64,000 nucleotides of DNA from Candidatus Magasanikbacteria bacterium CG10_big_fil_rev_8_21_14_0_10_36_32 (GTDB lineage: Bacteria > Patescibacteriota > Patescibacteriia > Magasanikbacterales > GWA2-37-8). The notes beneath the pieces are model-generated. The model made no database searches. It was not told the DNA's origin and saw nothing but the letters and a program-made list of their open reading frames with translations. Position numbers and translations under genes: made by a program. Location: positions 4,150 to 68,149 of the forward strand of contig PFBV01000001.1 in NCBI GenBank assembly GCA_002778465.1, in the 5' to 3' direction. Of the stretch, positions 1-64,000 are shown piece after piece (position 1 is the stretch's first letter; the number at the start of each line of letters is the position of its first letter).

Positions 1-358
1 CGGTAAACATTTGATTAGTTCACTTGAATCTCGTTTGGATAATGTTGTTTATCGCATGGGTTTGGGAAAATCTAGAATTTCTGCCCGTCAAATTGTTAGT
101 CATGGGCATATAATGGTTAATGGAAAGAAACTTGATGTTCCGTCAGCTCGTGTTAAAGTAGGTGATGTAGTTGCTTTACGCGAAGGTGCGAAAAATAAAA
201 AAGAATTTCAAGGAATTCTTGAAAAATTAGCAAAAGTTGAAGCTCCAGTTTGGTTAGGTTTGGATGCGAAAGTTGCCAGTGCCAAAGTTTTGAATACACC
301 TACGGCTGAAAATCCAATGTTCAACGCCAAGGTGATTATTGAGTTTTACTCACGCTAA
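1..358 (+). CDS. rpsD: 30S ribosomal protein S4, C-terminal part (5' end lies upstream of window)
   Basis: The in-frame translation from nt 2 reads GKHLISSLESRLDNVVYRMG...VSHGHIMVNGKKLDV. This matches the conserved S4 C-terminal region. The ORF runs off the window edge. Confidence 0.85.
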   Translation, partial: GKHLISSLESRLDNVVYRMGLGKSRISARQIVSHGHIMVNGKKLDVPSARVKVGDVVALREGAKNKKEFQGILEKLAKVEAPVWLGLDAKVASAKVLNTPTAENPMFNAKVIIEFYSR

Positions 359-375
359 AAATTAAATATAATTTT

Positions 376-1188
376 ATGGAAAATTTACTTTTACCGTCAA
401 AAGTTGAATTTCAACAGGGTGAGCAAGCAAATGCTGGCAGTATTGTTATTATGCCTTGTTATCACGGTTATGGTGCTACTTTGGGAAATGCTTTACGTAG
501 AGTATTGCTTTCTAGTTTACCGGGTGCGGCCGTTGAGTCATTTAAAATTAGAGGTGTACAACATGAATTTACCACTGTGGAAGGTGTAAAAGAAGATGTA
601 GTTGAGGTTATGTTGAATTTAAAACAATTAATCGTGAAGGTTTATGGAGATGAGCCTGTAGTGTTAAGTTTGTCCAAAAAAGGTCCAGGCGTAGTTACTG
701 CTGATGATTTTGAAGGAAATTCTAATGTAGAAATTTTTAATAAAGATTTAGTCATTGCCAATTTGACCAACAACAAAACTTTTGAACTGGAGGTCACAGT
801 TGGCAGTGGTCGCGGTTTTAAAGCGGCTGAAGAAAAAGATCGTCAAAATTTTGATCTCGGTACCATTATGGTTGATTCTATTTATACCCCGGTGCGCGAT
901 GTTGGTTATCATATTGAATTTGCTCGTGTTGGTGATATTACTAACTATGAAAAGTTGACTGTAAATATTGAAACAAACGGCACCATTACACCGAGTGAAG
1001 CCATGCGTCAAGCCACTCAAATTTTGATAGACCATTTTAATATTGTGTTATTAGCTTCACAGGAACAAAGCGGAAAAGATGGAGTTTCTCAGACCGAAGT
1101 GGCAGAAGAAGATGTGGTAGAAACAGAAACTGAACCAAAAACGAAGAAAACCAAAGCGGTTAAAGCAAAGAAAAAAACGAAAAAATAA
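376..1188 (+). CDS. rpoA: DNA-directed RNA polymerase subunit alpha (NTD only, Lys-rich tail, no recognisable alpha-CTD)
   Basis: ATG start. The N-terminal domain is alpha-subunit-like (GYGATLGNALRRVLLSSLPGAAV). The gene sits between rpsD and rplQ as in the canonical operon. It ends at 270 aa with a charged EE/KKTKK tail instead of a CTD. Confidence 0.85.
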   Translation: MENLLLPSKVEFQQGEQANAGSIVIMPCYHGYGATLGNALRRVLLSSLPGAAVESFKIRGVQHEFTTVEGVKEDVVEVMLNLKQLIVKVYGDEPVVLSLSKKGPGVVTADDFEGNSNVEIFNKDLVIANLTNNKTFELEVTVGSGRGFKAAEEKDRQNFDLGTIMVDSIYTPVRDVGYHIEFARVGDITNYEKLTVNIETNGTITPSEAMRQATQILIDHFNIVLLASQEQSGKDGVSQTEVAEEDVVETETEPKTKKTKAVKAKKKTKK

Positions 1189-1208
1189 AAAGATAATGCA
1201 GAAATTTT

Positions 1209-1559
1209 ATGAGACATTTAAATAAGAAGAAAACTTTAGACAGAAATAAAGCCGGACGCCGAGCCTTATTGGCTAATTTAGCAGAAAGTCTTATTTTATA
1301 TGAAAAAATTAAGACTACCAAAGCTAAAGCTAAAGCCGTTAAATCAGTAGTAGAAAAAATGGTTACTATTGCCAAAAAGAACACTTTGGCATCGCGTCGG
1401 GAATTAATCAAGAAACTTTATACTAAAAATGCGGTTCAAAAATTAATGGATGTATTGGGCCCTCGTTATGCCGAAAAAAAGGGCGGCTATACCCGGATGA
1501 TTGCATTAAAGAGCCGTATTGGCGATGGCGCCGAAGAATCGATTATTGAGTTTGTTTAA
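1209..1559 (+). CDS. rplQ: 50S ribosomal protein L17
   Basis: The protein (MRHLNKKKTLDRNKAGRRALLANLA...GGYTRMI) is a typical L17. Its position after rpoA is canonical. Confidence 0.9.
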   Translation: MRHLNKKKTLDRNKAGRRALLANLAESLILYEKIKTTKAKAKAVKSVVEKMVTIAKKNTLASRRELIKKLYTKNAVQKLMDVLGPRYAEKKGGYTRMIALKSRIGDGAEESIIEFV

Positions 1560-1576
1560 TTTAAGAGTGAAATAAT

Positions 1577-1927
1577 ATGGCACACAGAAAGAAATTTGAA
1601 ATTGACGCCGCCGGACAAGCTCCGGGTCGTTTAGCTACAAAAATAGCGACATTTTTAATGGGTAAACATAAACCGACTTATCGTCCGCATGTTGATAATG
1701 GTGATAAGGTGGTAATTTTAAATGTTTCTAAAATGATTTTTACCGGAAAAAAATTAGAACAAAAAGTGTATTATAAACATTCTATGCATCCGGGTGGTTT
1801 AAAAGAAACTCCGGCTAAAAAAATGATGAAAGAAAAACCGGAAGAAGTTTTAATTCATGCAGTAATGAGAATGTTACCAAAAAATAAATTGCGCACTCAG
1901 CGCATATTAAGAATTTCATTTAAATAA
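1577..1927 (+). CDS. rplM: 50S ribosomal protein L13
   Basis: The GRLATKIA..LMGKHKPTY.PHVDNGD motif is L13-like. It lies in the rplM-rpsI pair. An SD-like GAGTGA lies upstream. Confidence 0.9.
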   Translation: MAHRKKFEIDAAGQAPGRLATKIATFLMGKHKPTYRPHVDNGDKVVILNVSKMIFTGKKLEQKVYYKHSMHPGGLKETPAKKMMKEKPEEVLIHAVMRMLPKNKLRTQRILRISFK

Positions 1928-1936
1928 TAGGTTGTT

Positions 1937-2404
1937 ATGAAGAAAGCAGCGACTACAAAAAAATCCAAAACAGTTATTACCGCAGCGGTCAAGCCGGTTG
2001 TTAAAAAAACAGCAGCCAAAGATCAATCTCGTGCTGTCGGCAGACGCAAAAGAGCTTCGGCTCGCGTGAGAATAGAAAAAGGTAATGGTCAAATTACTGT
2101 TAACGGACAGCCGATGGCTAAATATTTTCCTTACTTTGAATTACAGGAAATGGTTTTGGCTCCGTTAAAAACTTTGGCCAAAGAGAAAGATTTAGATGTG
2201 TCTATTAAGGTGGTTGGTGGAGGAAAAAACGGCCAAGCCATATCAGCTCAACATGGTTTATCCAGAGCCTTAGTAAAATGGAATGAAGATTTTAAAAAGA
2301 CATTAAAAACTCAAGGATATTTGACTCGCGATCCGCGCGTTAAAGAAAGAAAGAAATTCGGTTTGAAAAGAGCCCGTCGTGCACCACAGTGGTCAAAACG
2401 TTAA
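1937..2404 (+). CDS. rpsI: 30S ribosomal protein S9 (with ~25-aa Lys-rich N-terminal extension)
   Basis: The C-terminal GLKRARRAPQWSKR and GGGKNGQA..A.HGLSRAL motifs are typical of S9. Confidence 0.9.
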   Translation: MKKAATTKKSKTVITAAVKPVVKKTAAKDQSRAVGRRKRASARVRIEKGNGQITVNGQPMAKYFPYFELQEMVLAPLKTLAKEKDLDVSIKVVGGGKNGQAISAQHGLSRALVKWNEDFKKTLKTQGYLTRDPRVKERKKFGLKRARRAPQWSKR

Positions 2405-2410
2405 GAAACC

Positions 2411-2440
2411 TCCCCTCGAAAAAATCGAGGGGATTTTTTT
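2411..2440 (+). terminator. Rho-independent terminator after rpsI
   Basis: A perfect 9-bp stem (tcccctcga / tcgagggga) with a 5-nt loop is followed by a T7 run, immediately after the rpsI stop. Confidence 0.7.
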
Positions 2441-2511
2441 AATTTTTTGTTTAATAAAAAACCCCACGTTTTAGCGCGAGGTATTCAGATTTCAAGAGGT
2501 AAAGTTTGTTT

Positions 2512-2727
2512 TTAGTCGATCGTTTCATAAAGAATAGCCATTCCTGATTCAAAAAAACCGTTTGATATGCCAGCGAAACCGGTTTTTGGTATCGGAAACA
2601 TCATCGGAATTATGCTGATTATGCGAATCTTATCCTGATTGCTTTTGAGCCAGTCGTTTATTTTTTGTTCCAACTTAGTTTCATTATTCGCACTATTGTC
2701 AGTTTTGAAAATTTTGGTTTGGCTCAT
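2512..2727 (-). CDS. hypothetical small protein (71 aa)
   Basis: The ORF has an SD-like AAAAGGGG 6 nt upstream of the ATG. I recognise no family. Confidence 0.35.
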   Translation of the reverse strand: MSQTKIFKTDNSANNETKLEQKINDWLKSNQDKIRIISIIPMMFPIPKTGFAGISNGFFESGMAILYETID

Positions 2728-2813
2728 TTTTACCCCTTTTGTTGTAGTGTGCTGCTTATAAACTACTACAAAATCTCTTAGTTGTCAATATGTGGTGGAA
2801 TTGGTGTTTTTTG

Positions 2814-2842
2814 TTGTTAAAATCGCGTTTTTACGGTATAAT
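2814..2842 (+). promoter_or_regulatory. sigma70-like promoter (TTGTTA-17-TATAAT) for the glycan-synthesis operon, giving a very short leader
   Basis: A -10 TATAAT (2837-2842) and -35 TTGTTA (2814-2819) with a 17-nt spacer. The ATG at 2857 is only 14 nt downstream of the -10. Confidence 0.45.
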
Positions 2843-2856
2843 CTAAACATAATAAT

Positions 2857-4311
2857 ATGTCATATTCTGTTGTAAAAAATACGTCATTTTTAACGGCGGC
2901 GTCAATTTTGCAAAAAATAATTTCTTTTGTTTATTTTACGGTTATTGCTCGAATAATCGGGGTGGGTGATACAGGACAATATTTTTTTGCCTTAACATTT
3001 ACGACAATTTTTACTGTGGTGGCGGATTTTGGTTTGGGACAAATTTTAATTAGAGAAACTGCCCGTTATCCTGAAAATTCTGAAAGAAATTTAAACACAG
3101 TTTTTTGGACTAAAGTAATTTTTGGCGCAGTAGCTTATTTGTTGGTAGTATTTTTTATTAATGTATTTAATTACGCGCCGGAAGTTAAACAATTGGTTTA
3201 TTTATCTGGAGTGACGATGTTTTTTGATAATTTACATGCTACTTTCTACGCTTTATTTCGAGCAAGAAAAAATTTATTTTATGAATCTGTTGGAGTGGTT
3301 GCTTCACAATTTTTGACTTTAACAATTGGTACCATTGCGTTGTTGATGCATTGGCCGTTAATTTGGTTGATTGTTGCTTATACAATACCAAGTTTTTTAA
3401 ATTTCTTGTACTCGGCTTATTTTGCTAGGCGTGTTTATAAATTGCATTATGGTTTTATTTGGGATAAAAATTTATTTAAAACATTTATTGTGTTAGCTGT
3501 GCCATTTGCCTTAGCTGGAATTATTGGTCGGTTATATTCTTATAGTGATTCATTGATAATGTCTAAAATGTTAAGTCGCGATGAATTGGGTTGGTGGAGT
3601 GTACCATACAAAATTACTTTCGCTTTTCAATTTATTCCGGTGGCATTGTCTGCCAGTATTTTTCCGGTGATGAGCGGATTATATTTACAAAGTAAAGAAA
3701 AAATTGGGCAATTATTTCAAAAATCATGGCATTATCTTTTTATCATTATTTTTCCACTATCCTTTGGTTTGTTTGTTTTAGCTGATCCGATTATTACTAA
3801 AATTTACAAGCCGGAATATTTGCCGTCAGTGCCGGTTTTGCGTGTTTTAATAATTAGTTTGATTTTTGGTTTTTTAAGTTTTATTACCGGCGCATTATTG
3901 AATGCTTCCAATCGTCAAAAAGTTCAGACAATATTAGTGGCGGTTGCTTTGGTTGTTAATATTGTTATTAATGTTATTTTATTGCCAAGAATTGGAATAA
4001 TCGGCGCAGCTTTTGCCGCTTTGACCGGTAATATTATCTTGTGTTTTGGAGGTATTTATTTTGCCGGACAATTTGCTGCTTTAGATTTTAAAAGAATTTT
4101 TATTTCAATTAACCAAACATTGTGGCCGGCTTTGATTATGGCAGCCGCGGTTTATTACTTGTCATCAAGGATTAATTATTTAGTTACTATACCGATTGGC
4201 GCGGTTTTGTATTTTGTATTGCTGTTTGTTACGGGCGGCTTAAACAAAGCAATGATTTTAGAAGCAAAACAAAAAATTTTAGTAAAATCTAATCCAATGT
4301 CAGTTTTGTAA
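2857..4311 (+). CDS. polysaccharide biosynthesis flippase (MOP/Wzx-like), ~14 TM
   Basis: A 484-aa polytopic membrane protein with MATE/Wzx-like architecture. It is followed by two glycosyltransferases. Confidence 0.75.
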   Translation: MSYSVVKNTSFLTAASILQKIISFVYFTVIARIIGVGDTGQYFFALTFTTIFTVVADFGLGQILIRETARYPENSERNLNTVFWTKVIFGAVAYLLVVFFINVFNYAPEVKQLVYLSGVTMFFDNLHATFYALFRARKNLFYESVGVVASQFLTLTIGTIALLMHWPLIWLIVAYTIPSFLNFLYSAYFARRVYKLHYGFIWDKNLFKTFIVLAVPFALAGIIGRLYSYSDSLIMSKMLSRDELGWWSVPYKITFAFQFIPVALSASIFPVMSGLYLQSKEKIGQLFQKSWHYLFIIIFPLSFGLFVLADPIITKIYKPEYLPSVPVLRVLIISLIFGFLSFITGALLNASNRQKVQTILVAVALVVNIVINVILLPRIGIIGAAFAALTGNIILCFGGIYFAGQFAALDFKRIFISINQTLWPALIMAAAVYYLSSRINYLVTIPIGAVLYFVLLFVTGGLNKAMILEAKQKILVKSNPMSVL

Positions 4312-4339
4312 ATAATTAAATTAAAAATTTTTATTGAGT

Positions 4340-5449
4340 ATGTCTAAAATATTAATAGTTTCATTGGAATATCCGCCACAAGTCGGAGGAATAGCGTCAT
4401 ATGTGCAGAATTTTGCAGCTCATCTCCCACTGGAATCAGTTGTTATTTATGCTCCGAAAATTAAAGGTGATTATGATTATGATGTTAAAAATCCTTGGAA
4501 AGTGTACCGTCGGAGTCCATATTGGTTTTTGTGGCCGCGGTGGTTAAGGATGTTGTGGCAATTAAACATTATAATTAAAAAAGAAAAAATTGAAAAAATT
4601 TATATTCAGCATGCCTTACCTGTTGGATATGTTGCGTATTTAATTAAAAAAATAAAGAAAATTCCTTATATTGTATTTTTTCATGGCACTGATTTAACTT
4701 TGGGTTTAACAAAAAAAGTTCACAAATTATCTTTAGTTTGCCGTTCAGCTGAGCAGGTGATTGTTAGTAGTAATTTTTTAAAAACAAAATTACTGTCTAA
4801 ATTAGATGATTTGAAAAATGTAAAAGTCATAAATCCGTGTCCCGGCGATTTGTTTTTGCAACCGATAAATCAGGAAGAAGTGGACAAAATAAAAAGTCAG
4901 TTGGCTTTATCTGGCAAAAAAGTTATCATAAGCGTGTCACGATTGGCTGATGGCAAGGGTTTTCCGCATTTAATTAGAGTTATGCCGGATATTTTACGTA
5001 AGGTTCCTAACTTGGTTTGGCTGATAGTCGGCGATGGTCCTAAACGAGAAGCCATTGTTAATTTGGTTCAACAGTATAAATTACAAAATGTCGTTAGATT
5101 TATCGGACAAATTAATTATGAAGAATTACCAAAATTTTATCATCTAGCTGATTTATTTGTTTTGTTGACCCACAAAGACGAAACAACGGAAGAAGGTTGG
5201 GGGACAGTGTTTTTAGAGGCAGCCGCCTGTGGTTTGCCTGTAGTAGCCGGAAAAGTTGGTGGAGTAGATGAAACCATTGAACATTCAAGAACAGGAATTT
5301 TAGTTGATATTTATCAGGGCGCAAATGTGGCTGCCAGTATAGCTGATATTTTATTGGATGAAGATTTTGCTGGGCAAATGGGCTTGGCCGGACGAGAGAG
5401 AGTATTAAATGAGTTTACTTGGGAAAAGCAAATAGCTAAGATTGGTTGA
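4340..5449 (+). CDS. glycosyltransferase family 4 (GT-B)
   Basis: Carries the EAAACGLPVVAGKVGGVDETIE (E-x7-E-like GT4) motif. ATG at 4340; the track start at 4334 is TTG. Confidence 0.8.
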   Translation: MSKILIVSLEYPPQVGGIASYVQNFAAHLPLESVVIYAPKIKGDYDYDVKNPWKVYRRSPYWFLWPRWLRMLWQLNIIIKKEKIEKIYIQHALPVGYVAYLIKKIKKIPYIVFFHGTDLTLGLTKKVHKLSLVCRSAEQVIVSSNFLKTKLLSKLDDLKNVKVINPCPGDLFLQPINQEEVDKIKSQLALSGKKVIISVSRLADGKGFPHLIRVMPDILRKVPNLVWLIVGDGPKREAIVNLVQQYKLQNVVRFIGQINYEELPKFYHLADLFVLLTHKDETTEEGWGTVFLEAAACGLPVVAGKVGGVDETIEHSRTGILVDIYQGANVAASIADILLDEDFAGQMGLAGRERVLNEFTWEKQIAKIG

Positions 5450-6189
5450 TTATCGCGAAAAATAATATGAATAATAAGTTAATTAGTATAATAATTCCGG
5501 TATATAATCACGCTCATACATTAAAGCGAAGCCTTGATTGTGTTTTTCGTCAAACATATCGTCCGTTGGAAGTTGTAATTGTGAATGATGGCAGTACGGA
5601 CAATTTTGGTCCGACCATTAGAACCATAATGATGACTCGTTTATCTAAAACTGTGAATATAAAAATAATTAATCAGGAAAATCGCGGAGCGCCGTCCGCT
5701 AAAAATATTGGATTTACACAGTCACACGGTGATTATGTTATTTTTTGGGATGCTGACACGATAGCTGAGCCGGTTATGTTGGAAAAAATGGTTGGGGTTT
5801 TAGAAAAAAATCCGTCTGCCAGTTATGTTTACTGTGATTATAAATTTGGTTGGAAAAAAATGCCAGGACAAAGGTTTGATCCAACACAATTAAAACTTTT
5901 TAATTATATTGATACTACTTCTTTGTTGCGGCGGGAAGATTTTGTGTTGTTTGATGAACAACTGAAAAAATTTCAAGATTGGGATATGTGGTTGACATTA
6001 TTAAGTAAAGGCAAAGTTGGTGTATGGTTGCCAGAAATGTTGTATAAAAAAATAGTGGCAGGTCGAGATGGTATAAGCAGTTGGTTGCCAAGTTTTTTTT
6101 ATAAATTACCTTGGAAGACGAAAGCAGTTAAGAAATATGAAGAGGCGCGTCGGAAGATTGTTTCCAAGCATCATTTGATGCCGCTATAG
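5446..6189 (+). CDS. glycosyltransferase family 2
   Basis: ISIIIPVYNHAHTLKRSLDCV...VVIVNDGSTDN is the classic GT2 N-terminus. The likely ATG is at 5467 (TTG at 5446). Confidence 0.8.
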   Translation: MIIAKNNMNNKLISIIIPVYNHAHTLKRSLDCVFRQTYRPLEVVIVNDGSTDNFGPTIRTIMMTRLSKTVNIKIINQENRGAPSAKNIGFTQSHGDYVIFWDADTIAEPVMLEKMVGVLEKNPSASYVYCDYKFGWKKMPGQRFDPTQLKLFNYIDTTSLLRREDFVLFDEQLKKFQDWDMWLTLLSKGKVGVWLPEMLYKKIVAGRDGISSWLPSFFYKLPWKTKAVKKYEEARRKIVSKHHLMPL

Positions 6190-7558
6190 TTGTTATTAGC
6201 ATGATACCAAAGACATGAAAAAGTGCTGGTGAAGTGATGTTAATAATAAGTAAAGCAATAATCATTGATAAAATAACCGGACCATTTTTGTTCGGTTTTT
6301 TTATAATATCGCGAATTAATAACACGATTAAAAATAACCACAATGACAAACCAATCAATCCGCTTTCAGCCGTAATTTCCAGATATCCCCAGTCAAAGTG
6401 AGGGGTGGTTATTTCTTTATTAAATATAGGGCTAAAGACAGTGACTGTGTCACCAAGTCCTAAACCAAAAATTGAATCCGGAATGATTATTTTTTCAATA
6501 ATTTTTGGTAAGAGAAGCATTCTGGACAGTGAACTGTCTTCAATTTGCGGCGCTGTGATACTTTGGAGACGTAGGCCAAAAAATTCCCAACCTAGATTTT
6601 GTCCGCGGCTAGTAATTAGATGTAGAGCAGTAAAAATGATAAAGATTGAAATTAAAGAAACAGATATTATCTTAACTGTTCGACGCCAATTTGTTTTCCA
6701 AAATAAAATTCCTAATCCAATTATTAAAGCCAAGTAATAAATTCTCGTTAGGTTAACAGCCATAATTGCGGCGGCAGAAGAAATTACCAGCAGGTTTAAT
6801 CGTTCTTTTTTAAAAATTTGTTTTCCGGCAAATAAAACAAATAGGGGGATCAATAATAATTGTTCGTTTAAGACTATTCTGAAATAACCCAGCCCGACGT
6901 CGGTTATTTTACCTGTAGCCACATCGCGTAACCAATGATAATAGTGATCTTGCAATACGAATATTCCACTGGAAAAACCAGCTAAAGTGAATAATGTAAA
7001 CGCGACATTTCCTATTATGGCCGATACAACCATTGTTAAACCGATAGAGCGGAATTTTTTATTTGTAATAATCTCTTTTAGGGGATAAAAGTACAATATA
7101 AAGCAGTAGGGGATGAAGTCGGATATTACCAAGGTGGGCGAGTGCTTATTTATAATGCCCAGCATAGCTGATAAAACAGCCCAGATAAACAAAGATAAAA
7201 TTAAAATATTGATAGGTTGTCGCAAATTAAATGTTTGTGAGATTTTTTTTTCTTTTATAATTCTAGTAAAGAATATTATTATTGCGAGAATTAGCAATAC
7301 CGATCTCAAAGATAAAGGTTCTAAAGATAAAATATTTCCACTACCGCACAAAATGATTTCTCCGGCAATAATTAGCCAGCCGCGAATATCATTTTTAATT
7401 AAAAAATATGCGGTTAGAACAGCAACAATTGCGGCTATAGCCGTATTTACACAAGAAGCCGTCCACAGAGGTGTGGAGGGATTAAAAAAATAAGAAAACA
7501 GTCGGATGGCAAAATAAATTAGAGTAAAATAAAATATATTTTTAGATTTTATGTTCAT
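6128..7558 (-). CDS. O-antigen ligase/polymerase-like polytopic membrane protein
   Basis: A multi-TM protein convergent with the GT2 gene. A start at Met-14 (7558) avoids overlap with fmt. Wzy/WaaL-like is called from topology and context only. Confidence 0.55.
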   Translation of the reverse strand: MNIKSKNIFYFTLIYFAIRLFSYFFNPSTPLWTASCVNTAIAAIVAVLTAYFLIKNDIRGWLIIAGEIILCGSGNILSLEPLSLRSVLLILAIIIFFTRIIKEKKISQTFNLRQPINILILSLFIWAVLSAMLGIINKHSPTLVISDFIPYCFILYFYPLKEIITNKKFRSIGLTMVVSAIIGNVAFTLFTLAGFSSGIFVLQDHYYHWLRDVATGKITDVGLGYFRIVLNEQLLLIPLFVLFAGKQIFKKERLNLLVISSAAAIMAVNLTRIYYLALIIGLGILFWKTNWRRTVKIISVSLISIFIIFTALHLITSRGQNLGWEFFGLRLQSITAPQIEDSSLSRMLLLPKIIEKIIIPDSIFGLGLGDTVTVFSPIFNKEITTPHFDWGYLEITAESGLIGLSLWLFLIVLLIRDIIKKPNKNGPVILSMIIALLIINITSPALFHVFGIMLITTIAASNDAWKQSSDAPLHIS

Positions 7559-7559
7559 G

Positions 7560-8486
7560 TTATTGTAAAATTTTTTCATTAATATCACGCATGCCATTTA
7601 AAAATTCCGCGGCTGGTAAGTTATTTCTCCCTTCCAATTGCGCTGACAATATTTCAATTGTAGAATTTTGACCGCAACCCGCGTAAATATGATTGCCACT
7701 AATTAATATTTCCCCCGGTTTTAAATTTTTTGCTGCAGTTTTGGTGATTTTAGTTAATTTTATTCTTTTATCATCAATTGTTGTCCATATTCCTGGCCAA
7801 GGCTGAAGTCCGCGATATTGATTGTAAATTGATTCTGAATTATTTGTAAAATTAATTCGACCGTCGTCACGAGTAAATATTTTGCAAAAAGTTGCTTGAG
7901 TTTCATCTTGTATTTGCGGTTCAATTTGTTTAGCCAGCCATTTTTTCACAGTGTTTAATAATTGAGGAATGGCCATTGTGGCCAGTTTTTCACTTACTAA
8001 AGGACAAGTGTCATCTGGTTCAATTGATATTTTTGTTTGTGAAAGAATTGGTCCGTGATCCATTTTTTTATCCATTAGCATTATGGTTATGCCGGTGATT
8101 TTTTCTCCGTTGATTAAGGCTGTTTGGATAGGGGAAGCGCCGCGATACTTTGGCAGTAAAGAAGTGTGAATATTCAAACTTTTATTTGCGGGAATATTTA
8201 ACACTGCTTCAGGAATTATTAATCCATATTGGCAAACTACATTCAAATCAATTTCGTTTAAAATAGACAAATCAAAATTTTGTTTAAGTGATTCCGGTTG
8301 GATAATTTTTAATTTATGTTGCTTGGCTATGATTTTTACTGGCGACTCCTCAATTATTTGTTTTCGACCAACTTTTTTGTCCGGTTGAGTGATTACCAAA
8401 TCAACAGAGTAATCCGTATTATTTAGCAGGGCTGTTAAAATTTTTCCAGCAAATTCACCTGTGCCAAAAAAGGCTATTTTCATCAT
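7560..8486 (-). CDS. fmt: methionyl-tRNA formyltransferase
   Basis: Carries the HTSLLPKYRGASPIQ motif. The fmt-def pair shares a 4-nt overlap. Confidence 0.9.
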   Translation of the reverse strand: MMKIAFFGTGEFAGKILTALLNNTDYSVDLVITQPDKKVGRKQIIEESPVKIIAKQHKLKIIQPESLKQNFDLSILNEIDLNVVCQYGLIIPEAVLNIPANKSLNIHTSLLPKYRGASPIQTALINGEKITGITIMLMDKKMDHGPILSQTKISIEPDDTCPLVSEKLATMAIPQLLNTVKKWLAKQIEPQIQDETQATFCKIFTRDDGRINFTNNSESIYNQYRGLQPWPGIWTTIDDKRIKLTKITKTAAKNLKPGEILISGNHIYAGCGQNSTIEILSAQLEGRNNLPAAEFLNGMRDINEKILQ

Positions 8487-8974
8487 AGTTGTATTAAGTC
8501 AGCTTGGCGTAATTTTTTGGCTTTTTCAATAAAGAGTATGCCATTTAAGTGATCAATTTCGTGTTGGAGAATGCGGGCAAAATAATCTTCGGCCGGAAAT
8601 TCCATTTTTTCACCCCTGATATTTTGTCCGTATACTTTTATTTTTTTATAGCGTTTTACTTCTCCAAAAATATTCGGCACGGACAAACATCCTTCGTCAT
8701 CAATAGTTTTTTGTAATGACATTTTTTCCCACTCAGGATTTATTAATATTAAATCAGTTTTTTGATTGGGAGTATATTTTTTGGCAATAACGCAGATAGC
8801 CAGTGATTGTCCAATTTGCGGCGCGGCCAAACCAACGCCGTCTTTAGCGTACATTGTTTCAATCATGTTCGTGGTTAATTTTTTTATATCTGGACTGCCA
8901 AATCGGTCCGCTGACAATGAAGCGGATTTTTTATGTAATATTTCGTTTGGGTCAGTTACGATATCTAGAATCAT
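8483..8974 (-). CDS. def: peptide deformylase
   Basis: Contains GVGLAAPQIG, EGCLSVP and HEIDHLNG, the three PDF motifs. Confidence 0.9.
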   Translation of the reverse strand: MILDIVTDPNEILHKKSASLSADRFGSPDIKKLTTNMIETMYAKDGVGLAAPQIGQSLAICVIAKKYTPNQKTDLILINPEWEKMSLQKTIDDEGCLSVPNIFGEVKRYKKIKVYGQNIRGEKMEFPAEDYFARILQHEIDHLNGILFIEKAKKLRQADLIQL

Positions 8975-8979
8975 ATGTT

Positions 8980-10854
8980 TTAGTCTAAAGACAGCAGAGA
9001 ATTGGGGTTGGGATCAACCTTCCAATCATCTGGCAAATTTTTAATGATTAATTTAACATTTTTTTTATATTGTTCATAGCCAATTTTTATTAGAATAATT
9101 CTCCAATATTGGCGGCGAAAAAAGCGAGGGGTGGATTCTAAAGAACAGCTTATTTTAATTTGATTTTGGTCTTTAGTCAAGTGTTGTAATAAAGAAAGAA
9201 CTTTTTGTCCAGCTGTTGCTGCTGCCGTTTCCGAAGTGTTGCCGTAAAATATTTTTAGTAAAAAATTATATGGCGGATATTTAAACAGTCGGCGTTCTTT
9301 AAGTTGTTCTTGATAAAATTTTTCAGGTTGATACAAAGCTTGAAAAACTGGATGCTCAGGATAGTTTGTTTGGATATATATTTTACTGTCTGCCGGCAGG
9401 CGATACTCGGCTGTGCGTAATCCTTGCCAAAGATATTCAGGCGCTTTATATTCAGGGACAATTAACGACATATCAGCGTCTAGAATGGCCATTAGTTTTA
9501 TTTGTGACCAATCAATCCGACCCCAAGCGTATTCTGTGCCAACAATAATTTTTTGTTGTTTATTATTATATAATTCATTCGGTGTTTCCGACGCGCTGTC
9601 TATCCGCATAATTTTAAATTTTTTCAAGTCAATATTTTTTTTCAACGCAGTTTCAATACCCGCCGTGCCCGTCCCCATATGTACCAAAGTGACATTGTCG
9701 CATTTGTCGCAACGCTCAGGCATTTTTTGCGTAGTTCGGCAATAATGACATCGTATTGTTTCTTCGTTTTTATAGTAAGTGAGCGGGCGTTGACATTGAA
9801 CACATTTAAAAACAAAACCGCAGTCTCGGCAAAAAACAAATCCGGCATCGCCACGTCTATTAATAAATAAGAAAATGTCGCCGTCAATGGTGTTTTTTAT
9901 GTCATTAAGCAAATCATCATTCAATAATTCATAATTTCCTCCGCGGCGTTCTTGTTTAATATCTATCAGTCTAAATCGGCGACGGAAAGGTTTGATTTCT
10001 AATTTATCTGATTTATAAACTTTTTTGTCGGCGAAATAGTAAGTTTCTACTGAAGGCGTATGTGTTAAAAAATGTACTTGAGCTGTTTGCCATTTAGCCA
10101 ACATGATAACCGCATCACGAGTATGAAATCGAGGAGCCATGTCCCAACTTTTATAATCCGGATTACCTTCATCGTCTAAAAAAATGCTGGTTAAGTTGGT
10201 CCAAGGTAAAAATAACGCCCGACGAGTACCCAAAACTATGGCCTTTGGATTGTTTCTTATGTTTAACCAAAGTTCAAACATTTCTTTGTCGCTCATTTCA
10301 CTGGTTACCACGAAACATTTTTTCTGTATTTCTGCGGGTAAATCACCGATTAATTCGCGTAGTTGTTTTATTTCAGGAACTAATATTAAGGTTTGGCCAA
10401 TTTTTTCTATATTATTTTTTAAATAATCTTTTTTTTCGTTAATGGTGGAATAGATAAAAATTTTTGGCCGATCGAATTTTTGTTTAATTTTATTTTTTAT
10501 TTTTTCTATGGAAATTTTTGTAATTTTTCTTTTTTGCAATGGTAGCAGGTTGGATTTAAGAAGAAAATTTAGAGGAGTTCGGTAAAACACGGACAATTCT
10601 TCCAAAAAACCGAGTTGAGCTTCTGTTAAAATTTGTTCTGCAAAAACAATTTCTTGAATTTTTTTTAGTTTTGTTATTGTGGTTGATGAAGTTTGGTTGA
10701 TGGAGGTTATAACGCCAAATTCAACACTGTTTCTAAACGGCATTTTAACCAATTGTCCAATTTTAATTTGATCGGCAATTTCTTTGTCGGCAGTATAATC
10801 AAAAATATTTCTAGACAATGGTAGCCTTTTAATTGGCGCGATCTGAACCAGCAT
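8980..10854 (-). CDS. priA: primosomal protein N' (PriA-like helicase) with degenerate Walker A
   Basis: The LILVPEI segment, the Cys4-Cys4 zinc-binding region (CRDCGFVFKCVQC...CHYCR...CDKCDN) and helicase motif V (GTEYAWG..LDAD) are PriA-like. YSTINEKKDY replaces GVTGSGKTEVY, and DDEG replaces DEEH. Confidence 0.7.
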   Translation of the reverse strand: MLVQIAPIKRLPLSRNIFDYTADKEIADQIKIGQLVKMPFRNSVEFGVITSINQTSSTTITKLKKIQEIVFAEQILTEAQLGFLEELSVFYRTPLNFLLKSNLLPLQKRKITKISIEKIKNKIKQKFDRPKIFIYSTINEKKDYLKNNIEKIGQTLILVPEIKQLRELIGDLPAEIQKKCFVVTSEMSDKEMFELWLNIRNNPKAIVLGTRRALFLPWTNLTSIFLDDEGNPDYKSWDMAPRFHTRDAVIMLAKWQTAQVHFLTHTPSVETYYFADKKVYKSDKLEIKPFRRRFRLIDIKQERRGGNYELLNDDLLNDIKNTIDGDIFLFINRRGDAGFVFCRDCGFVFKCVQCQRPLTYYKNEETIRCHYCRTTQKMPERCDKCDNVTLVHMGTGTAGIETALKKNIDLKKFKIMRIDSASETPNELYNNKQQKIIVGTEYAWGRIDWSQIKLMAILDADMSLIVPEYKAPEYLWQGLRTAEYRLPADSKIYIQTNYPEHPVFQALYQPEKFYQEQLKERRLFKYPPYNFLLKIFYGNTSETAAATAGQKVLSLLQHLTKDQNQIKISCSLESTPRFFRRQYWRIILIKIGYEQYKKNVKLIIKNLPDDWKVDPNPNSLLSLD

Positions 10855-10857
10855 AGT

Positions 10858-11649
10858 TTAAAAAATAAATTCAGCTGTTAGATAACCGACACCAAAGGGG
10901 GCTTCATAAGCCAATTTTTTGTAAGTGTATTTTTTGTTTTGCAAAACACCCATTAACATCAAAATTGATCTTAATCCGCATTCGGCGGCGTCAGCCACCA
11001 ATTGATTGTCCATTTGTATCATACCTGCGGCATTACCCGCTTCAAGCAGTTCCTGTATTTTTTTATCAAATTTCTCTCCATTTGGATTAAATCCGGCCGG
11101 AGCATCGGTGGTTAATGCATGTGACATATCTCCTGAAGCGATAATGGCTATGCGCTGATTACTATTTTCAATCTGATCTTTTAATAAGACGCCAAAATCC
11201 AAATGGTTTTTCCAGCTTAAATTACAAAAACCGAGCTGTAGAACATGAATTTTTGGCAAATGTTTAGTTAAATAAAAAAGTGGCACAACTGAACCGTGGT
11301 CTAACACTTTTTCGCTAATCATAACTGCCGGAAAATGATTATTTTTTGTTGATGTTCTGATGTGATATGCTAAAGACATGTCACCTTTAAAAATTAATTT
11401 TGTTGACAAATCGCCAAATTCTCGCAAATCAGTGGTATATTCCGGACAATTATTAATTGTGAACGCATCACTGAAAAGACTGCCGTGCGGAGAAATGATT
11501 ATAATAACATCCGGATGAGTGGCATAAAGAGCCTCTTCTAATTCTTCCATCGCTTTTTTTGTTTTATCAATTTTTTTTAAAGCAGTTTTTCCAATGGTTG
11601 GAATTAAAATTGGGGGATGTGGAGTAATGGCGGCAAAAACTAACGACAT
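10858..11649 (-). CDS. LigB/MEMO1-family protein (class III extradiol dioxygenase-like fold)
   Basis: ITPHPPILIP and LDHGSVVPL motifs, 263 aa. The family assignment is from recalled motifs only. Confidence 0.45.
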   Translation of the reverse strand: MSLVFAAITPHPPILIPTIGKTALKKIDKTKKAMEELEEALYATHPDVIIIISPHGSLFSDAFTINNCPEYTTDLREFGDLSTKLIFKGDMSLAYHIRTSTKNNHFPAVMISEKVLDHGSVVPLFYLTKHLPKIHVLQLGFCNLSWKNHLDFGVLLKDQIENSNQRIAIIASGDMSHALTTDAPAGFNPNGEKFDKKIQELLEAGNAAGMIQMDNQLVADAAECGLRSILMLMGVLQNKKYTYKKLAYEAPFGVGYLTAEFIF

Positions 11650-11654
11650 AATGT

Positions 11655-13877
11655 TTAATTATTGATTGAAAGTTTTGTTTGTTCAGAAATTAACCAATTG
11701 GCCAATCGGTGCGGTTCGCTAAATCTTTGGGCGAAATTATTGTTGCCCAGAGTAATAATAACTTTTTGCGCTTTGGTAGTTTTGTCTTCAATTAAAATAG
11801 CCATTACTGTGCCGGCTTCATTGGTATAACCGCTGTTGCTGGCAAGAATTCTATATTTTTTTGTTGAGTCAAGCATTAGCTTGTTAACATTACTGATTGT
11901 ATGTGTGACTGTTTTGTTTTTGCTGAGTAATTCACGAAAAGTATAAGTTGTATTTGATATTGTATCCTTTATTGTGGAATTGGCAACAACCTTAATAAAA
12001 ATTTTTAACATATCGCGTGCTGTAGACACATTGTCTTTGCTTAAGCCGGTAACATCCTTTATTTGACTGTTATCAGCACCCCAATCGTCTAATCGTTTGT
12101 TGATGTTGGATATTAGGTTTTTTTCACTTAGGCCACTGGCTTGAGCAATCATTCGTGACGCGTTATTGACCGAACCGATCAACATTGAACTGAGCAAGTC
12201 AATGTTTTTTATTTTTTCACCGTTGATTAATCCGAGAGGATTTCCAGAACTGGCGTAAGAGCTGCTTTGGTAAGTTGTGGATTTACTCAAATCTAAATTT
12301 TGTTGAAGTGATTCATAAGCAACTAATAATTTTGTCAGAGATGCTATGGGACGTTTTTTATCAATATTTTTTCCGCTGATAATTTTTCCGCTTGGATATT
12401 CGGCTACTAAGTAAGCATCTATTTTTGTAGCGAATAAATCGTCCACCGGCCCCTCATTATCTCCCAAAAATTTGTTTTGTGAAGATGCTAAAGCGTTATT
12501 AACATAAATTGGCTCTCCTTCCGGAATGTTCAATGATGTCAGTAAAGTTACGGTAATAACATTTTCTAATTTGTAGCCCATAGCTGAAAAAGTTTCGGAA
12601 TCGGTAATATTTCTTTTTTTACCTTTGTCTATCACATACAATTTATTATTATCTTTTATTTTTAAGAGTGTGCCGTCTGCAAAATTAATTGGCATATTAG
12701 CTGTTTCAAATTTTGCCAAATCTTTGATTTGATGTTTTTCCACTGACAAATTTTTATATGGATTTATTTTTAAAATAGCGTTATCGGTAATAGGATAAAG
12801 TTTGCTGTCTTTAAGAAGGTAATAAGCGTTATTTAAATCGGTAATTTGATAAATAACACCTTGAGGTGCAACCGTGGTGGCGTTAATTTCAGCTCCGATG
12901 GCATAGCCAGCAATATCTTGTTCATAGATATTAATAATTTCTTGAGGATTATATCCTAATTGTCTAATTGTTTCATCAGATGCGAATGGACGCAAAGTAT
13001 CGTAGTCAACAAGATAAGTTTTAGTCGGTGTTTTAAGTAAGGAATAGTTGGCAAAATTTATATCTGAACCGTCAGGATAGTTTGTTAAATCTATGTCTGG
13101 AATTATTACCGCCAATTTTGGGTCGCTTCGAGACATTAAGATAGAATTATTTTTAATTTTTCTTTTTGTTCCATTTTGGACAACCCAATACTCGCTGCTG
13201 GAAGCTGATTGTAAAAGTGTACCGTTTGGATATAGTTGGCTGAACCAGCTTTGCCAAATTTTCCAAAAATTTTTATTACCTTGGAGATGTGGTGTGTAAG
13301 TATAGAGAAAAGCTGTTGCCCAGCTTTGAGGGGTAACTTCTTGGCTGTCTATCAGTATTGATTGATTTTTTTGTTTAATAAAACTGGATTGATTTTTATT
13401 GTCATAATACCAGCGGATAATTCCAGCTGCGCCGTCAACTTGTTTTCCAAAACCTTTATTTTTAACAACCCGCGGATCGCTTAAATTACATCCGTCGCAA
13501 ACGGCATAACCGGTTGCCCAATCTAACTGTCTGGCGGTAGGGGAGTCGTCGGTAATTAAACTTTGTTCTTTTTGTAAAGTCACCAATAAAAATTTTTGGC
13601 TGATTTGATTATTAACCGCTGCTTCATAAATTATGTCGGCTGCCGATTTTAACATCCCGCTAGCGTCGACAGTTTGGTAATTTCGCAAATAACTTCCGCG
13701 GCTGTCTAAAAACTGTTGAACGCCGTCTCTTGTTAGAGCGTTGCAGTTTTGAATTTCTTCATCAGAAATGATGTAATGAGGATTAAAATCTGTGGCTGCA
13801 ACGGTAATTGCCGGCACTCCTATTAATAAAATAATCAAAGCGGAAAAATAAAATTTTATTGTTTTTTTGTGTGACAT
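11655..13877 (-). CDS. D-alanyl-D-alanine carboxypeptidase (S11 PBP5-like) with ~480-aa N-terminal extracellular extension
   Basis: The C-terminal domain has SLTKLL (SxxK), SSGN (SxN) and NSGYT motifs. There is an N-terminal signal/TM. ATG at 13877; the track TTG is at 13895. Confidence 0.75.
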   Translation of the reverse strand: MSHKKTIKFYFSALIILLIGVPAITVAATDFNPHYIISDEEIQNCNALTRDGVQQFLDSRGSYLRNYQTVDASGMLKSAADIIYEAAVNNQISQKFLLVTLQKEQSLITDDSPTARQLDWATGYAVCDGCNLSDPRVVKNKGFGKQVDGAAGIIRWYYDNKNQSSFIKQKNQSILIDSQEVTPQSWATAFLYTYTPHLQGNKNFWKIWQSWFSQLYPNGTLLQSASSSEYWVVQNGTKRKIKNNSILMSRSDPKLAVIIPDIDLTNYPDGSDINFANYSLLKTPTKTYLVDYDTLRPFASDETIRQLGYNPQEIINIYEQDIAGYAIGAEINATTVAPQGVIYQITDLNNAYYLLKDSKLYPITDNAILKINPYKNLSVEKHQIKDLAKFETANMPINFADGTLLKIKDNNKLYVIDKGKKRNITDSETFSAMGYKLENVITVTLLTSLNIPEGEPIYVNNALASSQNKFLGDNEGPVDDLFATKIDAYLVAEYPSGKIISGKNIDKKRPIASLTKLLVAYESLQQNLDLSKSTTYQSSSYASSGNPLGLINGEKIKNIDLLSSMLIGSVNNASRMIAQASGLSEKNLISNINKRLDDWGADNSQIKDVTGLSKDNVSTARDMLKIFIKVVANSTIKDTISNTTYTFRELLSKNKTVTHTISNVNKLMLDSTKKYRILASNSGYTNEAGTVMAILIEDKTTKAQKVIITLGNNNFAQRFSEPHRLANWLISEQTKLSINN

Positions 13878-14003
13878 ATCAACATTTTTGGTCAAAAATT
13901 ATGTTTTTTTATCTTCCATATTATATCATGAAAAGATTACATAAAACAACCCTCTAAAAATATGTTAATTTAGCTGTTTAAATTAGTTAAATTGTTTATT
14001 TGT

Positions 14004-14039
14004 AAAAACACCAAGGATAAATACCCTTGGTGTTTTTTG
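14004..14039. terminator. bidirectional terminator hairpin downstream of clpB
   Basis: A perfect 10-bp stem (aacaccaagg / ccttggtgtt) with an 8-nt loop, flanked by an A-run and a T-run. Confidence 0.7.
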
Positions 14040-14062
14040 TGGATGCAATTTATAAGCCATGG

Positions 14063-16696
14063 TTAGCTGATTTTGATTTCTCCCTTACCCATTGTAATTT
14101 TAGCTTTTTGTCCGTCGGTTATTTTACCCTCAATAATCATCAGGGATAATTTATCTAGCAATTCAGTTTGGATGACTCGTTTGAGTGGGCGGGCGCCAAA
14201 AGTGGGATCATATCCCTCTTTGGCGATATGTTTGCGGACAGCTTCATCAATATCCAATGTAATTTTTCTTTCAGTTAATCTGTTTTGAACTTGTATTAAC
14301 TGTAGATCAACAATTTTTTCAATTTGTTTTTCTGTCAATGAATGGAAGATTATTGTTTCGTCTAAACGATTTAAGAATTCCGGACGGAAATGGTTGTGTA
14401 ATTCTTCCAATATTTTTTCTTTGATCTTATCTTCTTGATTTTTTATTTTTTTATTTCCGTCGCCAAATCCCAATTCGGCGCCACGTTTTAAATTAAGAAT
14501 CATTTGACTGCCGATGTTGCTGGTCATAATTATGACGGTATTTTTGAAATTGACTTGTCTTCCTTTTGCATCAGTCACTCGTCCATCATCTAAAATTTGC
14601 AACATAATATTAAACACATCAGGATGGGCTTTTTCAATTTCATCAAATAAAATTACGGCATACGGCCGGCGACGGATGATCTCTGTCAATTGACCGCCTT
14701 CTTCATAGCCGACATAACCTGGCGGCGAGCCAATAATTTTAGAGACACTGTGTTTTTCCATATATTCACTCATATCTACTCTAACTAATGCGTCTTCCGT
14801 ATCAAACATAAATTCAGCTAAGGATTTGGCTAATTCGGTTTTGCCAACACCTGTTGGTCCAAGAAATATGAACGATCCGATTGGTCTATTAGGTTCAGAA
14901 ATCCCGGCTCTTGCTCGGCGAATAGCATTGGAAATCGATTTGATAGCTTCATCTTGTCCAATTACTCGTTTGGTTAATTCTTCTTCCATATTCGCCAGTT
15001 TATGAGATTCGCTTTCCAGCATTTTAGAAACAGGGATGCCTGTCCAGCGGGAAACTACTGTAGCAATATCAGTTTCAGAAATTTCTTCTTTTAAAATGCC
15101 GCGTTTTTTTTGCAAATCAGCTAATTTGTGTTCATCTTTTTTAATTTTGTTTTCCAATTCCGTAATTTTACCATAACGAATCTCAGCGACTTTTTGCAAA
15201 TCACCCTTACGTTCTTCAATCTCGGCTTGTTGTTTTGACTGATCAATTTCTTTTTTACTGTCATGAATGCGTGTAATAATATCTTTTTCATTTTTCCATT
15301 TAGCTTCTAACTGAGAGCTGTTTTCTTTTAAATTGGACAAATCTTTTTCTAATTTGGACAATTGTTCTTTAGCATCTTCATTTTTTTCATTTTGTAAGGC
15401 TCTTTTTTCAATTTCTAATTTAATCATTTTTCGTTTCATTTTATCCAGTTCTTCAGGCATAGATTCAATTTCTAAACGCAAAGCTGAAGCAGCTTCATCT
15501 ATCAAATCGATGGCTTTATCTGGTAAAAATCGATCGGTAATATAACGTTCCGATAATTTTACTGCAGCCGTAATAGCTGCGTCGGCAATTCTAACGCCGT
15601 GGTGAACTTCATATTTTTCTTTAATTCCACGCAAGATGGCGATAGTGTCATCTTCGGTCGGTTCATTAACCATAACCGGCTGAAAACGGCGTTCTAAAGC
15701 GGCATCTTTTTCAATGTGTTTTTGGTATTCTTTAATAGTGGTAGCGCCAATAGCATGCAATTCTCCACGCGCTAACATTGGTTTTAACATGTTGGCCGCG
15801 TCTACCGCGCCTTCAGAAGCTCCAGCACCGACAATGGTGTGTAATTCGTCTATAAAAAGAATTATTCTACCGGCGGCGGCGTTTACTTCTTTTAATACGG
15901 CTTTTAAACGATCTTCAAACTCGCCGCGAAACTTAGCTCCAGCTAAAAGCGAACCAATATCTAATCCGATTATTTCTTTGTTTTTTAAAGATTCAGGCAC
16001 ATCGCCGTTTACAATTCTTTGAGCTAAGCCTTCAACAATAGCGGTTTTTCCTGTGCCGGGTTCCCCAATTAAAACCGGATTGTTTTTTGTTCGGCGGGAA
16101 AGAATTTGCATGACTCTGCGAATTTCATCGTCGCGACCGATTACCGGATCAATTTTTTCTCCGCGCGCCAAATCAGTCAAATTTTTTCCATATTTTTCTA
16201 AAGCATTATATTTGCTTTCCGGTTCAGGAGAATCAACTTTTTGCGTACCGCGAATTCCGGCCAAAGTTTTTAAAACTAGGTCATAATTCGTATTATATTT
16301 TTTATTTATCAAATCACTGACAGGGTTGTTGCGGACTAAAAATGCCAACAATAAATGTTCCACACTGATGTATTCATCTCCCATTTTTTTTGCTTCTTGT
16401 CCGGCTGCTTGTAATATTGCCACTGTGCCAGGACCAAGTACAACTTGTCCGGGAGCGGGGGAGTTGAGAGTGGTTTGTTTTGGCAATTGTCCAACTATAT
16501 TTTGAATATCGTCTAACAAGTCGGTCAATTTCAAATTTAGCTTGTTAAATAAAGCTGAAACAATACCTTCTTCGTCTTGCAATAACGCCAAAAAAATATG
16601 TGGCGGTTCAACCTGTGGTTGACCATTTTGCATGGCGATTTGTGAAGCAATTTGTAATGCTTCTTGTGATTTATGCGTAAAATTTTGAGGATTCAT
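14063..16696 (-). CDS. clpB: ATP-dependent chaperone ClpB
   Basis: An 877-aa protein with two AAA+ modules ([16 protein letters not shown]), a middle coiled coil and an N-terminal Clp_N domain. Confidence 0.9.
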
Positions 16697-16712
16697 AATA
16701 TTAGAATAATAG

Positions 16713-16739
16713 TTATCACTCTATCGTTTAGAGTGATAA
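16713..16739. promoter_or_regulatory. CIRCE-like inverted repeat (TTATCACTC-N9-GAGTGATAA) in clpB 5' region
   Basis: A perfect 9-bp inverted repeat with a 9-nt spacer. It differs from the CIRCE consensus TTAGCACTC-N9-GAGTGCTAA at one symmetric position. It lies 17 nt upstream of the clpB ATG and overlaps the predicted TSS. Confidence 0.55.
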
Positions 16740-16740
16740 T

Positions 16741-16769
16741 ACTATATCAAAAGTTTAAAATAAAGTCAA
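16741..16769 (-). promoter_or_regulatory. sigma70-like promoter of clpB (TTGACT-17-TATAGT)
   Basis: Read on the minus strand: -35 TTGACT (16769-16764), a 17-nt spacer, -10 TATAGT (16746-16741). It lies immediately upstream of the CIRCE-like repeat. Confidence 0.5.
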
Positions 16770-16810
16770 GACCCTTGTTCAAAAATAGCGATTATTTATG
16801 TTTAATTTAA

Positions 16811-16838
16811 ACAAAAATCCGCCCTGGTTAGGGCGGAT
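16811..16838 (-). terminator. terminator for the 16977..17516 gene
   Basis: An 8-bp stem (atccgccc / gggcggat) with a 6-nt loop, followed on the minus strand by a T-run. Confidence 0.6.
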
Positions 16839-16976
16839 AGAAAACAAAATAAACAAGGTTAGTGTGATTTGCGCGATTGGCTGCGTGTCATTATCCAACA
16901 GAGTAGGTGTCCGACAAAATGAGGGGTTGTGGTAATGACAATTATGGCCGCGTGGATAAAAATTTTGCCGGAATTT

Positions 16977-17516
16977 TTATCGTAGCAAAAACTCTTCTTC
17001 AAAGTCATTATCACAGAGATCTTCTTCTGTCAATCTTGTCAATATTTGAGTTTCTTTCTGCTTCAAATCTTTTAACCAATTTTCCATTTGGATTCGGTCT
17101 GTTTTAATCTTGGCTATCCAATCATCATCAGATTCTGTGTAGAAATCGTATTTGCCACAATGAAATTGACGCCATATTGCGGCGTTTTCCAGGGTTTGCA
17201 ACTGATGAATAATTTCTAAGCATTCATAAATTGCCTGTTGGCAGGAACCTATAAGTCCATTAGAACGGGAGATTGAAAATATTCCGTTTGGGTTGATATA
17301 CCAGCGCCAGTGCCAACGCGTGATTTGATTTTTCACGAGACGATAATCGTCTACCAGTTCGTACCACCAGGAATGATGATCATAAGTTGTTTTGGGAATT
17401 TTTTGCGATACGCACTGAAGTGAAAAATCTACCAGTTTGACGATTAGGAAAATAAACAGAAATGCCAATGAACAAACAGCCAAACCCAGCAACAAAGCGC
17501 TAGCCACGTTAGACAT
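16977..17516 (-). CDS. hypothetical membrane-anchored protein (N-terminal TM, Trp-rich)
   Basis: An N-terminal hydrophobic helix and an ATG start. No family recognised. Confidence 0.45.
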   Translation of the reverse strand: MSNVASALLLGLAVCSLAFLFIFLIVKLVDFSLQCVSQKIPKTTYDHHSWWYELVDDYRLVKNQITRWHWRWYINPNGIFSISRSNGLIGSCQQAIYECLEIIHQLQTLENAAIWRQFHCGKYDFYTESDDDWIAKIKTDRIQMENWLKDLKQKETQILTRLTEEDLCDNDFEEEFLLR

Positions 17517-17546
17517 TTTAAACTTCTCCTTTTGTTGGTTTTTTAT

Positions 17547-17861
17547 TTAATGACAACAAGAGCCGTCATGGTGGTGATGTGTTTTAACTTTATCTTGATG
17601 ATGTTGATCGTGATGATCACAACAAGTGTCATGCGCATCATGGCTGCTTGGCCCATGGTGATTTATTTTTGGCATTTTTGTCAGCCATTGGCCACGATGT
17701 TTTGAACAAAGTTGAATACGAATTAGCGCTATAGTTCTAACTAGGTAGAATTTGGCGTATTCACACAAAAAAATAATGCAGGCAATGGAAAAACAAATAG
17801 TTCCTATGATATTCAACCAATCAAGAATAAAATCAATCCCGTCAGTTTGGGGAAATGTCAT
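17547..17861 (-). CDS. small membrane protein with His/Cys-rich C-terminal tail (putative metal-binding)
   Basis: Two predicted TM helices are followed by HHGPSSHDAHDTCCDHHDQHHQDKVKTHHHHDGSCCH. Confidence 0.5.
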   Translation of the reverse strand: MTFPQTDGIDFILDWLNIIGTICFSIACIIFLCEYAKFYLVRTIALIRIQLCSKHRGQWLTKMPKINHHGPSSHDAHDTCCDHHDQHHQDKVKTHHHHDGSCCH

Positions 17862-18023
17862 AGTTTCATTTCTTTCCGCTTTTTTATGATTTTTCGCAAA
17901 ATCAAAATTGCGACCGTGATGATTATTGCTGTTAGCATTTTATAATCCTTGTTTGTATTTTGTTGTAAAGAACGGTGTAAATTACATTTTGATAGTAGCA
18001 TTAAAATGTCCTTCAGTCAAGCT

Positions 18024-18052
18024 TGAAATTAAACTCCGAATAGGTTAATATA
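18024..18052 (+). promoter_or_regulatory. sigma70-like promoter (TTGAAA-17-TAATAT) giving leaderless/near-leaderless mRNA
   Basis: The -10 ends 8 nt before the ATG at 18061. Confidence 0.45.
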
Positions 18053-18060
18053 TTCATATT

Positions 18061-18831
18061 ATGCCAGTTGTTTTAAATGTTCGAGTTGATAATTTAAGTT
18101 TGACGGAAGCGCGGGAAAAAGCCCGTGGTTTTTTGCATTCATCAAGTTCGCATACCATATTTACTCCTAATCCGGAAATGATTGTTAAAGCTCAAGCCGA
18201 TCAATACTTTAAGGATGTACTAAATAAAGGCAGTTTGAATTTATGTGACGGATTTGGGTTGCATATTGTTTCTGGCGCGCGGCGAATTGCGGGAGTTGAT
18301 TTTATGATGGAAATTTGTCAGATTTCAGCCGAAGAAAATAAGAGTATTTTTTTACTTGGTTCTTCCAGTGATGATATTGCCAAAAAAACGGCGGAAGAAT
18401 TGAAAACAATAAATCCATCATTGCGAATTGTCGGACATTTTCGTGGACCGGATATAAATGAAAATATTAAAATTTCCAAACAAAAGAATTGTGATAAGCG
18501 GTTAATTGTTGATGAAACGGAAAATGAGATAATAATACAACAAATCAATGAGAGTGGTGCTAAAGTAGTATTTGTTGCCTTTGGTATGGGTAAACAGGAA
18601 AAGTGGATTATGGAAAATTTGTCTAAAATGCCTCAAATTAAAATTGCTATGGGAGTTGGTGGTTCGTTTGATTATATTTCCGGAACCGTTAAGCGCGCTC
18701 CTTGCTGGATGCGTCGGATTGGTTTAGAATGGGGATATAGGTTTTTAACACAACCAAAAAGAGTTGGCAGAATATTTAACGCCACAATTAGATTTATATT
18801 TTTAGTTTTGGAAAATAATTTTAAATTTTGA
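18061..18831 (+). CDS. WecB/TagA/CpsF-family glycosyltransferase (GT26)
   Basis: Contains FTPNPEMIV, a GMGKQEKWI-type motif and PCWMRRIGLEWGYRFLTQPKR, typical of TagA/WecG. Confidence 0.75.
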   Translation: MPVVLNVRVDNLSLTEAREKARGFLHSSSSHTIFTPNPEMIVKAQADQYFKDVLNKGSLNLCDGFGLHIVSGARRIAGVDFMMEICQISAEENKSIFLLGSSSDDIAKKTAEELKTINPSLRIVGHFRGPDINENIKISKQKNCDKRLIVDETENEIIIQQINESGAKVVFVAFGMGKQEKWIMENLSKMPQIKIAMGVGGSFDYISGTVKRAPCWMRRIGLEWGYRFLTQPKRVGRIFNATIRFIFLVLENNFKF

Positions 18832-18836
18832 TTTTT

Positions 18837-20306
18837 ATGATAAAGACTCGTTTTGCTCCAAGTCCCACCGGTTATCTACATGTTGGCGGATTACGAACAG
18901 CTTTGTATTCATATTTGGTTGCCAGGCAAACTGGTGGCAAATTTTTATTACGCATTGAAGATACCGACCGTGAAAGATTCGTAGCTGATGGTACAGCTAA
19001 TATTTTAAAATCTCTTTATTGGGCAGGATTGATTCCCGATGAAGGTGTGACTCAAGATGAACAAGGCGCAATAATTCAAACCGGCGATAAGGGTCCTTAC
19101 ATTCAATCGGAGCGTTTAGAAATTTATAGAAAATATGTTGATGAGCTGATTGATAAAGGTTATGCGTATTATTGTTTTTGCTCGCCTGAGAAATTGGAGG
19201 AAATGAGAATGATACAACAGAAAAACAAACTCCCCACAGGTTATGACGGATGTTGCCGTAAAATTGATTGCACAGAAGCTAAAAAACGCGCCTTAAACGG
19301 TGAATCTTGTGTAATTCGCATGAATATGCCAAAAGATGGAGAAACCGTGTTTAATGACGAAATAAGGGGTGAAATTCGCATTAAAAATGAATTAATAGAT
19401 GATCAGGTTATTCTTAAATCAGATGGTTTTCCAACATATCATTTGGCAGTGGTCGTTGACGATTATTTAATGGGAATTACACATATTATCCGTGGCGAAG
19501 AATGGTTGTCGAGCGTGCCCAAACATTTAAAACTTTATGAATATTTCGGTTGGGAAGCTCCAAAGATGGCGCATCTTCCATTATTGTTAAATGCTGATAA
19601 ATCAAAGTTAAGCAAACGGCAAGGGGATGTGGCAGTTGAAGATTATATTAAGAAAGGTTATTTACCGGAAGCGATTTTAAATTTTGTCGCTTTTCTCGGA
19701 TGGAATCCGGGTGATGAGCGTGAAATTTTTAGTTTGGAAGATTTAATCAAAGAATTTAGTTTGGATAAAGTTGGAAAAGCAGGTTCGGTTTTTAATTTAG
19801 AAAAGTTAGATTGGTTTAATCAGCAATATCTGCGCAAATTGCCGGTGGAAGATTTGACTGAAAGAGCTAAGCCGTTTTTTAAACAAGCCGGTGTTGAATT
19901 AAAAGTTGAAGATAAACAGTTGGCTAAAATTATTTCTTTAGAAAGAGAACGAGTGATAACTTTGGCGGAATTGCCCGAAGCGGTAAAATTCGTTTTTGCG
20001 CTGCCGAACTACGAATCAACTTTGCCGGTTTGGAAAAAAAGCGATGCCAATGAAGCTAAAAATATTTTATCAGAATTGAAAGAGATGTTGTATAATTTTA
20101 GTGAACATCAATGGAATATAGAAAATTTGGAAACGACAATAGGGGAGTGGATTAAAGAAAAGGGTTATCAAAACGGCAATGTTCTTTGGCCGCTGCGCGT
20201 TTCTTTATCTGGACAGCAAAATTCTCCCGGTCCATATGAAATTGCCGATGTATTAGGCAAAGAAGAAAGTATTAGAAGGATTGAAACGGCGATAAATAAA
20301 TTTTAA
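18837..20306 (+). CDS. gltX: glutamyl-tRNA synthetase
   Basis: TRFAPSPTGYLHVGG (HIGH region) and KLSKR. ATG at 18837; the track start at 18828 is TTG. Confidence 0.9.
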   Translation: MIKTRFAPSPTGYLHVGGLRTALYSYLVARQTGGKFLLRIEDTDRERFVADGTANILKSLYWAGLIPDEGVTQDEQGAIIQTGDKGPYIQSERLEIYRKYVDELIDKGYAYYCFCSPEKLEEMRMIQQKNKLPTGYDGCCRKIDCTEAKKRALNGESCVIRMNMPKDGETVFNDEIRGEIRIKNELIDDQVILKSDGFPTYHLAVVVDDYLMGITHIIRGEEWLSSVPKHLKLYEYFGWEAPKMAHLPLLLNADKSKLSKRQGDVAVEDYIKKGYLPEAILNFVAFLGWNPGDEREIFSLEDLIKEFSLDKVGKAGSVFNLEKLDWFNQQYLRKLPVEDLTERAKPFFKQAGVELKVEDKQLAKIISLERERVITLAELPEAVKFVFALPNYESTLPVWKKSDANEAKNILSELKEMLYNFSEHQWNIENLETTIGEWIKEKGYQNGNVLWPLRVSLSGQQNSPGPYEIADVLGKEESIRRIETAINKF

Positions 20307-20314
20307 AAATAAAA

Positions 20315-20338
20315 ATCCCGACATAAAGTCGGGATTTT
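20315..20338. terminator. bidirectional terminator between gltX and the convergent membrane-protein gene
   Basis: An atcccgac / gtcgggat stem with a 5-nt loop, an A-run upstream and a T-run downstream. Confidence 0.7.
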
Positions 20339-20352
20339 CAAATTTAAGCAGT

Positions 20353-20913
20353 TTACATTAGGTGTCCAATTAGCAGGATGATAAAAATTCCGGCTGTGTT
20401 TAAAGTATATGACAAAATAGTAAAAAGTTTGGTGGAAATTGACTGTGAAGCGGCTAACAAAGAAACCCCAATTTCATCCGGCAGGGGAGAGGCGATAATA
20501 ATAACCGCTAAAACAGAAGTAAGATATTTTTTTATCAGATAAGGTGTTTTGTTTCTCAATAAAATCATTATTTTTTCTTCAAACAACTTAGCTATTTCAT
20601 CAGCGAAGGAACGGCGAACAAATCGGAAAATCAATGAATCACCGATGGCAGCGCCAACTCCCGCGATAAATCCAATCAGCCAAATATTATATCTGGCTGA
20701 TAATATTAATAATATGGCGACTGCTGGAGCGGCGGTAAATCCATAAACATATAGAATTCCGGCCAAAAGCGCCCCAAAATAACCTAAATACAACAGCGGT
20801 TCCTGAACGGCGGCAGTGACGCTACCCTCCATAAATATAAAGTAAGTGATTATAAAAACAATAATCAGGAGAAAAAATTTGGGATATTTGATTTTTTTTA
20901 AAATGTTATTCAT
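20353..20913 (-). CDS. polytopic membrane protein (possibly DedA/VTT-like)
   Basis: ~5 TM segments. The family guess is weak. Confidence 0.4.
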   Translation of the reverse strand: MNNILKKIKYPKFFLLIIVFIITYFIFMEGSVTAAVQEPLLYLGYFGALLAGILYVYGFTAAPAVAILLILSARYNIWLIGFIAGVGAAIGDSLIFRFVRRSFADEIAKLFEEKIMILLRNKTPYLIKKYLTSVLAVIIIASPLPDEIGVSLLAASQSISTKLFTILSYTLNTAGIFIILLIGHLM

Positions 20914-20917
20914 TTAA

Positions 20918-21421
20918 TTATTCTTTAGGTAATCCGTGTAAAGCTAAGTTATGATTTTGATATTTGTCATCATCGGTTTTCTCTTCCCCGAACCAATCAG
21001 GCGGAATAAATTTATCACAATCTTCCACATTGTTAAATTCCACTTCTGCCGTAACCAGTCCGTCCAAATCCCCACGATAAATATCTAATTCAATTATTCC
21101 GCTTTCGTTCGGAATTTCATAGCGTGTTTTTTCAATTCTTTTTCCTTTTGTATTGTCCCAAAGTGAATTGAAAACTTTTTCGGTAATTTCTTCTTCTATC
21201 TCAGTTCTGACTTTTCCACTGCCACTTTTTATTGTTTTAAAATATTTTTCTCCTTTTTTGCGCAATCTGATTTTTTCTTTATTTTCATCTATTGTTAAAT
21301 AACCTTGCATAATTTCTTTGTGAGGATATTGCTCAATATTATTCGGTAACGATTTAATTATAAATTTTCTTTCAATTTCTTGATTCGGCGCTTTTTCGGG
21401 AATTGTACTCAGTCTTTCCAT
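20918..21421 (-). CDS. CYTH-domain protein (triphosphate tunnel metalloenzyme, CyaB/ThTPase-like)
   Basis: The N-terminal EIERKFII signature (ExExK of CYTH) and 167 aa. Confidence 0.6.
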   Translation of the reverse strand: MERLSTIPEKAPNQEIERKFIIKSLPNNIEQYPHKEIMQGYLTIDENKEKIRLRKKGEKYFKTIKSGSGKVRTEIEEEITEKVFNSLWDNTKGKRIEKTRYEIPNESGIIELDIYRGDLDGLVTAEVEFNNVEDCDKFIPPDWFGEEKTDDDKYQNHNLALHGLPKE

Positions 21422-21486
21422 ATTATTTAAATATTATTAACAGTTAAAATATACCAAAAAAACCGGCGGAAAGCAAGCAAAATTAA

Positions 21487-21518
21487 ATAAAAAAGCGCAA
21501 GGCTTCAAAGTCTGCGCT
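21487..21518 (-). terminator. terminator downstream of Cys-rich gene 1
   Basis: A 6-bp stem (agcgca / tgcgct) is followed by T6 on the minus strand. It lies 16 nt after the stop. Confidence 0.45.
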
Positions 21519-21533
21519 AAAAAAGAACAATGC

Positions 21534-21737
21534 TCAATGGCTGAGAATATCAATTAAAAGATCGAAAGAACTTTTTTTGCCGTGTACGTGGCAATCAGAA
21601 TTGGGAATGGGATTTAAATTATGAACGGGACATGAATTGCTGGTGTGCCACACTCCGGTTAGCCCAACATAATTGTCGGGTGGTGGATTGGGGCAATTGC
21701 ACCTCTTGGGGCAAGTACACCTGCCTTTTGTTGTCAT
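21534..21737 (-). CDS. small Cys-rich protein, paralog 1 (67 aa)
   Basis: A strong SD (AAGGAG, 8 nt upstream). It shares the CTCPKxCxCxNPPPDN...SN.CP.HNL.P.P...C.VHGK signature with the ORF at 21885..22079. Confidence 0.6.
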   Translation of the reverse strand: MTTKGRCTCPKRCNCPNPPPDNYVGLTGVWHTSNSCPVHNLNPIPNSDCHVHGKKSSFDLLIDILSH

Positions 21738-21840
21738 TTTCCAACTCCTTTTGTTTTTTTGATTGACATAATGTTATCACAAATCAAAATAATCAACAAG
21801 GGGATAACTACCATACGTTAAAATATTTATAAACATAATT

Positions 21841-21869
21841 AAAAAAAGCGAGGATATTAATATCCTCGC
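21841..21869 (-). terminator. terminator downstream of Cys-rich gene 2
   Basis: A perfect 22-nt palindrome (gcgaggatatt / aatatcctcgc) followed by T7 on the minus strand. Confidence 0.6.
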
Positions 21870-21884
21870 AGAAAAAGAAATTTG

Positions 21885-22079
21885 TCAGATAACCAAGTTG
21901 AATTCCAGACAATCCATTTTGCCGTGTACGGGGCAGTTTGGGTCTGGATCGGGATACAAGTTGTGAGTAGGACATTGGTTGCTGACTCCCCAAATCCCAG
22001 TGTATTCAACCGGATTATCTGGCGGTGGGTTTTGGCAGTCACATGTTTTCGGACAAGTGCATTGTTCATTTGATGACAT
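21885..22079 (-). CDS. small Cys-rich protein, paralog 2 (64 aa)
   Basis: A strong SD (AAGGAGGG). It is ~55% identical to paralog 1, with six invariant Cys and two invariant His. Confidence 0.6.
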   Translation of the reverse strand: MSSNEQCTCPKTCDCQNPPPDNPVEYTGIWGVSNQCPTHNLYPDPDPNCPVHGKMDCLEFNLVI

Positions 22080-22126
22080 TTTGAAACCCTCCTTGGTTAG
22101 TTTGAACGCATATTAGCATAAAGTTT

Positions 22127-22155
22127 TTGGAAAGTCAAGATGATTGTGATATAAT
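22127..22155 (+). promoter_or_regulatory. promoter TTGGAA-17-TATAAT; leaderless M23 peptidase mRNA
   Basis: The -10 TATAAT ends 6 nt before the ATG at 22162. Confidence 0.4.
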
Positions 22156-22161
22156 ATCTTT

Positions 22162-23409
22162 ATGCATAGAAAAATATCTAAAATTATTATTTTCTTATTT
22201 TTTGTCATTTTTGCCGTCGTAATTGCCAGGCCTAATTTTGTAATTGCTCAAACTGGTGAAATCGGCGGCACCAAAGAAGATATAGATGATTTAAATAAAC
22301 AAATTTCCGAAAAAAAAGACAAGATTAAGCAGTTGGAAGAAACAATGGGTAAATATCAAAAAAATATTGAGCAGAAAAGAGTGGAAGCTGTTTCATTAAA
22401 AAATCAGCTGAGTATTATTGATAACAAGATTGCAAAAACCGAAGTTGATATTAAAGTAACTAAAGAAAAAATTGATCAAGCACAGTTAGAAATTGAAGCT
22501 TTAACATTGACCATAGGTGAAAAGGAAAAAATATTAAATCGGCAAAAAGCGATTGTGTCCACCATTGTCAGAAATATTCATGCTGAAGATCAGAAAAATT
22601 ATATGGAAATTTTACTGACTAATGATAGTTTTGCCGATTTTTATAATCAAGTTAAATATTTGGAAAATGTTTACACTGATTTAGGTCGTTCAGTCAAAAA
22701 AATGCGTGTAGCAAAAGAAGATTTGGTGGATAAAAAAACACAAGTGGCCAGTAGAAAAAAAATCTATGAAGATTTAAAAGTTGAATTGGATAATAAGAGG
22801 CAAGATTATTTAGACAATGCCAACAATAAACAAAGTTTATTGGTTAAAACACATTCGTCGGAATTACAATACCGCACTTTGTTGGAAAGTTTAAAAAAAC
22901 AGTATCAAGTTATTGAAGGTGAAGTGCGAACTTATGAAGAACAGGTGCGAGTTAAATTGGCGGAAATGGATAAATTTAATAATTTGGGTAGTGTTGGCAA
23001 TATGAGTTGGCCAGTTTATAGCCGTTACATAACTTCAATTTTTCACGATCCGGATTATCCTTATCGTCGGGTGTTTGAACATAGCGGAATTGATATTCGA
23101 GCGGCGCAAGGAACGCCTATTAAGGCGGCGGCGGCTGGTTATGTCGCCCGTGCCAAAAGATGTTCAACGGCTAGTTGTTATAGTTATGTTTTGTTGGTTC
23201 ACACCGGCGGAGTTTCCACTCTTTACGGTCATATGAGCGGAATTGAAGTTACAGAAGATCAATTTGTTGCTCGTGGAGATATTATTGGTTATTCCGGCGG
23301 AACTCCCGGCACAGTTGGCGCTGGTCCGTTTGTCACCGGTCCGCACTTACATTTTGAAACTCGTCTAAACGGAATCCCTGTTAATCCGATGAATTATTTA
23401 ATATTATAA
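22162..23409 (+). CDS. M23-family metallopeptidase with N-terminal coiled coil (EnvC-like murein hydrolase activator)
   Basis: The C-terminal LytM domain has HSGIDI, LYGHMS and GPHLHFE motifs. There is a signal peptide and a long coiled coil. Confidence 0.8.
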   Translation: MHRKISKIIIFLFFVIFAVVIARPNFVIAQTGEIGGTKEDIDDLNKQISEKKDKIKQLEETMGKYQKNIEQKRVEAVSLKNQLSIIDNKIAKTEVDIKVTKEKIDQAQLEIEALTLTIGEKEKILNRQKAIVSTIVRNIHAEDQKNYMEILLTNDSFADFYNQVKYLENVYTDLGRSVKKMRVAKEDLVDKKTQVASRKKIYEDLKVELDNKRQDYLDNANNKQSLLVKTHSSELQYRTLLESLKKQYQVIEGEVRTYEEQVRVKLAEMDKFNNLGSVGNMSWPVYSRYITSIFHDPDYPYRRVFEHSGIDIRAAQGTPIKAAAAGYVARAKRCSTASCYSYVLLVHTGGVSTLYGHMSGIEVTEDQFVARGDIIGYSGGTPGTVGAGPFVTGPHLHFETRLNGIPVNPMNYLIL

Positions 23410-23450
23410 AAAAACCGCCCGTAAAATACGAGCGGCTGGTAAGAAAAGAG

Positions 23451-24173
23451 CTAGAAAGTTCCGGTTAGGGTGAAACCTAATGGCGCACTGTCTGATGTCG
23501 GTACTAGGATGAAATGATGCCGACTTCCGTTTTTAGCAGTATGGCCAAAGAAAATGATTTGGCCGTGGTAGATCATTCTCCATCCGGCCAAAAATATTAG
23601 AATGTTGCCAACAATCGGAAGCGCGTTACGCGGAAGATTTAAAGCTCGACGCAGCCGATTGTAGTCGCTTTCAGAATTTTGACTGTACAAGTTCATTGCA
23701 AAATCAATCAGCGGACAAGCCATTCCGCCAAAAAAGATGAATGTTTGCGTCCAGGGATTTTGTATAGCCGCGTAGCTAAGAAGTAAATCGGCTGACACAA
23801 ATAGGGCTATATCATTTATCATCGGGGCGGCTGAACGAAGAGCTGCTTGAGTTCTCGTCATTGAATCATTATCTATCCAAGTGATTTCTCCGAAGGCAAG
23901 TTGCTTGTGTCCGGAGATAACACGGGTATAGTGAGGGTATGGCTTGAAATTGTCGATTTTAACGCCGGATGCGGCGAGAACTAACGCGTGACTACCTTCA
24001 TGAAGAGTGGTCATCCAGAGGAAATAGACCGGGATTAACGAAGCGTGCACTGTCAGAATTTCCGCGGGGGCAAGTTGATTGGCGGCAATCGGACGGACAT
24101 TGTCGTCGGCCGAAATCGGAGTTACCATTAACAGAATTGAACAAATTGTTAAAAGAACAAATATATTTTTCAT
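23451..24173 (-). CDS. secreted/membrane HExxH protein (putative zincin-like), GC-rich gene
   Basis: A signal peptide, a TLHEGSHA (HExxH) motif and hydrophobic segments. An SD (AAGGAG) is present. Its GC content is clearly above that of its neighbours. Confidence 0.45.
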   Translation of the reverse strand: MKNIFVLLTICSILLMVTPISADDNVRPIAANQLAPAEILTVHASLIPVYFLWMTTLHEGSHALVLAASGVKIDNFKPYPHYTRVISGHKQLAFGEITWIDNDSMTRTQAALRSAAPMINDIALFVSADLLLSYAAIQNPWTQTFIFFGGMACPLIDFAMNLYSQNSESDYNRLRRALNLPRNALPIVGNILIFLAGWRMIYHGQIIFFGHTAKNGSRHHFILVPTSDSAPLGFTLTGTF

Positions 24174-24259
24174 TTTTTAGCTCCTTGTTTGAAGGAGAAC
24201 GACTTAATATAGCATATTTTCGCTTATTTGTCAAGAAAAGCGAAATCTATCAATTTATT

Positions 24260-25225
24260 ATGAAAAAAACAATTGTCGCAATAATGGGAGGTTATTCAAA
24301 AGAGCGGGAAGTTTCATTGGTAACCGGTCGGGCGATTTGTAAAAATTTAGATAAGACAAAATATAAAGTAATTCCTTTAGATTGGGGGAAAGACGGAAAA
24401 TTTTATCTTTGTAAAAACGGTCGCAAACAGTTTGATTTATTTGGCAACAGAAAAAAAATAGATAAAGTTTTTATCGCGTTGCATGGAACTGGGGGAGAGG
24501 ATGGCTGTATTCAAGGACTTTTGGAATGTTTTGGTATTTCCTATACAGGTTCTGATGTTGTATCCAGCGCGGTGGCGATGAATAAAGTTTTGTCCGCCGG
24601 AGTTTATCGTCGAATGGGTATTTTAACTCCTGATTTTATTGATTTTAAAAAAGGGGAGTGGTTAAAAGAAAAGAAAAAAATAATCGGGTTGATTAAAAAG
24701 AAAATTGGTTTTCCGCTGGTAATTAAACCGGTTGATCAGGGTTCCAGTGTTGGCGTTTACATTATTAGAAAAGAAAAAGAACTGATTCCGGCGATTAAAA
24801 AATCGTTTCAGACTTCAAACTGGCTGATGGCGCAAAAATTTGTAAAAGGTGAAGAGGCGACTTGCGGAGTGTTGGAAAAGAATGGAAAAGCATTTGCTTT
24901 GCCCCCGACAAGAATTGTGGCGAATGCCGGTAAATTTTATGATTATAAATCAAAATATAAAACCGGCGGTTCAACACATATTTGTCCGGCGGATTTCAAA
25001 CCGGCGATAAATAAGAAAATTCAGGATTTGGCGGTTCGGTCGCATCGCGGTTTTGATTGTTGCGGAATGTCCAGGACAGATTTTTTTGTCACGCCAAAAA
25101 ATAAAATTTATGCTATTGAAATAAACACTATTCCCGGCATGACGCCGATGTCATTATTGCCTGAAGCGGCGGGAAAAATGGGAGTTTCATTTTCTAAAAT
25201 GCTAGATTTAATTATAATGAGTTGA
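24260..25225 (+). CDS. ddl: D-alanine--D-alanine ligase
   Basis: MKKTIVAIMGGYSKEREVSLVTG... is an ATP-grasp Ddl. The track ORF start at 23969 is an antisense-overlap artefact; ATG at 24260. Confidence 0.85.
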   Translation: MKKTIVAIMGGYSKEREVSLVTGRAICKNLDKTKYKVIPLDWGKDGKFYLCKNGRKQFDLFGNRKKIDKVFIALHGTGGEDGCIQGLLECFGISYTGSDVVSSAVAMNKVLSAGVYRRMGILTPDFIDFKKGEWLKEKKKIIGLIKKKIGFPLVIKPVDQGSSVGVYIIRKEKELIPAIKKSFQTSNWLMAQKFVKGEEATCGVLEKNGKAFALPPTRIVANAGKFYDYKSKYKTGGSTHICPADFKPAINKKIQDLAVRSHRGFDCCGMSRTDFFVTPKNKIYAIEINTIPGMTPMSLLPEAAGKMGVSFSKMLDLIIMS

Positions 25226-25254
25226 AATTTAAAAAAAACAAAAAACGGTGTATT

Positions 25255-25465
25255 TTTTCCACCTTTTGAGCCGGCAAAAGGTGGAGGAAAACCGGCCGAG
25301 CCGATGTCCTTCTCTGGTACTGCCAATCGGTTCAGTATCGCTTTTGTTCAGAACTCGCCCTCGCCAAAAAGCGGGATACTCAAACAGCTGAACAAATCCT
25401 AAAAAGAACACTCAACTTCGCCGTGGCCAGATACCATCGTCGGCCATGTGCTCGGGGGACCAAAC
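25255..25465. ncRNA. candidate structured ncRNA (GC-rich island, identity unresolved)
   Basis: ~210 nt at a much higher GC content than its flanks, with no credible ORF. It has a perfect 9-bp hairpin at 25259-25284 whose loop can pair downstream, giving a pseudoknot-like fold. It has further long imperfect helices and a ctcgcc direct repeat. Confidence 0.3.
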
Positions 25466-25470
25466 GGTAA

Positions 25471-25531
25471 TTGAGTAATTAAAAATTAAGAAATTATTTA
25501 AAAATTACAAAATTAAAAATTAAAAATTCTT
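25471..25531. repeat. A-tract-rich intergenic element, copy 1 (attaagaaattattta-aaaatta-repeats-aaaattct)
   Basis: A near-identical ~45-nt string recurs at 32119-32170. Confidence 0.35.
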
Positions 25532-25532
25532 T

Positions 25533-26078
25533 ATGGTACCTGGTCTAATTGAAAAAGCAGTCCGATTAGCCACTTTGGCTCATGCCGGACAAAAACGCAA
25601 AGGGGATAATTTGCCCTACATAATTCATCCGATGATGGTGGCTTTGAAATTGGCAAAATACGGCGCGTCAGATGAAGTTATCGCCGCGGCTTTAACACAC
25701 GATGTTTTGGAAGATACGGATGTTCCGGTGGAAAAGCTGAAAGAGGAATTGGGCGAGGAAGTTTTGACAATAGTTCAGGCGGTATCAAATGATGATTCCT
25801 TGGGCTGGCTGGAAAAGAAGAAACATTACATTGAGACTGTCAAAAACGGTCCCGCCGGCGCCAAAGCCGTCGCCCTAGCGGATAAAATTCATAATTTGGA
25901 GAGTATTTTAATCGCTTATTCGGAGCAAGGGAAGGATGTTTGGAAAAAGTTTAATGGCACGAAAGAACAAAAGATTTGGTTTGAAACTGAAATGTTAAAT
26001 ATGCTAAAAAGCACATTTGAACACCCACTCATCGCTGAATACGAGCGGTTGATAGGGGAGGAAGGGAAATTAGATTAA
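25533..26078 (+). CDS. HD-domain phosphohydrolase (SpoT/Mesh1-like small alarmone hydrolase)
   Basis: The YIIHPMMVALKL...AALTHDVLEDT H..HD signature matches the RelA/SpoT hydrolase domain. Confidence 0.7.
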   Translation: MVPGLIEKAVRLATLAHAGQKRKGDNLPYIIHPMMVALKLAKYGASDEVIAAALTHDVLEDTDVPVEKLKEELGEEVLTIVQAVSNDDSLGWLEKKKHYIETVKNGPAGAKAVALADKIHNLESILIAYSEQGKDVWKKFNGTKEQKIWFETEMLNMLKSTFEHPLIAEYERLIGEEGKLD

Positions 26079-26093
26079 TATTTATTTAAATAT

Positions 26094-26486
26094 ATGTATA
26101 GAGTAACCCAACAAGTGACTAATTTATATAATGCCTTAATTAATCGAGGAATTAAATGTAAATTAGAGGATGATTCAGATGGACACAAAACTGTGGATAT
26201 TTCAATTCCTGCGTCAAAGATAAATATTGAAGTGGATGGACTGCAACACTATATTGATCCGGAACAGATTAAAGCCGACTTTAAAAGAAGTTATTGGTCT
26301 ATTGAAAATGATGATTATGACACTTTTCATGTGTCAAATATTGTTATTGATAATCATTTAGAACAAGTGGCGGATGCCCTTGCAATTGTCGCTCGGTCAC
26401 ACTATAATGCAATTAAAGAAGAGGAGAAAGAAGAGAATGATTCAGTGGGAATTTGGAATTGGATAAAAAATTTGTTTGAAAAATAA
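26094..26486 (+). CDS. DUF559/Vsr-like PD-(D/E)xK endonuclease-fold protein
   Basis: GIKCKLE...VDISIPASKINIEVDGLQH...DFKRSYWSIENDDYDTFHVSNIVI matches the DUF559 pattern G.KFRRQ..VDF...KLIIEVDG.QH...D..R...L...G..V.R..N. Confidence 0.55.
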   Translation: MYRVTQQVTNLYNALINRGIKCKLEDDSDGHKTVDISIPASKINIEVDGLQHYIDPEQIKADFKRSYWSIENDDYDTFHVSNIVIDNHLEQVADALAIVARSHYNAIKEEEKEENDSVGIWNWIKNLFEK

Positions 26487-26487
26487 T

Positions 26488-26697
26488 ATGAAAAATTTTA
26501 TAAAAGAAAACTGGTTTAAGTTATTTATTGTTTTGGTTATAATTGTTATTGTTGGAGTATATTCTTATCAAACAATCAAACCCAAAACAAACCAAGATAA
26601 AGTAAACGACTGTCTAAAATTAAGTAGTGATTTTGGAGCCGAGATGTGCTTAGAATTACTTTTAAAACAAGAGGTAAAACAACAAATAGAACAATAA
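26488..26697 (+). CDS. small single-pass membrane protein
   Basis: The ATG lies 2 nt after the upstream stop and is followed by an N-terminal TM helix (FKLFIVLVIIVIVGVYSY). Confidence 0.4.
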   Translation: MKNFIKENWFKLFIVLVIIVIVGVYSYQTIKPKTNQDKVNDCLKLSSDFGAEMCLELLLKQEVKQQIEQ

Positions 26698-26704
26698 AAT
26701 TTGA

Positions 26705-27445
26705 ATGAATATGAATAAATTTGATAAAATTAAAAATTCTGTTTTACCAATTGTAAATAATTTTTCTCCCGCATTAGTAAGTAGTTTGAGTGCACTGAGT
26801 CTAATTAATCCGGGGTTTTTACCATTAATTTCTTTGGCACAGTCAATTTTGGGATATTGGGGAGATTACGCTAACAACAAAACGCAGGATTTAATACAAG
26901 ATTTTATAGATAATAAAGAAAATATTATTGGAGATGTTGTTGCAACTGATAAATTTAAAGCAAATTTTTTAAAAATTATTAGTGATAACATAACAGAAAG
27001 TAATGAAGAAAAAAGACAGTATTTAAAAAATTATATTGTGAATTTCGCCTGTGGTGTAGATCCTGATTTTAATGAACATTCAAAATTAATTTATACGCTT
27101 AACAATATTACTTTAGAAGAAATGGAAATGTTAAAGTTGTGGAATGATGATGGTGCCATTGAAAAACAGTATAGAATGGTGGGGGATAGTCCTGATAGAA
27201 ATATAAGGAACAATACTCTTGATATTAATGCGATTGAAAATATTATACACACTCAAAAACCTCAACTGAAGATATTAAAGATTGAAAGACAAAATCAATC
27301 AAAAAATAATCAGATATTATTAACACTTGGTTACAAAGGACTATTATATGTTTTGGGAGCGGACAATTTTGGATCAGGTGTGGAAGCAAGAACCAAAGGG
27401 CTGACTGATTTTGGAAAAATATTTTTAAAGTTTATAAAAAAATAA
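26705..27445 (+). CDS. hypothetical protein (246 aa), operon member
   Basis: Tightly packed in a same-strand 5-gene cluster. No family recognised. Confidence 0.45.
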   Translation: MNMNKFDKIKNSVLPIVNNFSPALVSSLSALSLINPGFLPLISLAQSILGYWGDYANNKTQDLIQDFIDNKENIIGDVVATDKFKANFLKIISDNITESNEEKRQYLKNYIVNFACGVDPDFNEHSKLIYTLNNITLEEMEMLKLWNDDGAIEKQYRMVGDSPDRNIRNNTLDINAIENIIHTQKPQLKILKIERQNQSKNNQILLTLGYKGLLYVLGADNFGSGVEARTKGLTDFGKIFLKFIKK

Positions 27446-27459
27446 AATTATTATCTTTT

Positions 27460-28068
27460 ATGAGCAATATTAGAGTATGTGCTGCATGTGGAAAAGAACA
27501 AGCCATTGATAACTTTTCTGTTGATAGATCTGAAAATGATGGCAGGAGTCGGGTGTGTAAAAAATGTAACAAGGAATCCTGTAAAAAGTATGTTCAATCA
27601 AATTATAAAAAAAATAAAGAAAAATTAAACAATGGCACCCTTGACGAACCAACCAAAGTTAAAAAATGCAGAATATGTAAAAAAAATAAGGCCACCATAT
27701 CTTCATTGTGGCCCAGAGATTTTAGCAGAAGAGATGGTTTTAACACTGCTTGCAAAGTTTGTGTGGCTATTAAACAACAACGTCCAAATGAGGTTTTAGC
27801 TAAAATGAAACAAAATGCTAAAAAAAGAGGGCTTGAATTTCATTTGTCCATAGAAGACCTAAATAAATATTGGGGGAAACCCTGTTATTATTGTAATCAA
27901 AAAACAATTGGCTGGCTTGATAGAATAGATAGCTCAAAAGGATACGAGCTAAGTAATGTTGTCCCTTGCTGTGGAATATGTAATACAATGAAGTTAGATT
28001 TACCAGAAGATAAATTTTATAGCCACATGAAATTAATTTTAGAAAATATTAAACAACGAAATAAATAG
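27460..28068 (+). CDS. tandem zinc-ribbon + HNH-like nuclease-fold protein
   Basis: Two CxxC...CxxC ribbons at the N-terminus. The C-terminus (WGKPCYYC...LDRIDSSKGYELSNVVPCCGICNTMK) follows the HNH layout CxxC..D[H]I.P...G.....N...C..CN..K, with Arg in the usual His position. Confidence 0.5.
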   Translation: MSNIRVCAACGKEQAIDNFSVDRSENDGRSRVCKKCNKESCKKYVQSNYKKNKEKLNNGTLDEPTKVKKCRICKKNKATISSLWPRDFSRRDGFNTACKVCVAIKQQRPNEVLAKMKQNAKKRGLEFHLSIEDLNKYWGKPCYYCNQKTIGWLDRIDSSKGYELSNVVPCCGICNTMKLDLPEDKFYSHMKLILENIKQRNK

Positions 28069-28110
28069 ATCTATAACAAAAAAACACGAAAAAAATTGTG
28101 TAAATAAATT

Positions 28111-28779
28111 ATGACAGAAAATATTATACAGGAGCACAATCAGCGAGAAAAAGATGTAATTGATTTTTTAACGACGGCATCTGAGGAAATCAATTATTCT
28201 ATAAGTAAGCAACCAAATGGCGACCCATTGCTTCCACATAGGGCGCGCTTGTCTTTAATTTTTACTTTAATTGATATTTTGGGATTATATTGGGATAAAT
28301 ATTGTGGATTAAACAATACTCAAAGTATATACTTCAAAAATTGGGTATCGTTTTTTTGTTTAACACAGGAAAATGCAGTATATGATAAAAATAAATTTAT
28401 TAAACAATTTAATTGTGAAGATTTTTATAAATTGAGATGTTCCATACTACACTTTTATGGCATACCAAGAACAAGTGAAGGAATACAATATATTCTATTG
28501 CCCGATTTTAATATAATTCAAAAAATGAATTTCAAATCAACACCTGAAGCATTTGTAGATGTTTTATCTTCCAGCATTAAAGCAGAGCATAGGATAGTAC
28601 AAATAGAGCTTTTTAAACAATTGGTTTGGACAGGAAGTATTAGCATGATAAATAAAATGAAACAATATCTTAAAGCCCAGCCGCAGCAGCACATTGATGG
28701 AATAAAAAGAATACATGAAGAAGTAAAAGATCGGGGAGTTAGCAAAATTAATATGGAAGAGGGGAATATTTCTAAATAA
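28111..28779 (+). CDS. hypothetical protein with possible HEPN-like Rx4H motif
   Basis: It contains LRCSILHFYG (R-x4-H). This is weak evidence. Confidence 0.4.
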   Translation: MTENIIQEHNQREKDVIDFLTTASEEINYSISKQPNGDPLLPHRARLSLIFTLIDILGLYWDKYCGLNNTQSIYFKNWVSFFCLTQENAVYDKNKFIKQFNCEDFYKLRCSILHFYGIPRTSEGIQYILLPDFNIIQKMNFKSTPEAFVDVLSSSIKAEHRIVQIELFKQLVWTGSISMINKMKQYLKAQPQQHIDGIKRIHEEVKDRGVSKINMEEGNISK

Positions 28780-28797
28780 TTTATTTTAACAAAAAAA

Positions 28798-28823
28798 TCA
28801 CCCGTTTCGGCGGGTAATTTTTT
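28798..28823. terminator. terminator between the 5-gene operon and convergent recombinase gene
   Basis: An acccg / cgggt stem is followed by a T-run. Confidence 0.5.
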
Positions 28824-28833
28824 ATTTGATATT

Positions 28834-29796
28834 TTACTTTTCGCCGCTGTGGAATTTTTTGTGGATGTCGCGAAGGCGGGGATTGGTCAAATGAGTATAA
28901 ATCTGCGTTGTGACGATGTTTTTATGCCCTAAAAGCTCCTGAACAGAGCGCATATCCGCGCCTTTTTCCAGTAAATCAGTGGCAAAACTATGTCTAAGCG
29001 TGTGTGGAGTGGCGTCCACCGGCAAACCGGCCATGGCATTATATCTTTTAACCATTCTTTCAATCGAGCGGGGAGTCAGCCGATGTTCTTTATCTTCCTT
29101 ATCCGTCCGGTAATTGATAAATAACGGCTGAAACATATCCTGGCGGGTTTTGAGATAAGCGCCCAGCCATTTCAGCGCCCGTTCGGAGAAAAAAACCACC
29201 CGCATTGAACCGCCTTTTCCGGCGATGGATAATTCCTGATCGGAAAATTTTCCGTTGATTAAATTTTCTACATTAAACTGCTTAATATTAAGCGACGTTA
29301 ATTCAGAGACGCGCATGCCAGTAGAGAAGAGGACTTCTAAAATCGCCCTGTCACGCATTCCTTCAGGGCTTTCTAAATCAGCCATGGAGAGCAATTTCTC
29401 CACCTGATCAAACTTAAGGAACTTAATCGCTTTGTCCTTATCAGTCAATTTGGGTAATTTTATCTTCTCGGCCGGTAAAGCGACGATATCTTTCTCGGCG
29501 AAATAATTTAAAAGGTTGCGCAAGGCGATTAGATAGTAGTTTTGAGTCGTCTTTTTGGAATAATGGCCCTTGAGGTCTTTTTTGCGTGAAAGGTATAGGC
29601 GGTAGTCCCAAATGTGCTTAGGGGTCAACTCATGGGGCTTAAGATTGTCCTGGCGGGTCATCTTTAGCCAGCCGGAGAATATTTTGAGGAAGTTATCATA
29701 GTTGTGGCTGGTAACGGGAGACAAACCTTTTTCCACCTCGCAGTAATCCAAAAAAGAACTGATCTGTTTAATTATAGGGGTGGATGACTTATTCAT
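28834..29796 (-). CDS. tyrosine site-specific recombinase (XerC/XerD-family integrase)
   Basis: The C-terminal HTLRHSFATDLLEKGADMRSVQELLGHKNIVTTQIYTHL carries the catalytic R..H..R..Y tetrad context. There is an N-terminal core-binding domain. Confidence 0.85.
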   Translation of the reverse strand: MNKSSTPIIKQISSFLDYCEVEKGLSPVTSHNYDNFLKIFSGWLKMTRQDNLKPHELTPKHIWDYRLYLSRKKDLKGHYSKKTTQNYYLIALRNLLNYFAEKDIVALPAEKIKLPKLTDKDKAIKFLKFDQVEKLLSMADLESPEGMRDRAILEVLFSTGMRVSELTSLNIKQFNVENLINGKFSDQELSIAGKGGSMRVVFFSERALKWLGAYLKTRQDMFQPLFINYRTDKEDKEHRLTPRSIERMVKRYNAMAGLPVDATPHTLRHSFATDLLEKGADMRSVQELLGHKNIVTTQIYTHLTNPRLRDIHKKFHSGEK

Positions 29797-29903
29797 ATAT
29801 TAATAGGTTTCGGCCTTATTTAATGTATATAGCGTCGCTTAATCTATGTTATACGACGTTAAGTATATTATAACAATAACACTCCTCTTCCGTCAATATA
29901 TGC

Positions 29904-30941
29904 TTATTTCCAGAAAATCCTCTCGCCGTAGTATAAGTTCACATACTCCGTCGGTTTGATGTCGCGCAGAAGAACTTTTAGATTATTAATTTGTGTTTCT
30001 AAATCATTTTGCGGATTAAAAATTACATACCAAGTCCGATCCAGATAAGATTTTATTCCTGTAGATAAATTATCTATTTCAAAGTACTTTACTTTACCTA
30101 TCCCCCCTTTTTGTATCATACTTTGCCATTCAGTGATAACTGATAATAAACTCACCGGTAAAATGTTTGTTTGCTTAATCTCAATCGGAATTAGCCGTGT
30201 ATCATAAATCACCGGCAAATATTTCAAATCAAAGGTGTTAAACTTCGTTAAATCCGGTTTATACACGGTGGTGGTGACTGTTTCAGTGGTCATCGGAGTG
30301 TTTGTGGCGGACGGAGATGTATCGGACAAGGTTGAGGTGTTGGTGGTGGTAGCGATAATTGTAGTGGTAGGGATTATATCATTAAATAGTTTGCTTATGG
30401 CTGTCCCCTCCAGATCTAACAGATAAGTTTCTAAACCATTATCATAGATGATAGCGGAATTTTTTTCCGTCATTTCAATTTTTAATTCTTTTGGAAATAT
30501 TTTTTCCACTTTTAATTCGCTTAGCAAATATTTTTGTTGCAAATCAGAATAAATTTTATCAGTATCGACTAGAAAATAATTGTTTGATGGCCAAACTTTT
30601 CTACCCGTTAGGTAAGTATCCATTATATATGTCTCCATTTCGGTTGAGCTGATTATTTTTGACCCAATAATTGATATTTTAGTCATTTTGAAATATGGCA
30701 AAAATAGCATTAAGCCAAGCCATAGTAAAAATAAAATACTCAGCAAGATTAAAATAAATACTAAATGCCAATTCCGTTGTTTTGGCTGGCGCCACGGATT
30801 AGACGATGTCCACGAGTCTCTTGAAGGATTAATTCTAGTATTGTGCGTTTGTTTTTTTGCGCCAAAAAAACGCTTCCAAAAGCTTTGTTTCGGACGGCGA
30901 TGGTAAGTTTGGTTGCTGAATTGAGTGTGATATTGGCGCAC
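29904..30941 (-). CDS. ftsQ: cell division protein FtsQ/DivIB-like (TM + POTRA, Thr-rich linker)
   Basis: An N-terminal basic region and TM, a POTRA-like KISIIGSKIISSTEMETYI segment and a low-complexity T-rich stretch. Confidence 0.55.
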   Translation of the reverse strand: MRQYHTQFSNQTYHRRPKQSFWKRFFGAKKQTHNTRINPSRDSWTSSNPWRQPKQRNWHLVFILILLSILFLLWLGLMLFLPYFKMTKISIIGSKIISSTEMETYIMDTYLTGRKVWPSNNYFLVDTDKIYSDLQQKYLLSELKVEKIFPKELKIEMTEKNSAIIYDNGLETYLLDLEGTAISKLFNDIIPTTTIIATTTNTSTLSDTSPSATNTPMTTETVTTTVYKPDLTKFNTFDLKYLPVIYDTRLIPIEIKQTNILPVSLLSVITEWQSMIQKGGIGKVKYFEIDNLSTGIKSYLDRTWYVIFNPQNDLETQINNLKVLLRDIKPTEYVNLYYGERIFWK

Positions 30942-30944
30942 AGC

Positions 30945-32066
30945 TTACTTGTTAATGGGTTTTCTTATTAATAATGGATTTATTCTATCCACGATTTCAT
31001 AGTTGATGGTCCCCGCCCATTTAGCTAATTCATCGGCGGTAATTTCTTTTTTTCCTTGTCGTCCGATTAGAGTGGCCTTATCCCCGACTTTAACATTTTT
31101 TACGGCGGAAACATCAGCCATACAAATATTCATACAGATGCGACCGCGAATCGGACAGCGAATTCCATTTATCAAAACAAAAGCGTTGTTGGACAAGTTA
31201 CGGTCATATCCGTCCCAATAACCGATAGGCAAAGTTGCCAGTTTGGTAGTTTTTTTAGTGGTATAAGAACCGCCATAACCGATTTTGGACCATGCTGGCA
31301 CTGTGCGCACTTGTATTATTTTGGTATGCCAAGATAAAGCCGGTTGAAGTTTTATTTTTTTCTTGCTTAATTCATCAGGATAAAGTCCATACAAACTCAA
31401 CCCCAGTCTGATGGCATTCAAATGGCTTTTAGCGTACAAAACGCTAGCAGCCGAGCAAGCAAAATGTTTTAAAGGAAATTTAAAACCTTGTTGTTCTGCC
31501 TCCCCCACCATTGTTTCAAAACGCTTCATTTGATATTCGGTAAACACCCTATCCTCTTCACTGGCGGCAAAGTGACTGAACAATCCATCAATTTTTAAAT
31601 TTGAAAATTTTTTAATTTTTTTCAAAAATGGAATAAATTCTTCAGGTAATAACCCTACTCGAGATGCGCCAGTGTCTACTTTAATATGCACTTTAATTTT
31701 TTTACTGGCTCTCTCCCCTATTTTATTGAGGAAAATGGCTTGTTTTAGCGTAAAAAGAGGAAAAATTACGCCTTTTTTGGCTAAAATTAGCCCTTTTTTA
31801 GGGTTATCAGTTTCGTAAAAAGTTAAAATAACAATCGGTTTTTTTATTCCCAGTTCAACTAAGGATACAGCTTCATCATCATTAACTACGCAAATCTTGT
31901 CAACTTCGGTTGCTTTATCACATATTTTTGCTACATCAAAAAAACCATGCCCGTAGGCGTTGGCTTTTATGACAGGCATCAAAAGACAATCCGGACCGAT
32001 TAATTTTCGGAACTGCTGAAGGTTATGTTTTATGGCTTTTTGGCTGACCTCTATCCATGTAAGCAT
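30945..32066 (-). CDS. alr: alanine racemase
   Basis: The VIKANAYGHG PLP-Lys motif and 373 aa. Confidence 0.9.
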   Translation of the reverse strand: MLTWIEVSQKAIKHNLQQFRKLIGPDCLLMPVIKANAYGHGFFDVAKICDKATEVDKICVVNDDEAVSLVELGIKKPIVILTFYETDNPKKGLILAKKGVIFPLFTLKQAIFLNKIGERASKKIKVHIKVDTGASRVGLLPEEFIPFLKKIKKFSNLKIDGLFSHFAASEEDRVFTEYQMKRFETMVGEAEQQGFKFPLKHFACSAASVLYAKSHLNAIRLGLSLYGLYPDELSKKKIKLQPALSWHTKIIQVRTVPAWSKIGYGGSYTTKKTTKLATLPIGYWDGYDRNLSNNAFVLINGIRCPIRGRICMNICMADVSAVKNVKVGDKATLIGRQGKKEITADELAKWAGTINYEIVDRINPLLIRKPINK

Positions 32067-32118
32067 AAATCGTGCAATAATTTTGTAATTTTTAAATAAT
32101 GCTTAAATTTTTAATGTT

Positions 32119-32170
32119 TTAAAATTAAGACATTAAGAAATTATTTACAAAATTAAAAATTGGAAATTAA
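32119..32170. repeat. A-tract-rich intergenic element, copy 2
   Basis: It shares attaagaaattattta[a/c]aaaatta...aaattaaaaattct with 25471-25531. Confidence 0.35.
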
Positions 32171-32187
32171 AAATTCTAAAAAATTGA

Positions 32188-33450
32188 TTATAACTTCTTA
32201 AATCCGCAAAGTTTTTTCAGTTTTTTAGGTATTCGAATACTCCCGTCTTTTTGTTGATGATTTTCCGCGATGACAATGGGAAATCGTGATAAAACCACAG
32301 CTGTACCATTGAGAGTGTGAACAAATTCGTTTGTGCCATCAGCAGTTTTATATTTTATGTTTAATCGCCGAGCTTGATAATCGGCACAGTTGCTGCACGA
32401 AGTGATTTCTCCATAACCGCCTTGTTTATCTTTGTCCCCTTTCATTGTCATCCAAGCTTCAATATCAAATTTTCTATAAGCCGGACCACCTAAATCCCCA
32501 CTGGAAATATCTATCACGCGGTAGGGAATATCCAATCCATCCACGATTTCTTTTTCAATGTTTAAAATTTCTTCATGATATTTTTCACTGTCTTCAGGTT
32601 TGCAAAAAACAAACATTTCCAGTTTGGTAAATTGATGAACGCGATATAATCCTTTGCTGGTTCGGCCGTAAGCGCCGGCTTCCGTTCGGAAACAATGAGA
32701 AACCGCCACATATTTTTTTGGGCCAGTTGATAAATCCAGCACCTCGTTTTGGTGCATTCCGCCAATGGTAATTTCAGCGGTGCCGATTAAACTTAAATCA
32801 CTGTTTTCAATAGAATAAACCTGTGTTTCTTTGCCGCGCGGATTAAATCCGATACCTTCCAAAATATCGTTTCTTGCTAAATCCGGCGTTTCTAATAATT
32901 CATAACTATGCTTAGTCGTAATATCCATTCCATAATCCAATAGCGCGTGAGTTAATCGAACTAAATTATTTTTAAAATAATAAAATTTCGCGCCGGATAC
33001 TTTTGTTGCTCGTTCAAAATCAATCAGATTATTTTTAACCAGCAATTCTTCATGATCTTTTGGTGGAAAACTAAACGGTTTCGGTTCACGGTTAGTGAAA
33101 ATTACTCTAAAATCATCTTCGCCGCCGATTGGAGACGATGGATGAGTCATATTTGGTATTTGTCCCATTAAATCCTTATAGTCTTTGTCAATGATTTCCT
33201 GTTTTTCTTCCAATTTTTTTATTTTTCCGCCAATTTCACGCATAGCTTTTATTTCATCAGCCGAAGGTTTTCCTTCTTTGCCGGATGACGCTTTATTGCG
33301 AGTAGCGCGCAGTTCTTCAATTTCTTGAAGATTACTACGGCGTCTTTCGTCTAAGTCAAACAATTTATCTAAATCAATTTTAACGCGCCGATCGGCGCAA
33401 TTTTTCCGAACCAGTTCTTTGTTTTCACGGATAAATTTTATATCTAGCAT
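32188..33450 (-). CDS. serS: seryl-tRNA synthetase
   Basis: An N-terminal coiled-coil arm followed by class II motifs (FRTEAG, GLYRVHQF). Confidence 0.9.
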   Translation of the reverse strand: MLDIKFIRENKELVRKNCADRRVKIDLDKLFDLDERRRSNLQEIEELRATRNKASSGKEGKPSADEIKAMREIGGKIKKLEEKQEIIDKDYKDLMGQIPNMTHPSSPIGGEDDFRVIFTNREPKPFSFPPKDHEELLVKNNLIDFERATKVSGAKFYYFKNNLVRLTHALLDYGMDITTKHSYELLETPDLARNDILEGIGFNPRGKETQVYSIENSDLSLIGTAEITIGGMHQNEVLDLSTGPKKYVAVSHCFRTEAGAYGRTSKGLYRVHQFTKLEMFVFCKPEDSEKYHEEILNIEKEIVDGLDIPYRVIDISSGDLGGPAYRKFDIEAWMTMKGDKDKQGGYGEITSCSNCADYQARRLNIKYKTADGTNEFVHTLNGTAVVLSRFPIVIAENHQQKDGSIRIPKKLKKLCGFKKL

Positions 33451-33453
33451 AGC

Positions 33454-34056
33454 TTAGTAATTATTTTTTAAAAATTCTTTTATTTGTTTAACTAATTGTC
33501 CACGATGGCTTATTTTATTTTTTTGCAATATGGACATTTGAGATAATAATTTGTTAGACGGCAGATGATAAAAAATCAAATCATAAGTCATTCCCTCTCT
33601 TAATTTGTCATCCGACATTTTTGCTGTGATTACACCGTCAACTCGGCCTTGAAAAATATGAAAATCATTATTTTTTGGATTGTATATGCAGCCATGTGTC
33701 AGAAAAAATGCTTGCCGTTTTGATTTTTTAACACCGGACAGCATTTTTAATATCTTTTTGTTTCGTTCATCAGCTGTTTTACCGAATCGTTTGGCTTTTA
33801 TTCCCGGCTTACCTTTTATATAATCAACACAGAATGCTGTATCTTCCGCAATGGTGAGTAAACCTGTTTTTTTCGCATAAAATTTGGCTTTGTGCAAAGC
33901 GTTTTCCCAAGTGGTAGCGTAAGGTTCATCCACCTCTGTGTTATTTTTTAGTTTGATTGAATTTAAATTTAAAAATTTAAAGGGCAATTTTTTTAATTGC
34001 GCGACAATTTCTTCAAATTTACCTTGATTAGTCGTGGCAATTAAAATTTTTTTCAT
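33454..34056 (-). CDS. rdgB: XTP/dITP diphosphatase (RdgB/Ham1 family)
   Basis: Carries the IATTNQGKFEE N-terminal motif. Confidence 0.8.
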   Translation of the reverse strand: MKKILIATTNQGKFEEIVAQLKKLPFKFLNLNSIKLKNNTEVDEPYATTWENALHKAKFYAKKTGLLTIAEDTAFCVDYIKGKPGIKAKRFGKTADERNKKILKMLSGVKKSKRQAFFLTHGCIYNPKNNDFHIFQGRVDGVITAKMSDDKLREGMTYDLIFYHLPSNKLLSQMSILQKNKISHRGQLVKQIKEFLKNNY

Positions 34057-34064
34057 ATTTTAAT

Positions 34065-35528
34065 TTAGTCTTGATTTTTTAATGTTGGGAATAAAATCAC
34101 TTCTTTCAAATTATCAGCGTTGGTCAAAAGTTTGACCAGGCGATCAATACCCATGCCAAAACCGGCTGTTGGTGGCATGCCATGTTTTAAAGCTTCTATA
34201 TAATCTTCGTCATAACGCATACCTTCTTCATCGCCAAGTTGGCGTAATTTTTCTTGTTCTTTAAAACGAGCTTCCTGATCCAACGGATCGTTCAACTCGG
34301 AAAACGCGTTGCACAATTCATTGCCACCAACACAAACTAATTGAAATCTTTCAGCATAACGCGGATCATCGGTTTTCTTTTTGGATAATGGAGAAAGTTC
34401 AATCGGGTGGTCAGTCATAAAAGTTGGATTGATGATTTTTGGTCGGGCGAAAGTTTTATAAATCTCATCAATTAATTTTCCTCGCCCAGTATTTTTATCA
34501 ATATCTTCTACCTTTAATTTTATCGCTTGTTTGTAAAGTGATGGCTGATCCGGGTAATCTTCTATGTCAATCTTGGCGTATTTTTTGATTATTTCTCGCA
34601 TAGTCACTCTTGGATATGGTGGAGTAAAATCAACGGTTCCGTCAGAAGTTTCAAATTTTAATGGTAAGCCGGCCGATTGAATTAATTTCGGTAATAAATC
34701 TTCAAATAAATTCATCAAATTCGTATAATCAGCATAGGCGCAATAACCTTCAATCTGAGTGAATTCCGGATTATGATTATTATCAATTCCTTCATTACGG
34801 AAACATTTTGCCACTTCGTATACTTTTTCAAAACCGCCGACGATTAGTCGTTTTAAAAATAATTCCGGCGCGACGCGGAGGTATAGTTGCATATCCAGCG
34901 CGTTGTGATGTGTTATAAAAGGTTTAGCATTAGCGCCACCGTAAAGTGTCTGAAGAATTGGAGTTTCCACTTCATAATAACCAAGTTTGTCAAAATAATT
35001 TCTTAATTCACGAACCAACAAACTTCTGATTTTAGCGATTTTCATCACTTCTTCGTTGGCTAGTAAATCCAAATAGCGTTTGCGATAGCGAGTTTCAATA
35101 TTAGACAAACCATGAAATTTTTCAGGCAAAGGTAAAAGAGATTTAGAAATTAAAGTGTATTTTTTTGCCAAAACGGAAATTTCGCCTTTGTGAGTGACAA
35201 ACATTTCTCCGTCAATTTGCAAAAAATCGCCCAAATCAATATTTTTCACGAAAAATTTGTAATTGTCTTTGCCCAATTCTTTTTCTGAGACAGCAATTTG
35301 TAAACGCCCGGAATCATCTTGAATATGACAAAAACAAAGTTTGCCCATTTCTCTTTTAGAAACAAGCCGCCCGTCAATAATTGTCGCTGAACCTTGTTCC
35401 ATTCCTCTTGCTTCGGCGGTTGTTTGCTGACGAAGGCAAGATGACGGATAAGGATTAATCTTAACCGCTCTAATTTCTTCCAAACGTTTTATGCGGGTTT
35501 GTTCTTCGTTTAAAATTTTGTCTTCCAT
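34065..35528 (-). CDS. lysS: lysyl-tRNA synthetase, class II
   Basis: An OB-fold N-terminus followed by class II motifs (FRNEG, GGGIGIDRL-like GMGIDRL). Confidence 0.9.
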   Translation of the reverse strand: MEDKILNEEQTRIKRLEEIRAVKINPYPSSCLRQQTTAEARGMEQGSATIIDGRLVSKREMGKLCFCHIQDDSGRLQIAVSEKELGKDNYKFFVKNIDLGDFLQIDGEMFVTHKGEISVLAKKYTLISKSLLPLPEKFHGLSNIETRYRKRYLDLLANEEVMKIAKIRSLLVRELRNYFDKLGYYEVETPILQTLYGGANAKPFITHHNALDMQLYLRVAPELFLKRLIVGGFEKVYEVAKCFRNEGIDNNHNPEFTQIEGYCAYADYTNLMNLFEDLLPKLIQSAGLPLKFETSDGTVDFTPPYPRVTMREIIKKYAKIDIEDYPDQPSLYKQAIKLKVEDIDKNTGRGKLIDEIYKTFARPKIINPTFMTDHPIELSPLSKKKTDDPRYAERFQLVCVGGNELCNAFSELNDPLDQEARFKEQEKLRQLGDEEGMRYDEDYIEALKHGMPPTAGFGMGIDRLVKLLTNADNLKEVILFPTLKNQD

Positions 35529-35688
35529 ACAGATAAATTAAAAAAGATTTAGCCCTGAGAGCTTATGTAATTATAGCAGAAAAATAGAAATCAAGTCAAA
35601 GCTGGTTTGATACTTGATTTATTTGTAAACTTATGTTATAAAACACGAGCTAAAATAGCACGATTCACAAAATAGATAAGGAGGAATC

Positions 35689-36087
35689 ATGAAGTCTGTG
35701 AAGCGAAAACTGTTCATTTCATTGGAAGGACTTATTGAAAAAGTGTCAAGGATGCCGGTTAATATGGAAACCGCTGCTGATTTGAGAACCGGACTGTTTT
35801 GTCTCGGGTGCACACGCGATGATGTGCGGGAAGCTGTTGCTCAACTGGCGTCAGAAGGCAAAAGCTATCCGGCGGCAATGATCAGCGATGCTATATTTAT
35901 GGCCAATCTCCACGGTCGTATTCGTTGGGTGCTGGCTACGGAAATTCCAGCTTTTTATCACCTCAATTTTTTGCTGGTAGATAGCGGTTTCAAATCGCTT
36001 CGTCCCGTTCTGTATCATAATTACACAGCTGAGGAGATTATTCGTCTGATGGCGGAAACTAATCCGGAGCTGGAAGTCATTCCCTAA
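35689..36087 (+). CDS. hypothetical protein (132 aa), GC-rich gene
   Basis: A strong SD (AAGGAGG, 7 nt upstream) and a downstream terminator hairpin. No family recognised. Confidence 0.5.
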   Translation: MKSVKRKLFISLEGLIEKVSRMPVNMETAADLRTGLFCLGCTRDDVREAVAQLASEGKSYPAAMISDAIFMANLHGRIRWVLATEIPAFYHLNFLLVDSGFKSLRPVLYHNYTAEEIIRLMAETNPELEVIP

Positions 36088-36101
36088 ATAGTTCATTCTA
36101 T

Positions 36102-36130
36102 AACCCCTGATTTTATCGGGGGTTTGTTTT
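36102..36130 (+). terminator. terminator after 35689..36087
   Basis: An aacccc / ggggtt stem followed by a T-rich run. Confidence 0.5.
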
Positions 36131-36140
36131 TTATTGCAAA

Positions 36141-36168
36141 AATAAAAACACCCCGCTTGAACGGGGTG
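36141..36168 (-). terminator. terminator for the minus-strand small genes at 36190-36700
   Basis: A caccccg / cggggtg stem with a 6-nt loop, followed by a T-run on the minus strand. Confidence 0.55.
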
Positions 36169-36189
36169 TAAGAAAAGAACAGTGAATCG

Positions 36190-36369
36190 TTACTTCTTTT
36201 TTAATTTTGAGGGGGTGGTGGCTAGGATGAGCAATAGAAAGGCAATTGTCATATAAAATATCATACTGAGAGTGGTAGAATTTTCTACAATGAAACAGCT
36301 TAAAATCAAAATTCCGCTTGACAACAAGATTATTGCCAGTGCGATGATTTTGTCTTTATCGATTCGCAT
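36190..36369 (-). CDS. putative small two-TM membrane protein (59 aa) or frameshifted C-terminus of the upstream ORF
   Basis: The only clean TM segment (IIALAIILLSSGILILSCFIV...MIFYMTIAFLLLILA) starts at an internal Met. It overlaps the 36356 stop of the neighbouring ORF by 14 nt. Confidence 0.3.
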   Translation of the reverse strand: MRIDKDKIIALAIILLSSGILILSCFIVENSTTLSMIFYMTIAFLLLILATTPSKLKKK

Positions 36370-36700
36370 CGGTCGCGAGATGTTTGAGATTGACAAAATC
36401 CTTGAGGATGGTATTTTCGAGACGAAGCGCCGGAGCGCAAATGTATCGAATTTCAATCCTCCATGCCGATTGCCTGATGATATTTTTGCTCGACAACCTG
36501 AAAGTGTATTCAGCTGTTTTGAGCGAGATCTCATCTTTTTCAGAATTGTAGCTGGCGGATATGACCTCAACTTTCGTTTTGGTCACATTGAACATTTGAT
36601 GTCCTCCGACAGCGTACCAACCGCCAATGGCAATCAGGTGCAGAAAATTCTCGATCGGGAGATTTGCCTCAGGATGTCTTTTTCTGACTGGTGTCACCAT
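36356..36700 (-). CDS. hypothetical protein (114 aa), GC-rich gene
   Basis: An SD-like AAGGGG lies 8 nt upstream of the ATG. No family recognised. Confidence 0.4.
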   Translation of the reverse strand: MVTPVRKRHPEANLPIENFLHLIAIGGWYAVGGHQMFNVTKTKVEVISASYNSEKDEISLKTAEYTFRLSSKNIIRQSAWRIEIRYICAPALRLENTILKDFVNLKHLATDANR

Positions 36701-36858
36701 TATTTTCCCCTTGTTTTTAACCGGTTGGCGTTAGCCACTGGTTTGTATAAAAAGAACTTAATAACTTATCACAATAAATTTTCCATTTATTCACAACTTG
36801 CCATTATAGCACATTTTGAAGGTTTTGTCAAGCTTATTATTAAGATACCATAATATAC

Positions 36859-36882
36859 AAAAAATCCCGGTTAAGCCGAGAT
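36859..36882 (-). terminator. terminator downstream of greA
   Basis: A 7-bp stem with one G-U pair, followed by T6 on the minus strand. Confidence 0.45.
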
Positions 36883-36908
36883 TTATTGGATTTTACTTAT
36901 AGGATTTA

Positions 36909-37388
36909 TCAGTTTAACTGAATTTCTAAGATTTTGTATGTTTGAGGTCCGGACGGAGTGATAACTTCCACTTTATCCCCCTTTTTACGGCCTATAAAAG
37001 CGTCTCCTAAGGGCGATTCATTAGAAATCATACCTTTTGAAGGGTTAGCTTCTTGTTGCCCCACAATCGTAAATTCTTTGGTTTTACCATTTAACTCAGC
37101 TACTACCGTACAACCGACGGAGACCTCACTGCTCTTTCGCGCACTGTCATCAATTACTTCTGAAATATGAAAAATATGCTCCAATTCCAACAAGCGGCCT
37201 TGTGCCCAAGCCATATCTTCTTTTGCCTGATGATACTCAGCATTTTCCGATAAGTCGCCTTGTTGTTTTGCTTCGTTAATACGATCAGCAATTTCAGGAA
37301 TTTTTTTTATTTTTAATGTTTCGTATTCGGCTTTTAATTTTTTTAAGCTTGACTCAGTCAAATATTTTTTTGGTTCATCATCAATCAT
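36909..37388 (-). CDS. greA: transcription elongation factor GreA
   Basis: An N-terminal coiled coil followed by a C-terminal FKBP-like domain; 159 aa. Confidence 0.9.
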   Translation of the reverse strand: MIDDEPKKYLTESSLKKLKAEYETLKIKKIPEIADRINEAKQQGDLSENAEYHQAKEDMAWAQGRLLELEHIFHISEVIDDSARKSSEVSVGCTVVAELNGKTKEFTIVGQQEANPSKGMISNESPLGDAFIGRKKGDKVEVITPSGPQTYKILEIQLN

Positions 37389-37436
37389 AGGTATTTATTT
37401 TTTAAACAAGATTAAAATTATATCACGTGACTATTT

Positions 37437-39425
37437 TTATTTCAAATACTTTTTCCCCCACCAAGATAAGAAATTTCGGGCTATCGGCATAGCCGCAGAA
37501 CTCCCCTCTCCGCCTTCTTCGACCAGCACAGTGACTACAATTTGTGGTTTGTCATACGGCGCAAAAGAAGTAAACCAAGCATGGTTGTTTTTTCCGGTTA
37601 CCCATTGCGCCGTACCGGTTTTACCGGCAGCTAAAAAAGGCAGGGTGCTTAATAGATGACAACTGCCGTACACGACGCACTCTCTCATTCCAACTTTAAC
37701 AACATTAATATTTTCATCGGAAATAAAATTATCATTCATAATGACCGGATTTTTTAACGTGGCTTCTTTTGTCACAGGATTTACAATTGCTTTTACAAAA
37801 TGTGGCCGGTAAACCGTTCCCCCATTGGCTATAGCCGCTGTCCAATTAGCCACTTGTAACGGGGTGACCAAGACATCGCCCTGTCCGATAGACAAGTTAT
37901 AGGTATCACCAACATACCAGCGTTCATTTTTAGTTTCTTCCTTCCAATCTTTTGAAGGCAAGAATCCACTGTTTTCACCAGGCAAATCAACTCCTGTTTT
38001 TTCAGCTAAACCAAATTTTTTTAAATACTCCACAATTTTATCTGCTCCCAGACCCGTGAAATTTCCATAACCGCCTCCAATGTAATAAAAAAATGTATTT
38101 ACCGACCAAGCAATAGCTTTAGTTACATTAGTCGTGCCGTGTCCGCCGGGCAGCCAATCAGGAAAAAACCATTTGTCAATTTGTAAACCGCCACTACTTA
38201 AAAAAGCGGTATAACGATTAATTATCTTTTCTTGAAGAGCGGCGGCTGAAATCATTATTTTAATTGTTGAACCGGAAGGATAAGTTCCGGCAATGGCACG
38301 GTTGTAAAGCGGGTGATCGGGATCTTCAATATATTTTTTATATTGCTCAGTGGAAATTCCGCCGGCAAAATCATTATTGTTAAAAGACGGCCAGCTGACC
38401 ATGGCAATAATTTCTCCATTTTGAGGATTGATAGCAATACCTGCTGCTCGTTTTTTCCCCATATTTTTCAAGGCGTCTTTAATGTAGGTTTCCATTTTTT
38501 CTTGAGCTTCTAAATCCAAAGATAATATTAAATTTTGTCCAGGTACTGGGGGTTCTTCGGCCAGCATGCTCTGTTCTTGTCCAAGCGCGTTTACTTCCAC
38601 TTTTTTTCGTCCATATTGTCCGCGCAATTCAGTTTCATATTCTTTTTCCAATCCCACGCGTCCAATATAATCAGATAATAAATACCCGCCGGTTTTTTTA
38701 AGGGTATTCATTTCCTCATCATTTAATTTACCTAAATAACCGATAATATGAGATAAACTGTAAAATCGATTGATCAAATCGCCAGTTGCATATCCCGTCG
38801 CATATTGCCGCTTAGTTCCTTTTTGAATTAAAATTCCTGGCAAATTAGCATTCTGTACATAAAATTGAAGAGCCGAATCATAATCAAGATTTTCTTTAAC
38901 AACTAAAGATTCATAACTGTAAGAACTGTATTTGTGAACTAGTGATGTGATTTCGGTTTCAGACACGCCGGCGATTTGTGAAATTTGGCTAATAATTTTT
39001 TTTCTTTCATTTTCATCTTTTGGAAAATCCTGAGGAACAATTGACAGAGAAAAACTCGGGACATTTTGAATAAGTTGATTTCCGTAACTGTCATATATCA
39101 GTCCCCTCTCGGAAGGAATTGGTTTGATGCGCAAACGATTATTTTCAGCCAGGTTAGTATAATAATTTCCGCGGATGATCTGTAGATAAAAAACACGCCC
39201 AAATATAATTGATAAACCCAAAATAATCAAGACAATAAAAATTTTTATCTTTTTTTCAGTAATAGTCGGTGCGATAAAATTGCGAGTTTCGGGAGTTTTT
39301 AATTGATTATTAGCTGTTTGTTCAAAATTAAAAGATTCCTCTACCCAGGATTTTTTGTATTTTCCTTTCAAATCATTATTACTAACCTTGCTGGTATAAA
39401 AATCAAAAAATTCATCCTTCTTCAT
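37437..39425 (-). CDS. mrdA: penicillin-binding protein 2 (peptidoglycan D,D-transpeptidase)
   Basis: STIK (SxxK), SGN-like and KTGTA motifs. It lies downstream of mreBCD. Confidence 0.85.
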   Translation of the reverse strand: MKKDEFFDFYTSKVSNNDLKGKYKKSWVEESFNFEQTANNQLKTPETRNFIAPTITEKKIKIFIVLIILGLSIIFGRVFYLQIIRGNYYTNLAENNRLRIKPIPSERGLIYDSYGNQLIQNVPSFSLSIVPQDFPKDENERKKIISQISQIAGVSETEITSLVHKYSSYSYESLVVKENLDYDSALQFYVQNANLPGILIQKGTKRQYATGYATGDLINRFYSLSHIIGYLGKLNDEEMNTLKKTGGYLLSDYIGRVGLEKEYETELRGQYGRKKVEVNALGQEQSMLAEEPPVPGQNLILSLDLEAQEKMETYIKDALKNMGKKRAAGIAINPQNGEIIAMVSWPSFNNNDFAGGISTEQYKKYIEDPDHPLYNRAIAGTYPSGSTIKIMISAAALQEKIINRYTAFLSSGGLQIDKWFFPDWLPGGHGTTNVTKAIAWSVNTFFYYIGGGYGNFTGLGADKIVEYLKKFGLAEKTGVDLPGENSGFLPSKDWKEETKNERWYVGDTYNLSIGQGDVLVTPLQVANWTAAIANGGTVYRPHFVKAIVNPVTKEATLKNPVIMNDNFISDENINVVKVGMRECVVYGSCHLLSTLPFLAAGKTGTAQWVTGKNNHAWFTSFAPYDKPQIVVTVLVEEGGEGSSAAMPIARNFLSWWGKKYLK

Positions 39426-39958
39426 ATGTGGCGGTCGCTTAAATATTTAGGATTAAATTTTTTAATAAAAAAGAAATGTATAAAATAAAATCCTGTCATT
39501 AGGATTGAGGTAAATAAAATTTCTACGCCGACATCAAGAAAAAATTTAGAAACGCCGATTTTGACATGGTAAAAGAAAAAATTTATAAAATAAATTAGCG
39601 TTATAAAAACTAATCGATAAATTGCCAAACTGACAGCAGAAGATAAAAATACTATATAAACCGAACGATTGGTAAAAAGATTGTCCAGCAACCATTTAGT
39701 TGAGATTAAACTTACAAAGAGAGAAATTGAATTTATTCCAAATGGAGCAGAGGTGAACAATTCCATCAAAAATGCCAGCGGTAACATGTACCAAATAGCT
39801 CGCGGACGGTTGTTGAAAAATATTTGCCAAGCCAATATTAAAAAAATTACATTAATGTTATTAAATGGATAAGGCAAAGTATTGGCCACCCCAATATGCA
39901 ATACGAAAATGGTAAAAATCAAAATAATGATGGCTAACGCCTTTAAAAAATATTTCAT
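39422..39958 (-). CDS. mreD: rod shape-determining protein MreD
   Basis: A polytopic membrane protein in the canonical position between mreC and PBP2. Confidence 0.55.
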   Translation of the reverse strand: MKYFLKALAIIILIFTIFVLHIGVANTLPYPFNNINVIFLILAWQIFFNNRPRAIWYMLPLAFLMELFTSAPFGINSISLFVSLISTKWLLDNLFTNRSVYIVFLSSAVSLAIYRLVFITLIYFINFFFYHVKIGVSKFFLDVGVEILFTSILMTGFYFIHFFFIKKFNPKYLSDRHI

Positions 39959-39967
39959 AAGCCGTCA

Positions 39968-40771
39968 TTAGTTGGTTAAAAGCACGCTGACAATATAAGG
40001 TTTTGACAAATCTGTGCTGGGAGTTAAAATTGCTTCTTGAAACGGCTGGTAAGATTCATTCTCCACCGCTGTAATATTTCCAATTAAAAGACCACGGGGA
40101 ATATTCATTTCTAAACCGGATGTGATTATTTGATCGCCAATAACAACTACTTCATTCCGTGGAATAAAATTCATTTTTACACTCAAACCATATCCTCCTT
40201 CCACTACTCCCAAACTATGATCATGATTTAAAACTGTAGCAGCAATTTTTAATTGACTATCATTTATCAACCGAACTATAGATATATCTTTTTCAGCTTT
40301 AATAATTTTGCCGATTAGAATACCGTTACCAACTATTACCGGCTGATCAATTTTTGTTCCGGCTTCCGAACCCTTATCTATAATAATGGTTTTTTCCGCT
40401 CCCTCAACATTTTTTCCAATTACTTGAGCCCCAAGAACAAGAATATCTGATTGGTCTTTGAAATTTAGCAATTGCCGCAATTCTGAGTTTTCATTTTCCA
40501 ATGTTTTAATTTGTGCTTCAATCAATTGCTTGTCTTGTCGGTCAGCTTCACACTCGCGATAGGTATCAAAGAAAGTTTCCTTATCTTTAAAAAACGCATA
40601 ACCATCTTTTAAACCAACACTAAATTGGGCTGATTTTACAAAAATTGGCACAAAAATAGCGCGAATACCAGATTTAATCGGATTTAACCAACCTAAATAA
40701 TTAAAAAAAATAAGGACGACAAAGATTGTCCCTAAGTAAAAGTAGGTTTTTTTTTCTAAATTCCGAAACAT
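39968..40771 (-). CDS. mreC: rod shape-determining protein MreC
   Basis: An N-terminal TM and coiled coil (QLKTLENENSELRQ), followed by a beta-rich C-terminus. Confidence 0.8.
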   Translation of the reverse strand: MFRNLEKKTYFYLGTIFVVLIFFNYLGWLNPIKSGIRAIFVPIFVKSAQFSVGLKDGYAFFKDKETFFDTYRECEADRQDKQLIEAQIKTLENENSELRQLLNFKDQSDILVLGAQVIGKNVEGAEKTIIIDKGSEAGTKIDQPVIVGNGILIGKIIKAEKDISIVRLINDSQLKIAATVLNHDHSLGVVEGGYGLSVKMNFIPRNEVVVIGDQIITSGLEMNIPRGLLIGNITAVENESYQPFQEAILTPSTDLSKPYIVSVLLTN

Positions 40772-40774
40772 ATT

Positions 40775-41827
40775 TTAATTTTTTCTTCTGTCACGAACTG
40801 GGTAAACGGCTACCTCGTCTAACAATTCTTGATTATCTAAAAGTAAACCCGTACCGCGCACCACCGCTGTCAGCGGATCGTCGGCAATTCTAACTGGAAT
40901 ATTTGTGGCTTGCGCTATCAAATGATCAATCCCCCGTAACAACGCGCCTCCGCCCGACAATAAAATACCGCGTTCATGTATATCAGCAATCAATTCTGGC
41001 GGGGTTACTTCTAAGGTGGCTTTTATATTATCAACTATTGTTCTGAGGGATTTAAATATAGCCTCGCGTACCTGCGCGTCGGTTATCATTATTTCTTTTG
41101 GTAAACCGGTTAATAAATCTCTTCCACGCATTGAGTATTCCATTCTTTCGATACCCTCAACCGCTGAACCGATTCTAATTTTAATTTCTTCTGCCTGTCT
41201 TTCGCCTACTAATAAATTAAAATTATCGCGGGCATATTGTATGATATTGCTGTTAAACTCATCGCCAGCGATTTTAATTGATTTCCATTTAACAATGCCG
41301 CTCAATGAAATAACGGCGATTTCAGTAGTTCCTCCACCAATGTCCACAATAAAATTACCAACAGGTTCTTGTACTGGCATTCTTGAACCTATTGCCGCTG
41401 CCATTGGTTCTTCAACAATAAAAACGTGACTGGCACCGGCATTTAACGCGGCATCGCTAACCGCTTTTCTTTCAACCTCGGTTAAATCCAATGGCGCCCC
41501 AATTATTACCCTAGGGCGAGAAATAAAATTAAAAGTACCTTCATTCACTTTTTCTATAAAATAACCAAGCATTTTTTCAGTTGCTTCAAAATCTGAAATA
41601 ATGCCATTGGTTAACGGTCGAGCTGTAGAAATATGTGGTGGATTTTTTCCAAGCATCTCTTTAGCTTCATTTCCAACAGCTAAAATCTGCTCGGTGCGCA
41701 TATTGATGGAAACAACGCTCGGTTCATTTATAACTACTCCTTTGCCCTTAACATAAACCAAAGTATTGGCTGTGCCCAAATCCACACCCAAATCTTTTTT
41801 AAAATGTTCTAAAAGATTTTTAAACAT
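40775..41827 (-). CDS. mreB: rod shape-determining protein MreB
   Basis: An actin-fold ATPase with DLGTANTLVY, the central GEPMAAAIG-type PMAAAIG motif and the C-terminal DPLTAVVRGTG. Confidence 0.9.
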   Translation of the reverse strand: MFKNLLEHFKKDLGVDLGTANTLVYVKGKGVVINEPSVVSINMRTEQILAVGNEAKEMLGKNPPHISTARPLTNGIISDFEATEKMLGYFIEKVNEGTFNFISRPRVIIGAPLDLTEVERKAVSDAALNAGASHVFIVEEPMAAAIGSRMPVQEPVGNFIVDIGGGTTEIAVISLSGIVKWKSIKIAGDEFNSNIIQYARDNFNLLVGERQAEEIKIRIGSAVEGIERMEYSMRGRDLLTGLPKEIMITDAQVREAIFKSLRTIVDNIKATLEVTPPELIADIHERGILLSGGGALLRGIDHLIAQATNIPVRIADDPLTAVVRGTGLLLDNQELLDEVAVYPVRDRRKN

Positions 41828-42218
41828 AGTTGTGATTTTGATGTTTTCTGTTGGTAAAAATTATTCCTTCAATAAATAAATAAAGCGCGGACAACAAGAC
41901 AAAATTCCACCATGTCAACAGGTTGTGCTGCAACAACATTAAGGTTGTAATTACAAAAACTGATAAAATAAATCCCTGCTTGAAAGTTTTTTTAATATGC
42001 CTAAATACTAATTCGTCGTTTTGCGTCAATTTCATCCTAATTAAAAACCCAATCGTTGAAACGGTTCCAAGAATAGATAAGAATAAAGAAATGTAAAAAA
42101 TAAACAAACCAATAGCGCCAACGGTGTTCGGATCAAAATAAAAAATAGTTAAAATCCAAACGCTCCAGCTTAAAGCGGTAGCTGCCGCCATAGTCATTAA
42201 ATATTGGCGCAAAGACAT
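41820..42218 (-). CDS. hypothetical membrane protein (4 TM)
   Basis: A hydrophobic 132-aa ORF upstream of mreB. Confidence 0.4.
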   Translation of the reverse strand: MSLRQYLMTMAAATALSWSVWILTIFYFDPNTVGAIGLFIFYISLFLSILGTVSTIGFLIRMKLTQNDELVFRHIKKTFKQGFILSVFVITTLMLLQHNLLTWWNFVLLSALYLFIEGIIFTNRKHQNHNYV

Positions 42219-42304
42219 AATTAAGCCGATAAATTAATTAACTAAAACATCTCAGTCTAATAAGTAGAATAACAAATTCCGCATTATTTGGCAAGGTAGC
42301 TTGT

Positions 42305-42595
42305 TTAAGCGGTATATTTTATTTTAATCACAGTGCCCAAACCGAATTTTGCGTTTATTTTAGCTAAAATATTTGTTTCATTCAATCTTATTTCTTGGGC
42401 TGCCACTGATCCCTGACAACGAAAAGTTAGCACTTTGTTTTTAATATAAGCAGCTGAAACATAATTTTTTATTTCTTCTCCAAATAATTCCGCCAATATT
42501 TTATCCGTTTCCTCAATAGTAATTGACGTTAAAGCGCCGCGTAAAACCGGCGACTCACTTTTTTTCTGTTGCAAGATGTTAAAGATTGATTTCAT
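42305..42595 (-). CDS. DUF721 (DciA-like) protein
   Basis: A ~96-aa protein with the DUF721-like pattern (LTFRCQGSVAAQEIRLNETNIL). The family call is tentative. Confidence 0.45.
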   Translation of the reverse strand: MKSIFNILQQKKSESPVLRGALTSITIEETDKILAELFGEEIKNYVSAAYIKNKVLTFRCQGSVAAQEIRLNETNILAKINAKFGLGTVIKIKYTA

Positions 42596-45534
42596 GCCCG
42601 ATATTCACAAATATTTTTAAAATCACAATAATCACAGGTGTGTTTTTCCGGCGTAGGTTTAAAATTAAGCGATTGAATACGATCAATAATGGCTGTAATT
42701 TTTTCAGTTAGTTTGGCAATTTCTTTATCATTTCCCAAAAAAGAAATTTTAGTATTATCATTAAGGTAATAATATGTCAGCTGTCCAGATTCTCCCAATT
42801 CACTAAATTCCGGTAATTGTTTTAGAGCGATTTGATAGATTAACAATTGATTTTTGTCTTCCCCGGTGACAGTCTCTTTGCTTTTTCCGGTTTTGTAATC
42901 AATAATTTCCAATCGTCCATCGGACATTTTATCCACACGGTCAATTCGTCCGTGCAACAGATAGGGGCCAATTTTAATTTTAAACCAACTTTCTAAAGCA
43001 ATCGGTACGGTCCATTTATTTTCATGCGTTTTATAAAATTCACGCAAAATTTCTTTTCCTTTAGAAAAATAATCCTCGCGTTGTTTTTTGTTTTTATACC
43101 AATCACCTATCCAATTTTCTTCGTATATTTTTAATAATTCATCCAGAGATGGAACCTTAACATTGCTCAGATTAATGTTTGTTTTAGACGGTTCACCGAA
43201 TAATGAATCCTGTTGGACAGAGTTTAATTCACGAATGCGAATATAAAATTTTTGAAACACCAGATGCATACTTTGTCCAAAACTGAAACTCGGACTTCCT
43301 TCAGTCGGTAATTTTATTATATTGGATAATTTATATTGATAAGGACAAGTATCGTAAGCTTTAATTTGCGAAAACGAAAAAGCTTTCGGCAATTCATAAA
43401 CAAATTGACCTTTATTATCCTCAATTTTTTCGCCAATAGAATTTTTTAATATTTTTTTAGATTTTTTTTCTGTTTTAGCAATTGCCGCTGAAAAATCTAT
43501 CTCGTTTAAAAATCGGCTAATTTTTTTATTTCTTAAACCGCCATAATCATCCGCGCCAGTTAAATATAACTTTTCTTTTGCCCGGGTCATAGCTACATAA
43601 AACAATCTGCGTTCCTCTTGATAATGACTATCCCCTTCCGGCAATTGTTCTTTGATTAATTTTTCAGGAACTTCAATTCCATTGCCGCGGGAACGGGTCG
43701 GAAATCGTTCTTCCACCAAATTAACCATAAAGACATACTTAAATTCTAAACCTTTGGCGGTATGAACGGTCATAATGTTTACAGAATCGGGATTATCGGA
43801 TGGTTGTTTCATAATTCCCAATTCACCGGACTCAATAATGTTGTTGAAGTGTTCTAAAAATTCAAATATCCTCGCCGAAGGAGTGATTGATTCATACTTA
43901 GCGATATATTCAAAAAATTGTTTTAACTGATAAATTTGCCGAATAATTTTACGTTCGCCATGATCTTCACCTTGGGTTAAAAATTTTAAATAACCGCTTT
44001 TGTCCAAAAAAGAATAAAGCACGGCAGTTGGTTTTTCGTTTTGTGCTTGTTTGGCACCATCATTTATCAAATTAACCAGTTTGTCACAATTGACAACACC
44101 TTCTTGAGATACTTCAATTTCTGCAGCCCGCTTTAATACTTCAAATAAAGGTAAGCTTTTTTGTTTGGCAAAATAGGTTAATTTTTGAATGTCGCTTTCC
44201 TTAAAATTAAACACAGGCATTCGTATTAGTCGGTAAACTGATTTAGATTCATGATAATTATCAAGAATTTTAAAAAAATTAATACAGTCAACTACAATGG
44301 GCTGACAATAAAGACCGGCGGCGGCTAAAAATTCATAAGGTATTCCGTGATTTTCCAATGCATTAATAAATAGTTCAGCATGGCTGTTGGCGCGAACCAA
44401 AATAGCAAAATCGTCCCAAACAGATTTTTTGTCTGTTTTTTTGATTTTAATTATTTCTTTTGTCACACTCTCCGCTTCTTCATCAGCAGTGGCCGAATGA
44501 ATATGTATAACTTCCGATTTTAAATCTTTAAATTTAGAGATTAAACGCTTATTAATTTTTAATTTGGTTTCAAGTCTGTCCGGATCATTATTTTTTATCA
44601 GTTTATAAGAGGTATCTAATATGTTCTGTCCGGATCGATAATTTTCAGTCAAAATAATTTCTTTGGCATCGAAAAAATCATCTTTAAATCGCAAAATATT
44701 GGAAACTGAAGCGCCGCGAAAAGCGTAAATACTCTGATCGTCATCACCAACGACCGAGAGTTGCGCTCCGGCAGCGGATAATTGTCGTATTAATGAATAT
44801 TGCGCCCAATTAACATCTTGGAATTCATCTACTAAAATAAATTTAAAACGATTTTGTAAAAGCTTTAAAATTTGTGGACGTTTTTCCAACAAAAGATTGC
44901 TATAAAAAATTAAATCTCCAAAATCCAGAGCATTATTTTCTAACAGTAATTGATTGTAAATATGGTAAGCGTCAGCTATCTCAGACAATCTGTTTTTTTC
45001 GTCAATATTTACCTGATCTTTGTCCAACTTCAAGTTTTCAGCATATTCAAGATAATTCTCAGGAGAAATCATTTCATCTTTACACTTGGAAAAATGTTTG
45101 ATTAATTCATGAATATGTTTAGTTGGATTACCCATCGGCCGATAATAATCAAGGTTAAATTTATCCAAATTGTTATGGATTAACAACCATGCGTCAGTTG
45201 GTGTAATGATTTTAAAATTAGTCGATAAACCAATATCTAAACCATGCCATTCTAACAATTTTTGGCAAAAAGCGTGGAAAGTGGATATTTGCAAATCAGC
45301 ATAACCAATGTCCAAATCCTCGTCTAATCTGTTTTGCATTTCAGCTGCGGCTTTTTCATTAAAAGTCAACGCTAAAATTTCTTCAGGTTTAGCGAGTTTT
45401 TTATCTAATAAATATTTTATTTTTTGCGTTACCACTGTGGTTTTACCTGTTCCGGCACCTGCCACAATAATCAAGGGTCCGGATACATATTCCACAGCTT
45501 GTTTTTGCGCGGCATTTAAAATGCGTTTGGTCAT
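42592..45534 (-). CDS. UvrD/PcrA-family helicase fused to C-terminal PD-(D/E)xK (RecB/Cas4-like) nuclease with Cys cluster
   Basis: An N-terminal GAGTGKT Walker A and UvrD motifs. The C-terminus has RIDRVD...EIIDYKTGK plus a C...CDYCDFKNIC cluster. Confidence 0.8.
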   Translation of the reverse strand: MTKRILNAAQKQAVEYVSGPLIIVAGAGTGKTTVVTQKIKYLLDKKLAKPEEILALTFNEKAAAEMQNRLDEDLDIGYADLQISTFHAFCQKLLEWHGLDIGLSTNFKIITPTDAWLLIHNNLDKFNLDYYRPMGNPTKHIHELIKHFSKCKDEMISPENYLEYAENLKLDKDQVNIDEKNRLSEIADAYHIYNQLLLENNALDFGDLIFYSNLLLEKRPQILKLLQNRFKFILVDEFQDVNWAQYSLIRQLSAAGAQLSVVGDDDQSIYAFRGASVSNILRFKDDFFDAKEIILTENYRSGQNILDTSYKLIKNNDPDRLETKLKINKRLISKFKDLKSEVIHIHSATADEEAESVTKEIIKIKKTDKKSVWDDFAILVRANSHAELFINALENHGIPYEFLAAAGLYCQPIVVDCINFFKILDNYHESKSVYRLIRMPVFNFKESDIQKLTYFAKQKSLPLFEVLKRAAEIEVSQEGVVNCDKLVNLINDGAKQAQNEKPTAVLYSFLDKSGYLKFLTQGEDHGERKIIRQIYQLKQFFEYIAKYESITPSARIFEFLEHFNNIIESGELGIMKQPSDNPDSVNIMTVHTAKGLEFKYVFMVNLVEERFPTRSRGNGIEVPEKLIKEQLPEGDSHYQEERRLFYVAMTRAKEKLYLTGADDYGGLRNKKISRFLNEIDFSAAIAKTEKKSKKILKNSIGEKIEDNKGQFVYELPKAFSFSQIKAYDTCPYQYKLSNIIKLPTEGSPSFSFGQSMHLVFQKFYIRIRELNSVQQDSLFGEPSKTNINLSNVKVPSLDELLKIYEENWIGDWYKNKKQREDYFSKGKEILREFYKTHENKWTVPIALESWFKIKIGPYLLHGRIDRVDKMSDGRLEIIDYKTGKSKETVTGEDKNQLLIYQIALKQLPEFSELGESGQLTYYYLNDNTKISFLGNDKEIAKLTEKITAIIDRIQSLNFKPTPEKHTCDYCDFKNICEYRA

Positions 45535-45621
45535 ACTTTAATTTAAAAAATTATCCATTCTGATGGACATAATGATTTTGAATTTATATTTGGTTAATTA
45601 ACTTGTAACCAACTTGGCTTG

Positions 45622-45759
45622 TTAGCAATTGTCACAACTGCAATCGGTTTCGCAAGAGCATTCTTTACCCTCACCACAACCACAATCGCAACCGGCTTCA
45701 CAACCACAGTCGCATTTTTCCTCTACCTTTTTTTCTTCACATCCACAGTCTTTACACAT
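45622..45759 (-). CDS. metallothionein-like Cys-rich small protein (45 aa, 15 Cys)
   Basis: Not in the ORF track (<60 aa). The translation MCKDCGCEEKKVEEKCDCGCEAGCDCGCGEGKECSCETDCSCDNC has CxC/CxxxC repeats with mixed TGT/TGC codons. It lies between tatD and the helicase on the same strand. Confidence 0.45.
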   Translation of the reverse strand: MCKDCGCEEKKVEEKCDCGCEAGCDCGCGEGKECSCETDCSCDNC

Positions 45760-45786
45760 AGGCTTTTAAATTAAATAAATTAAATC

Positions 45787-46623
45787 TTATTTTATATTAA
45801 ACAATTTTAACGCGTTTGCAAAAGTAATTTCATTAACTTTATCATAACTGATTTTTTTAATTTCAGCAATTTTTTTAACCACTTCTTCCACCATCCAAGG
45901 TTCGCAACGTTGTCCGCGATAAGCTTGGGGAGCTAAATATGGCGCATCTGTTTCTGTTAAAATTCTTTCCAAGGGACAGTTTTGAACAGTTTCAATTAAA
46001 TCCGCTTGAATTTGAGGATCAGTTTTTTTTGCCGGAAAAGTAATCGTGGCGGTAAAACCTAAATGTAGTCCAAGTGATAAAAATTTTTCCGCGTTTCTCC
46101 AATTGCTTGAATAACAATGTACCACACCGCGAATTTTATATGGCAATTCTTCCAAAATTTTTATTGTTTCTTGGTAGGCGGATCTAACATGAATAACTAC
46201 CGGCAAACTTAACTCCTGCGCCAACTCAATTTGTTTAATAAAAGCCTCTTTTTGCAAAACAAAAGCTTCGTCCCGAGACATGTTGATCGGCAAATGATAA
46301 AAATCTAAACCACACTCCCCTATTGCTATAGTTTTTTTATGTTTTGCCAATTCACGATAAATATCAATGTCAAATTTTTCTTCTCGGCTTTTAAATTGAA
46401 TTTCTTCCTCATCAATTTCGGTTGAACATAAATGAATCGGATGTAATCCGACAGTAGCATAAACACCATCAAAACTTTCAGCAAATTTTACCGCTCGACG
46501 ACTGGTATCCAATTGAGAACCAACTGTATTTAAAATTATTTTTTTATCAGCGCATTTTTTTATTACTTCTGCGGAATCATCCTTAAAAGCGTTAAATTGC
46601 ACATGGCAGTGCGTATCCATCAT
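45787..46623 (-). CDS. tatD: TatD-family metal-dependent hydrolase/DNase
   Basis: The MMDTHCHVQF N-terminal His motif on a TIM-barrel hydrolase pattern. Confidence 0.85.
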   Translation of the reverse strand: MMDTHCHVQFNAFKDDSAEVIKKCADKKIILNTVGSQLDTSRRAVKFAESFDGVYATVGLHPIHLCSTEIDEEEIQFKSREEKFDIDIYRELAKHKKTIAIGECGLDFYHLPINMSRDEAFVLQKEAFIKQIELAQELSLPVVIHVRSAYQETIKILEELPYKIRGVVHCYSSNWRNAEKFLSLGLHLGFTATITFPAKKTDPQIQADLIETVQNCPLERILTETDAPYLAPQAYRGQRCEPWMVEEVVKKIAEIKKISYDKVNEITFANALKLFNIK

Positions 46624-46637
46624 AAAAATTAATCAGA

Positions 46638-47186
46638 TTATTTAACAATATCAACTGCGCTTTGAACAGCGCTATCAACAGTGGTTTGAACTGTTTTTAA
46701 TGCGTCAGGCAACAACGGCCATAATATTGAAGCCATTTTGGTTAAAGACGGGGCTATTTCCGATTCAGACAAATTGGTCATAAACCATTCGCTTAGAGGA
46801 AAATGAGCGATAAAATAAAATATTATACCTAAAACTAACGCGCCTTCAAACAAACCAAAAGCCAAGCCGAGAAGCCGATTTATTGATTTAATAAAAGGTA
46901 AACGTGTAATAATGCTTAAAATTTTATCCACAAACCAAAATCCCAAACCGACCAGTCTATTAATAATGATAAAAGCCAAAATAAACATTATTACTTTGGA
47001 AAAATTTCCACTCCAGCCGGTAAATTGCATCAACCAACCAGCCAACGGTTCGTAAAACCTCGCTGCCAAATAAACACCTAACACCGTACCTGCCAAAGAA
47101 CCCAATGTGTGTATCAGTCCAAACCATAGTCCGAATAAACCAAATCCGCCAATTATGATTACCACAACTAAATCAAAAAATGACAT
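46638..47186 (-). CDS. CvpA-family membrane protein
   Basis: A 4-TM, 182-aa protein with CvpA-like topology. Confidence 0.55.
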   Translation of the reverse strand: MSFFDLVVVIIIGGFGLFGLWFGLIHTLGSLAGTVLGVYLAARFYEPLAGWLMQFTGWSGNFSKVIMFILAFIIINRLVGLGFWFVDKILSIITRLPFIKSINRLLGLAFGLFEGALVLGIIFYFIAHFPLSEWFMTNLSESEIAPSLTKMASILWPLLPDALKTVQTTVDSAVQSAVDIVK

Positions 47187-47211
47187 ATGATTTAAATTTA
47201 AAAATAAAAAA

Positions 47212-48744
47212 TTAAATTAAACGTGGAAATAATGCTTCGGCTTGTCCGATTTTTCTGCCAACTGTCAATTGCACCCAATTTTGCAATTCGGACAGCGGTT
47301 TAGACAATTCTTTTTCAATATCTAAACCGAGTTGTTTAAATATTCTTTCCGCTGTTTCTGGCATTATTGGCCATAACATCACTGCTGAATGACGCAAAGC
47401 TTCAGCTAAATGATACAACAAATCATCTACCTTTTTTTGTTTTCCTTCTTTTGCCATCGCCCACGGTTTTTTGTCGGAAATCATTTCATCACAATAAGTT
47501 AATAATTTCCAAACTATTTCTAAAGCATGATCAAACCTCCACTTAGACATCTCTTCATTATATGCCGGCCAAATTTTATCAGATATTAAACTAATAATTT
47601 CATGATTTATTTCTTCCACTTCAGGAACAGTGTCATTGCAATATTTATTTATCATTACTATAACCCGATTAGTTAGGTTTCCTAATCCATTGGCCAAATC
47701 CGCGTTATATCGTTCTGTAAACTTTGATTCTGAATAATCCCCATCGTTATCAAAAGGAATTTCTCTCATTAAAAAATATCTCACCGCTTCTAACGGAAAT
47801 TTATTGATCAATTCCAACGGATTTACAACATTGCCGATTGATTTGCTCATTTTTTGACCATCAACAGTTATCCAACCGTGCACAGCAATTTGTTTTGGCA
47901 ATTCCAATCCGGCTGACATCAACATAGCTGGCCACAAAAGAGAATGAAAACGATTGATTTCTTTCCCGATAACATGCGTATCAGCTGGCCAGAATTTTTT
48001 AAAAAGTTTATCATTTTTTGAACCATAACCCAAAGCCGTGACATAATTAGTCAAAGCATCAAACCAAACATACATAACTTGATTATCATCATTTGGCACC
48101 GGCACGCCCCATGAAAGTTTATCTTTTGAACGTGAAATACTTATATCCTCCAATTTATTTTTTAAAATGTTAAACATCTCATTATAGCGGCTGGACGGAT
48201 AAACAAAATTTTTATTTTCATTAAACAAAAACTCTAACGGTTCCTGATATTTAGATAGACGAAAAAAATAATTTTCTTCTTCCAATAATTCCGGCTCTTT
48301 ATGATGATCTGGGCATTTTCCATCAACCAAATCTTTATCTGTTTTAAAAGATTCACAGCCGACACAATACATTCCCGAATATTTCTTTTTATAAATATCA
48401 CCATTCTCCATGGCAACTTGCCAAAATTTTTGCGCTCGTTCCAAATGACGTTTTTCAGTTGTTCGGATAAAATCATCATTAGTAATATTCCATTGGTCAG
48501 CTAAATTTTGAAATCCGGCTGATTTTTCAGCGGAAAATTCTTCTACAGAACGACCGGCTTCTTTGGCTGTTTTATACATTTTTTGTCCATGTTCATCAGA
48601 ACCAGTTAAAAAATATACCTCGCGTCCAAGTTGGCGCTGATATCGTGCCATCACATCGGCATAAAGAATTTCTAAAGCATGACCAATATGCGGCTCAGCA
48701 TTAGCATAAGGTATGGCAGTGGTGAGATAATACTTGTCTATCAT
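47212..48744 (-). CDS. metG: methionyl-tRNA synthetase
   Basis: YLTTAIPYANAEPHIGHALE (HIGH region) and KMSKS. Confidence 0.9.
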   Translation of the reverse strand: MIDKYYLTTAIPYANAEPHIGHALEILYADVMARYQRQLGREVYFLTGSDEHGQKMYKTAKEAGRSVEEFSAEKSAGFQNLADQWNITNDDFIRTTEKRHLERAQKFWQVAMENGDIYKKKYSGMYCVGCESFKTDKDLVDGKCPDHHKEPELLEEENYFFRLSKYQEPLEFLFNENKNFVYPSSRYNEMFNILKNKLEDISISRSKDKLSWGVPVPNDDNQVMYVWFDALTNYVTALGYGSKNDKLFKKFWPADTHVIGKEINRFHSLLWPAMLMSAGLELPKQIAVHGWITVDGQKMSKSIGNVVNPLELINKFPLEAVRYFLMREIPFDNDGDYSESKFTERYNADLANGLGNLTNRVIVMINKYCNDTVPEVEEINHEIISLISDKIWPAYNEEMSKWRFDHALEIVWKLLTYCDEMISDKKPWAMAKEGKQKKVDDLLYHLAEALRHSAVMLWPIMPETAERIFKQLGLDIEKELSKPLSELQNWVQLTVGRKIGQAEALFPRLI

Positions 48745-48753
48745 AAACTCGGA

Positions 48754-49437
48754 TTAATTTATTATTATTACAAACTCCCCTCTTTCATCTTTCATATTAT
48801 TCATGATTTCGTCAATTTTTCCCCTATAGATAGTCTCAAACATTTTGGTTAGTTCGCGGCAGATGACAATTTTTTTATCCGGTTTCAAAAATTCTTTCAG
48901 TTCGCCAAGACATTTTAAAATCCTATGTCCTGATTCATAAATCACCACAGTTTGTTCGGCGTTGGCTACTTCTTTAAAAAATTTCTGCCGTTTATTTTTA
49001 TGTGGTGGAAAACCCAAAAAAATAAATTTATCAGTTGGAAATCCTGAGATACTCAAAGCGGAAATTAAAGCACATGGCCCGGGAATAGGAGCAACTATCA
49101 CTTCCTTGTCATTTTTAATTAATTGTTCTATTAATAAATTTCCCGGATCACTGATACCTGGCGTACCGGCGTCAGTAATCAGTGCTATATTTTTTCCATT
49201 GTCCAAAAGAGATTCAATTTCTCGCATTTTTTTAGCTTCACTATGATGATGATAACTAATCATCGGTTTATTAATTTTATATTGATCAAGTAATTTTTTT
49301 CCAACCCGTGTATCTTCACTTAATACAAAATCCACGCTTTTTAAAGTTTCCAAAGCGCGTAAAGTAATATCGGCCATATTGCCTATTGGCGTGGCCACAA
49401 TGTATAATTTTCCTTTATTTATAGCCATATCAACCAT
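48754..49437 (-). CDS. rsmI: 16S rRNA (cytidine1402-2'-O)-methyltransferase RsmI
   Basis: Carries LYIVATPIGNMADITLRALETLKSVDFVLSEDTR. The likely start is at MVDMAINKG (49437) or 49428; the track start at 49488 is upstream. Confidence 0.8.
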   Translation of the reverse strand: MVDMAINKGKLYIVATPIGNMADITLRALETLKSVDFVLSEDTRVGKKLLDQYKINKPMISYHHHSEAKKMREIESLLDNGKNIALITDAGTPGISDPGNLLIEQLIKNDKEVIVAPIPGPCALISALSISGFPTDKFIFLGFPPHKNKRQKFFKEVANAEQTVVIYESGHRILKCLGELKEFLKPDKKIVICRELTKMFETIYRGKIDEIMNNMKDERGEFVIIIN

Positions 49438-49481
49438 ATTATTATAACAAAAATGGATATTTAAGGCAAACCTGATAACTA

Positions 49482-49510
49482 TTGACAAAACCCTTAAGGT
49501 GTGCTACAAT
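49482..49510 (+). promoter_or_regulatory. consensus sigma70 promoter TTGACA-17-TACAAT with ~115-nt leader
   Basis: A perfect -35, a 17-nt spacer and a near-consensus -10. The downstream ATG is at 49631. Confidence 0.5.
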
Positions 49511-49630
49511 GGTCTGTTGTGAGATGAAGAATTTTTTTTCATTATGTGAATAGCTCCTAATAATTTGTTCTTTAAAAAAACCAATCCCCTGTCTATCAAC
49601 CTGTTCAAATCCTAACAAGGAGGATGAGTG

Positions 49631-49930
49631 ATGAAGAAGAATGTTTTCCCGTGTCTAATGTTTCTGGGAGTCTTGTTTCTTGCAGGCTGTGTCGCCGGCC
49701 CGAATACCGCCGAACATATCGCCGCCTCAAACGGTCATGTCGCGGGTTTCGTACTCGGTTTGTGGCACGGGATGATCGCTCCGGTCACATTCGTGATGTC
49801 ACTTTTCACTGACAATGTGAATTTCTACGAAATTCACAACAACGGCGGCTGGTACAATCTCGGTTTCGTGCTGGGAGCCGGAATTCTTTTCGGCACTTGC
49901 GAAATCACCCACTCGGCACAAAAAAATTAA
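49631..49930 (+). CDS. putative lipoprotein / small membrane protein (GC-rich gene)
   Basis: A strong SD (AAGGAGG) and a signal peptide with lipobox LAGC. Its GC content is far above that of the flanks. Confidence 0.55.
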   Translation: MKKNVFPCLMFLGVLFLAGCVAGPNTAEHIAASNGHVAGFVLGLWHGMIAPVTFVMSLFTDNVNFYEIHNNGGWYNLGFVLGAGILFGTCEITHSAQKN

Positions 49931-49964
49931 TTGAAATAATTTTTTTCAACAATCAAGTTCTTTT

Positions 49965-49999
49965 GCCCTAAACGGTTTTATCTGTTTAGGGCTTTTTTT
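49965..49999 (+). terminator. terminator after lipoprotein gene
   Basis: A 9-bp stem (gccctaaac / gtttagggc) followed by T7. Confidence 0.7.
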
Positions 50000-50007
50000 A
50001 TTTTATT

Positions 50008-50036
50008 TAAAAGACCGCCATATTGGCGGTCTTTTA
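50008..50036. terminator. second (bidirectional) hairpin
   Basis: A 10-bp stem (aagaccgcca / tggcggtctt) flanked by A/T runs. It is the likely terminator for the convergent Fe-S operon. Confidence 0.6.
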
Positions 50037-50044
50037 AATAAATT

Positions 50045-50224
50045 TTACAAAGTAATCGCTTCAGTCGGACAAGCCTCAGACGCTTGTTTAATTATTTCCT
50101 GACTATCACCTTCCGGATTAATAATTTCAGCCTTGCTTTCATCGCTTAATTTAAAGGTGTTTGGAGCGATAGCGATGCAAGAACCGCAACCAAGACATTT
50201 TTCTTTATCGACTTGTAAAGCCAT
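50045..50224 (-). CDS. small ferredoxin (59 aa)
   Basis: Not in the ORF track. The translation MALQVDKEKCLGCGSCIAIAPNTF...EACPTEAITL carries the CxGCGxC...CP single-cluster ferredoxin motif. It is the last gene of the rrf2-nifS-nifU operon. Confidence 0.6.
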   Translation of the reverse strand: MALQVDKEKCLGCGSCIAIAPNTFKLSDESKAEIINPEGDSQEIIKQASEACPTEAITL

Positions 50225-50233
50225 AAATTTATA

Positions 50234-50911
50234 TTAAGATTTATTAAAATATTTTTCTTTATAAAAATGTAATAATTCTTCAACAGCAATTTTTACTTTT
50301 TCATCACTAATGCCAACTTTTAATTTTTTTTGCAAATCTTCCAGAGTTTCCGCTCCTTCCAATACGGCTTCCTCAATATCGTGATCAGTAATATTCAGTT
50401 TAGTGTCAATCACTTTCGCGCCAGCTGTGATTATTTTATCATGTTGTCCGGTTTTACGAAAGTAATCGTTAATTGCCGCTTGTAAGGCTTTGTCACCAAG
50501 AACTGAGCAATGAATTTTTCTGTCAGGCAAACCGCCTAATCGTTCCATGATATCCTGCGGGGTTATTTTTAACGCCTGTGAAATATTCATTCCGCCTTTT
50601 TCTTTAATCATTTCACTTAAAATTGAAGTAGAGGCAATAGCCGAACCACAACCAAATGTTCGCCAACGGCAATCTTTAATTTTTTCTGTTTTTGTGTCAA
50701 TAATCAACCACAAAACCATTTCGTCACCGCAAGCCGGTGAACCCACTCGTCCGACAGCATTAAATTTAAAAGTTTTTTCTTCTTCATAACGCATAAAATT
50801 CCTCGGGCTGAAAAAATGATCTTTTACAATATCAGAGTAAAGCCAGCCGTCGCCATCGTTGGAACGAACATCAATGGTTTTATTTGATTTTTTAATTATT
50901 TTTTTCGGCAT
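50234..50911 (-). CDS. Fe-S cluster assembly scaffold (NifU/IscU-like) with C-terminal extension
   Basis: The three scaffold Cys lie in GSPACGD, FGCG and a third segment. It is downstream of the cysteine desulfurase. Confidence 0.75.
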   Translation of the reverse strand: MPKKIIKKSNKTIDVRSNDGDGWLYSDIVKDHFFSPRNFMRYEEEKTFKFNAVGRVGSPACGDEMVLWLIIDTKTEKIKDCRWRTFGCGSAIASTSILSEMIKEKGGMNISQALKITPQDIMERLGGLPDRKIHCSVLGDKALQAAINDYFRKTGQHDKIITAGAKVIDTKLNITDHDIEEAVLEGAETLEDLQKKLKVGISDEKVKIAVEELLHFYKEKYFNKS

Positions 50912-50916
50912 AAAAT

Positions 50917-52173
50917 TTATTGTTTATATTTTGCGTGTTTTTCACTGGCTAAATTAATTGGACTTATTTCGCGCAATTGAGTGACAATAACCGGCAAATA
51001 TTTCATTATATAATCAACATCGGCTTTTGAATTATCGTGACCAAAAGTAAATCTCAAACTGCCATGAGCCATCTCATAAGGCAAACCCATTGCCTGCAAA
51101 ACATGTGATGGTTCCAACGAATCAGATGTGCAGGCTGAGCCAGTAGAACACATAATTCCATACTCATCCAAATACAGCAACATAGCTTCACCTTCAATAT
51201 TTTTAAAAGTAACATTTAAATTATTTGGCAAACGATTTTCTCCAATAACCGGACCATTCAACTGAATAGCCGGGACTATTTCCTGAATTTTTTTCCAAAA
51301 ATAAGAAGTCAGCTGGCGAAGGCGGATAGATTCTTTTTCCTTGTCACTTTGAACCAATTCCATGGCTTTTGCCAAACCGACAATGGCTGGAACATTTTCT
51401 GTTCCCGCTCGGCGGCCTTTTTCTTGTCCACCACCTAAAATAATCGGTTTTATGTTTACTCCGCGTCTTAAATACAGAACACCAACACCTTTGGGTCCAT
51501 ACATTTTACTGCCGTTAAAAGTCATTAAATCAACATGTAATTTTTCCACGTCTAAATCCAGATAACCGACCGCCTGACAGGCATCAGTGTGAAAAAACGG
51601 ATATGGCGTATTGTTGAGTTTGCGAAATTTTAAAATTTCTCTTCCAATGTCGGAAATTGGCTGAATACTTCCAACCTCATTATTGGCATACATTATTGTC
51701 ACCAAAATTGTATCCTTACGAATTGCTTTAACTATTGCTTCAACACTAACCACACCTTCTTGATTAACCGGCAAATAAGTAATCTCAAATCCTTCTTTTT
51801 TTAATTCTTCAAGTGGATTTAAAACAGCATGATGTTCAATGGCAATGGAAATAATATGTTTGCCTTTATTACTATGAGCGCGAGCAATTCCAAACAATGC
51901 CAAATTATCAGATTCTGATCCTCCACCGGTAAATATTATATTTTCCGGCAAAGCGTGAATTATGCCGGCAACTTTTTTCCGTGATTCAGCGACTATTTTT
52001 TGCGCTTCTCGCCCAATATTATACAAAGCCGACGGATTACCAAATTGCTCTGTAAAGTACGGTTTCATATAATCAAAAATACGCTTATCCACTGGCGTGG
52101 TGGCGGCATTATCCAAATAAATTTTCCTTATTTTTTTTGGTTTAATCAACATATTACATACAAACTCATCCAA
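50917..52173 (-). CDS. cysteine desulfurase (NifS/IscS)
   Basis: IYLDNAATTPVD, a PLP-Lys region and the active-site SGSACTS. Confidence 0.9.
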   Translation of the reverse strand: MDEFVCNMLIKPKKIRKIYLDNAATTPVDKRIFDYMKPYFTEQFGNPSALYNIGREAQKIVAESRKKVAGIIHALPENIIFTGGGSESDNLALFGIARAHSNKGKHIISIAIEHHAVLNPLEELKKEGFEITYLPVNQEGVVSVEAIVKAIRKDTILVTIMYANNEVGSIQPISDIGREILKFRKLNNTPYPFFHTDACQAVGYLDLDVEKLHVDLMTFNGSKMYGPKGVGVLYLRRGVNIKPIILGGGQEKGRRAGTENVPAIVGLAKAMELVQSDKEKESIRLRQLTSYFWKKIQEIVPAIQLNGPVIGENRLPNNLNVTFKNIEGEAMLLYLDEYGIMCSTGSACTSDSLEPSHVLQAMGLPYEMAHGSLRFTFGHDNSKADVDYIMKYLPVIVTQLREISPINLASEKHAKYKQ

Positions 52174-52575
52174 TTACAAACTGCTCAGTTTGGTTTTTTC
52201 CACCACTTTAATAATTTGATTATTTAATTTTTTCATTTTATTTTGTAAAGCGCATTGATTGCCCTTTTTTACGCAATTGAATTTTTTATCTCCACAGAAA
52301 CACGACAAAATAGCGCAAGGACCTTCAACTGTTTCAATAATATTTTTTAAACTGATTTGTTTAGCCGGCATATTTAACGCATATCCTCCACTAGCTCCTT
52401 GTCCAGCTTTAATTAAACCGCCGATTCGCAATTTGCGGGCAATTTTTTGTAAAAATAAAAATGAAATTCCGGTCATATCAGATAAATCTTTCAAACTCAA
52501 AAATTTTTCTTTGCTTTTTGCCAGAAGTTTCAAAATTTGTATTGCATAATCTGTTTCGCGTCGAATAGTCAACAT
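52174..52575 (-). CDS. Rrf2-family transcriptional regulator (IscR-like)
   Basis: An N-terminal wHTH (RETDYAIQILKLLA) with C-terminal Cys ligands (CAILSCFC...C). Confidence 0.8.
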   Translation of the reverse strand: MLTIRRETDYAIQILKLLAKSKEKFLSLKDLSDMTGISFLFLQKIARKLRIGGLIKAGQGASGGYALNMPAKQISLKNIIETVEGPCAILSCFCGDKKFNCVKKGNQCALQNKMKKLNNQIIKVVEKTKLSSL

Positions 52576-52576
52576 A

Positions 52577-53176
52577 TTAAAACGGCAAAGTTAAATTAAA
52601 ATTTTTGTTCGGGTGTTGACTGCCCCCCATTAAATTTTGTGGAAAAGAATAATCAATGGCAAATGGCAACACCTCACCTTTTAAAGTTTTATAAAACAAT
52701 TGATTGTTGTCGCGACCGAATTCGTACAATTCTTTAGTCACTTTAACATCTTGTTCACAATATTTTTTAATTTCATCAATCTTCCCTTCTCTCCACCAAC
52801 GTATCGCCTGCAAACCGTCAGCGCTTTTTTGCACATTGTCCAAAGTAGCGCCGGCCACATCACTTAATTTTAACCTGATACCTAAACTTTCTTTAATTTT
52901 TTTCAACAAATCCAAATGCGGAAGTTTTGACAAATCGCCAAGATAATAATTATTTAAAACAGGCAAATCAAAATGTTCACTGTTATAACCGATGATCCTA
53001 TCAGCTTGTTCCAAAATCGGCCAAAATTTAACCAATTCGCTTTCAGTAAAACTTTCGTAAGTATTAGTGTCGTATCTATAAACCGAAACAACAGATATTC
53101 TCAACTTCTTAAAATCATTGTCCACATCGGCGAATGTATTTTGTGTTTCCACGTCAAAAATTACTTCTTTTAGCAT
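52577..53176 (-). CDS. DEDD-family 3'-5' exonuclease (DnaQ-like)
   Basis: Exo I FDVETQ, Exo II GYNSEHFDLPVL and Exo III YCEQDVKVTKELY motifs. Confidence 0.6.
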   Translation of the reverse strand: MLKEVIFDVETQNTFADVDNDFKKLRISVVSVYRYDTNTYESFTESELVKFWPILEQADRIIGYNSEHFDLPVLNNYYLGDLSKLPHLDLLKKIKESLGIRLKLSDVAGATLDNVQKSADGLQAIRWWREGKIDEIKKYCEQDVKVTKELYEFGRDNNQLFYKTLKGEVLPFAIDYSFPQNLMGGSQHPNKNFNLTLPF

Positions 53177-53177
53177 A

Positions 53178-54314
53178 CTAATCTTGTTTAATCATACTAA
53201 TATTGTATGATATTATTTCCAAATTGTCAAGTGTGGATAAATCCAGTTGTTTTTCCAATTCCAACACATCTTGAAGCTTTGATTTGGTTTGTGGATGTTT
53301 CGCCACAAATAAACTGCAACAATCCTCATAAGGACGATTGGAGATATCCAAAGTGCCAAGTTTTCGCGCCAATTTCATAATTTCACTTTTATTCATTCCA
53401 ATCAGCGGCGCTAATTTTAACATGTCAACTGAATCGTAAATAGCGGTTAAATTTTCTAAAGTTTGCGATGCCACCTGCCCCAAACTATCGCCGGTTATTA
53501 AAGCTTGGCAATTTTCTTTTTTAGAAAGTTTTTCCGCGATTCTAAACATTAGCCGGCGAGTAATAATCATTCTGTAATCAGCCGGTATTTTCATTACTAC
53601 CTGACGCTGACATTCAGCAAACGGAGCGATGAATAATTTTATTGACGACTGATATTGCGCCAAAGTTTTGGTTAAATCGATAATTTTTAATGATACCTCA
53701 TCAGTGACCTGAGTTTGATTTTGAAAATGTACAAAAACAACTTCCGCTCCCCTTCTCATCATTTGATAAGCGGCCACAGGTGAATCAATTCCACCGGATA
53801 CAAGACACATTACTTTTCCGGCTGAACCTATCGGCAAACCACTGGCGCCTTCCTGCGGATTAATATAAACAACGGCTTTATCTTTACTTATATCTATATA
53901 TATGTTTAATTCCGGACGAGTTAAATTAACTTTCCAACCATATTTATCAATCAATAAACCACCAAGTTCACGATTTATATTGTCGGAATTAATCGGATAT
54001 TTTTTATACGAACGGCTGGCGGTAATACGAAATTCCCGGACAGATTTATCAAATTCCATTCCACTCAAACATTTTTTAATTTCATCCATTGAATTTCCAA
54101 TTACTTGACAAGGCGCCAACTTGGCAATGCCTGGAATTTTCGACAAACGTTCTAAATCATCATCCTCTAAATTTAAAATAACAAAACCGCCTTCAACTCT
54201 CTGAATAGCGGCTTTAGGAAAAAGTTCGTCTAAATTATCCGCCAAACAGCGAATAAACATCAATTGATTTTTTCCTTTTAAAAAAATTTCATCAAAATGA
54301 GTAATGACATCCAT
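53178..54314 (-). CDS. thiI: tRNA 4-thiouridine synthase ThiI
   Basis: A THUMP-like N-terminus and the PP-loop LVSGGIDSPVAAY. Confidence 0.85.
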   Translation of the reverse strand: MDVITHFDEIFLKGKNQLMFIRCLADNLDELFPKAAIQRVEGGFVILNLEDDDLERLSKIPGIAKLAPCQVIGNSMDEIKKCLSGMEFDKSVREFRITASRSYKKYPINSDNINRELGGLLIDKYGWKVNLTRPELNIYIDISKDKAVVYINPQEGASGLPIGSAGKVMCLVSGGIDSPVAAYQMMRRGAEVVFVHFQNQTQVTDEVSLKIIDLTKTLAQYQSSIKLFIAPFAECQRQVVMKIPADYRMIITRRLMFRIAEKLSKKENCQALITGDSLGQVASQTLENLTAIYDSVDMLKLAPLIGMNKSEIMKLARKLGTLDISNRPYEDCCSLFVAKHPQTKSKLQDVLELEKQLDLSTLDNLEIISYNISMIKQD

Positions 54315-54966
54315 GTGACTTATCTAAATTTATTCCTTTTTTAACAACAGCATTAAAGTCGTCGTTATATGTGCCGATTATCGGATAAACGCCATCGCAG
54401 TTGCAAAACATAATATCCCCATGGGGATTGAGTGTTAATCTTATCGGACAAGTATAATTGAGACATCTTCTTGAACAAGTCCATTTATCTTTTTTCGCCC
54501 GACCCATTGGAATAATATTATCTTCGCCTTTTAAAGTAAAACCATATTTTTTAGCGTACTTTTCCAAAACCTTACTATCTTGAAATGGTTTGTGAAATTT
54601 AGTTGTACTAATAAATACCTGCAATCTGTTCTTCTGTACAAAATCAATAAATTTTTTTCTCTCCACCTCACCAACAGACCAAGTTCCATTACTTATAGTA
54701 AATTTGATAACATTTTTAGGCACTAAATCAATAAATTTTTGATATCTGTCATAGTCGGATGAAATTTCACCGCCATAAAATCCTACGCTATTAATTTTAT
54801 TAAAATCAATGGTTAAAATAAACTTTTTAGTCTTTTCAATATCTAAAACGATTTTACTTTTCGGAGAGGCCTCATACATGCAATGAGAACAGGCAAGAGT
54901 GCACTTCAGACTTGGCATGAAACTGAAATCCACCAATCTTTCATTTTTTACTTTGATCTTTACCAT
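54292..54966 (-). CDS. radical SAM protein with extra C-terminal Cys cluster
   Basis: CTLACSHC (CxxxCxxC), FYGGEIS (a GGE-like SAM motif) and a C-terminal CSRRCLNYTCP...FCNCDG. Confidence 0.55.
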   Translation of the reverse strand: MVKIKVKNERLVDFSFMPSLKCTLACSHCMYEASPKSKIVLDIEKTKKFILTIDFNKINSVGFYGGEISSDYDRYQKFIDLVPKNVIKFTISNGTWSVGEVERKKFIDFVQKNRLQVFISTTKFHKPFQDSKVLEKYAKKYGFTLKGEDNIIPMGRAKKDKWTCSRRCLNYTCPIRLTLNPHGDIMFCNCDGVYPIIGTYNDDFNAVVKKGINLDKSHGCHYSF

Positions 54967-56211
54967 TTATTTCAATTCTTTAATCAATTTTGATAAAGCG
55001 ATAAATTTCGGTTCGGTGGCGGAACGTTCCTTGAATTCCACCACTTTCTTTTCCAAAGTTTTTGGTGAAACAATCACCCTGTAAGGCATGCCGAGTAAAT
55101 CGGCATCAGCTAATTTTTCGCCAGCCGAAACATTTATCCTGTCATCATACAAAACTTCAATTCCTTCCTTTATCAATTGTTCATAAATTTTATCAGCTTC
55201 TTTGGCAGCTTGTTCTTCTTTTCCCAAAGCGATTAAATGAACTTGGTACGGCGCCACATTTTTCGGCCAAATAATTCCTCTCTCGTCATTATATACTTCC
55301 GCCAAAGTCCCCATAATTCTTGAGGGACCGATTCCGTAACAACCCATCAAAACGGGAATTTCTTTACCCGCTTCATCTGTTACGGTGAAATCAAATGAGG
55401 AAGTAAATTTTGCGCCCAAAATAAAAATATTACCAACCTCAATCGCTTTTTTAGGTATTAAATTTTTATTTCCGCAAGCAGGACAAGTGTGCTGCTCCTT
55501 AATTATTTCTTCATTGACGGCAATACGACATTTTTCACAAAGATAAATAGTGTCTTCACCCATTTCTGATATAGTTTGAAACTCATGGGAATATTTACAA
55601 AAAGTTCCGCCTGACGCATAAGTCATAACAGTTAAATCTCCCAAACCCAGCCTGTCATATATTTTATCATAAACTTTTTGCATTTTTTCATAATAAGAAT
55701 CCAAATCTTCCTGACTGGTATGAAAAGAGTAAAGATCCTTCATTGAAAATTCACGACCACGAAGCAAACCCGATTTAGCGCGCGGTTCGTTGCGAAATTT
55801 ATTTTGAATTTGATAAACAGCTACAGGTAAATCTTGATAAGAAAAAACATGCTTTTGCACCAACGGCGTAACGATTTCCTCGTGAGTCGGATTTAACACT
55901 AATTTTGTTCCACCCTGTCCTTCTGTGCGGAATAAAATATCATTTAACGCTTCATTGCGTCCGGTTTTTATGTAATTATCTTCTTGTGTTAATGCTGGCA
56001 TTAAAATTTCATTGGCGCCGGCCGCATCCAATTCTTGTCGAATAATGTTTTGAATTTTCGTCAACACTCGTAAACCAAGCGGCAAATAATTATAAATGCC
56101 GGAAGTTTGTTTCATAATAAAACCGCCGCGTGTCAATAATTTCGCGTTAGTTGAATCAGCGTCCGCCGGAACGGTTTTACTCGTTTTACCAAACATTTGA
56201 GAAAATTTCAT
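54967..56211 (-). CDS. proS: prolyl-tRNA synthetase (short form without editing insertion)
   Basis: MKFSQMFGKTSKTVPADADSTNAKLLTRGGFI is the canonical ProRS N-terminus, followed by class II motifs. ATG at 56211; the track start is upstream. Confidence 0.85.
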   Translation of the reverse strand: MKFSQMFGKTSKTVPADADSTNAKLLTRGGFIMKQTSGIYNYLPLGLRVLTKIQNIIRQELDAAGANEILMPALTQEDNYIKTGRNEALNDILFRTEGQGGTKLVLNPTHEEIVTPLVQKHVFSYQDLPVAVYQIQNKFRNEPRAKSGLLRGREFSMKDLYSFHTSQEDLDSYYEKMQKVYDKIYDRLGLGDLTVMTYASGGTFCKYSHEFQTISEMGEDTIYLCEKCRIAVNEEIIKEQHTCPACGNKNLIPKKAIEVGNIFILGAKFTSSFDFTVTDEAGKEIPVLMGCYGIGPSRIMGTLAEVYNDERGIIWPKNVAPYQVHLIALGKEEQAAKEADKIYEQLIKEGIEVLYDDRINVSAGEKLADADLLGMPYRVIVSPKTLEKKVVEFKERSATEPKFIALSKLIKELK

Positions 56212-56270
56212 AACAAAAATTATTATAATTATTACACAATTATATCCAAAAAAACCTTTCTTGTCAAAAC

Positions 56271-56304
56271 AAAAATCCCCCAACGCAGAACGTTAGAGGA
56301 TTTT
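56271..56304 (-). terminator. terminator downstream of csp
   Basis: An imperfect aaaatcc...ggatttt stem-loop followed by a T-run on the minus strand. Confidence 0.4.
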
Positions 56305-56316
56305 GAAGAGTTGTTT

Positions 56317-56526
56317 TTATTCAGTAACAACAGTAACATTGACGGCGCGAGGACCTTTGTCGGTTTCTTCAACCTCGAAAGACACTTTTGTGCCAATTGT
56401 TAATTGTCCGAAATCAACACCTGTAAGTCCTGTTTCGTGAAAGAATACATCTTTGACACCCTCTTCAGGGGTAATAAAGCCAAAATGCTTCTCAGTCACC
56501 AAACTTTTGATAGTACCTGTTTTCAT
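56317..56526 (-). CDS. cold-shock protein (CspA family)
   Basis: MKTGTIKSLVTEKHFGFITPEEG.KDVFFHETGL is the classic CSD with RNP1/RNP2. ATG at 56526. Confidence 0.8.
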   Translation of the reverse strand: MKTGTIKSLVTEKHFGFITPEEGVKDVFFHETGLTGVDFGQLTIGTKVSFEVEETDKGPRAVNVTVVTE

Positions 56527-56715
56527 GTGATAGAAATGTAGTGAGTAAAGATACAAAAGTAGATCATTACGGAAATCCGACTACATTTCCACCTGAAATA
56601 TTTTGTTTGATCATTATAACATATTTTAACAGTTTTGTCAACCCCGCGCCTAAATTAACAAAACCCCACACTTTCGTATGGGGTTGAATTTTTACAAAGA
56701 ACAAAATAAAACTAA

Positions 56716-57402
56716 TCAGACAACCTTCTTCCGACGAAGCACGAGCCAGCCGCAATTCGGTTCAAAATTAATTTCAAGGGCAGTAACAGACACAGCGCGA
56801 ATATTGCCAGACGGAATTGATTTTGTATAAAAACAAGGCGCAAACCAATAACCTGTTTGATGTGGACGTGGAGCGGTAACAATTAGCATATTTTTCAACT
56901 GAGCATCAGGATTATCGGAAATATATTTCATCGCTCGACGGGAACCGTTAAGAAAACAGTAACCCATATCTAACAATTTTTTGTTAGCATCGTAACCGTT
57001 GATTATCTGATCAAAGTAATATTCAACAACTTCCCACTCCAACTCATCAGAAACAACCGATTCCAATGGAAAATTATTCTCATTAAACAAACTATAATCA
57101 ACCCAATCTTGTTTACAAGCGACAAGTAACTTGTCAAACAAATTTCCTTGCGATTTTTCTTTTTCAACTTGATATCTGCGGATATAAACAACGGTCATTA
57201 ATATCCACACCAGCAAAAGAAATATAAAAAATAAAACAGTAGAAATATTAGGTGTGGAAGTCATACAAAGAAAAACAATCGTGGCTGACACTACCGCGAT
57301 GATGCCTATTGAAAAAATAATCTTAACCAAGTTTTTTCTCCTTGTTTTGTTTTTTAACAAAATCCATTTATTTTTGTAAAGAACAAAGTAGTTGTAGTGC
57401 AT
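56716..57402 (-). CDS. hypothetical membrane protein
   Basis: Two N-terminal TM helices. No family recognised; the start is uncertain. Confidence 0.4.
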   Translation of the reverse strand: MHYNYFVLYKNKWILLKNKTRRKNLVKIIFSIGIIAVVSATIVFLCMTSTPNISTVLFFIFLLLVWILMTVVYIRRYQVEKEKSQGNLFDKLLVACKQDWVDYSLFNENNFPLESVVSDELEWEVVEYYFDQIINGYDANKKLLDMGYCFLNGSRRAMKYISDNPDAQLKNMLIVTAPRPHQTGYWFAPCFYTKSIPSGNIRAVSVTALEINFEPNCGWLVLRRKKVV

Positions 57403-57426
57403 TTTATCAGTTTTGTCAATCCCCCC

Positions 57427-57455
57427 TTGATTTTTTTACAGATATCTGTTATACT
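57427..57455 (+). promoter_or_regulatory. sigma70-like promoter TTGATT-17-TATACT
   Basis: It drives the tiny unit ending at the 57621-57646 terminator. Confidence 0.4.
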
Positions 57456-57489
57456 GTGTTTACAATCTTTAATTCTTTAATTGAACAAT

Positions 57490-57606
57490 ATGAACAGTGC
57501 TTTAAAAGCTCGCATTAAACACGCGAAAAAAAATACTGTTAAAGGCAAAATTGTCGCCAAACATACCGGCAAATTAGCCAAATACATCAAACGACAAGTT
57601 GGTTAA
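57490..57606 (+). CDS. very small basic protein (38 aa) or small RNA
   Basis: MNSALKARIKHAKKNTVKGKIVAKHTGKLAKYIKRQVG. There is no SD. It is bracketed by a promoter and a strong terminator. Confidence 0.3.
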   Translation: MNSALKARIKHAKKNTVKGKIVAKHTGKLAKYIKRQVG

Positions 57607-57620
57607 ACAACAAAAAAATA

Positions 57621-57646
57621 ACCCCGATTTGAATCGGGGTTTTTTA
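57621..57646. terminator. bidirectional terminator
   Basis: A 7-bp stem (accccga / tcggggt) with a 6-nt loop, followed by T6. It overlaps the stop of the convergent gene. Confidence 0.65.
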
Positions 57647-58264
57647 AACACATTTATGATGTTTGGCTACTGTCCGAACAGTTTTTTTCAACACCAGATT
57701 AAAGAAAATGTTTTGAGAATGAACAATGTTATATGATGGACCGTTAAATAACAATTCAAAACCATTTGCGGTGGCATACAGAAAATCGTGTTTATCTCCG
57801 CCTTGCCACACAATCAGTCCGCCCGGCTCAAGAACCCGCCAAGCTTCCTTCATAGCCATTCGCCTCATTAAACTTTTTTCCTTAGAATAAGACATGGGTG
57901 GAATGAAATTTTGCGAATTGTATATATGATTCCGCAATTGTAAAGCCACTGATTTACAATGAGCACCACCGAAATAGGAAGCGAACATTGCCCCAACTGT
58001 ATTGGAGTTTATTGGAAGATTAAATGCGTCTGCGATAAAATCAACTTGACCAAAATAAGTGACTTGAATAGCCGCTCCATCTTTTACCGGACTTTCAAAA
58101 TTAGGCGTACCCGGAAACAGATTAAATATTAACAACTGTTTATTTAGTTTTTGAAAATCAACTAATTCATAACCTTCTTTGGTCGGTCCGCCGATTTCAA
58201 CCAACGGGCCATTAACTTTATTCAGTGCTTCAGTCAAATTAAATTCTTCAAATTTTTGTTCCAC
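57644..58264 (-). CDS. putative SAM-dependent methyltransferase-like protein
   Basis: LVEIGGPT (motif I-like) and MKEAWRVLEPGGLIVWQGG (post-II-like). The assignment is tentative. Confidence 0.45.
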   Translation of the reverse strand: MEQKFEEFNLTEALNKVNGPLVEIGGPTKEGYELVDFQKLNKQLLIFNLFPGTPNFESPVKDGAAIQVTYFGQVDFIADAFNLPINSNTVGAMFASYFGGAHCKSVALQLRNHIYNSQNFIPPMSYSKEKSLMRRMAMKEAWRVLEPGGLIVWQGGDKHDFLYATANGFELLFNGPSYNIVHSQNIFFNLVLKKTVRTVAKHHKCV

Positions 58265-58412
58265 TAGACCAAACTCCTGGTTGTTTTTTGGTTTTGAAAT
58301 TGTTAAGGTACGACAATGTAAAATAGTATAACATACTTTTTATTTTTGTCACTATTATAAAAAAATCGCCTCTCGGCGATTTTTTTATATATTTTTCTTA
58401 AACTAATTATTT

Positions 58413-59228
58413 CTATTCTTTCTTCTCTTCCTCTTCCTCTTCCGCTTCTTTTTCTATTTCTTTTTTAATTTCTTCTTTTACAGCTCTTTTCACTTCCTGT
58501 TTTATTTCCGCCACTTCAATTTTCTTTTGTCCATTTTTTATTTCTTTTTTAATTTCCTCTTCTTTAATTTCTTCTTTAACGGCTTTTGTTGTTTCTTTTT
58601 TAGTCCGATAAAAATTCAAAAGTGAAAAAATAATCACGCTACCTAAAATAATTCCAAAAAAATTAAGCGCAAAAGTTAAAAGTGAACCGCGAATGATTCC
58701 TATATTCATATGCGCAAGACCGATACCAACCACAGCCAACGGAGGCAAAAGAGAAACAGCAATGGCTACACCTGGCAACATAGCTGAAAGATTTTTATTT
58801 GTCCAAGCGAAAGTCGCCGCCAATCCGGCAACAAAAGCAACTATCAAATAAGCAATATTACTGTCCAATCGCGAAGTTATTTCCGCGTTAAATTCGGTTA
58901 ATGGAAAAAAGAATGATAATAATACCGCTACCCCAAACACAATGCCGATTGAACGTAAAAATATTTTGGTTGACCTCCACAAAAGCTGTATATCACAAAT
59001 TACAATACCCAATGCAAACGTCAACAACGGCGTCAGAAGCGGAGTAATTAACATGCCGCCGATTATTACCGCCGGATTATTCAATAATAAACCCAAAGTC
59101 ACCATCATTGATGATAAAATCAACATCAGATAAAAACCGCCGGTTAGCCGACTTGACTCAATCAACTCTTCAGACACTCTAACCTGATCTTTTTTAGTAA
59201 TTTGTAAAATACTATGACTGATTTTCAT
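58413..59228 (-). CDS. DUF389-like polytopic membrane protein with repetitive Lys/Glu-rich C-terminal tail
   Basis: A 6-TM core with a GGMLITPLLTPL motif. The tail is (K/E)-rich, KEEIKEEEIKKEIK...EEEEEEKKE. Confidence 0.5.
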   Translation of the reverse strand: MKISHSILQITKKDQVRVSEELIESSRLTGGFYLMLILSSMMVTLGLLLNNPAVIIGGMLITPLLTPLLTFALGIVICDIQLLWRSTKIFLRSIGIVFGVAVLLSFFFPLTEFNAEITSRLDSNIAYLIVAFVAGLAATFAWTNKNLSAMLPGVAIAVSLLPPLAVVGIGLAHMNIGIIRGSLLTFALNFFGIILGSVIIFSLLNFYRTKKETTKAVKEEIKEEEIKKEIKNGQKKIEVAEIKQEVKRAVKEEIKKEIEKEAEEEEEEKKE

Positions 59229-59314
59229 ACGAATAAAAAATTAATAAATTTATCCAACATCTATTTTACTCTCACTTATTCCCTATAACAAGGTTTTTTA
59301 ATATCAACAATTAA

Positions 59315-60499
59315 CTAAGCCGCTTTTTTAACAGCGTTAGCAACCGCTTTAACCACCCTCCTGTCTAACGGACTGGGAATAATATAATCATATCGCAATT
59401 TATTTTTGGGAATTAAACCGGCAATCGCCACCGCTGCCGCTATTTTCATTTTATCAGTAATTTGTTTTGCCCGAATATCCAATGCGCCACGAAAAATACC
59501 AGGAAACGCCAAAACATTATTTACTTGATTTGCATAATCAGAACGACCAGTGCCAAAAATTTTAACTTTAGATTTTTTAGCTTCTGCCAAACTTATTTCT
59601 GGATTAGGATTAGCCATAGCAAAAACAATCGGACTGGAAGCCATTATATCTATCCACTCTGGTTTGAGAACATTGGCTACCGAAACACCAATAAACACAT
59701 CAGCTCCCAAAAGAGCTTCCTTTAAACCACCACTTAAACCTTTTCCGTTTGTCCTGTTAGCAATCTTTGTCTTATGGGGATACATCCCTTTTCTTTTTTT
59801 ATTAATAATCCCCTGACTGTCTAACATAATAACTTTTTTCTCATTCACCCCATATTTAACCAGCAACTTATAGACTGCCACCGCCGCCGAACCAGCGCCA
59901 TTTATTACCACTTTAATATTTTTAGTTTTTTTACCAACCAATTTTAAAGAATTAATAACTGCCGCCAACACAACAACGGCAGTGCCATGCTGATCATCGT
60001 GCATAACCGGAATGTCTAATTCTTTTTTTAATCGTTCCTCTATTTCAAAACAACGCGGTGTGGAAATATCTTCCAAATTAATTCCTCCAAAACCGACTGA
60101 CAACCATTTAACCGCTTTGATAATTTCTTCAGTATCTTGCGTATCCAAACAAATCGGATAAGCATCTATATCAGCGTATTCCTTAAACAAAATAGCTTTT
60201 CCTTCCATTACAGGCAAAGCGGCGGCCGGACCAATATTCCCCAAACCCAACACAGCTGAACCATCAGACACTACAGCCACGGAATTAGCTTTGAGTGTAT
60301 GAGTAAAAACAGCTGATTTGTTTTTAGCAATCAACCGGCTAACTTCCGCCACGCCGGGAGTATATGCCAAAGACAATGCATCTCGGCTATCAACCTTTAC
60401 TTTTGAACGGATGGATAATTTTCCTTTTAATTTTTTATGTAAAACTAACGATTGTTTAAAATAATCCATATTTTTAAAATAATAATTAAAATCTGTCAA
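59315..60499 (-). CDS. NAD(P)-dependent malic enzyme
   Basis: [17 protein letters not shown], a GxGxxG NAD site ([11 protein letters not shown]), ~394 aa. Confidence 0.85.
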
Positions 60500-60542
60500 T
60501 CAATATTTTACTCCTATTTAATCTCTCGGTCAAAAAAACCGC

Positions 60543-61175
60543 CTATTCGACGGTTTTTTCTTTCTTATTTATAATCATCATATCTTTGTTTTTGTCTATA
60601 GAAAATTCTATATCGGACTGTTCGCTGAGAAAATCTTTCGCAGCCGACAAAAATTTATTCCCCATCGGCAAAGGATGTGCTTTGATAACTCCCCCATCTT
60701 TAACCACTCGCAACATTTCTTTTAAAACAATTTTGATTTCTTCGGGTGTTGTTATTATATAATAAGGCACAGACCATAAAGCAAAAACCCTATCAAAAGA
60801 TTTATCTTTAAACGGCAAAGCTTGAGCTATGGCTGACAAAGAATTATCGGGGAGATTCTGCCTTGCAGAAATTCTTTCAGAAATTCTACCTATTTCTCTG
60901 GGACTGTGTCGTGACAGCAAAGACAAATCTTCTTCCAAACTCAATCCTAATCTTGGATCAACTGAAATAATTTTGCTTTTATAACCTTCCTCTTTTGCTT
61001 GTCGGGCGAATTCCTGTTTCAAACCAGAACCCAAATCCAACATTGTCATATTCGGATCATCCATTTCATCATCAGTAATATCAAAAATATCCATATATTC
61101 AGACAGTCCACGCTTAGTTAAACAAGCGTCACGAAAATCTTGCTTATTGTGATTAGATAAACATTCTGGATTCAT
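60543..61175 (-). CDS. class I SAM-dependent methyltransferase
   Basis: LDLGSG (motif I), FDRVFA and LKEMLRVVKDGGVI. Confidence 0.7.
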   Translation of the reverse strand: MNPECLSNHNKQDFRDACLTKRGLSEYMDIFDITDDEMDDPNMTMLDLGSGLKQEFARQAKEEGYKSKIISVDPRLGLSLEEDLSLLSRHSPREIGRISERISARQNLPDNSLSAIAQALPFKDKSFDRVFALWSVPYYIITTPEEIKIVLKEMLRVVKDGGVIKAHPLPMGNKFLSAAKDFLSEQSDIEFSIDKNKDMMIINKKEKTVE

Positions 61176-61233
61176 ATTTGTGAGTAATTAGACTTGACAT
61201 TATTATCTATTTTATTTACAATATTGTCAACAT

Positions 61234-61305
61234 TCCGGGGTAGCGCAGCGGTAGCGCAGTTGACTGTTAATCAATTGGTCGTGGGTTCGAATCCCACCCC
61301 CGGAG
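61234..61305 (+). tRNA. tRNA-Asn (anticodon GUU), no encoded CCA
   Basis: Manual fold: a 7-bp acceptor stem (tccgggg / ccccgga), a 4-bp D-stem (gcgc), an anticodon stem gttga / tcaat, loop ctGTTaa, T-arm gtggg-ttcgaat-cccac and discriminator G. Confidence 0.85.
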
Positions 61306-62763
61306 CATATCGTTAAAACTATGAGTTTTAGGAGCCCCAGCCATTATTTGGAAGGGCTCTTTTAGTTTATATGTAGCCAAATTTTGATTTTCAATATTTA
61401 GGTTCCAAAGTAGATTTTCTATGATTTTACGCTTCCCAAAATTATCTTTGTTTAAAAATTCTTTTTTCGCTAGATTAGGGAAAAGAAAGACCTGTTTTGT
61501 AAGTTCCAAAGTATCACAATGGTTATCCTTGTTAGTCTCAGTTTGTTTTAATTGCATTTCGGTTTCAACCTGACACCTCTTTAATCCTTCCATTTTTGCC
61601 TTATAAACGTCCTCAGGGGTTAAACCATTCAAATAGCTGTCTAAAAGACGCTCTTGCTTTATACGGGCAATTTTAAGCTGTTCCTTGAGGGTATTTATAA
61701 TTTGTTCGGCTCCGCTTTTATTACCTTCCGATTTTTCCTTCGCCGCCGAATACATTATTTCCACCAATTCTTTATCAAAAGACAGGTTTTCAAAAATCTC
61801 CATAATCATTTCGTCTATCTTTTCAGAACGCAAATATTTTTTATGTTCTTCACATTTTCCTTTGCCATTTGTGCAATAATAATAAATATGACCTTTTTTA
61901 ATTGTCCCAGTCAAAGCACAACCGCAAACGTTGCACTTCATAAAACCACGATGAGGAAAATCATGTTTTTGTTTTCTGATATTATTTTTTCCACTCAAAA
62001 CCTCTCCGGCCCGATTAAAAATTTCTTTGGTTATTAGGGGTTCATGATTAGCCGGGTAAAATTTACCGTCTCTTTCCATTATTCCGTAATAAAGACGATT
62101 GGTTAAAATTCTATGAATAACACTCTTGGTGACCTTTTTTCCAGGACGAGTTCTAAAACCTTTTTGATATATTAAATTTGTAATTTCTTTAATACTATAA
62201 CCGCCAGTAGCATATAGATTAAAAAGTTCGGTAATGTAATGACCCTTTTGTAAGTCAATAATTATTTTCTTATTTATTTTGTCATTCAAGTATCCAAGCG
62301 GGGCGGCATTTGGCCATTCTCCTTTTTCTAATTTTGTTCTAATACCTCTTTTAGTATTTACGCTTAAATCATCAACATATTTTTTAGCCATTCCAAAATC
62401 TAATGACATCATGAAATTATCATTGCTAGTGCTATAATAATTTTTTTCATAAGTTCGAACTTCACGAATCAAACCTTGTTGCATATACCATTGTAATTCT
62501 CCACTATCCTTAGAATTTCTTGATAAGCGGTCTAATTTCCAAACATAAACAATGCATTCTTTATTTTTTTCAATATATTTTAACATCTCGGCAAATACAG
62601 GCCGACCCGGGGCTTTGGCCGACATCTTTTCCACAAATATTTTATCAAAAACAATATTATCCCTTTGTGAGAGCTTTTTCATTTCGACTGTTTGGGATTC
62701 TATTGAAAGAATCTGTCTATCTTCGGTATCTGTGGATTTGCGACAATACGCGATGTATTTCAT
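61267..62763 (-). CDS. large serine recombinase (resolvase/invertase-family integrase)
   Basis: An N-terminal catalytic motif (AYCRKSTDTEDRQ, Ser10), a recombinase domain and a C-terminal zinc ribbon (CNVCGC...YYCTNGKGKCEEH). The last 13 codons are antisense to the tRNA-Asn 3' half. Confidence 0.85.
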   Translation of the reverse strand: MKYIAYCRKSTDTEDRQILSIESQTVEMKKLSQRDNIVFDKIFVEKMSAKAPGRPVFAEMLKYIEKNKECIVYVWKLDRLSRNSKDSGELQWYMQQGLIREVRTYEKNYYSTSNDNFMMSLDFGMAKKYVDDLSVNTKRGIRTKLEKGEWPNAAPLGYLNDKINKKIIIDLQKGHYITELFNLYATGGYSIKEITNLIYQKGFRTRPGKKVTKSVIHRILTNRLYYGIMERDGKFYPANHEPLITKEIFNRAGEVLSGKNNIRKQKHDFPHRGFMKCNVCGCALTGTIKKGHIYYYCTNGKGKCEEHKKYLRSEKIDEMIMEIFENLSFDKELVEIMYSAAKEKSEGNKSGAEQIINTLKEQLKIARIKQERLLDSYLNGLTPEDVYKAKMEGLKRCQVETEMQLKQTETNKDNHCDTLELTKQVFLFPNLAKKEFLNKDNFGKRKIIENLLWNLNIENQNLATYKLKEPFQIMAGAPKTHSFNDMLRGWDSNPRPID

Positions 62764-62774
62764 ATTTAAAAAAA

Positions 62775-63662
62775 TTAAAATATTGGTTCGTCTTTTTTTT
62801 CTTCGTAGTCTATATATCGATTAATGAAAGCAAGGGCTTGTTTTTTTTGTTCTGGAAATTTTCGTAAATTATAATTAGTATAGTTCATAGAATCAAAATA
62901 GTCTATTTTTATATTTTGTTTTGTATATTCTATCGACTCCTGTGGAAGTATTGTTAAAACTGGTCTAATTAATTCATCATAATTTACGACAATCGGTTTA
63001 TATAACCCTTTGCTAATAAAATATGATTTTTGTCCCCTCAATCTTTCGTTGTTAATTTCTTTAGTCATGTACTTTGTTATATAGCGACCAACATTCATAA
63101 TCCGATTTATTGCTTTAATTTTTGTAAAACCTAACCCCCAACACTTCTCAAAGATTCTTTTCATTTCCATTTTGTAAGGCAAATTAAAAAAAATACTATG
63201 ATAATGAATAGCTCCCCGTTCTTGAAATTCAACCACTGTTACATACTTAAAAAAACTTTCTTTTCGTCCGTTCACTGCTGTATTTAATCTCTGAATAAAC
63301 TTAGTAAATTCGTAATTTGCTGCTTTTATATCCAATACGTTTTCCCCAAAGGTTAAGGTAATAAATATAGGCCAAAATGCACGACCTCTTTGATCAAAAT
63401 ATGCTCTAACATTTGAGTTTGTATAATCAATGATTTGACGGCGAGCACGTCGGTATCTCATTTGGTCTAAGGTTTCTTGGTCTGTTGCAGTACCTTTCGA
63501 TTTGTCTCTAAATGTTCTTGGATGACTACCAACAAAGTATTCTCGACCATATTCGTAATATTCAAAAATATCGCCAGATATTTTTAGACGCTCTTTGGTT
63601 GAATAGTGAATATCACCGTTAAAATGTATTAGACGACTCATATCGTTGGCTTTGTTTAGCAA
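62775..63662 (-). CDS. HUH rolling-circle replication initiator (Rep) protein
   Basis: Motif I FITLTF, motif II HYHSIFF (HUH) and motif III YITKYMTK (catalytic Tyr-x3-Lys), in canonical order. Confidence 0.7.
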   Translation of the reverse strand: MLNKANDMSRLIHFNGDIHYSTKERLKISGDIFEYYEYGREYFVGSHPRTFRDKSKGTATDQETLDQMRYRRARRQIIDYTNSNVRAYFDQRGRAFWPIFITLTFGENVLDIKAANYEFTKFIQRLNTAVNGRKESFFKYVTVVEFQERGAIHYHSIFFNLPYKMEMKRIFEKCWGLGFTKIKAINRIMNVGRYITKYMTKEINNERLRGQKSYFISKGLYKPIVVNYDELIRPVLTILPQESIEYTKQNIKIDYFDSMNYTNYNLRKFPEQKKQALAFINRYIDYEEKKDEPIF

Positions 63663-63743
63663 AGTTCGTTCTGATTAAGTGTTATTGTAATCAAGTCCAA
63701 CTATTAAGATATTTATAGCCGCTGCGGCGGCGGACACCAGCCA

Positions 63744-63953
63744 TTAGGGACAGCTTGATCCCGCGCCTGGCGGCTGCGGGGTCAAGCCGGCATAGCCGGC
63801 TGTGGACGACTCTGGTGGTTGATTAAATACTAAAAATAATTCGGCAAATGAATGCAAATATTCATCGGTCTGCTCTGGCGTAAGTACTAACCCATAATAG
63901 GTTATAAAATGCTGTTGCAGGCGGGCAATAAGTTGTGGACTGAAAATAAACAT
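63744..63953 (-). CDS. hypothetical small protein (partly GC-rich low complexity)
   Basis: An ORF inside the mobile element; the start directly follows a terminator hairpin. The call is weak. Confidence 0.25.
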   Translation of the reverse strand: MFIFSPQLIARLQQHFITYYGLVLTPEQTDEYLHSFAELFLVFNQPPESSTAGYAGLTPQPPGAGSSCP

Positions 63954-63980
63954 AAAAAAAGCCCTGTGTTATTACAGGGC
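63954..63980 (-). terminator. terminator hairpin (for a minus-strand gene beyond window)
   Basis: A gccctgt / acagggc stem followed by T7 on the minus strand. Confidence 0.5.
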
Positions 63981-64000
63981 TATTGTATGCTTTAGGGTTT

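Follow-up and report, generated by a model that had tools for sequence, protein, structure and literature searches.

The interval at positions 25226-28833 of the window, by which we mean the whole 64,000-nucleotide stretch of DNA analysed here, is best explained as a lineage-specific accessory segment occupying a variable slot between two convergent core genes, ddl and xer. Its five genes, g1 to g5, would then be a patchwork of defence-type or selfish genes, each mobile independently of the others, and not one co-evolved machine; we give this reading a probability of about 0.6. The families with detectable relatives, those of g3, g4 and g5, each occur alone elsewhere, in unrelated contexts. 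The window comes from a genome of Candidatus Magasanikbacteria (CPR), that of a tiny groundwater bacterium. The genomes of CPR, or Patescibacteria, are tiny, and the catalogues list few known defence systems for them. Two uncatalogued families that recur in R-M operons of Patescibacteria are defined in this study, a g5-type HEPN family and a g3-type family with a helical part and a winged helix, and both are candidate additions to the catalogues of defence genes.

The block and its place in the chromosome

The ORF list of the window contains five co-directional ORFs, g1-g5, on the + strand at 26094-28779, separated by spacers of 1, 7, 14 and 42 nt. The preliminary description of five tightly packed same-strand genes is thereby borne out, with a slight correction of the spacers, given there as 2-40 nt. 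It had also called the block more AT-rich than its surroundings, and indeed the GC content of g1-g5 is 0.294, as compared to the window mean of 0.354; this is within the lowest 0.24% among windows of the same size, and close to the minimum for the whole window (0.293). An intrinsic terminator, with its hairpin and T-run at 28800-28815, lies at 28800-28825 (+ strand), where the block had been said to end; it closes the + strand unit and is common to the convergent xer gene. The block is foreign in composition and specific to its lineage. The spacing of 1-42 nt, the single terminator and the uniformly low GC also fit joint acquisition and co-expression of the genes, and to that extent count against a patchwork.

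Upstream of g1, at a distance of 15 nt and in the same variable interval, is a gene for a small HD phosphohydrolase of 181 aa, similar to HD_4 and RelA/SpoT hydrolases (25533-26078, + strand; PF13328, E-value 8e-17; N-terminal region of TIGR00691, 6e-24; PHROG 990, 3e-29). Its GC content, 0.43, differs from that of g1-g5, and no relatives were found in viral contigs. The 307-nt spacer between ddl and this gene (25226-25532, + strand) contains a 16-bp hairpin after ddl, at 25253-25290, followed by a GC-rich structured element of about 170 nt; the spacer has a folding z-score of -4.3 on the + strand, matches no Rfam family, and is likely to be the promoter and leader of the transcription unit that extends from the HD gene to g5. 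Under the patchwork reading, g1-g5 would have been placed head-to-tail behind this one promoter.

On the other side, the block faces xer (28834-29796, - strand), which serves here as a boundary marker outside the module. Its product matches Phage_integrase (8e-41) as well as the XerD and XerC models (2e-68 and 3e-67, respectively, in both cases under the equivalog cut-off), and orthologues with 70-78% identity are found in about 30 relatives. The synteny around these orthologues is fixed with or without cargo: serS-alr-ftsQ-xer converges on ddl-M23. It is the gap between ddl and xer that varies by lineage, from 25 bp to 6.7 kb. In four relatives the gap is 25-75 bp and contains the terminator only; in the remaining ones it is filled with unrelated cargo, such as singleton genes named by eye (e.g., for cyclophilin and GIY-YIG proteins) or a block, checked against Pfam, that encodes flavodoxin, 2-oxoacid:ferredoxin oxidoreductase and ADP-forming acyl-CoA synthetase. 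Neither g1-g5 nor the HD gene, considered "core" in the preliminary description, is present in the syntenic region of any of the 80 related xer loci. Alignment of the hairpin after ddl with the terminators of the "empty-site" relatives gave no convincing homology.

A tyrosine recombinase convergent with the block had been correctly noticed at its end, but it is a core chromosomal Xer and not the integrase of an island. We rejected the idea of an integrase-borne genomic island, and with it the role of Xer as the mobiliser of the block, given that this Xer is a conserved chromosomal gene in fixed synteny, that there are no convincing flanking repeats, and that there is no tRNA nearby. Near 25.5 and 28.8 kb, the search for att-like direct and inverted repeats produced only short AT-rich matches at the level of chance, such as an 18-nt inverted pair (25488/28768), and the sole tRNA of the window is at 61.2 kb. 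The locus is a cautionary case, in which operon-like packing beside a gene with a "phage integrase" domain did not signal a mobile multi-gene system.

g4, a predicted PacI-type nuclease

The g4 product (202 aa; 27460-28068, + strand; PHROG 1035, 8e-25) consists of two N-terminal Zn ribbons, with CxxC...CxxC motifs at residues 7-36 and 70-101, and a His-Me finger domain at residues ~115-200. This domain contains a third set of cysteines (C142xxC145...C170C171xxC174), as well as D154, R155, G161-Y162, N166 and N175. In the g4 family, C142, C145, C170/171, C174, D154 and R155 are invariant and G161-Y162 is at least 90% conserved. When the family profile was compared to PDB sequences with hmmsearch, it matched PacI (3ldy) with an E-value of 5.2e-6. 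Judging by the full set of PacI-clade signature residues, g4 is predicted to be a PacI-type His-Me finger nuclease, i.e., a member of "group 20" in the classification of Jablonska et al. 2017 (PMC5714182).

In R.PacI, a loop tyrosine replaces the catalytic histidine (PMC5714182, PMC4081073). The two ribbons and the sequence LDRID (residues 153-157) had been described correctly, together with an HNH-like C-terminus in which the usual His was taken to be replaced by Arg. In fact, g4 has the PacI variant of the active site, which makes such a "dead HNH" reading wrong; D-R in place of D-H is a signature of the PacI clade, and we rejected the degeneration of g4 on that ground. The same substitution is found in 79 of 82 viral g4 relatives. 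Like R.PacI, g4 also has a CxxC...CxxC ribbon at its N-terminus, a ββα-metal core that bears CxxC...CCxxCN, and the tyrosine of the G-Y loop. PacI has no cognate methylase, and its group is mostly viral (PMC5714182, PMC4081073); likewise, no methyltransferase gene adjoins g4, and its family is mostly viral, with at least 546 viral relatives. In contrast to R.PacI, g4 has the extra Zn ribbon at residues 70-101 and is found in a host genome of 35% GC, where an AT-rich 8-mer site of the PacI kind would not be rare. The viral relatives may be homing nucleases, not restriction enzymes. By analogy to PacI, g4 would be an active, sequence-specific, one-metal DNA endonuclease, in which Tyr162 stands in for the missing His, and which works either as a methylase-less restriction enzyme or as a selfish nuclease of the homing type.

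The viral affinities of g4 bear on another interpretation of the block, namely that it is a decaying remnant of a phage or mobile element with no current cellular function. Besides the overwhelmingly viral g4 family, some of whose other members are in phage-like or recombinase-bearing contexts, the low-GC foreign composition and the weak resemblance of g1 to phage homing-endonuclease domains are consistent with such an origin. We nonetheless consider it highly improbable: every ORF in g1-g5 is intact and catalytic residues are conserved, no structural, replication or integrase genes are found within the block, the identical arrangement is seen on 11 contigs from several samples, and a search of 2.9 million viral contigs found neither the g3 family nor the g5 family.

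g5, a HEPN protein of an uncatalogued family

The g5 gene (28111-28779, + strand) codes for a protein of 222 aa, in which an R-x4-H motif of the HEPN type had been noticed earlier. This stands up well: in the alignment of 56 sequences, 18-55% identical to g5, the sole invariant columns are R109 and H114, i.e., the two ends of that motif (encoded at 28435-28452), and the fold is all-alpha, with HEPN toxins and AbiV as the top fold matches in PDB. Signature and fold together assign g5 to a HEPN family, comprising 85 clusters at 50% identity. The family is uncatalogued, since no curated HEPN sequence family matches g5; there is no Pfam match for g5 itself, lone members of the family touch pEK499_p136, Cthe_2314 or DUF3644 with E-values of 0.008-0.05, and comparison of the family with PDB sequences yielded nothing meaningful. 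One third of the members (18) have a SEC-C zinc motif at the N-terminus; g5 does not. When PADLOC models were compared to two family alignments, 18 members matched E1-E2/E2 models and 16 matched PDC-S12; the first count equals that of the SEC-C carriers, and these matches are probably best explained by the SEC-C motif.

The invariant Rx4H and all-alpha fold are shared with the HEPN RNases of abortive-infection and toxin systems, such as AbiV, HEPN-MNT toxins and PrrC. AbiV is an rRNA-cleaving HEPN (bioRxiv 10.1101/2024.05.05.592566). At least 16 HEPN clades are embedded in R-M loci, and the linkage between HEPN and R-M, along with the model of PrrC, has been discussed (PMC3710099). The g5 family resembles these clades, in that some members are located between hsdM and hsdS and two g5 homologues are inside Type I R-M operons. 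Differences from the known HEPN proteins are that the g5 family goes unrecognised by any curated HEPN model of Pfam or PADLOC, that g5 exceeds minimal HEPNs in size, and that it lacks an MNT, an ABC-ATPase or an obvious antitoxin as a partner, as well as adjacent R-M genes in the window. With PrrC and AbiV as precedents, g5 might be an RNase of the abortive-infection or toxin type that is silent until infection, and it would dimerise in the same way as other HEPN toxins to make a composite Rx4H active site.

Do g4 and g5 form a pair?

One alternative to the patchwork is that g4 and g5 make a true two-gene module of a PacI-type DNase and a HEPN RNase, repeatedly assembled with non-homologous HEPN partners, while g1-g3 are unrelated neighbours. 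In the loci L133/L134, a g4 orthologue (54% identity) and a gene for a protein of 164 aa lie together between ruvB and queH; the former runs 8 nt into the start of the latter, which matches Pfam HEPN_AbiV (E-value 1.3e-7; 32.4 bits, with a threshold of 27.1). Of the three known close orthologues of g4, two thus have a HEPN gene after them. Fusions that arose independently between HEPN and HNH or EndoVII DNases are also on record (PMC3710099). Such a module could serve as a defence that targets both DNA and RNA; it could also be a toxin with its partner, or a homing nuclease with HEPN cargo. We find it rather unlikely, however: this sample has n=3, the third close orthologue (L132) lies in an element with a recombinase and is followed there by an HTH_17 gene, the closest homologue of g5 (55% identity) follows SelR and has no g4-like neighbour, and a g4-family gene is seen at none of the 40 g5-family loci, nor a g5-family gene at any of the 87 loci of the g4 family.

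A narrower proposal, and a decidedly unlikely one, is that the PacI-type Tyr-dependent DNase and the HEPN RNase travel as a small mobile cassette between CPR housekeeping genes and swap HEPN partners, the g5 family here and the AbiV family in L133. If true, the cassette would represent a DNase-RNase module, for defence or addiction, that has not been described before, with the g5-type HEPN as its new effector family. The translational coupling of a g4 orthologue to another HEPN gene hints at a functional g4-g5 pair, and counts against the patchwork.

g3, a helical protein with a winged helix

The g3 product is a 246-aa helical bundle with a C-terminal winged helix (26705-27445, + strand); public gene callers place the start at 26711, which gives 244 aa. 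Its family has 41 members, and the few of them that have a source name are from Patescibacteria. The closest homologue (70% identity) is encoded between hsdS and hsdR. Comparison of the family with PDB sequences returned nothing meaningful, and the structural model of g3 had no match among viral structures.

Abi-alpha (PF14337/DUF4393), a single-protein abortive infection system from Enterococcus prophage 6 (PMC6356687), is similar to g3 in size (272 and 246 aa, respectively), in its all-helical make-up, and in being a single gene in defence or prophage neighbourhoods; it differs in that g3 has the C-terminal winged helix and a family not found in viral contigs. Three of the 41 members have weak matches to PF14337, with the best E-value of 0.002, and g3 itself has none. 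No member passes the PF14337 threshold, and the identity of g3 with Abi-alpha was rejected as unproven. The winged helix of g3 may bind DNA, and the protein might be a sensor or regulator like those carried along in R-M operons.

Co-occurrence and defence context

Profile searches of 135 other loci, each holding a member of the g3, g4 or g5 family, found a second of these families in none. A conserved five-gene unit does not exist; the five genes occur together in one species only. Few close relatives were sampled, with two homologues of more than 50% identity for g4, one for g5, and zero for g1 and g2, and therefore the missing co-occurrence is weak evidence with regard to these four genes. 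Members of the g3 and g5 families turn up within R-M operons elsewhere (homologues in or adjacent to such operons are at loci L100, L102, L010 and L004-6); in this window, the region from 22 to 34 kb has no R-M genes.

The preliminary description had proposed an anti-phage or abortive-infection operon; the five genes, possibly joined by HD as a sixth, would make up one novel, lineage-restricted, multi-component system. Operon-like packing, the single terminator and uniform low GC, several nuclease folds with a small membrane protein, and the defence-type neighbours of the g3 and g5 families elsewhere are all in line with it. On the other side of the scale, no pair of families recurs outside one species, the families are each found on their own in varied settings, the genes of the block match no PADLOC model, and the supposed mobility gene is a housekeeping Xer. 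The defence or selfish flavour of the individual genes holds, but at the level of a system the claim fails, because conserved co-occurrence is lacking and the Xer is chromosomal; we regard it as very unlikely.

g1 and g2

The first two genes are orphans or nearly so. Comparison of g1, g2, g3 and g5 with PADLOC, NCBIfam and Pfam gave nothing significant. The product of g1 (130 aa; 26094-26486, + strand) is a near-orphan with a possible DUF559/Vsr-like domain of the PD-(D/E)xK type, to which it had been assigned earlier. The motif in question, IEVDGLQH, is indeed visible by eye as E-x-D-G-x-x-H, and residues 30-96 align with the C-terminal two thirds of PF04480; however, the score (E-value 0.031, 14.6 bits) is under the gathering cut-off of 20.6 bits, and no homologues could be recovered, so that g1 is only weakly DUF559-like. 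It also matches PHROG 559, "HNH endonuclease", with an E-value of 4.6e-4. No relatives of g1 were found in PDB or viral searches, and tblastn against phages and plasmids gave nothing significant.

The short g2 (69 aa from the ATG; 26488-26697, + strand) has one N-terminal hydrophobic helix at residues ~10-27, in accord with its earlier description as a single-TM protein, and matches no family significantly, PHROGs included. Its ATG, which had been put 2 nt after the g1 stop, is nearly contiguous with it, 1 nt past that codon.

Gene order and composition

An ORF scan recovered five closely packed genes on the + strand, g1 (26094-26486), g2 (26488-26697), g3 (26705-27445), g4 (27460-28068) and g5 (28111-28779), with spacers of 1, 7, 14 and 42 nt. 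A terminator (hairpin and T-run) lies 3' of g5 at 28800-28815, and beyond it xer, a tyrosine recombinase gene (28834-29796, - strand), converges on the group. The GC content of g1-g5 is 0.294 versus 0.354 for the window, so that this is effectively the lowest-GC 2.7-kb stretch in 64 kb. ORFs, spacers, terminator, convergent recombinase and AT-richness being all reproduced, the observation made in the preliminary description is therefore confirmed. Only 15 nt separate g1 from the preceding gene HD (25533-26078), which codes for a small RelA/SpoT-hydrolase-like HD_4 protein and differs in composition (GC 0.43 versus 0.26-0.32 for the individual genes g1-g5). The same gene arrangement is found in 11 contigs from several samples; exact matches assign the window to a Candidatus Magasanikbacteria (CPR/Patescibacteria) MAG, where NCBI locus tags for genes here are COU29_00175-00185.

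The best explanation, to which we assign a probability of roughly 0.6, is that the segment, which fills a slot of variable content between two converging core genes, is a patchwork particular to this lineage, made up of defence or selfish genes that are each mobile on their own. Its parts would most likely work independently of each other.

The interval between xer and ddl

Scanning the recombinase against one genome per species gave 301 relatives, the best of which (about 30) belong to Magasanikbacteria and are 68-78% identical; identity in other Patescibacteria is 42-60%. Magasanikbacteria loci share the order serS-alr-ftsQ-xer -> <- ddl-M23. In view of the high identity and fixed order, the recombinase is therefore a housekeeping Xer and no island integrase: the preliminary description had placed it correctly, and its role as an island mobility gene is not upheld.

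The interval between xer and ddl, the core gene on the other side of the segment, varies widely among relatives. It measures 25-75 bp in four of them, with a terminator hairpin alone; 0.5-2.7 kb in six, with singleton genes as unrelated cargo; and about 5.2-6.7 kb in eight, with a block of genes for flavodoxin, 2-oxoacid:ferredoxin oxidoreductase and ADP-forming acyl-CoA synthetase (three genes of this block were checked against Pfam). No relative of HD or g1-g5 was found in any of 80 related loci (tblastn, E<1e-4), so the entire segment 25226-28833 is accessory, including HD, which had been taken for a core gene. Att-like direct repeats, suggested earlier as something to look for, were not found around the segment, and the sole tRNA of the window is at 61.2 kb. 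That the segment is the decaying remnant of a mobile element is very improbable, and less likely than the pairing of g4 with g5 considered below.

The real integrative element of the window is a small one integrated at that tRNA (61234-64000) and running past the window end. A large gene for a serine recombinase with Resolvase, Recombinase and Zn ribbon domains (61267-62763, - strand) overlaps the 3' end of tRNA-Asn (61234-61306), and a REP_ORF2-G2P replication initiator is next (62775-63662).

The longest ORF of ddl (23969-25225, 418 aa, same in public gene calls) starts about 100 codons too early; it overlaps an opposite-strand gene (23451-24173), and resemblance to Ddl starts only at about 24263 (MKKTIVAIMGG). 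The 307-nt ddl-HD spacer (25226-25532) has a high GC content and, on the + strand, a strong predicted fold (MFE -82.9 kcal/mol, z = -4.3), with a 16-bp hairpin (25253-25290) followed by a multi-stem element of about 170 nt. It matches no Rfam family, and may serve the RelA/SpoT-hydrolase-like gene that follows as a leader, or be a small RNA.

Co-occurrence of the gene families

Profile HMMs of the g3, g4 and g5 families were compared with every ORF in all fetched loci. Exactly one family was present in 87 (g4), 40 (g5) and 8 (g3) loci, and more than one only in the window and in three copies of it from the same species. With no second family outside these copies, g1-g5 are not a conserved unit, and the proposed five-gene defence system fails at the system level. 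A single system of five or six genes is thus an unlikely explanation, less likely than a g4-g5 pair.

g4, a PacI-type nuclease

The g4 product matches PHROG 1035 'endonuclease VII' (8e-25), and the g4-family profile matches restriction endonuclease PacI (3ldy; 5.2e-6) across both ββα-metal core and N-terminal ribbon. All aligned members of the family share D154, R155, N166, N175 and the cysteines, and G161-Y162 are conserved in at least 90%; D-R in place of the D-H of canonical HNH enzymes is seen in 79 of 82 viral relatives examined. In PacI, according to published structural work, this histidine is missing and a tyrosine in a loop stands in for it; no cognate methyltransferase accompanies the enzyme, and most of its group is viral (PMC5714182; PMC4081073; PMC3384342). 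Arg-for-His is therefore the hallmark of an active clade and no sign of inactivation; the substitution noted earlier is real, and is a clade signature. In viral contigs, giant-virus bins included, the nuclease domain has at least 546 relatives. Of the orthologues of g4, two are close (58% and 54% identity) and many distant. g4 joins this known clade as a new member, and may act as a Tyr-dependent, site-specific DNase, either a methylase-less restriction enzyme or a homing nuclease.

In another patescibacterial MAG (L218, 4863-6496), a low-GC g4 homologue (0.32 vs 0.41) and, 5 nt after it, a tyrosine recombinase gene only 34% identical to the window Xer are found just 3' of ddl, mur-ligase and ftsQ-like genes; this is a second case of a PacI-like gene adjoining an Xer-type gene in a cell-division neighbourhood.

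g5, a family of HEPN proteins

A word-indexed search yielded a single non-identical g5 homologue among 5.8 billion proteins; 85 were obtained when 1.84 billion representatives were scanned exhaustively with HMMER. Among 56 diverse members the sole invariant columns are R109 and H114 (LRxSxxHF), the HEPN Rx4H motif already noted in the preliminary description, and N88 is nearly invariant. Among the curated families of Pfam and PADLOC, none picks up g5. An N-terminal SEC-C-type zinc motif (CxCxSGKKYKxCY) occurs in 18 of the 56 and is absent from g5.

The nearest homologue (55% identity) is 3' of a SelR gene; in the 39 loci fetched from a metagenome scan, two have the homologue between hsdM and hsdS, and other contexts are unrelated. 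HEPN genes embedded in R-M operons are a known theme (at least 16 clades), with PrrC as the mechanistic paradigm (PMC3710099). g5 is an uncatalogued family within a very well-known superfamily, in a known genomic niche. Its product would be a dimeric HEPN RNase of abortive-infection or toxin type.

The main rival to the patchwork, partly nested in it, is that g4 and g5 belong together as a pair. In L133 (3263-4364; also in L134) the g4 orthologue of 54% identity overlaps by 8 nt the start of a 164-aa HEPN_AbiV-family gene, to which it is translationally coupled, the two forming an insertion between ruvB and queH; so a HEPN gene is next after g4 in two of the three close orthologues. AbiV itself is a HEPN protein that cleaves rRNA and is restrained by an antitoxin RNA (bioRxiv 10.1101/2024.05.05.592566). 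No HEPN gene follows the third orthologue, and none of the g5 relatives adjoins a g4-like gene. What stays of interest under the patchwork reading is two new R-M-associated families (g3 and g5) and a tentative nuclease-HEPN cassette.

g1, g2 and g3

The assignment of g1 to DUF559/Vsr-like PD-(D/E)xK proteins stands only as a sub-threshold match to DUF559; there is also a weak match to a PHROG homing-endonuclease, and no relatives were retrieved in the searches made. The g2 product (69 aa) has a single hydrophobic helix.

g3 is an uncharacterised family with 41 homologues, those with a source name being from Patescibacteria. Genomic context was sampled for six. The closest (70% identity) has hsdS on one side and hsdR on the other, within a Type I system; another is behind a Type III R-M pair (N6_N4_Mtase and ResIII) with a tRNA nearby. 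g3 may bind DNA and serve as one of the sensors or regulators that accompany R-M systems. Two distant homologues, in L007 and L008, are followed at 3-6 nt by genes for conserved 181-182-aa proteins (L007, 6748-7296; L008, 6733-7278), 64% identical to each other, with no Pfam match and no counterpart in the window; one of these loci also adjoins a serine recombinase. Homologue and neighbour are possibly a two-gene module of the g3 family. One further homologue is among housekeeping genes, 3' of an SDH-type protease gene. In L219-L221 such a ClpP-like serine protease gene (L219, 4818-5747) immediately precedes a g3 homologue, and another (L102, 4332-5306) adjoins a g5-family R-M operon.

Follow-up and report, generated by a model that had tools for sequence, protein, structure and literature searches.

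The well-described bacterial metallothioneins fall into roughly two lineages, the zinc-finger proteins of the SmtA/BmtA type and mycobacterial MymT (PMC7558416, PMC10612145). SmtA-type proteins fold into a GATA-like zinc finger whose ligands include His, and they contain aromatic residues (PMC10612145; PMC7558416); MymT, a small unannotated Cys-rich ORF of 4.9 kDa, was found outside the SmtA family (PMC7558416). In this study, we examine a 45-residue Cys-rich peptide encoded in a 64,000-nucleotide stretch of contig PFBV01000001.1 from Candidatus Magasanikbacteria bacterium CG10_big_fil_rev_8_21_14_0_10_36_32, the whole of which we refer to as the window. Most bacteria are thought to be without metallothioneins. 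We put the probability that this ORF encodes a metallothionein-like peptide, which would sequester soft metal ions in thiolate clusters, at roughly 0.65.

Like the SmtA/BmtA proteins (PF02069, which includes PflQ2MT and PmtA), the window peptide is small, bacterial and rich in Cys, and is presumed to be a metal buffer; unlike them, it has no His, no aromatic residue and no predicted fold. Membership of that family was considered and rejected, as neither the peptide nor any other of the 94 sequences in the family alignment (see below) matches PF02069. MymT, the RicR-controlled Cu(I) metallothionein of mycobacteria, offers an analogy in discovery and regulation only, the latter drawn from a distant family member that lies directly behind a CsoR-family repressor gene; the window gene, by contrast, has no CsoR-type gene adjoining it. 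MymT contains His, and its Cys motifs differ from those of the window peptide; the two are set apart here by description.

A further resemblance is to metallothionein family 5 of Diptera (PF02067, for example Drosophila MtnA) and to the fungal Cu(I)-metallothioneins, with which the peptide shares a length of about 40-45 residues, a Cys content of 25-31% mostly in C-x-C and C-x3-C spacing, the lack of aromatic residues and His, and a predicted unstructured state without metal. Its last 20 residues have the spacing C-x-C-x5-C-x-C-x3-C-x-C-x2-C, which we take to be that of the Neurospora crassa metallothionein. It differs from these proteins in being bacterial, in its strong acidity (13 Asp/Glu) and in a family-specific GC-x-EGKEC motif. 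The peptide gives no match to PF02067 up to E 10, and its orthologue at locus L007 reaches E 0.37; 53 of the 94 aligned family members match below threshold (best E 4.5e-4), and only one protein, P0001, passes this Metallothio_5 model, with 31 bits against a gathering cut-off of 25. Profile comparison by hhalign gave short, weak matches to Drosophila MtnA (35% probability) and N. crassa metallothionein (13%), with reference sequences entered by hand. The resemblance most likely reflects convergent composition and not common descent.

A Cys-rich gene behind tatD

The peptide gene lies between a TatD-family hydrolase gene and a gene for a helicase-nuclease, all three on the minus strand. The features of the locus are as follows.

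45787..46623, minus strand: tatD, TatD-family hydrolase (PF01026), upstream neighbour, its product 100% identical to TatD of Candidatus Magasanikbacteria bacterium CG10_big_fil_rev_8_21_14_0_10_36_32
45764..45784, minus strand: AT-rich 21-nt element, TTTAATTTATTTAATTTAAAA, 4 nt upstream of the ATG
45622..45759, minus strand: gene for the Cys-rich acidic peptide, 45 codons, recognised by its sequence, residue counts, syntenic orthologues and family core motif
45538..45558, minus strand: 5'-end remnant of an HhH-GPD DNA glycosylase gene since lost, ATGGATAATTTTTTAAATTAA, reading MDNFLN and a stop codon; the gene is intact in L091 and L007
42592..45534, minus strand: UvrD-type helicase of 980 aa with a PD-(D/E)XK/Cas4-like nuclease domain, AddB-like, downstream neighbour, assigned from the Pfam families of the called gene

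Translation of the ATG-to-TAA ORF returns MCKDCGCEEKKVEEKCDCGCEAGCDCGCGEGKECSCETDCSCDNC, exactly the peptide given in a preliminary description of this DNA. Cys makes up 14 of the 45 residues (31%), one fewer than the 15 first counted, at positions 2, 5, 7, 16, 18, 20, 24, 26, 28, 34, 36, 40, 42 and 45; the intervening spacings are 2, 1, 8, 1, 1, 3, 1, 1, 5, 1, 3, 1 and 2, giving seven overlapping C-x-C motifs. The ORF holds 11 Cys within 30 residues, against at most 6 in any other stop-to-stop segment of the six frames across the whole window, a density far beyond chance. The remaining composition includes 13 Asp/Glu, 5 Lys, no His and no Phe, Trp or Tyr, with a net charge of about -8. Such acidity is unusual for a metallothionein and counts against that reading. 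From residue 18 onwards the peptide carries the family core described below, CGCEAGCDCGCGEGKECSC, preceded by an N-terminal MCKDCGC extension that is specific to the CPR subclade. AlphaFold, run with a 91-sequence alignment, returned a low-confidence coil (pLDDT 59) with no secondary structure, which fits a peptide that folds only around metal.

The early view that this DNA is not a pure repeat has held up: Tandem Repeats Finder detected no array within the ORF, and the Cys codons are mixed (TGT 8, TGC 6). A repeat search did pick out imperfect 16-nt direct repeats, which mirror the CDCGC codons, and no Rfam family matches the ORF region. The label ‘unannotated’ applies to the 60-aa ORF track only, since the exact peptide is already among public gene calls on 11 contigs. 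Three contigs with the peptide (L001-L003) match the window with 100% identity across 7-9 kb and therefore add no variation. Gene order and strand were likewise given correctly at the outset, and the two gaps need a small correction, from 28 and 88 nt to 27 nt between the tatD stop and the ORF and 87 nt between the ORF and the helicase start at 45534 (the larger figures include the first base of the next gene). The idea that small metal-binding proteins are a recurring theme of the window draws on proteins of a different kind: the twin CTCPK proteins and the His/Cys-tailed membrane protein are unrelated to the peptide, have no Pfam match and lack the family core.

The AT-rich element in front of the gene occurs once in the window and is identical at the orthologous position of L091, even though TatD there is only 74% identical. 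It is probably a promoter or a translation-initiation region without a Shine-Dalgarno (SD) sequence, to judge from its position and conservation. No SD precedes the window ORF, which is uninformative because only 2 of the 53 long ORFs in the window have an SD-like motif and AT-rich leaders are the norm. A promoter and terminator scan found nothing above shuffled expectation. Downstream, a full HhH-GPD glycosylase gene (PF00730) separates the peptide gene from the helicase gene in L091 and L007, where it starts MDIFKVYKK or MMDLFEVYKK; in L090 the corresponding start reads MDIFKV followed by a stop. In the CPR genomes with this locus, the peptide gene is surrounded by genes for DNA repair and housekeeping, and metal genes are absent from its vicinity.

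Polycysteine leader ORFs in mycobacteria report cysteine supply through ribosome stalling at Cys codons, and an ORF this short and Cys-dense, directly upstream of same-strand genes and followed by a small hairpin (45552..45569), could in principle control the glycosylase and helicase genes in the same way. Those downstream genes (a glycosylase or its remnant, and the helicase), however, have no connection with cysteine metabolism; the hairpin, weak at a z-score of -1.35, overlaps what remains of the start of the deleted glycosylase gene, and no terminator-like site was found there. Moreover, non-Cys residues and spacing are kept across a large family with variable downstream genes, in which the module also occurs as a protein domain, making a regulatory leader exceedingly improbable.

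Conservation of the reading frame in Magasanikbacteria

Orthologous loci were found by anchoring on TatD, whose relatives were all Patescibacteria (CPR) MAGs. In four species of one Magasanikbacteria subclade, an ATG-started Cys-rich ORF with 10-14 Cys directly follows tatD on the same strand.

Window peptide: MCKDCGCEEKKVEEKCDCGCEAGCDCGCGEGKECSCETDCSCDNC, 45 codons, reference locus
L090 orthologue: MCKTCGCEDKKQAEEKNCDCGDNCDCGDEKECSCEPTCDCEADK, 44 codons, TatD 79% identical to that of the window
L091 orthologue: MCKDCGDEKHLKKECSCGPECGPECKCGCHNDKKCCDGVDCDCKEA, 46 codons, TatD 74% identical, called as a gene by its source
L007 orthologue: MDEEKKCGCGPDCDCGPDCSSGDSECQCNKDCDCGSDDKQES, 42 codons, TatD 60% identical

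Frame-disrupting indels in relatives, which the preliminary description had named as the finding that would speak against a peptide, occur in none of the three other species; the length differences (42-46 codons) preserve the frame. The Cys columns are conserved, as are the ATG and the MCK.CG start, and the Cys spacing is not strictly kept. Within conserved Cys columns, TGT and TGC alternate. Codon alignments of the four orthologues gave pairwise pS of 0.58-1.0 against pN of 0.24-0.44, with synonymous sites saturated, and dN/dS of 0.17-0.33 where it could be calculated. Differences pile up at the third codon position (for example 18/11/28 and 16/15/30 at the first, second and third positions). 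The peptide is under purifying selection in the Cys frame.

These data bear on the simplest alternative, that the ORF is a chance open frame in odd or repetitive intergenic DNA that may be noncoding or coding on the antisense strand. Other frames and the antisense strand are indeed open as well, with a length of 37-51 aa in the window and of as much as 78 aa in L090, and the ORF has no SD and neither a promoter nor a terminator beyond chance. The openness of the alternative frames is explained by composition, however, and the third-position excess and saturated synonymous sites single out the Cys frame. Also against chance are the conserved start, the lack of a tandem repeat, the highly significant match to an in-frame module of a 238-aa protein, and the canonical SD of all 11 distinct standalone relatives on Bacillota-like contigs, the window genome being generally without SD; we hold a chance frame to be extremely improbable. 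The window ORF is very probably a real protein-coding gene, and the initial description of it as a real metallothionein-like coding ORF gains support from three further species and from the protein match described below, with metal binding as the predicted part of that description.

The distribution of the gene at this locus is narrow. Of the 80 GTDB species loci that have a TatD relative, L007 alone keeps both the tatD-to-helicase synteny and the ORF (its helicase orthologue is 63% identical), and in other Magasanikbacteria (L092, L118 and L119) an ATP synthase operon follows tatD. At this locus, the gene is therefore restricted to a narrow subclade, and its position coincides with a synteny breakpoint. 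Presence of the family at this locus in only 1 of the 80 related GTDB species counts against the metallothionein reading, as do the metal-unrelated CPR neighbours.

A wider family of Cys-rich modules

Sequence searches of Pfam, NCBIfam and PDB with the window peptide gave no match even at E 10. A word-index protein search returned nothing, because the exact peptide is absent from that collection, and tblastn against plasmids and phages gave no match, a weak negative with the low-complexity filter on. An exhaustive phmmer search of 1.84 billion representative proteins was more productive: it gave P0001 (E 3.2e-9, 72% identity), a 238-aa hypothetical protein from an Erysipelotrichaceae MAG in which a DUF1904-like N-terminal domain is followed by three in-frame copies of a ~38-aa Cys/His repeat. 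As the module stands in frame within this long protein, its reading frame is fixed independently of the window ORF.

A metagenome scan with a 3-sequence alignment added 19 low-GC loci, which the window peptide matches by tblastn at E 2e-6 to 9e-5 (E being relative to the candidate set), and a profile search gathered 99 clusters of proteins of 29-97 aa without a Pfam domain or any name but ‘hypothetical protein’. The family consensus is MEE(E)KKCNCxPDCTCGCQEGKECTC, and the family alignment of 94 sequences was made from 90 of the clusters and the four CPR peptides. A seven-Cys core, C-x-C-x3-C-x-C-x-C-x5-C-x-C, is present in 86 of the 94, the window peptide included, and the stricter motif GC-x-[ED]G-x-[ED]C in 80. 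Across the family, Cys accounts for 25% of residues, Glu for 16%, Lys for 13%, Gly for 10% and Asp for 8.5%; aromatic residues are nearly absent. Members lie mostly on low-GC Bacillota-like contigs, the one with a named source coming from the Erysipelotrichaceae MAG, and the L007 orthologue begins with an MxEEKKCxCGPDC start that it shares with Bacillota-like members. In the 11 distinct standalone members noted above, all on such contigs, an AGGAGG-type SD lies 5-8 nt before the ATG.

Judged by its core, C-x-C-x3-C-x-C-G-C-x-E-G-K-E-C-x-C, the window peptide is a divergent member of an undescribed bacterial family of Cys-rich modules. The family profile has no match in PDB, no NCBIfam model covers the family, and in the literature on metallothioneins in Patescibacteria, Erysipelotrichaceae and Firmicutes we found no paper on it. 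For the window peptide itself, the lack of a Pfam, NCBIfam or PDB match, the weak hhalign results and the loosely kept Cys spacing among the CPR orthologues count against its being a metallothionein.

The module also occurs as part of larger proteins. In nine loci it stands at the N-terminus of GrpE; HisRS, RpiB and a 4Fe-4S ferredoxin carry it at the C-terminus, and a membrane-anchored form is present too. The family is modular and very probably translated. Fusions to GrpE, HisRS, RpiB and ferredoxin fit an autonomous metal-binding tail and not an enzyme or a precursor peptide. His/Cys-rich metal-binding tails are known from other chaperones and housekeeping proteins, for example at the C-terminus of Helicobacter pylori GroES/HspA. 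The fused modules resemble that tail in being Cys-rich add-ons; they differ in that the sequences are unrelated and in that the window copy is a standalone gene.

The fusions also speak to the possibility that the gene encodes a RiPP precursor, such as a radical-SAM-modified Cys-rich peptide of the SCIFF or ranthipeptide kind. At 45 residues the peptide is as small as SCIFF and likewise Cys-rich, and the window contains a small radical-SAM-like ORF (54292..54966). This ORF, however, is separated from the peptide gene by 8.5 kb and about nine genes and is flanked by a class II aminoacyl-tRNA synthetase gene and ThiI; in none of four CPR and seven Bacillota-like contexts does a maturase, protease or exporter adjoin the gene; and no NCBIfam precursor model matches the peptide. 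A module that serves as an in-frame domain of GrpE, HisRS, RpiB and ferredoxin is, moreover, incompatible with a leader-core precursor, and a RiPP origin is very improbable.

Two distant members have neighbours with links to metal homeostasis. At locus L103, the member has its own AGGAGG, and only some 10 nt separate its start from the end of a CsoR/RcnR-family repressor gene. A terminator-like hairpin with a T-run, read by eye, lies behind the member gene, and a CDF efflux gene comes next. The best NCBIfam match of the repressor is the copper sensor RicR, below threshold, and the repressor carries Cys42, His67 and Cys71, which we take to be the x-C-H-C pattern of Cu(I)-sensing CsoR proteins. 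The second member, P0209, has a CDF transporter gene two genes away. On a rough estimate from a small sample, chance is unlikely to give two CDF neighbours among seven contexts. The other five of the seven Bacillota-like contexts examined are unrelated to metals, which counts against the metallothionein reading.

Proposed metal buffering and its rivals

By sequence criteria, the window peptide is metallothionein-like, yet it falls in no described metallothionein family (MymT being compared by description only): its 45 residues (<10 kDa), its 31% Cys in C-x-C motifs and its lack of His and aromatic residues lie within the broad definition. Metal binding is likely, given this composition and the gene neighbours of the two distant members. 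We propose that the product would be a 45-residue cytosolic peptide, unstructured without metal, whose reduced thiolates, paired as C-x-C, would enclose multiple soft metal ions (Cu(I), Zn(II) or Cd(II)) in metal-thiolate clusters; such clusters could buffer or store metal and keep it from sensitive targets. The CsoR link and the C-x-C-rich spacing lead us to lean to Cu(I), and the CDF links would allow Zn, Cd, Co or Ni.

A different job for a real Cys-rich protein is the rival that deserves most care, whether as a sacrificial thiol or redox buffer that protects DNA-repair enzymes, as an Fe-S carrier or donor, or as a partner of TatD, the glycosylase or the helicase-nuclease. A redox, DNA-protection or Fe-S role is a serious rival because the CPR gene cluster has no metal genes nearby. 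In its favour, the peptide gene keeps its position in the tatD/HhH-GPD glycosylase/helicase-nuclease cluster in four species, NifS, NifU and ferredoxin form a set four to six genes upstream, the module of one family member is joined to a 4Fe-4S ferredoxin, and most contexts are without metal-homeostasis genes. We nevertheless consider such a role unlikely, since it is metal-thiolate clusters, and not Fe-S ligation or redox-active CxxC folds, that typically show C-x-C-rich spacing without a hydrophobic core, and the links to a CsoR-like repressor and CDF pumps indicate soft-metal homeostasis. The Bacillota-like contexts are also varied and indicate no fixed protein partner.

More tentatively, and with somewhat less than an even chance in our estimate, the peptide could stand, among CPR bacteria, for a third family of bacterial metallothioneins that is widespread and has gone unrecognised (at least ~100 clusters). 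The forms of this family comprise standalone genes with a ribosome-binding site, a gene that shares an operon with a CsoR-type repressor, and add-on tails of enzymes and chaperones; one Magasanikbacteria subclade may have acquired or retained a copy that became fixed inside a DNA-repair gene cluster, where it might shield DNA from redox-active metal or provide the neighbouring nucleases with metal.

The main value of the finding lies in the recognition of an unnamed family of Cys-rich modules. A third metallothionein family, if true, would broaden the picture of soft-metal buffering in small-genome bacteria: such a family could be recognised from its sequence, would occur both in an ultra-small CPR bacterium and on numerous low-GC Bacillota-like contigs from metagenomes, and would serve again as a tail of chaperones and enzymes. 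It would also provide an annotation model for genes under 60 aa that are hidden by ORF-length cut-offs and low-complexity filters.

Gene order and gene loss around the peptide gene

In most Magasanikbacteria, represented here by the tatD loci L092, L118 and L119, the ATP synthase operon comes after tatD, whereas in the subclade of the window (compared over 45500..46700) that place is taken by the genes for the peptide, in some cases a glycosylase, the helicase, DciA and MreB. Given this difference in gene order, a rearrangement breakpoint lies at the peptide gene. Many GTDB records among the TatD relatives (L007, L009, L016, L019-L021 and other loci) are titled 'uncultured Gammaproteobacteria bacterium' and encode a Magasanikbacteria-like TatD, with full CPR synteny in L007; these titles look mislabelled.

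Two features of the DNA around the peptide gene:

window 45538..45558 (-): remnant of an HhH-GPD glycosylase gene, compared with L091 4204..4875, L007 7092..7802 and L090 about 7143..7163
L090 6869..6960: highly structured insertion of roughly 90 nt with two hairpins (-45.7 kcal/mol, z-score -8.1)

The HhH-GPD (endonuclease III-like) glycosylase gene separates the peptide gene from the helicase gene in the related loci L091 (4204..4875) and L007 (7092..7802). Only its first six codons are left in the window (MDNFLN*) and in L090 (MDIFKV*), and therefore the gene body has been deleted, which accounts for the 87-nt spacer and small ATCCAT/ATGGAT hairpin before the helicase gene in the window. 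The L090 insertion, bounded by terminal inverted repeats (TCCCGATTTT / AAAATCGGGA), interrupts the AT-rich element that precedes the peptide gene and looks like a miniature inverted-repeat element. Across the whole window, an SD-like motif lies within 20 nt of the start in only 2 of 53 long ORFs, and translation in this genome seems to start for the most part independently of SD pairing, using AT-rich leaders.

Other Cys-rich and possibly metal-binding proteins

Further proteins are encoded elsewhere in the window:

21534..21737 (-) and 21885..22079 (-): paralogous Cys-rich proteins of about 65 aa each
17547..17861 (-): 104-aa protein, hydrophobic in its N-terminal half and ending in a His/Cys-rich tail, HHGPSSHDAHDTCCDHHDQHHQDKVKTHHHHDGSCCH
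54292..54966 (-): small (224 aa) radical-SAM-like protein with a CxxxCxxC motif, under the Pfam threshold

The paralogues, the 'twin Cys-rich proteins' of the preliminary description, share the motif CTCPKxCxCxNPPPDN...CP.HNL...CPVHGK, have no Pfam match and lack the core motif of the Cys-rich module family. The 104-aa protein is likewise without a Pfam match, and its tail may bind metal. The radical-SAM-like gene, flanked by a class II aminoacyl-tRNA synthetase gene and thiI, has no link to the peptide gene.

Fusions and possible metal association of the Cys-rich module

The module occurs as an in-frame part of unrelated housekeeping proteins (GrpE, HisRS, RpiB and ferredoxin), most commonly as an N-terminal extension of GrpE in one to three copies. 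Fused, membrane-anchored and standalone forms, with their low-GC metagenome loci (L) or proteins (P), are:

L093, L095-L098, L100, L102, L110, L111: module with GrpE
L094: module with HisRS
L107: module with RpiB
P0217: module with ferredoxin
P0218, L105: membrane-anchored module
L103 647..2490: CsoR/RicR-like repressor, 60-aa Cys-rich family member and CDF cation efflux gene, in that order

In L103, the repressor carries Cys42, His67 and Cys71, and the 60-aa member has an SD of its own and, by eye, a terminator-like hairpin. This arrangement is the clearest link of the Cys-rich module family to metals.
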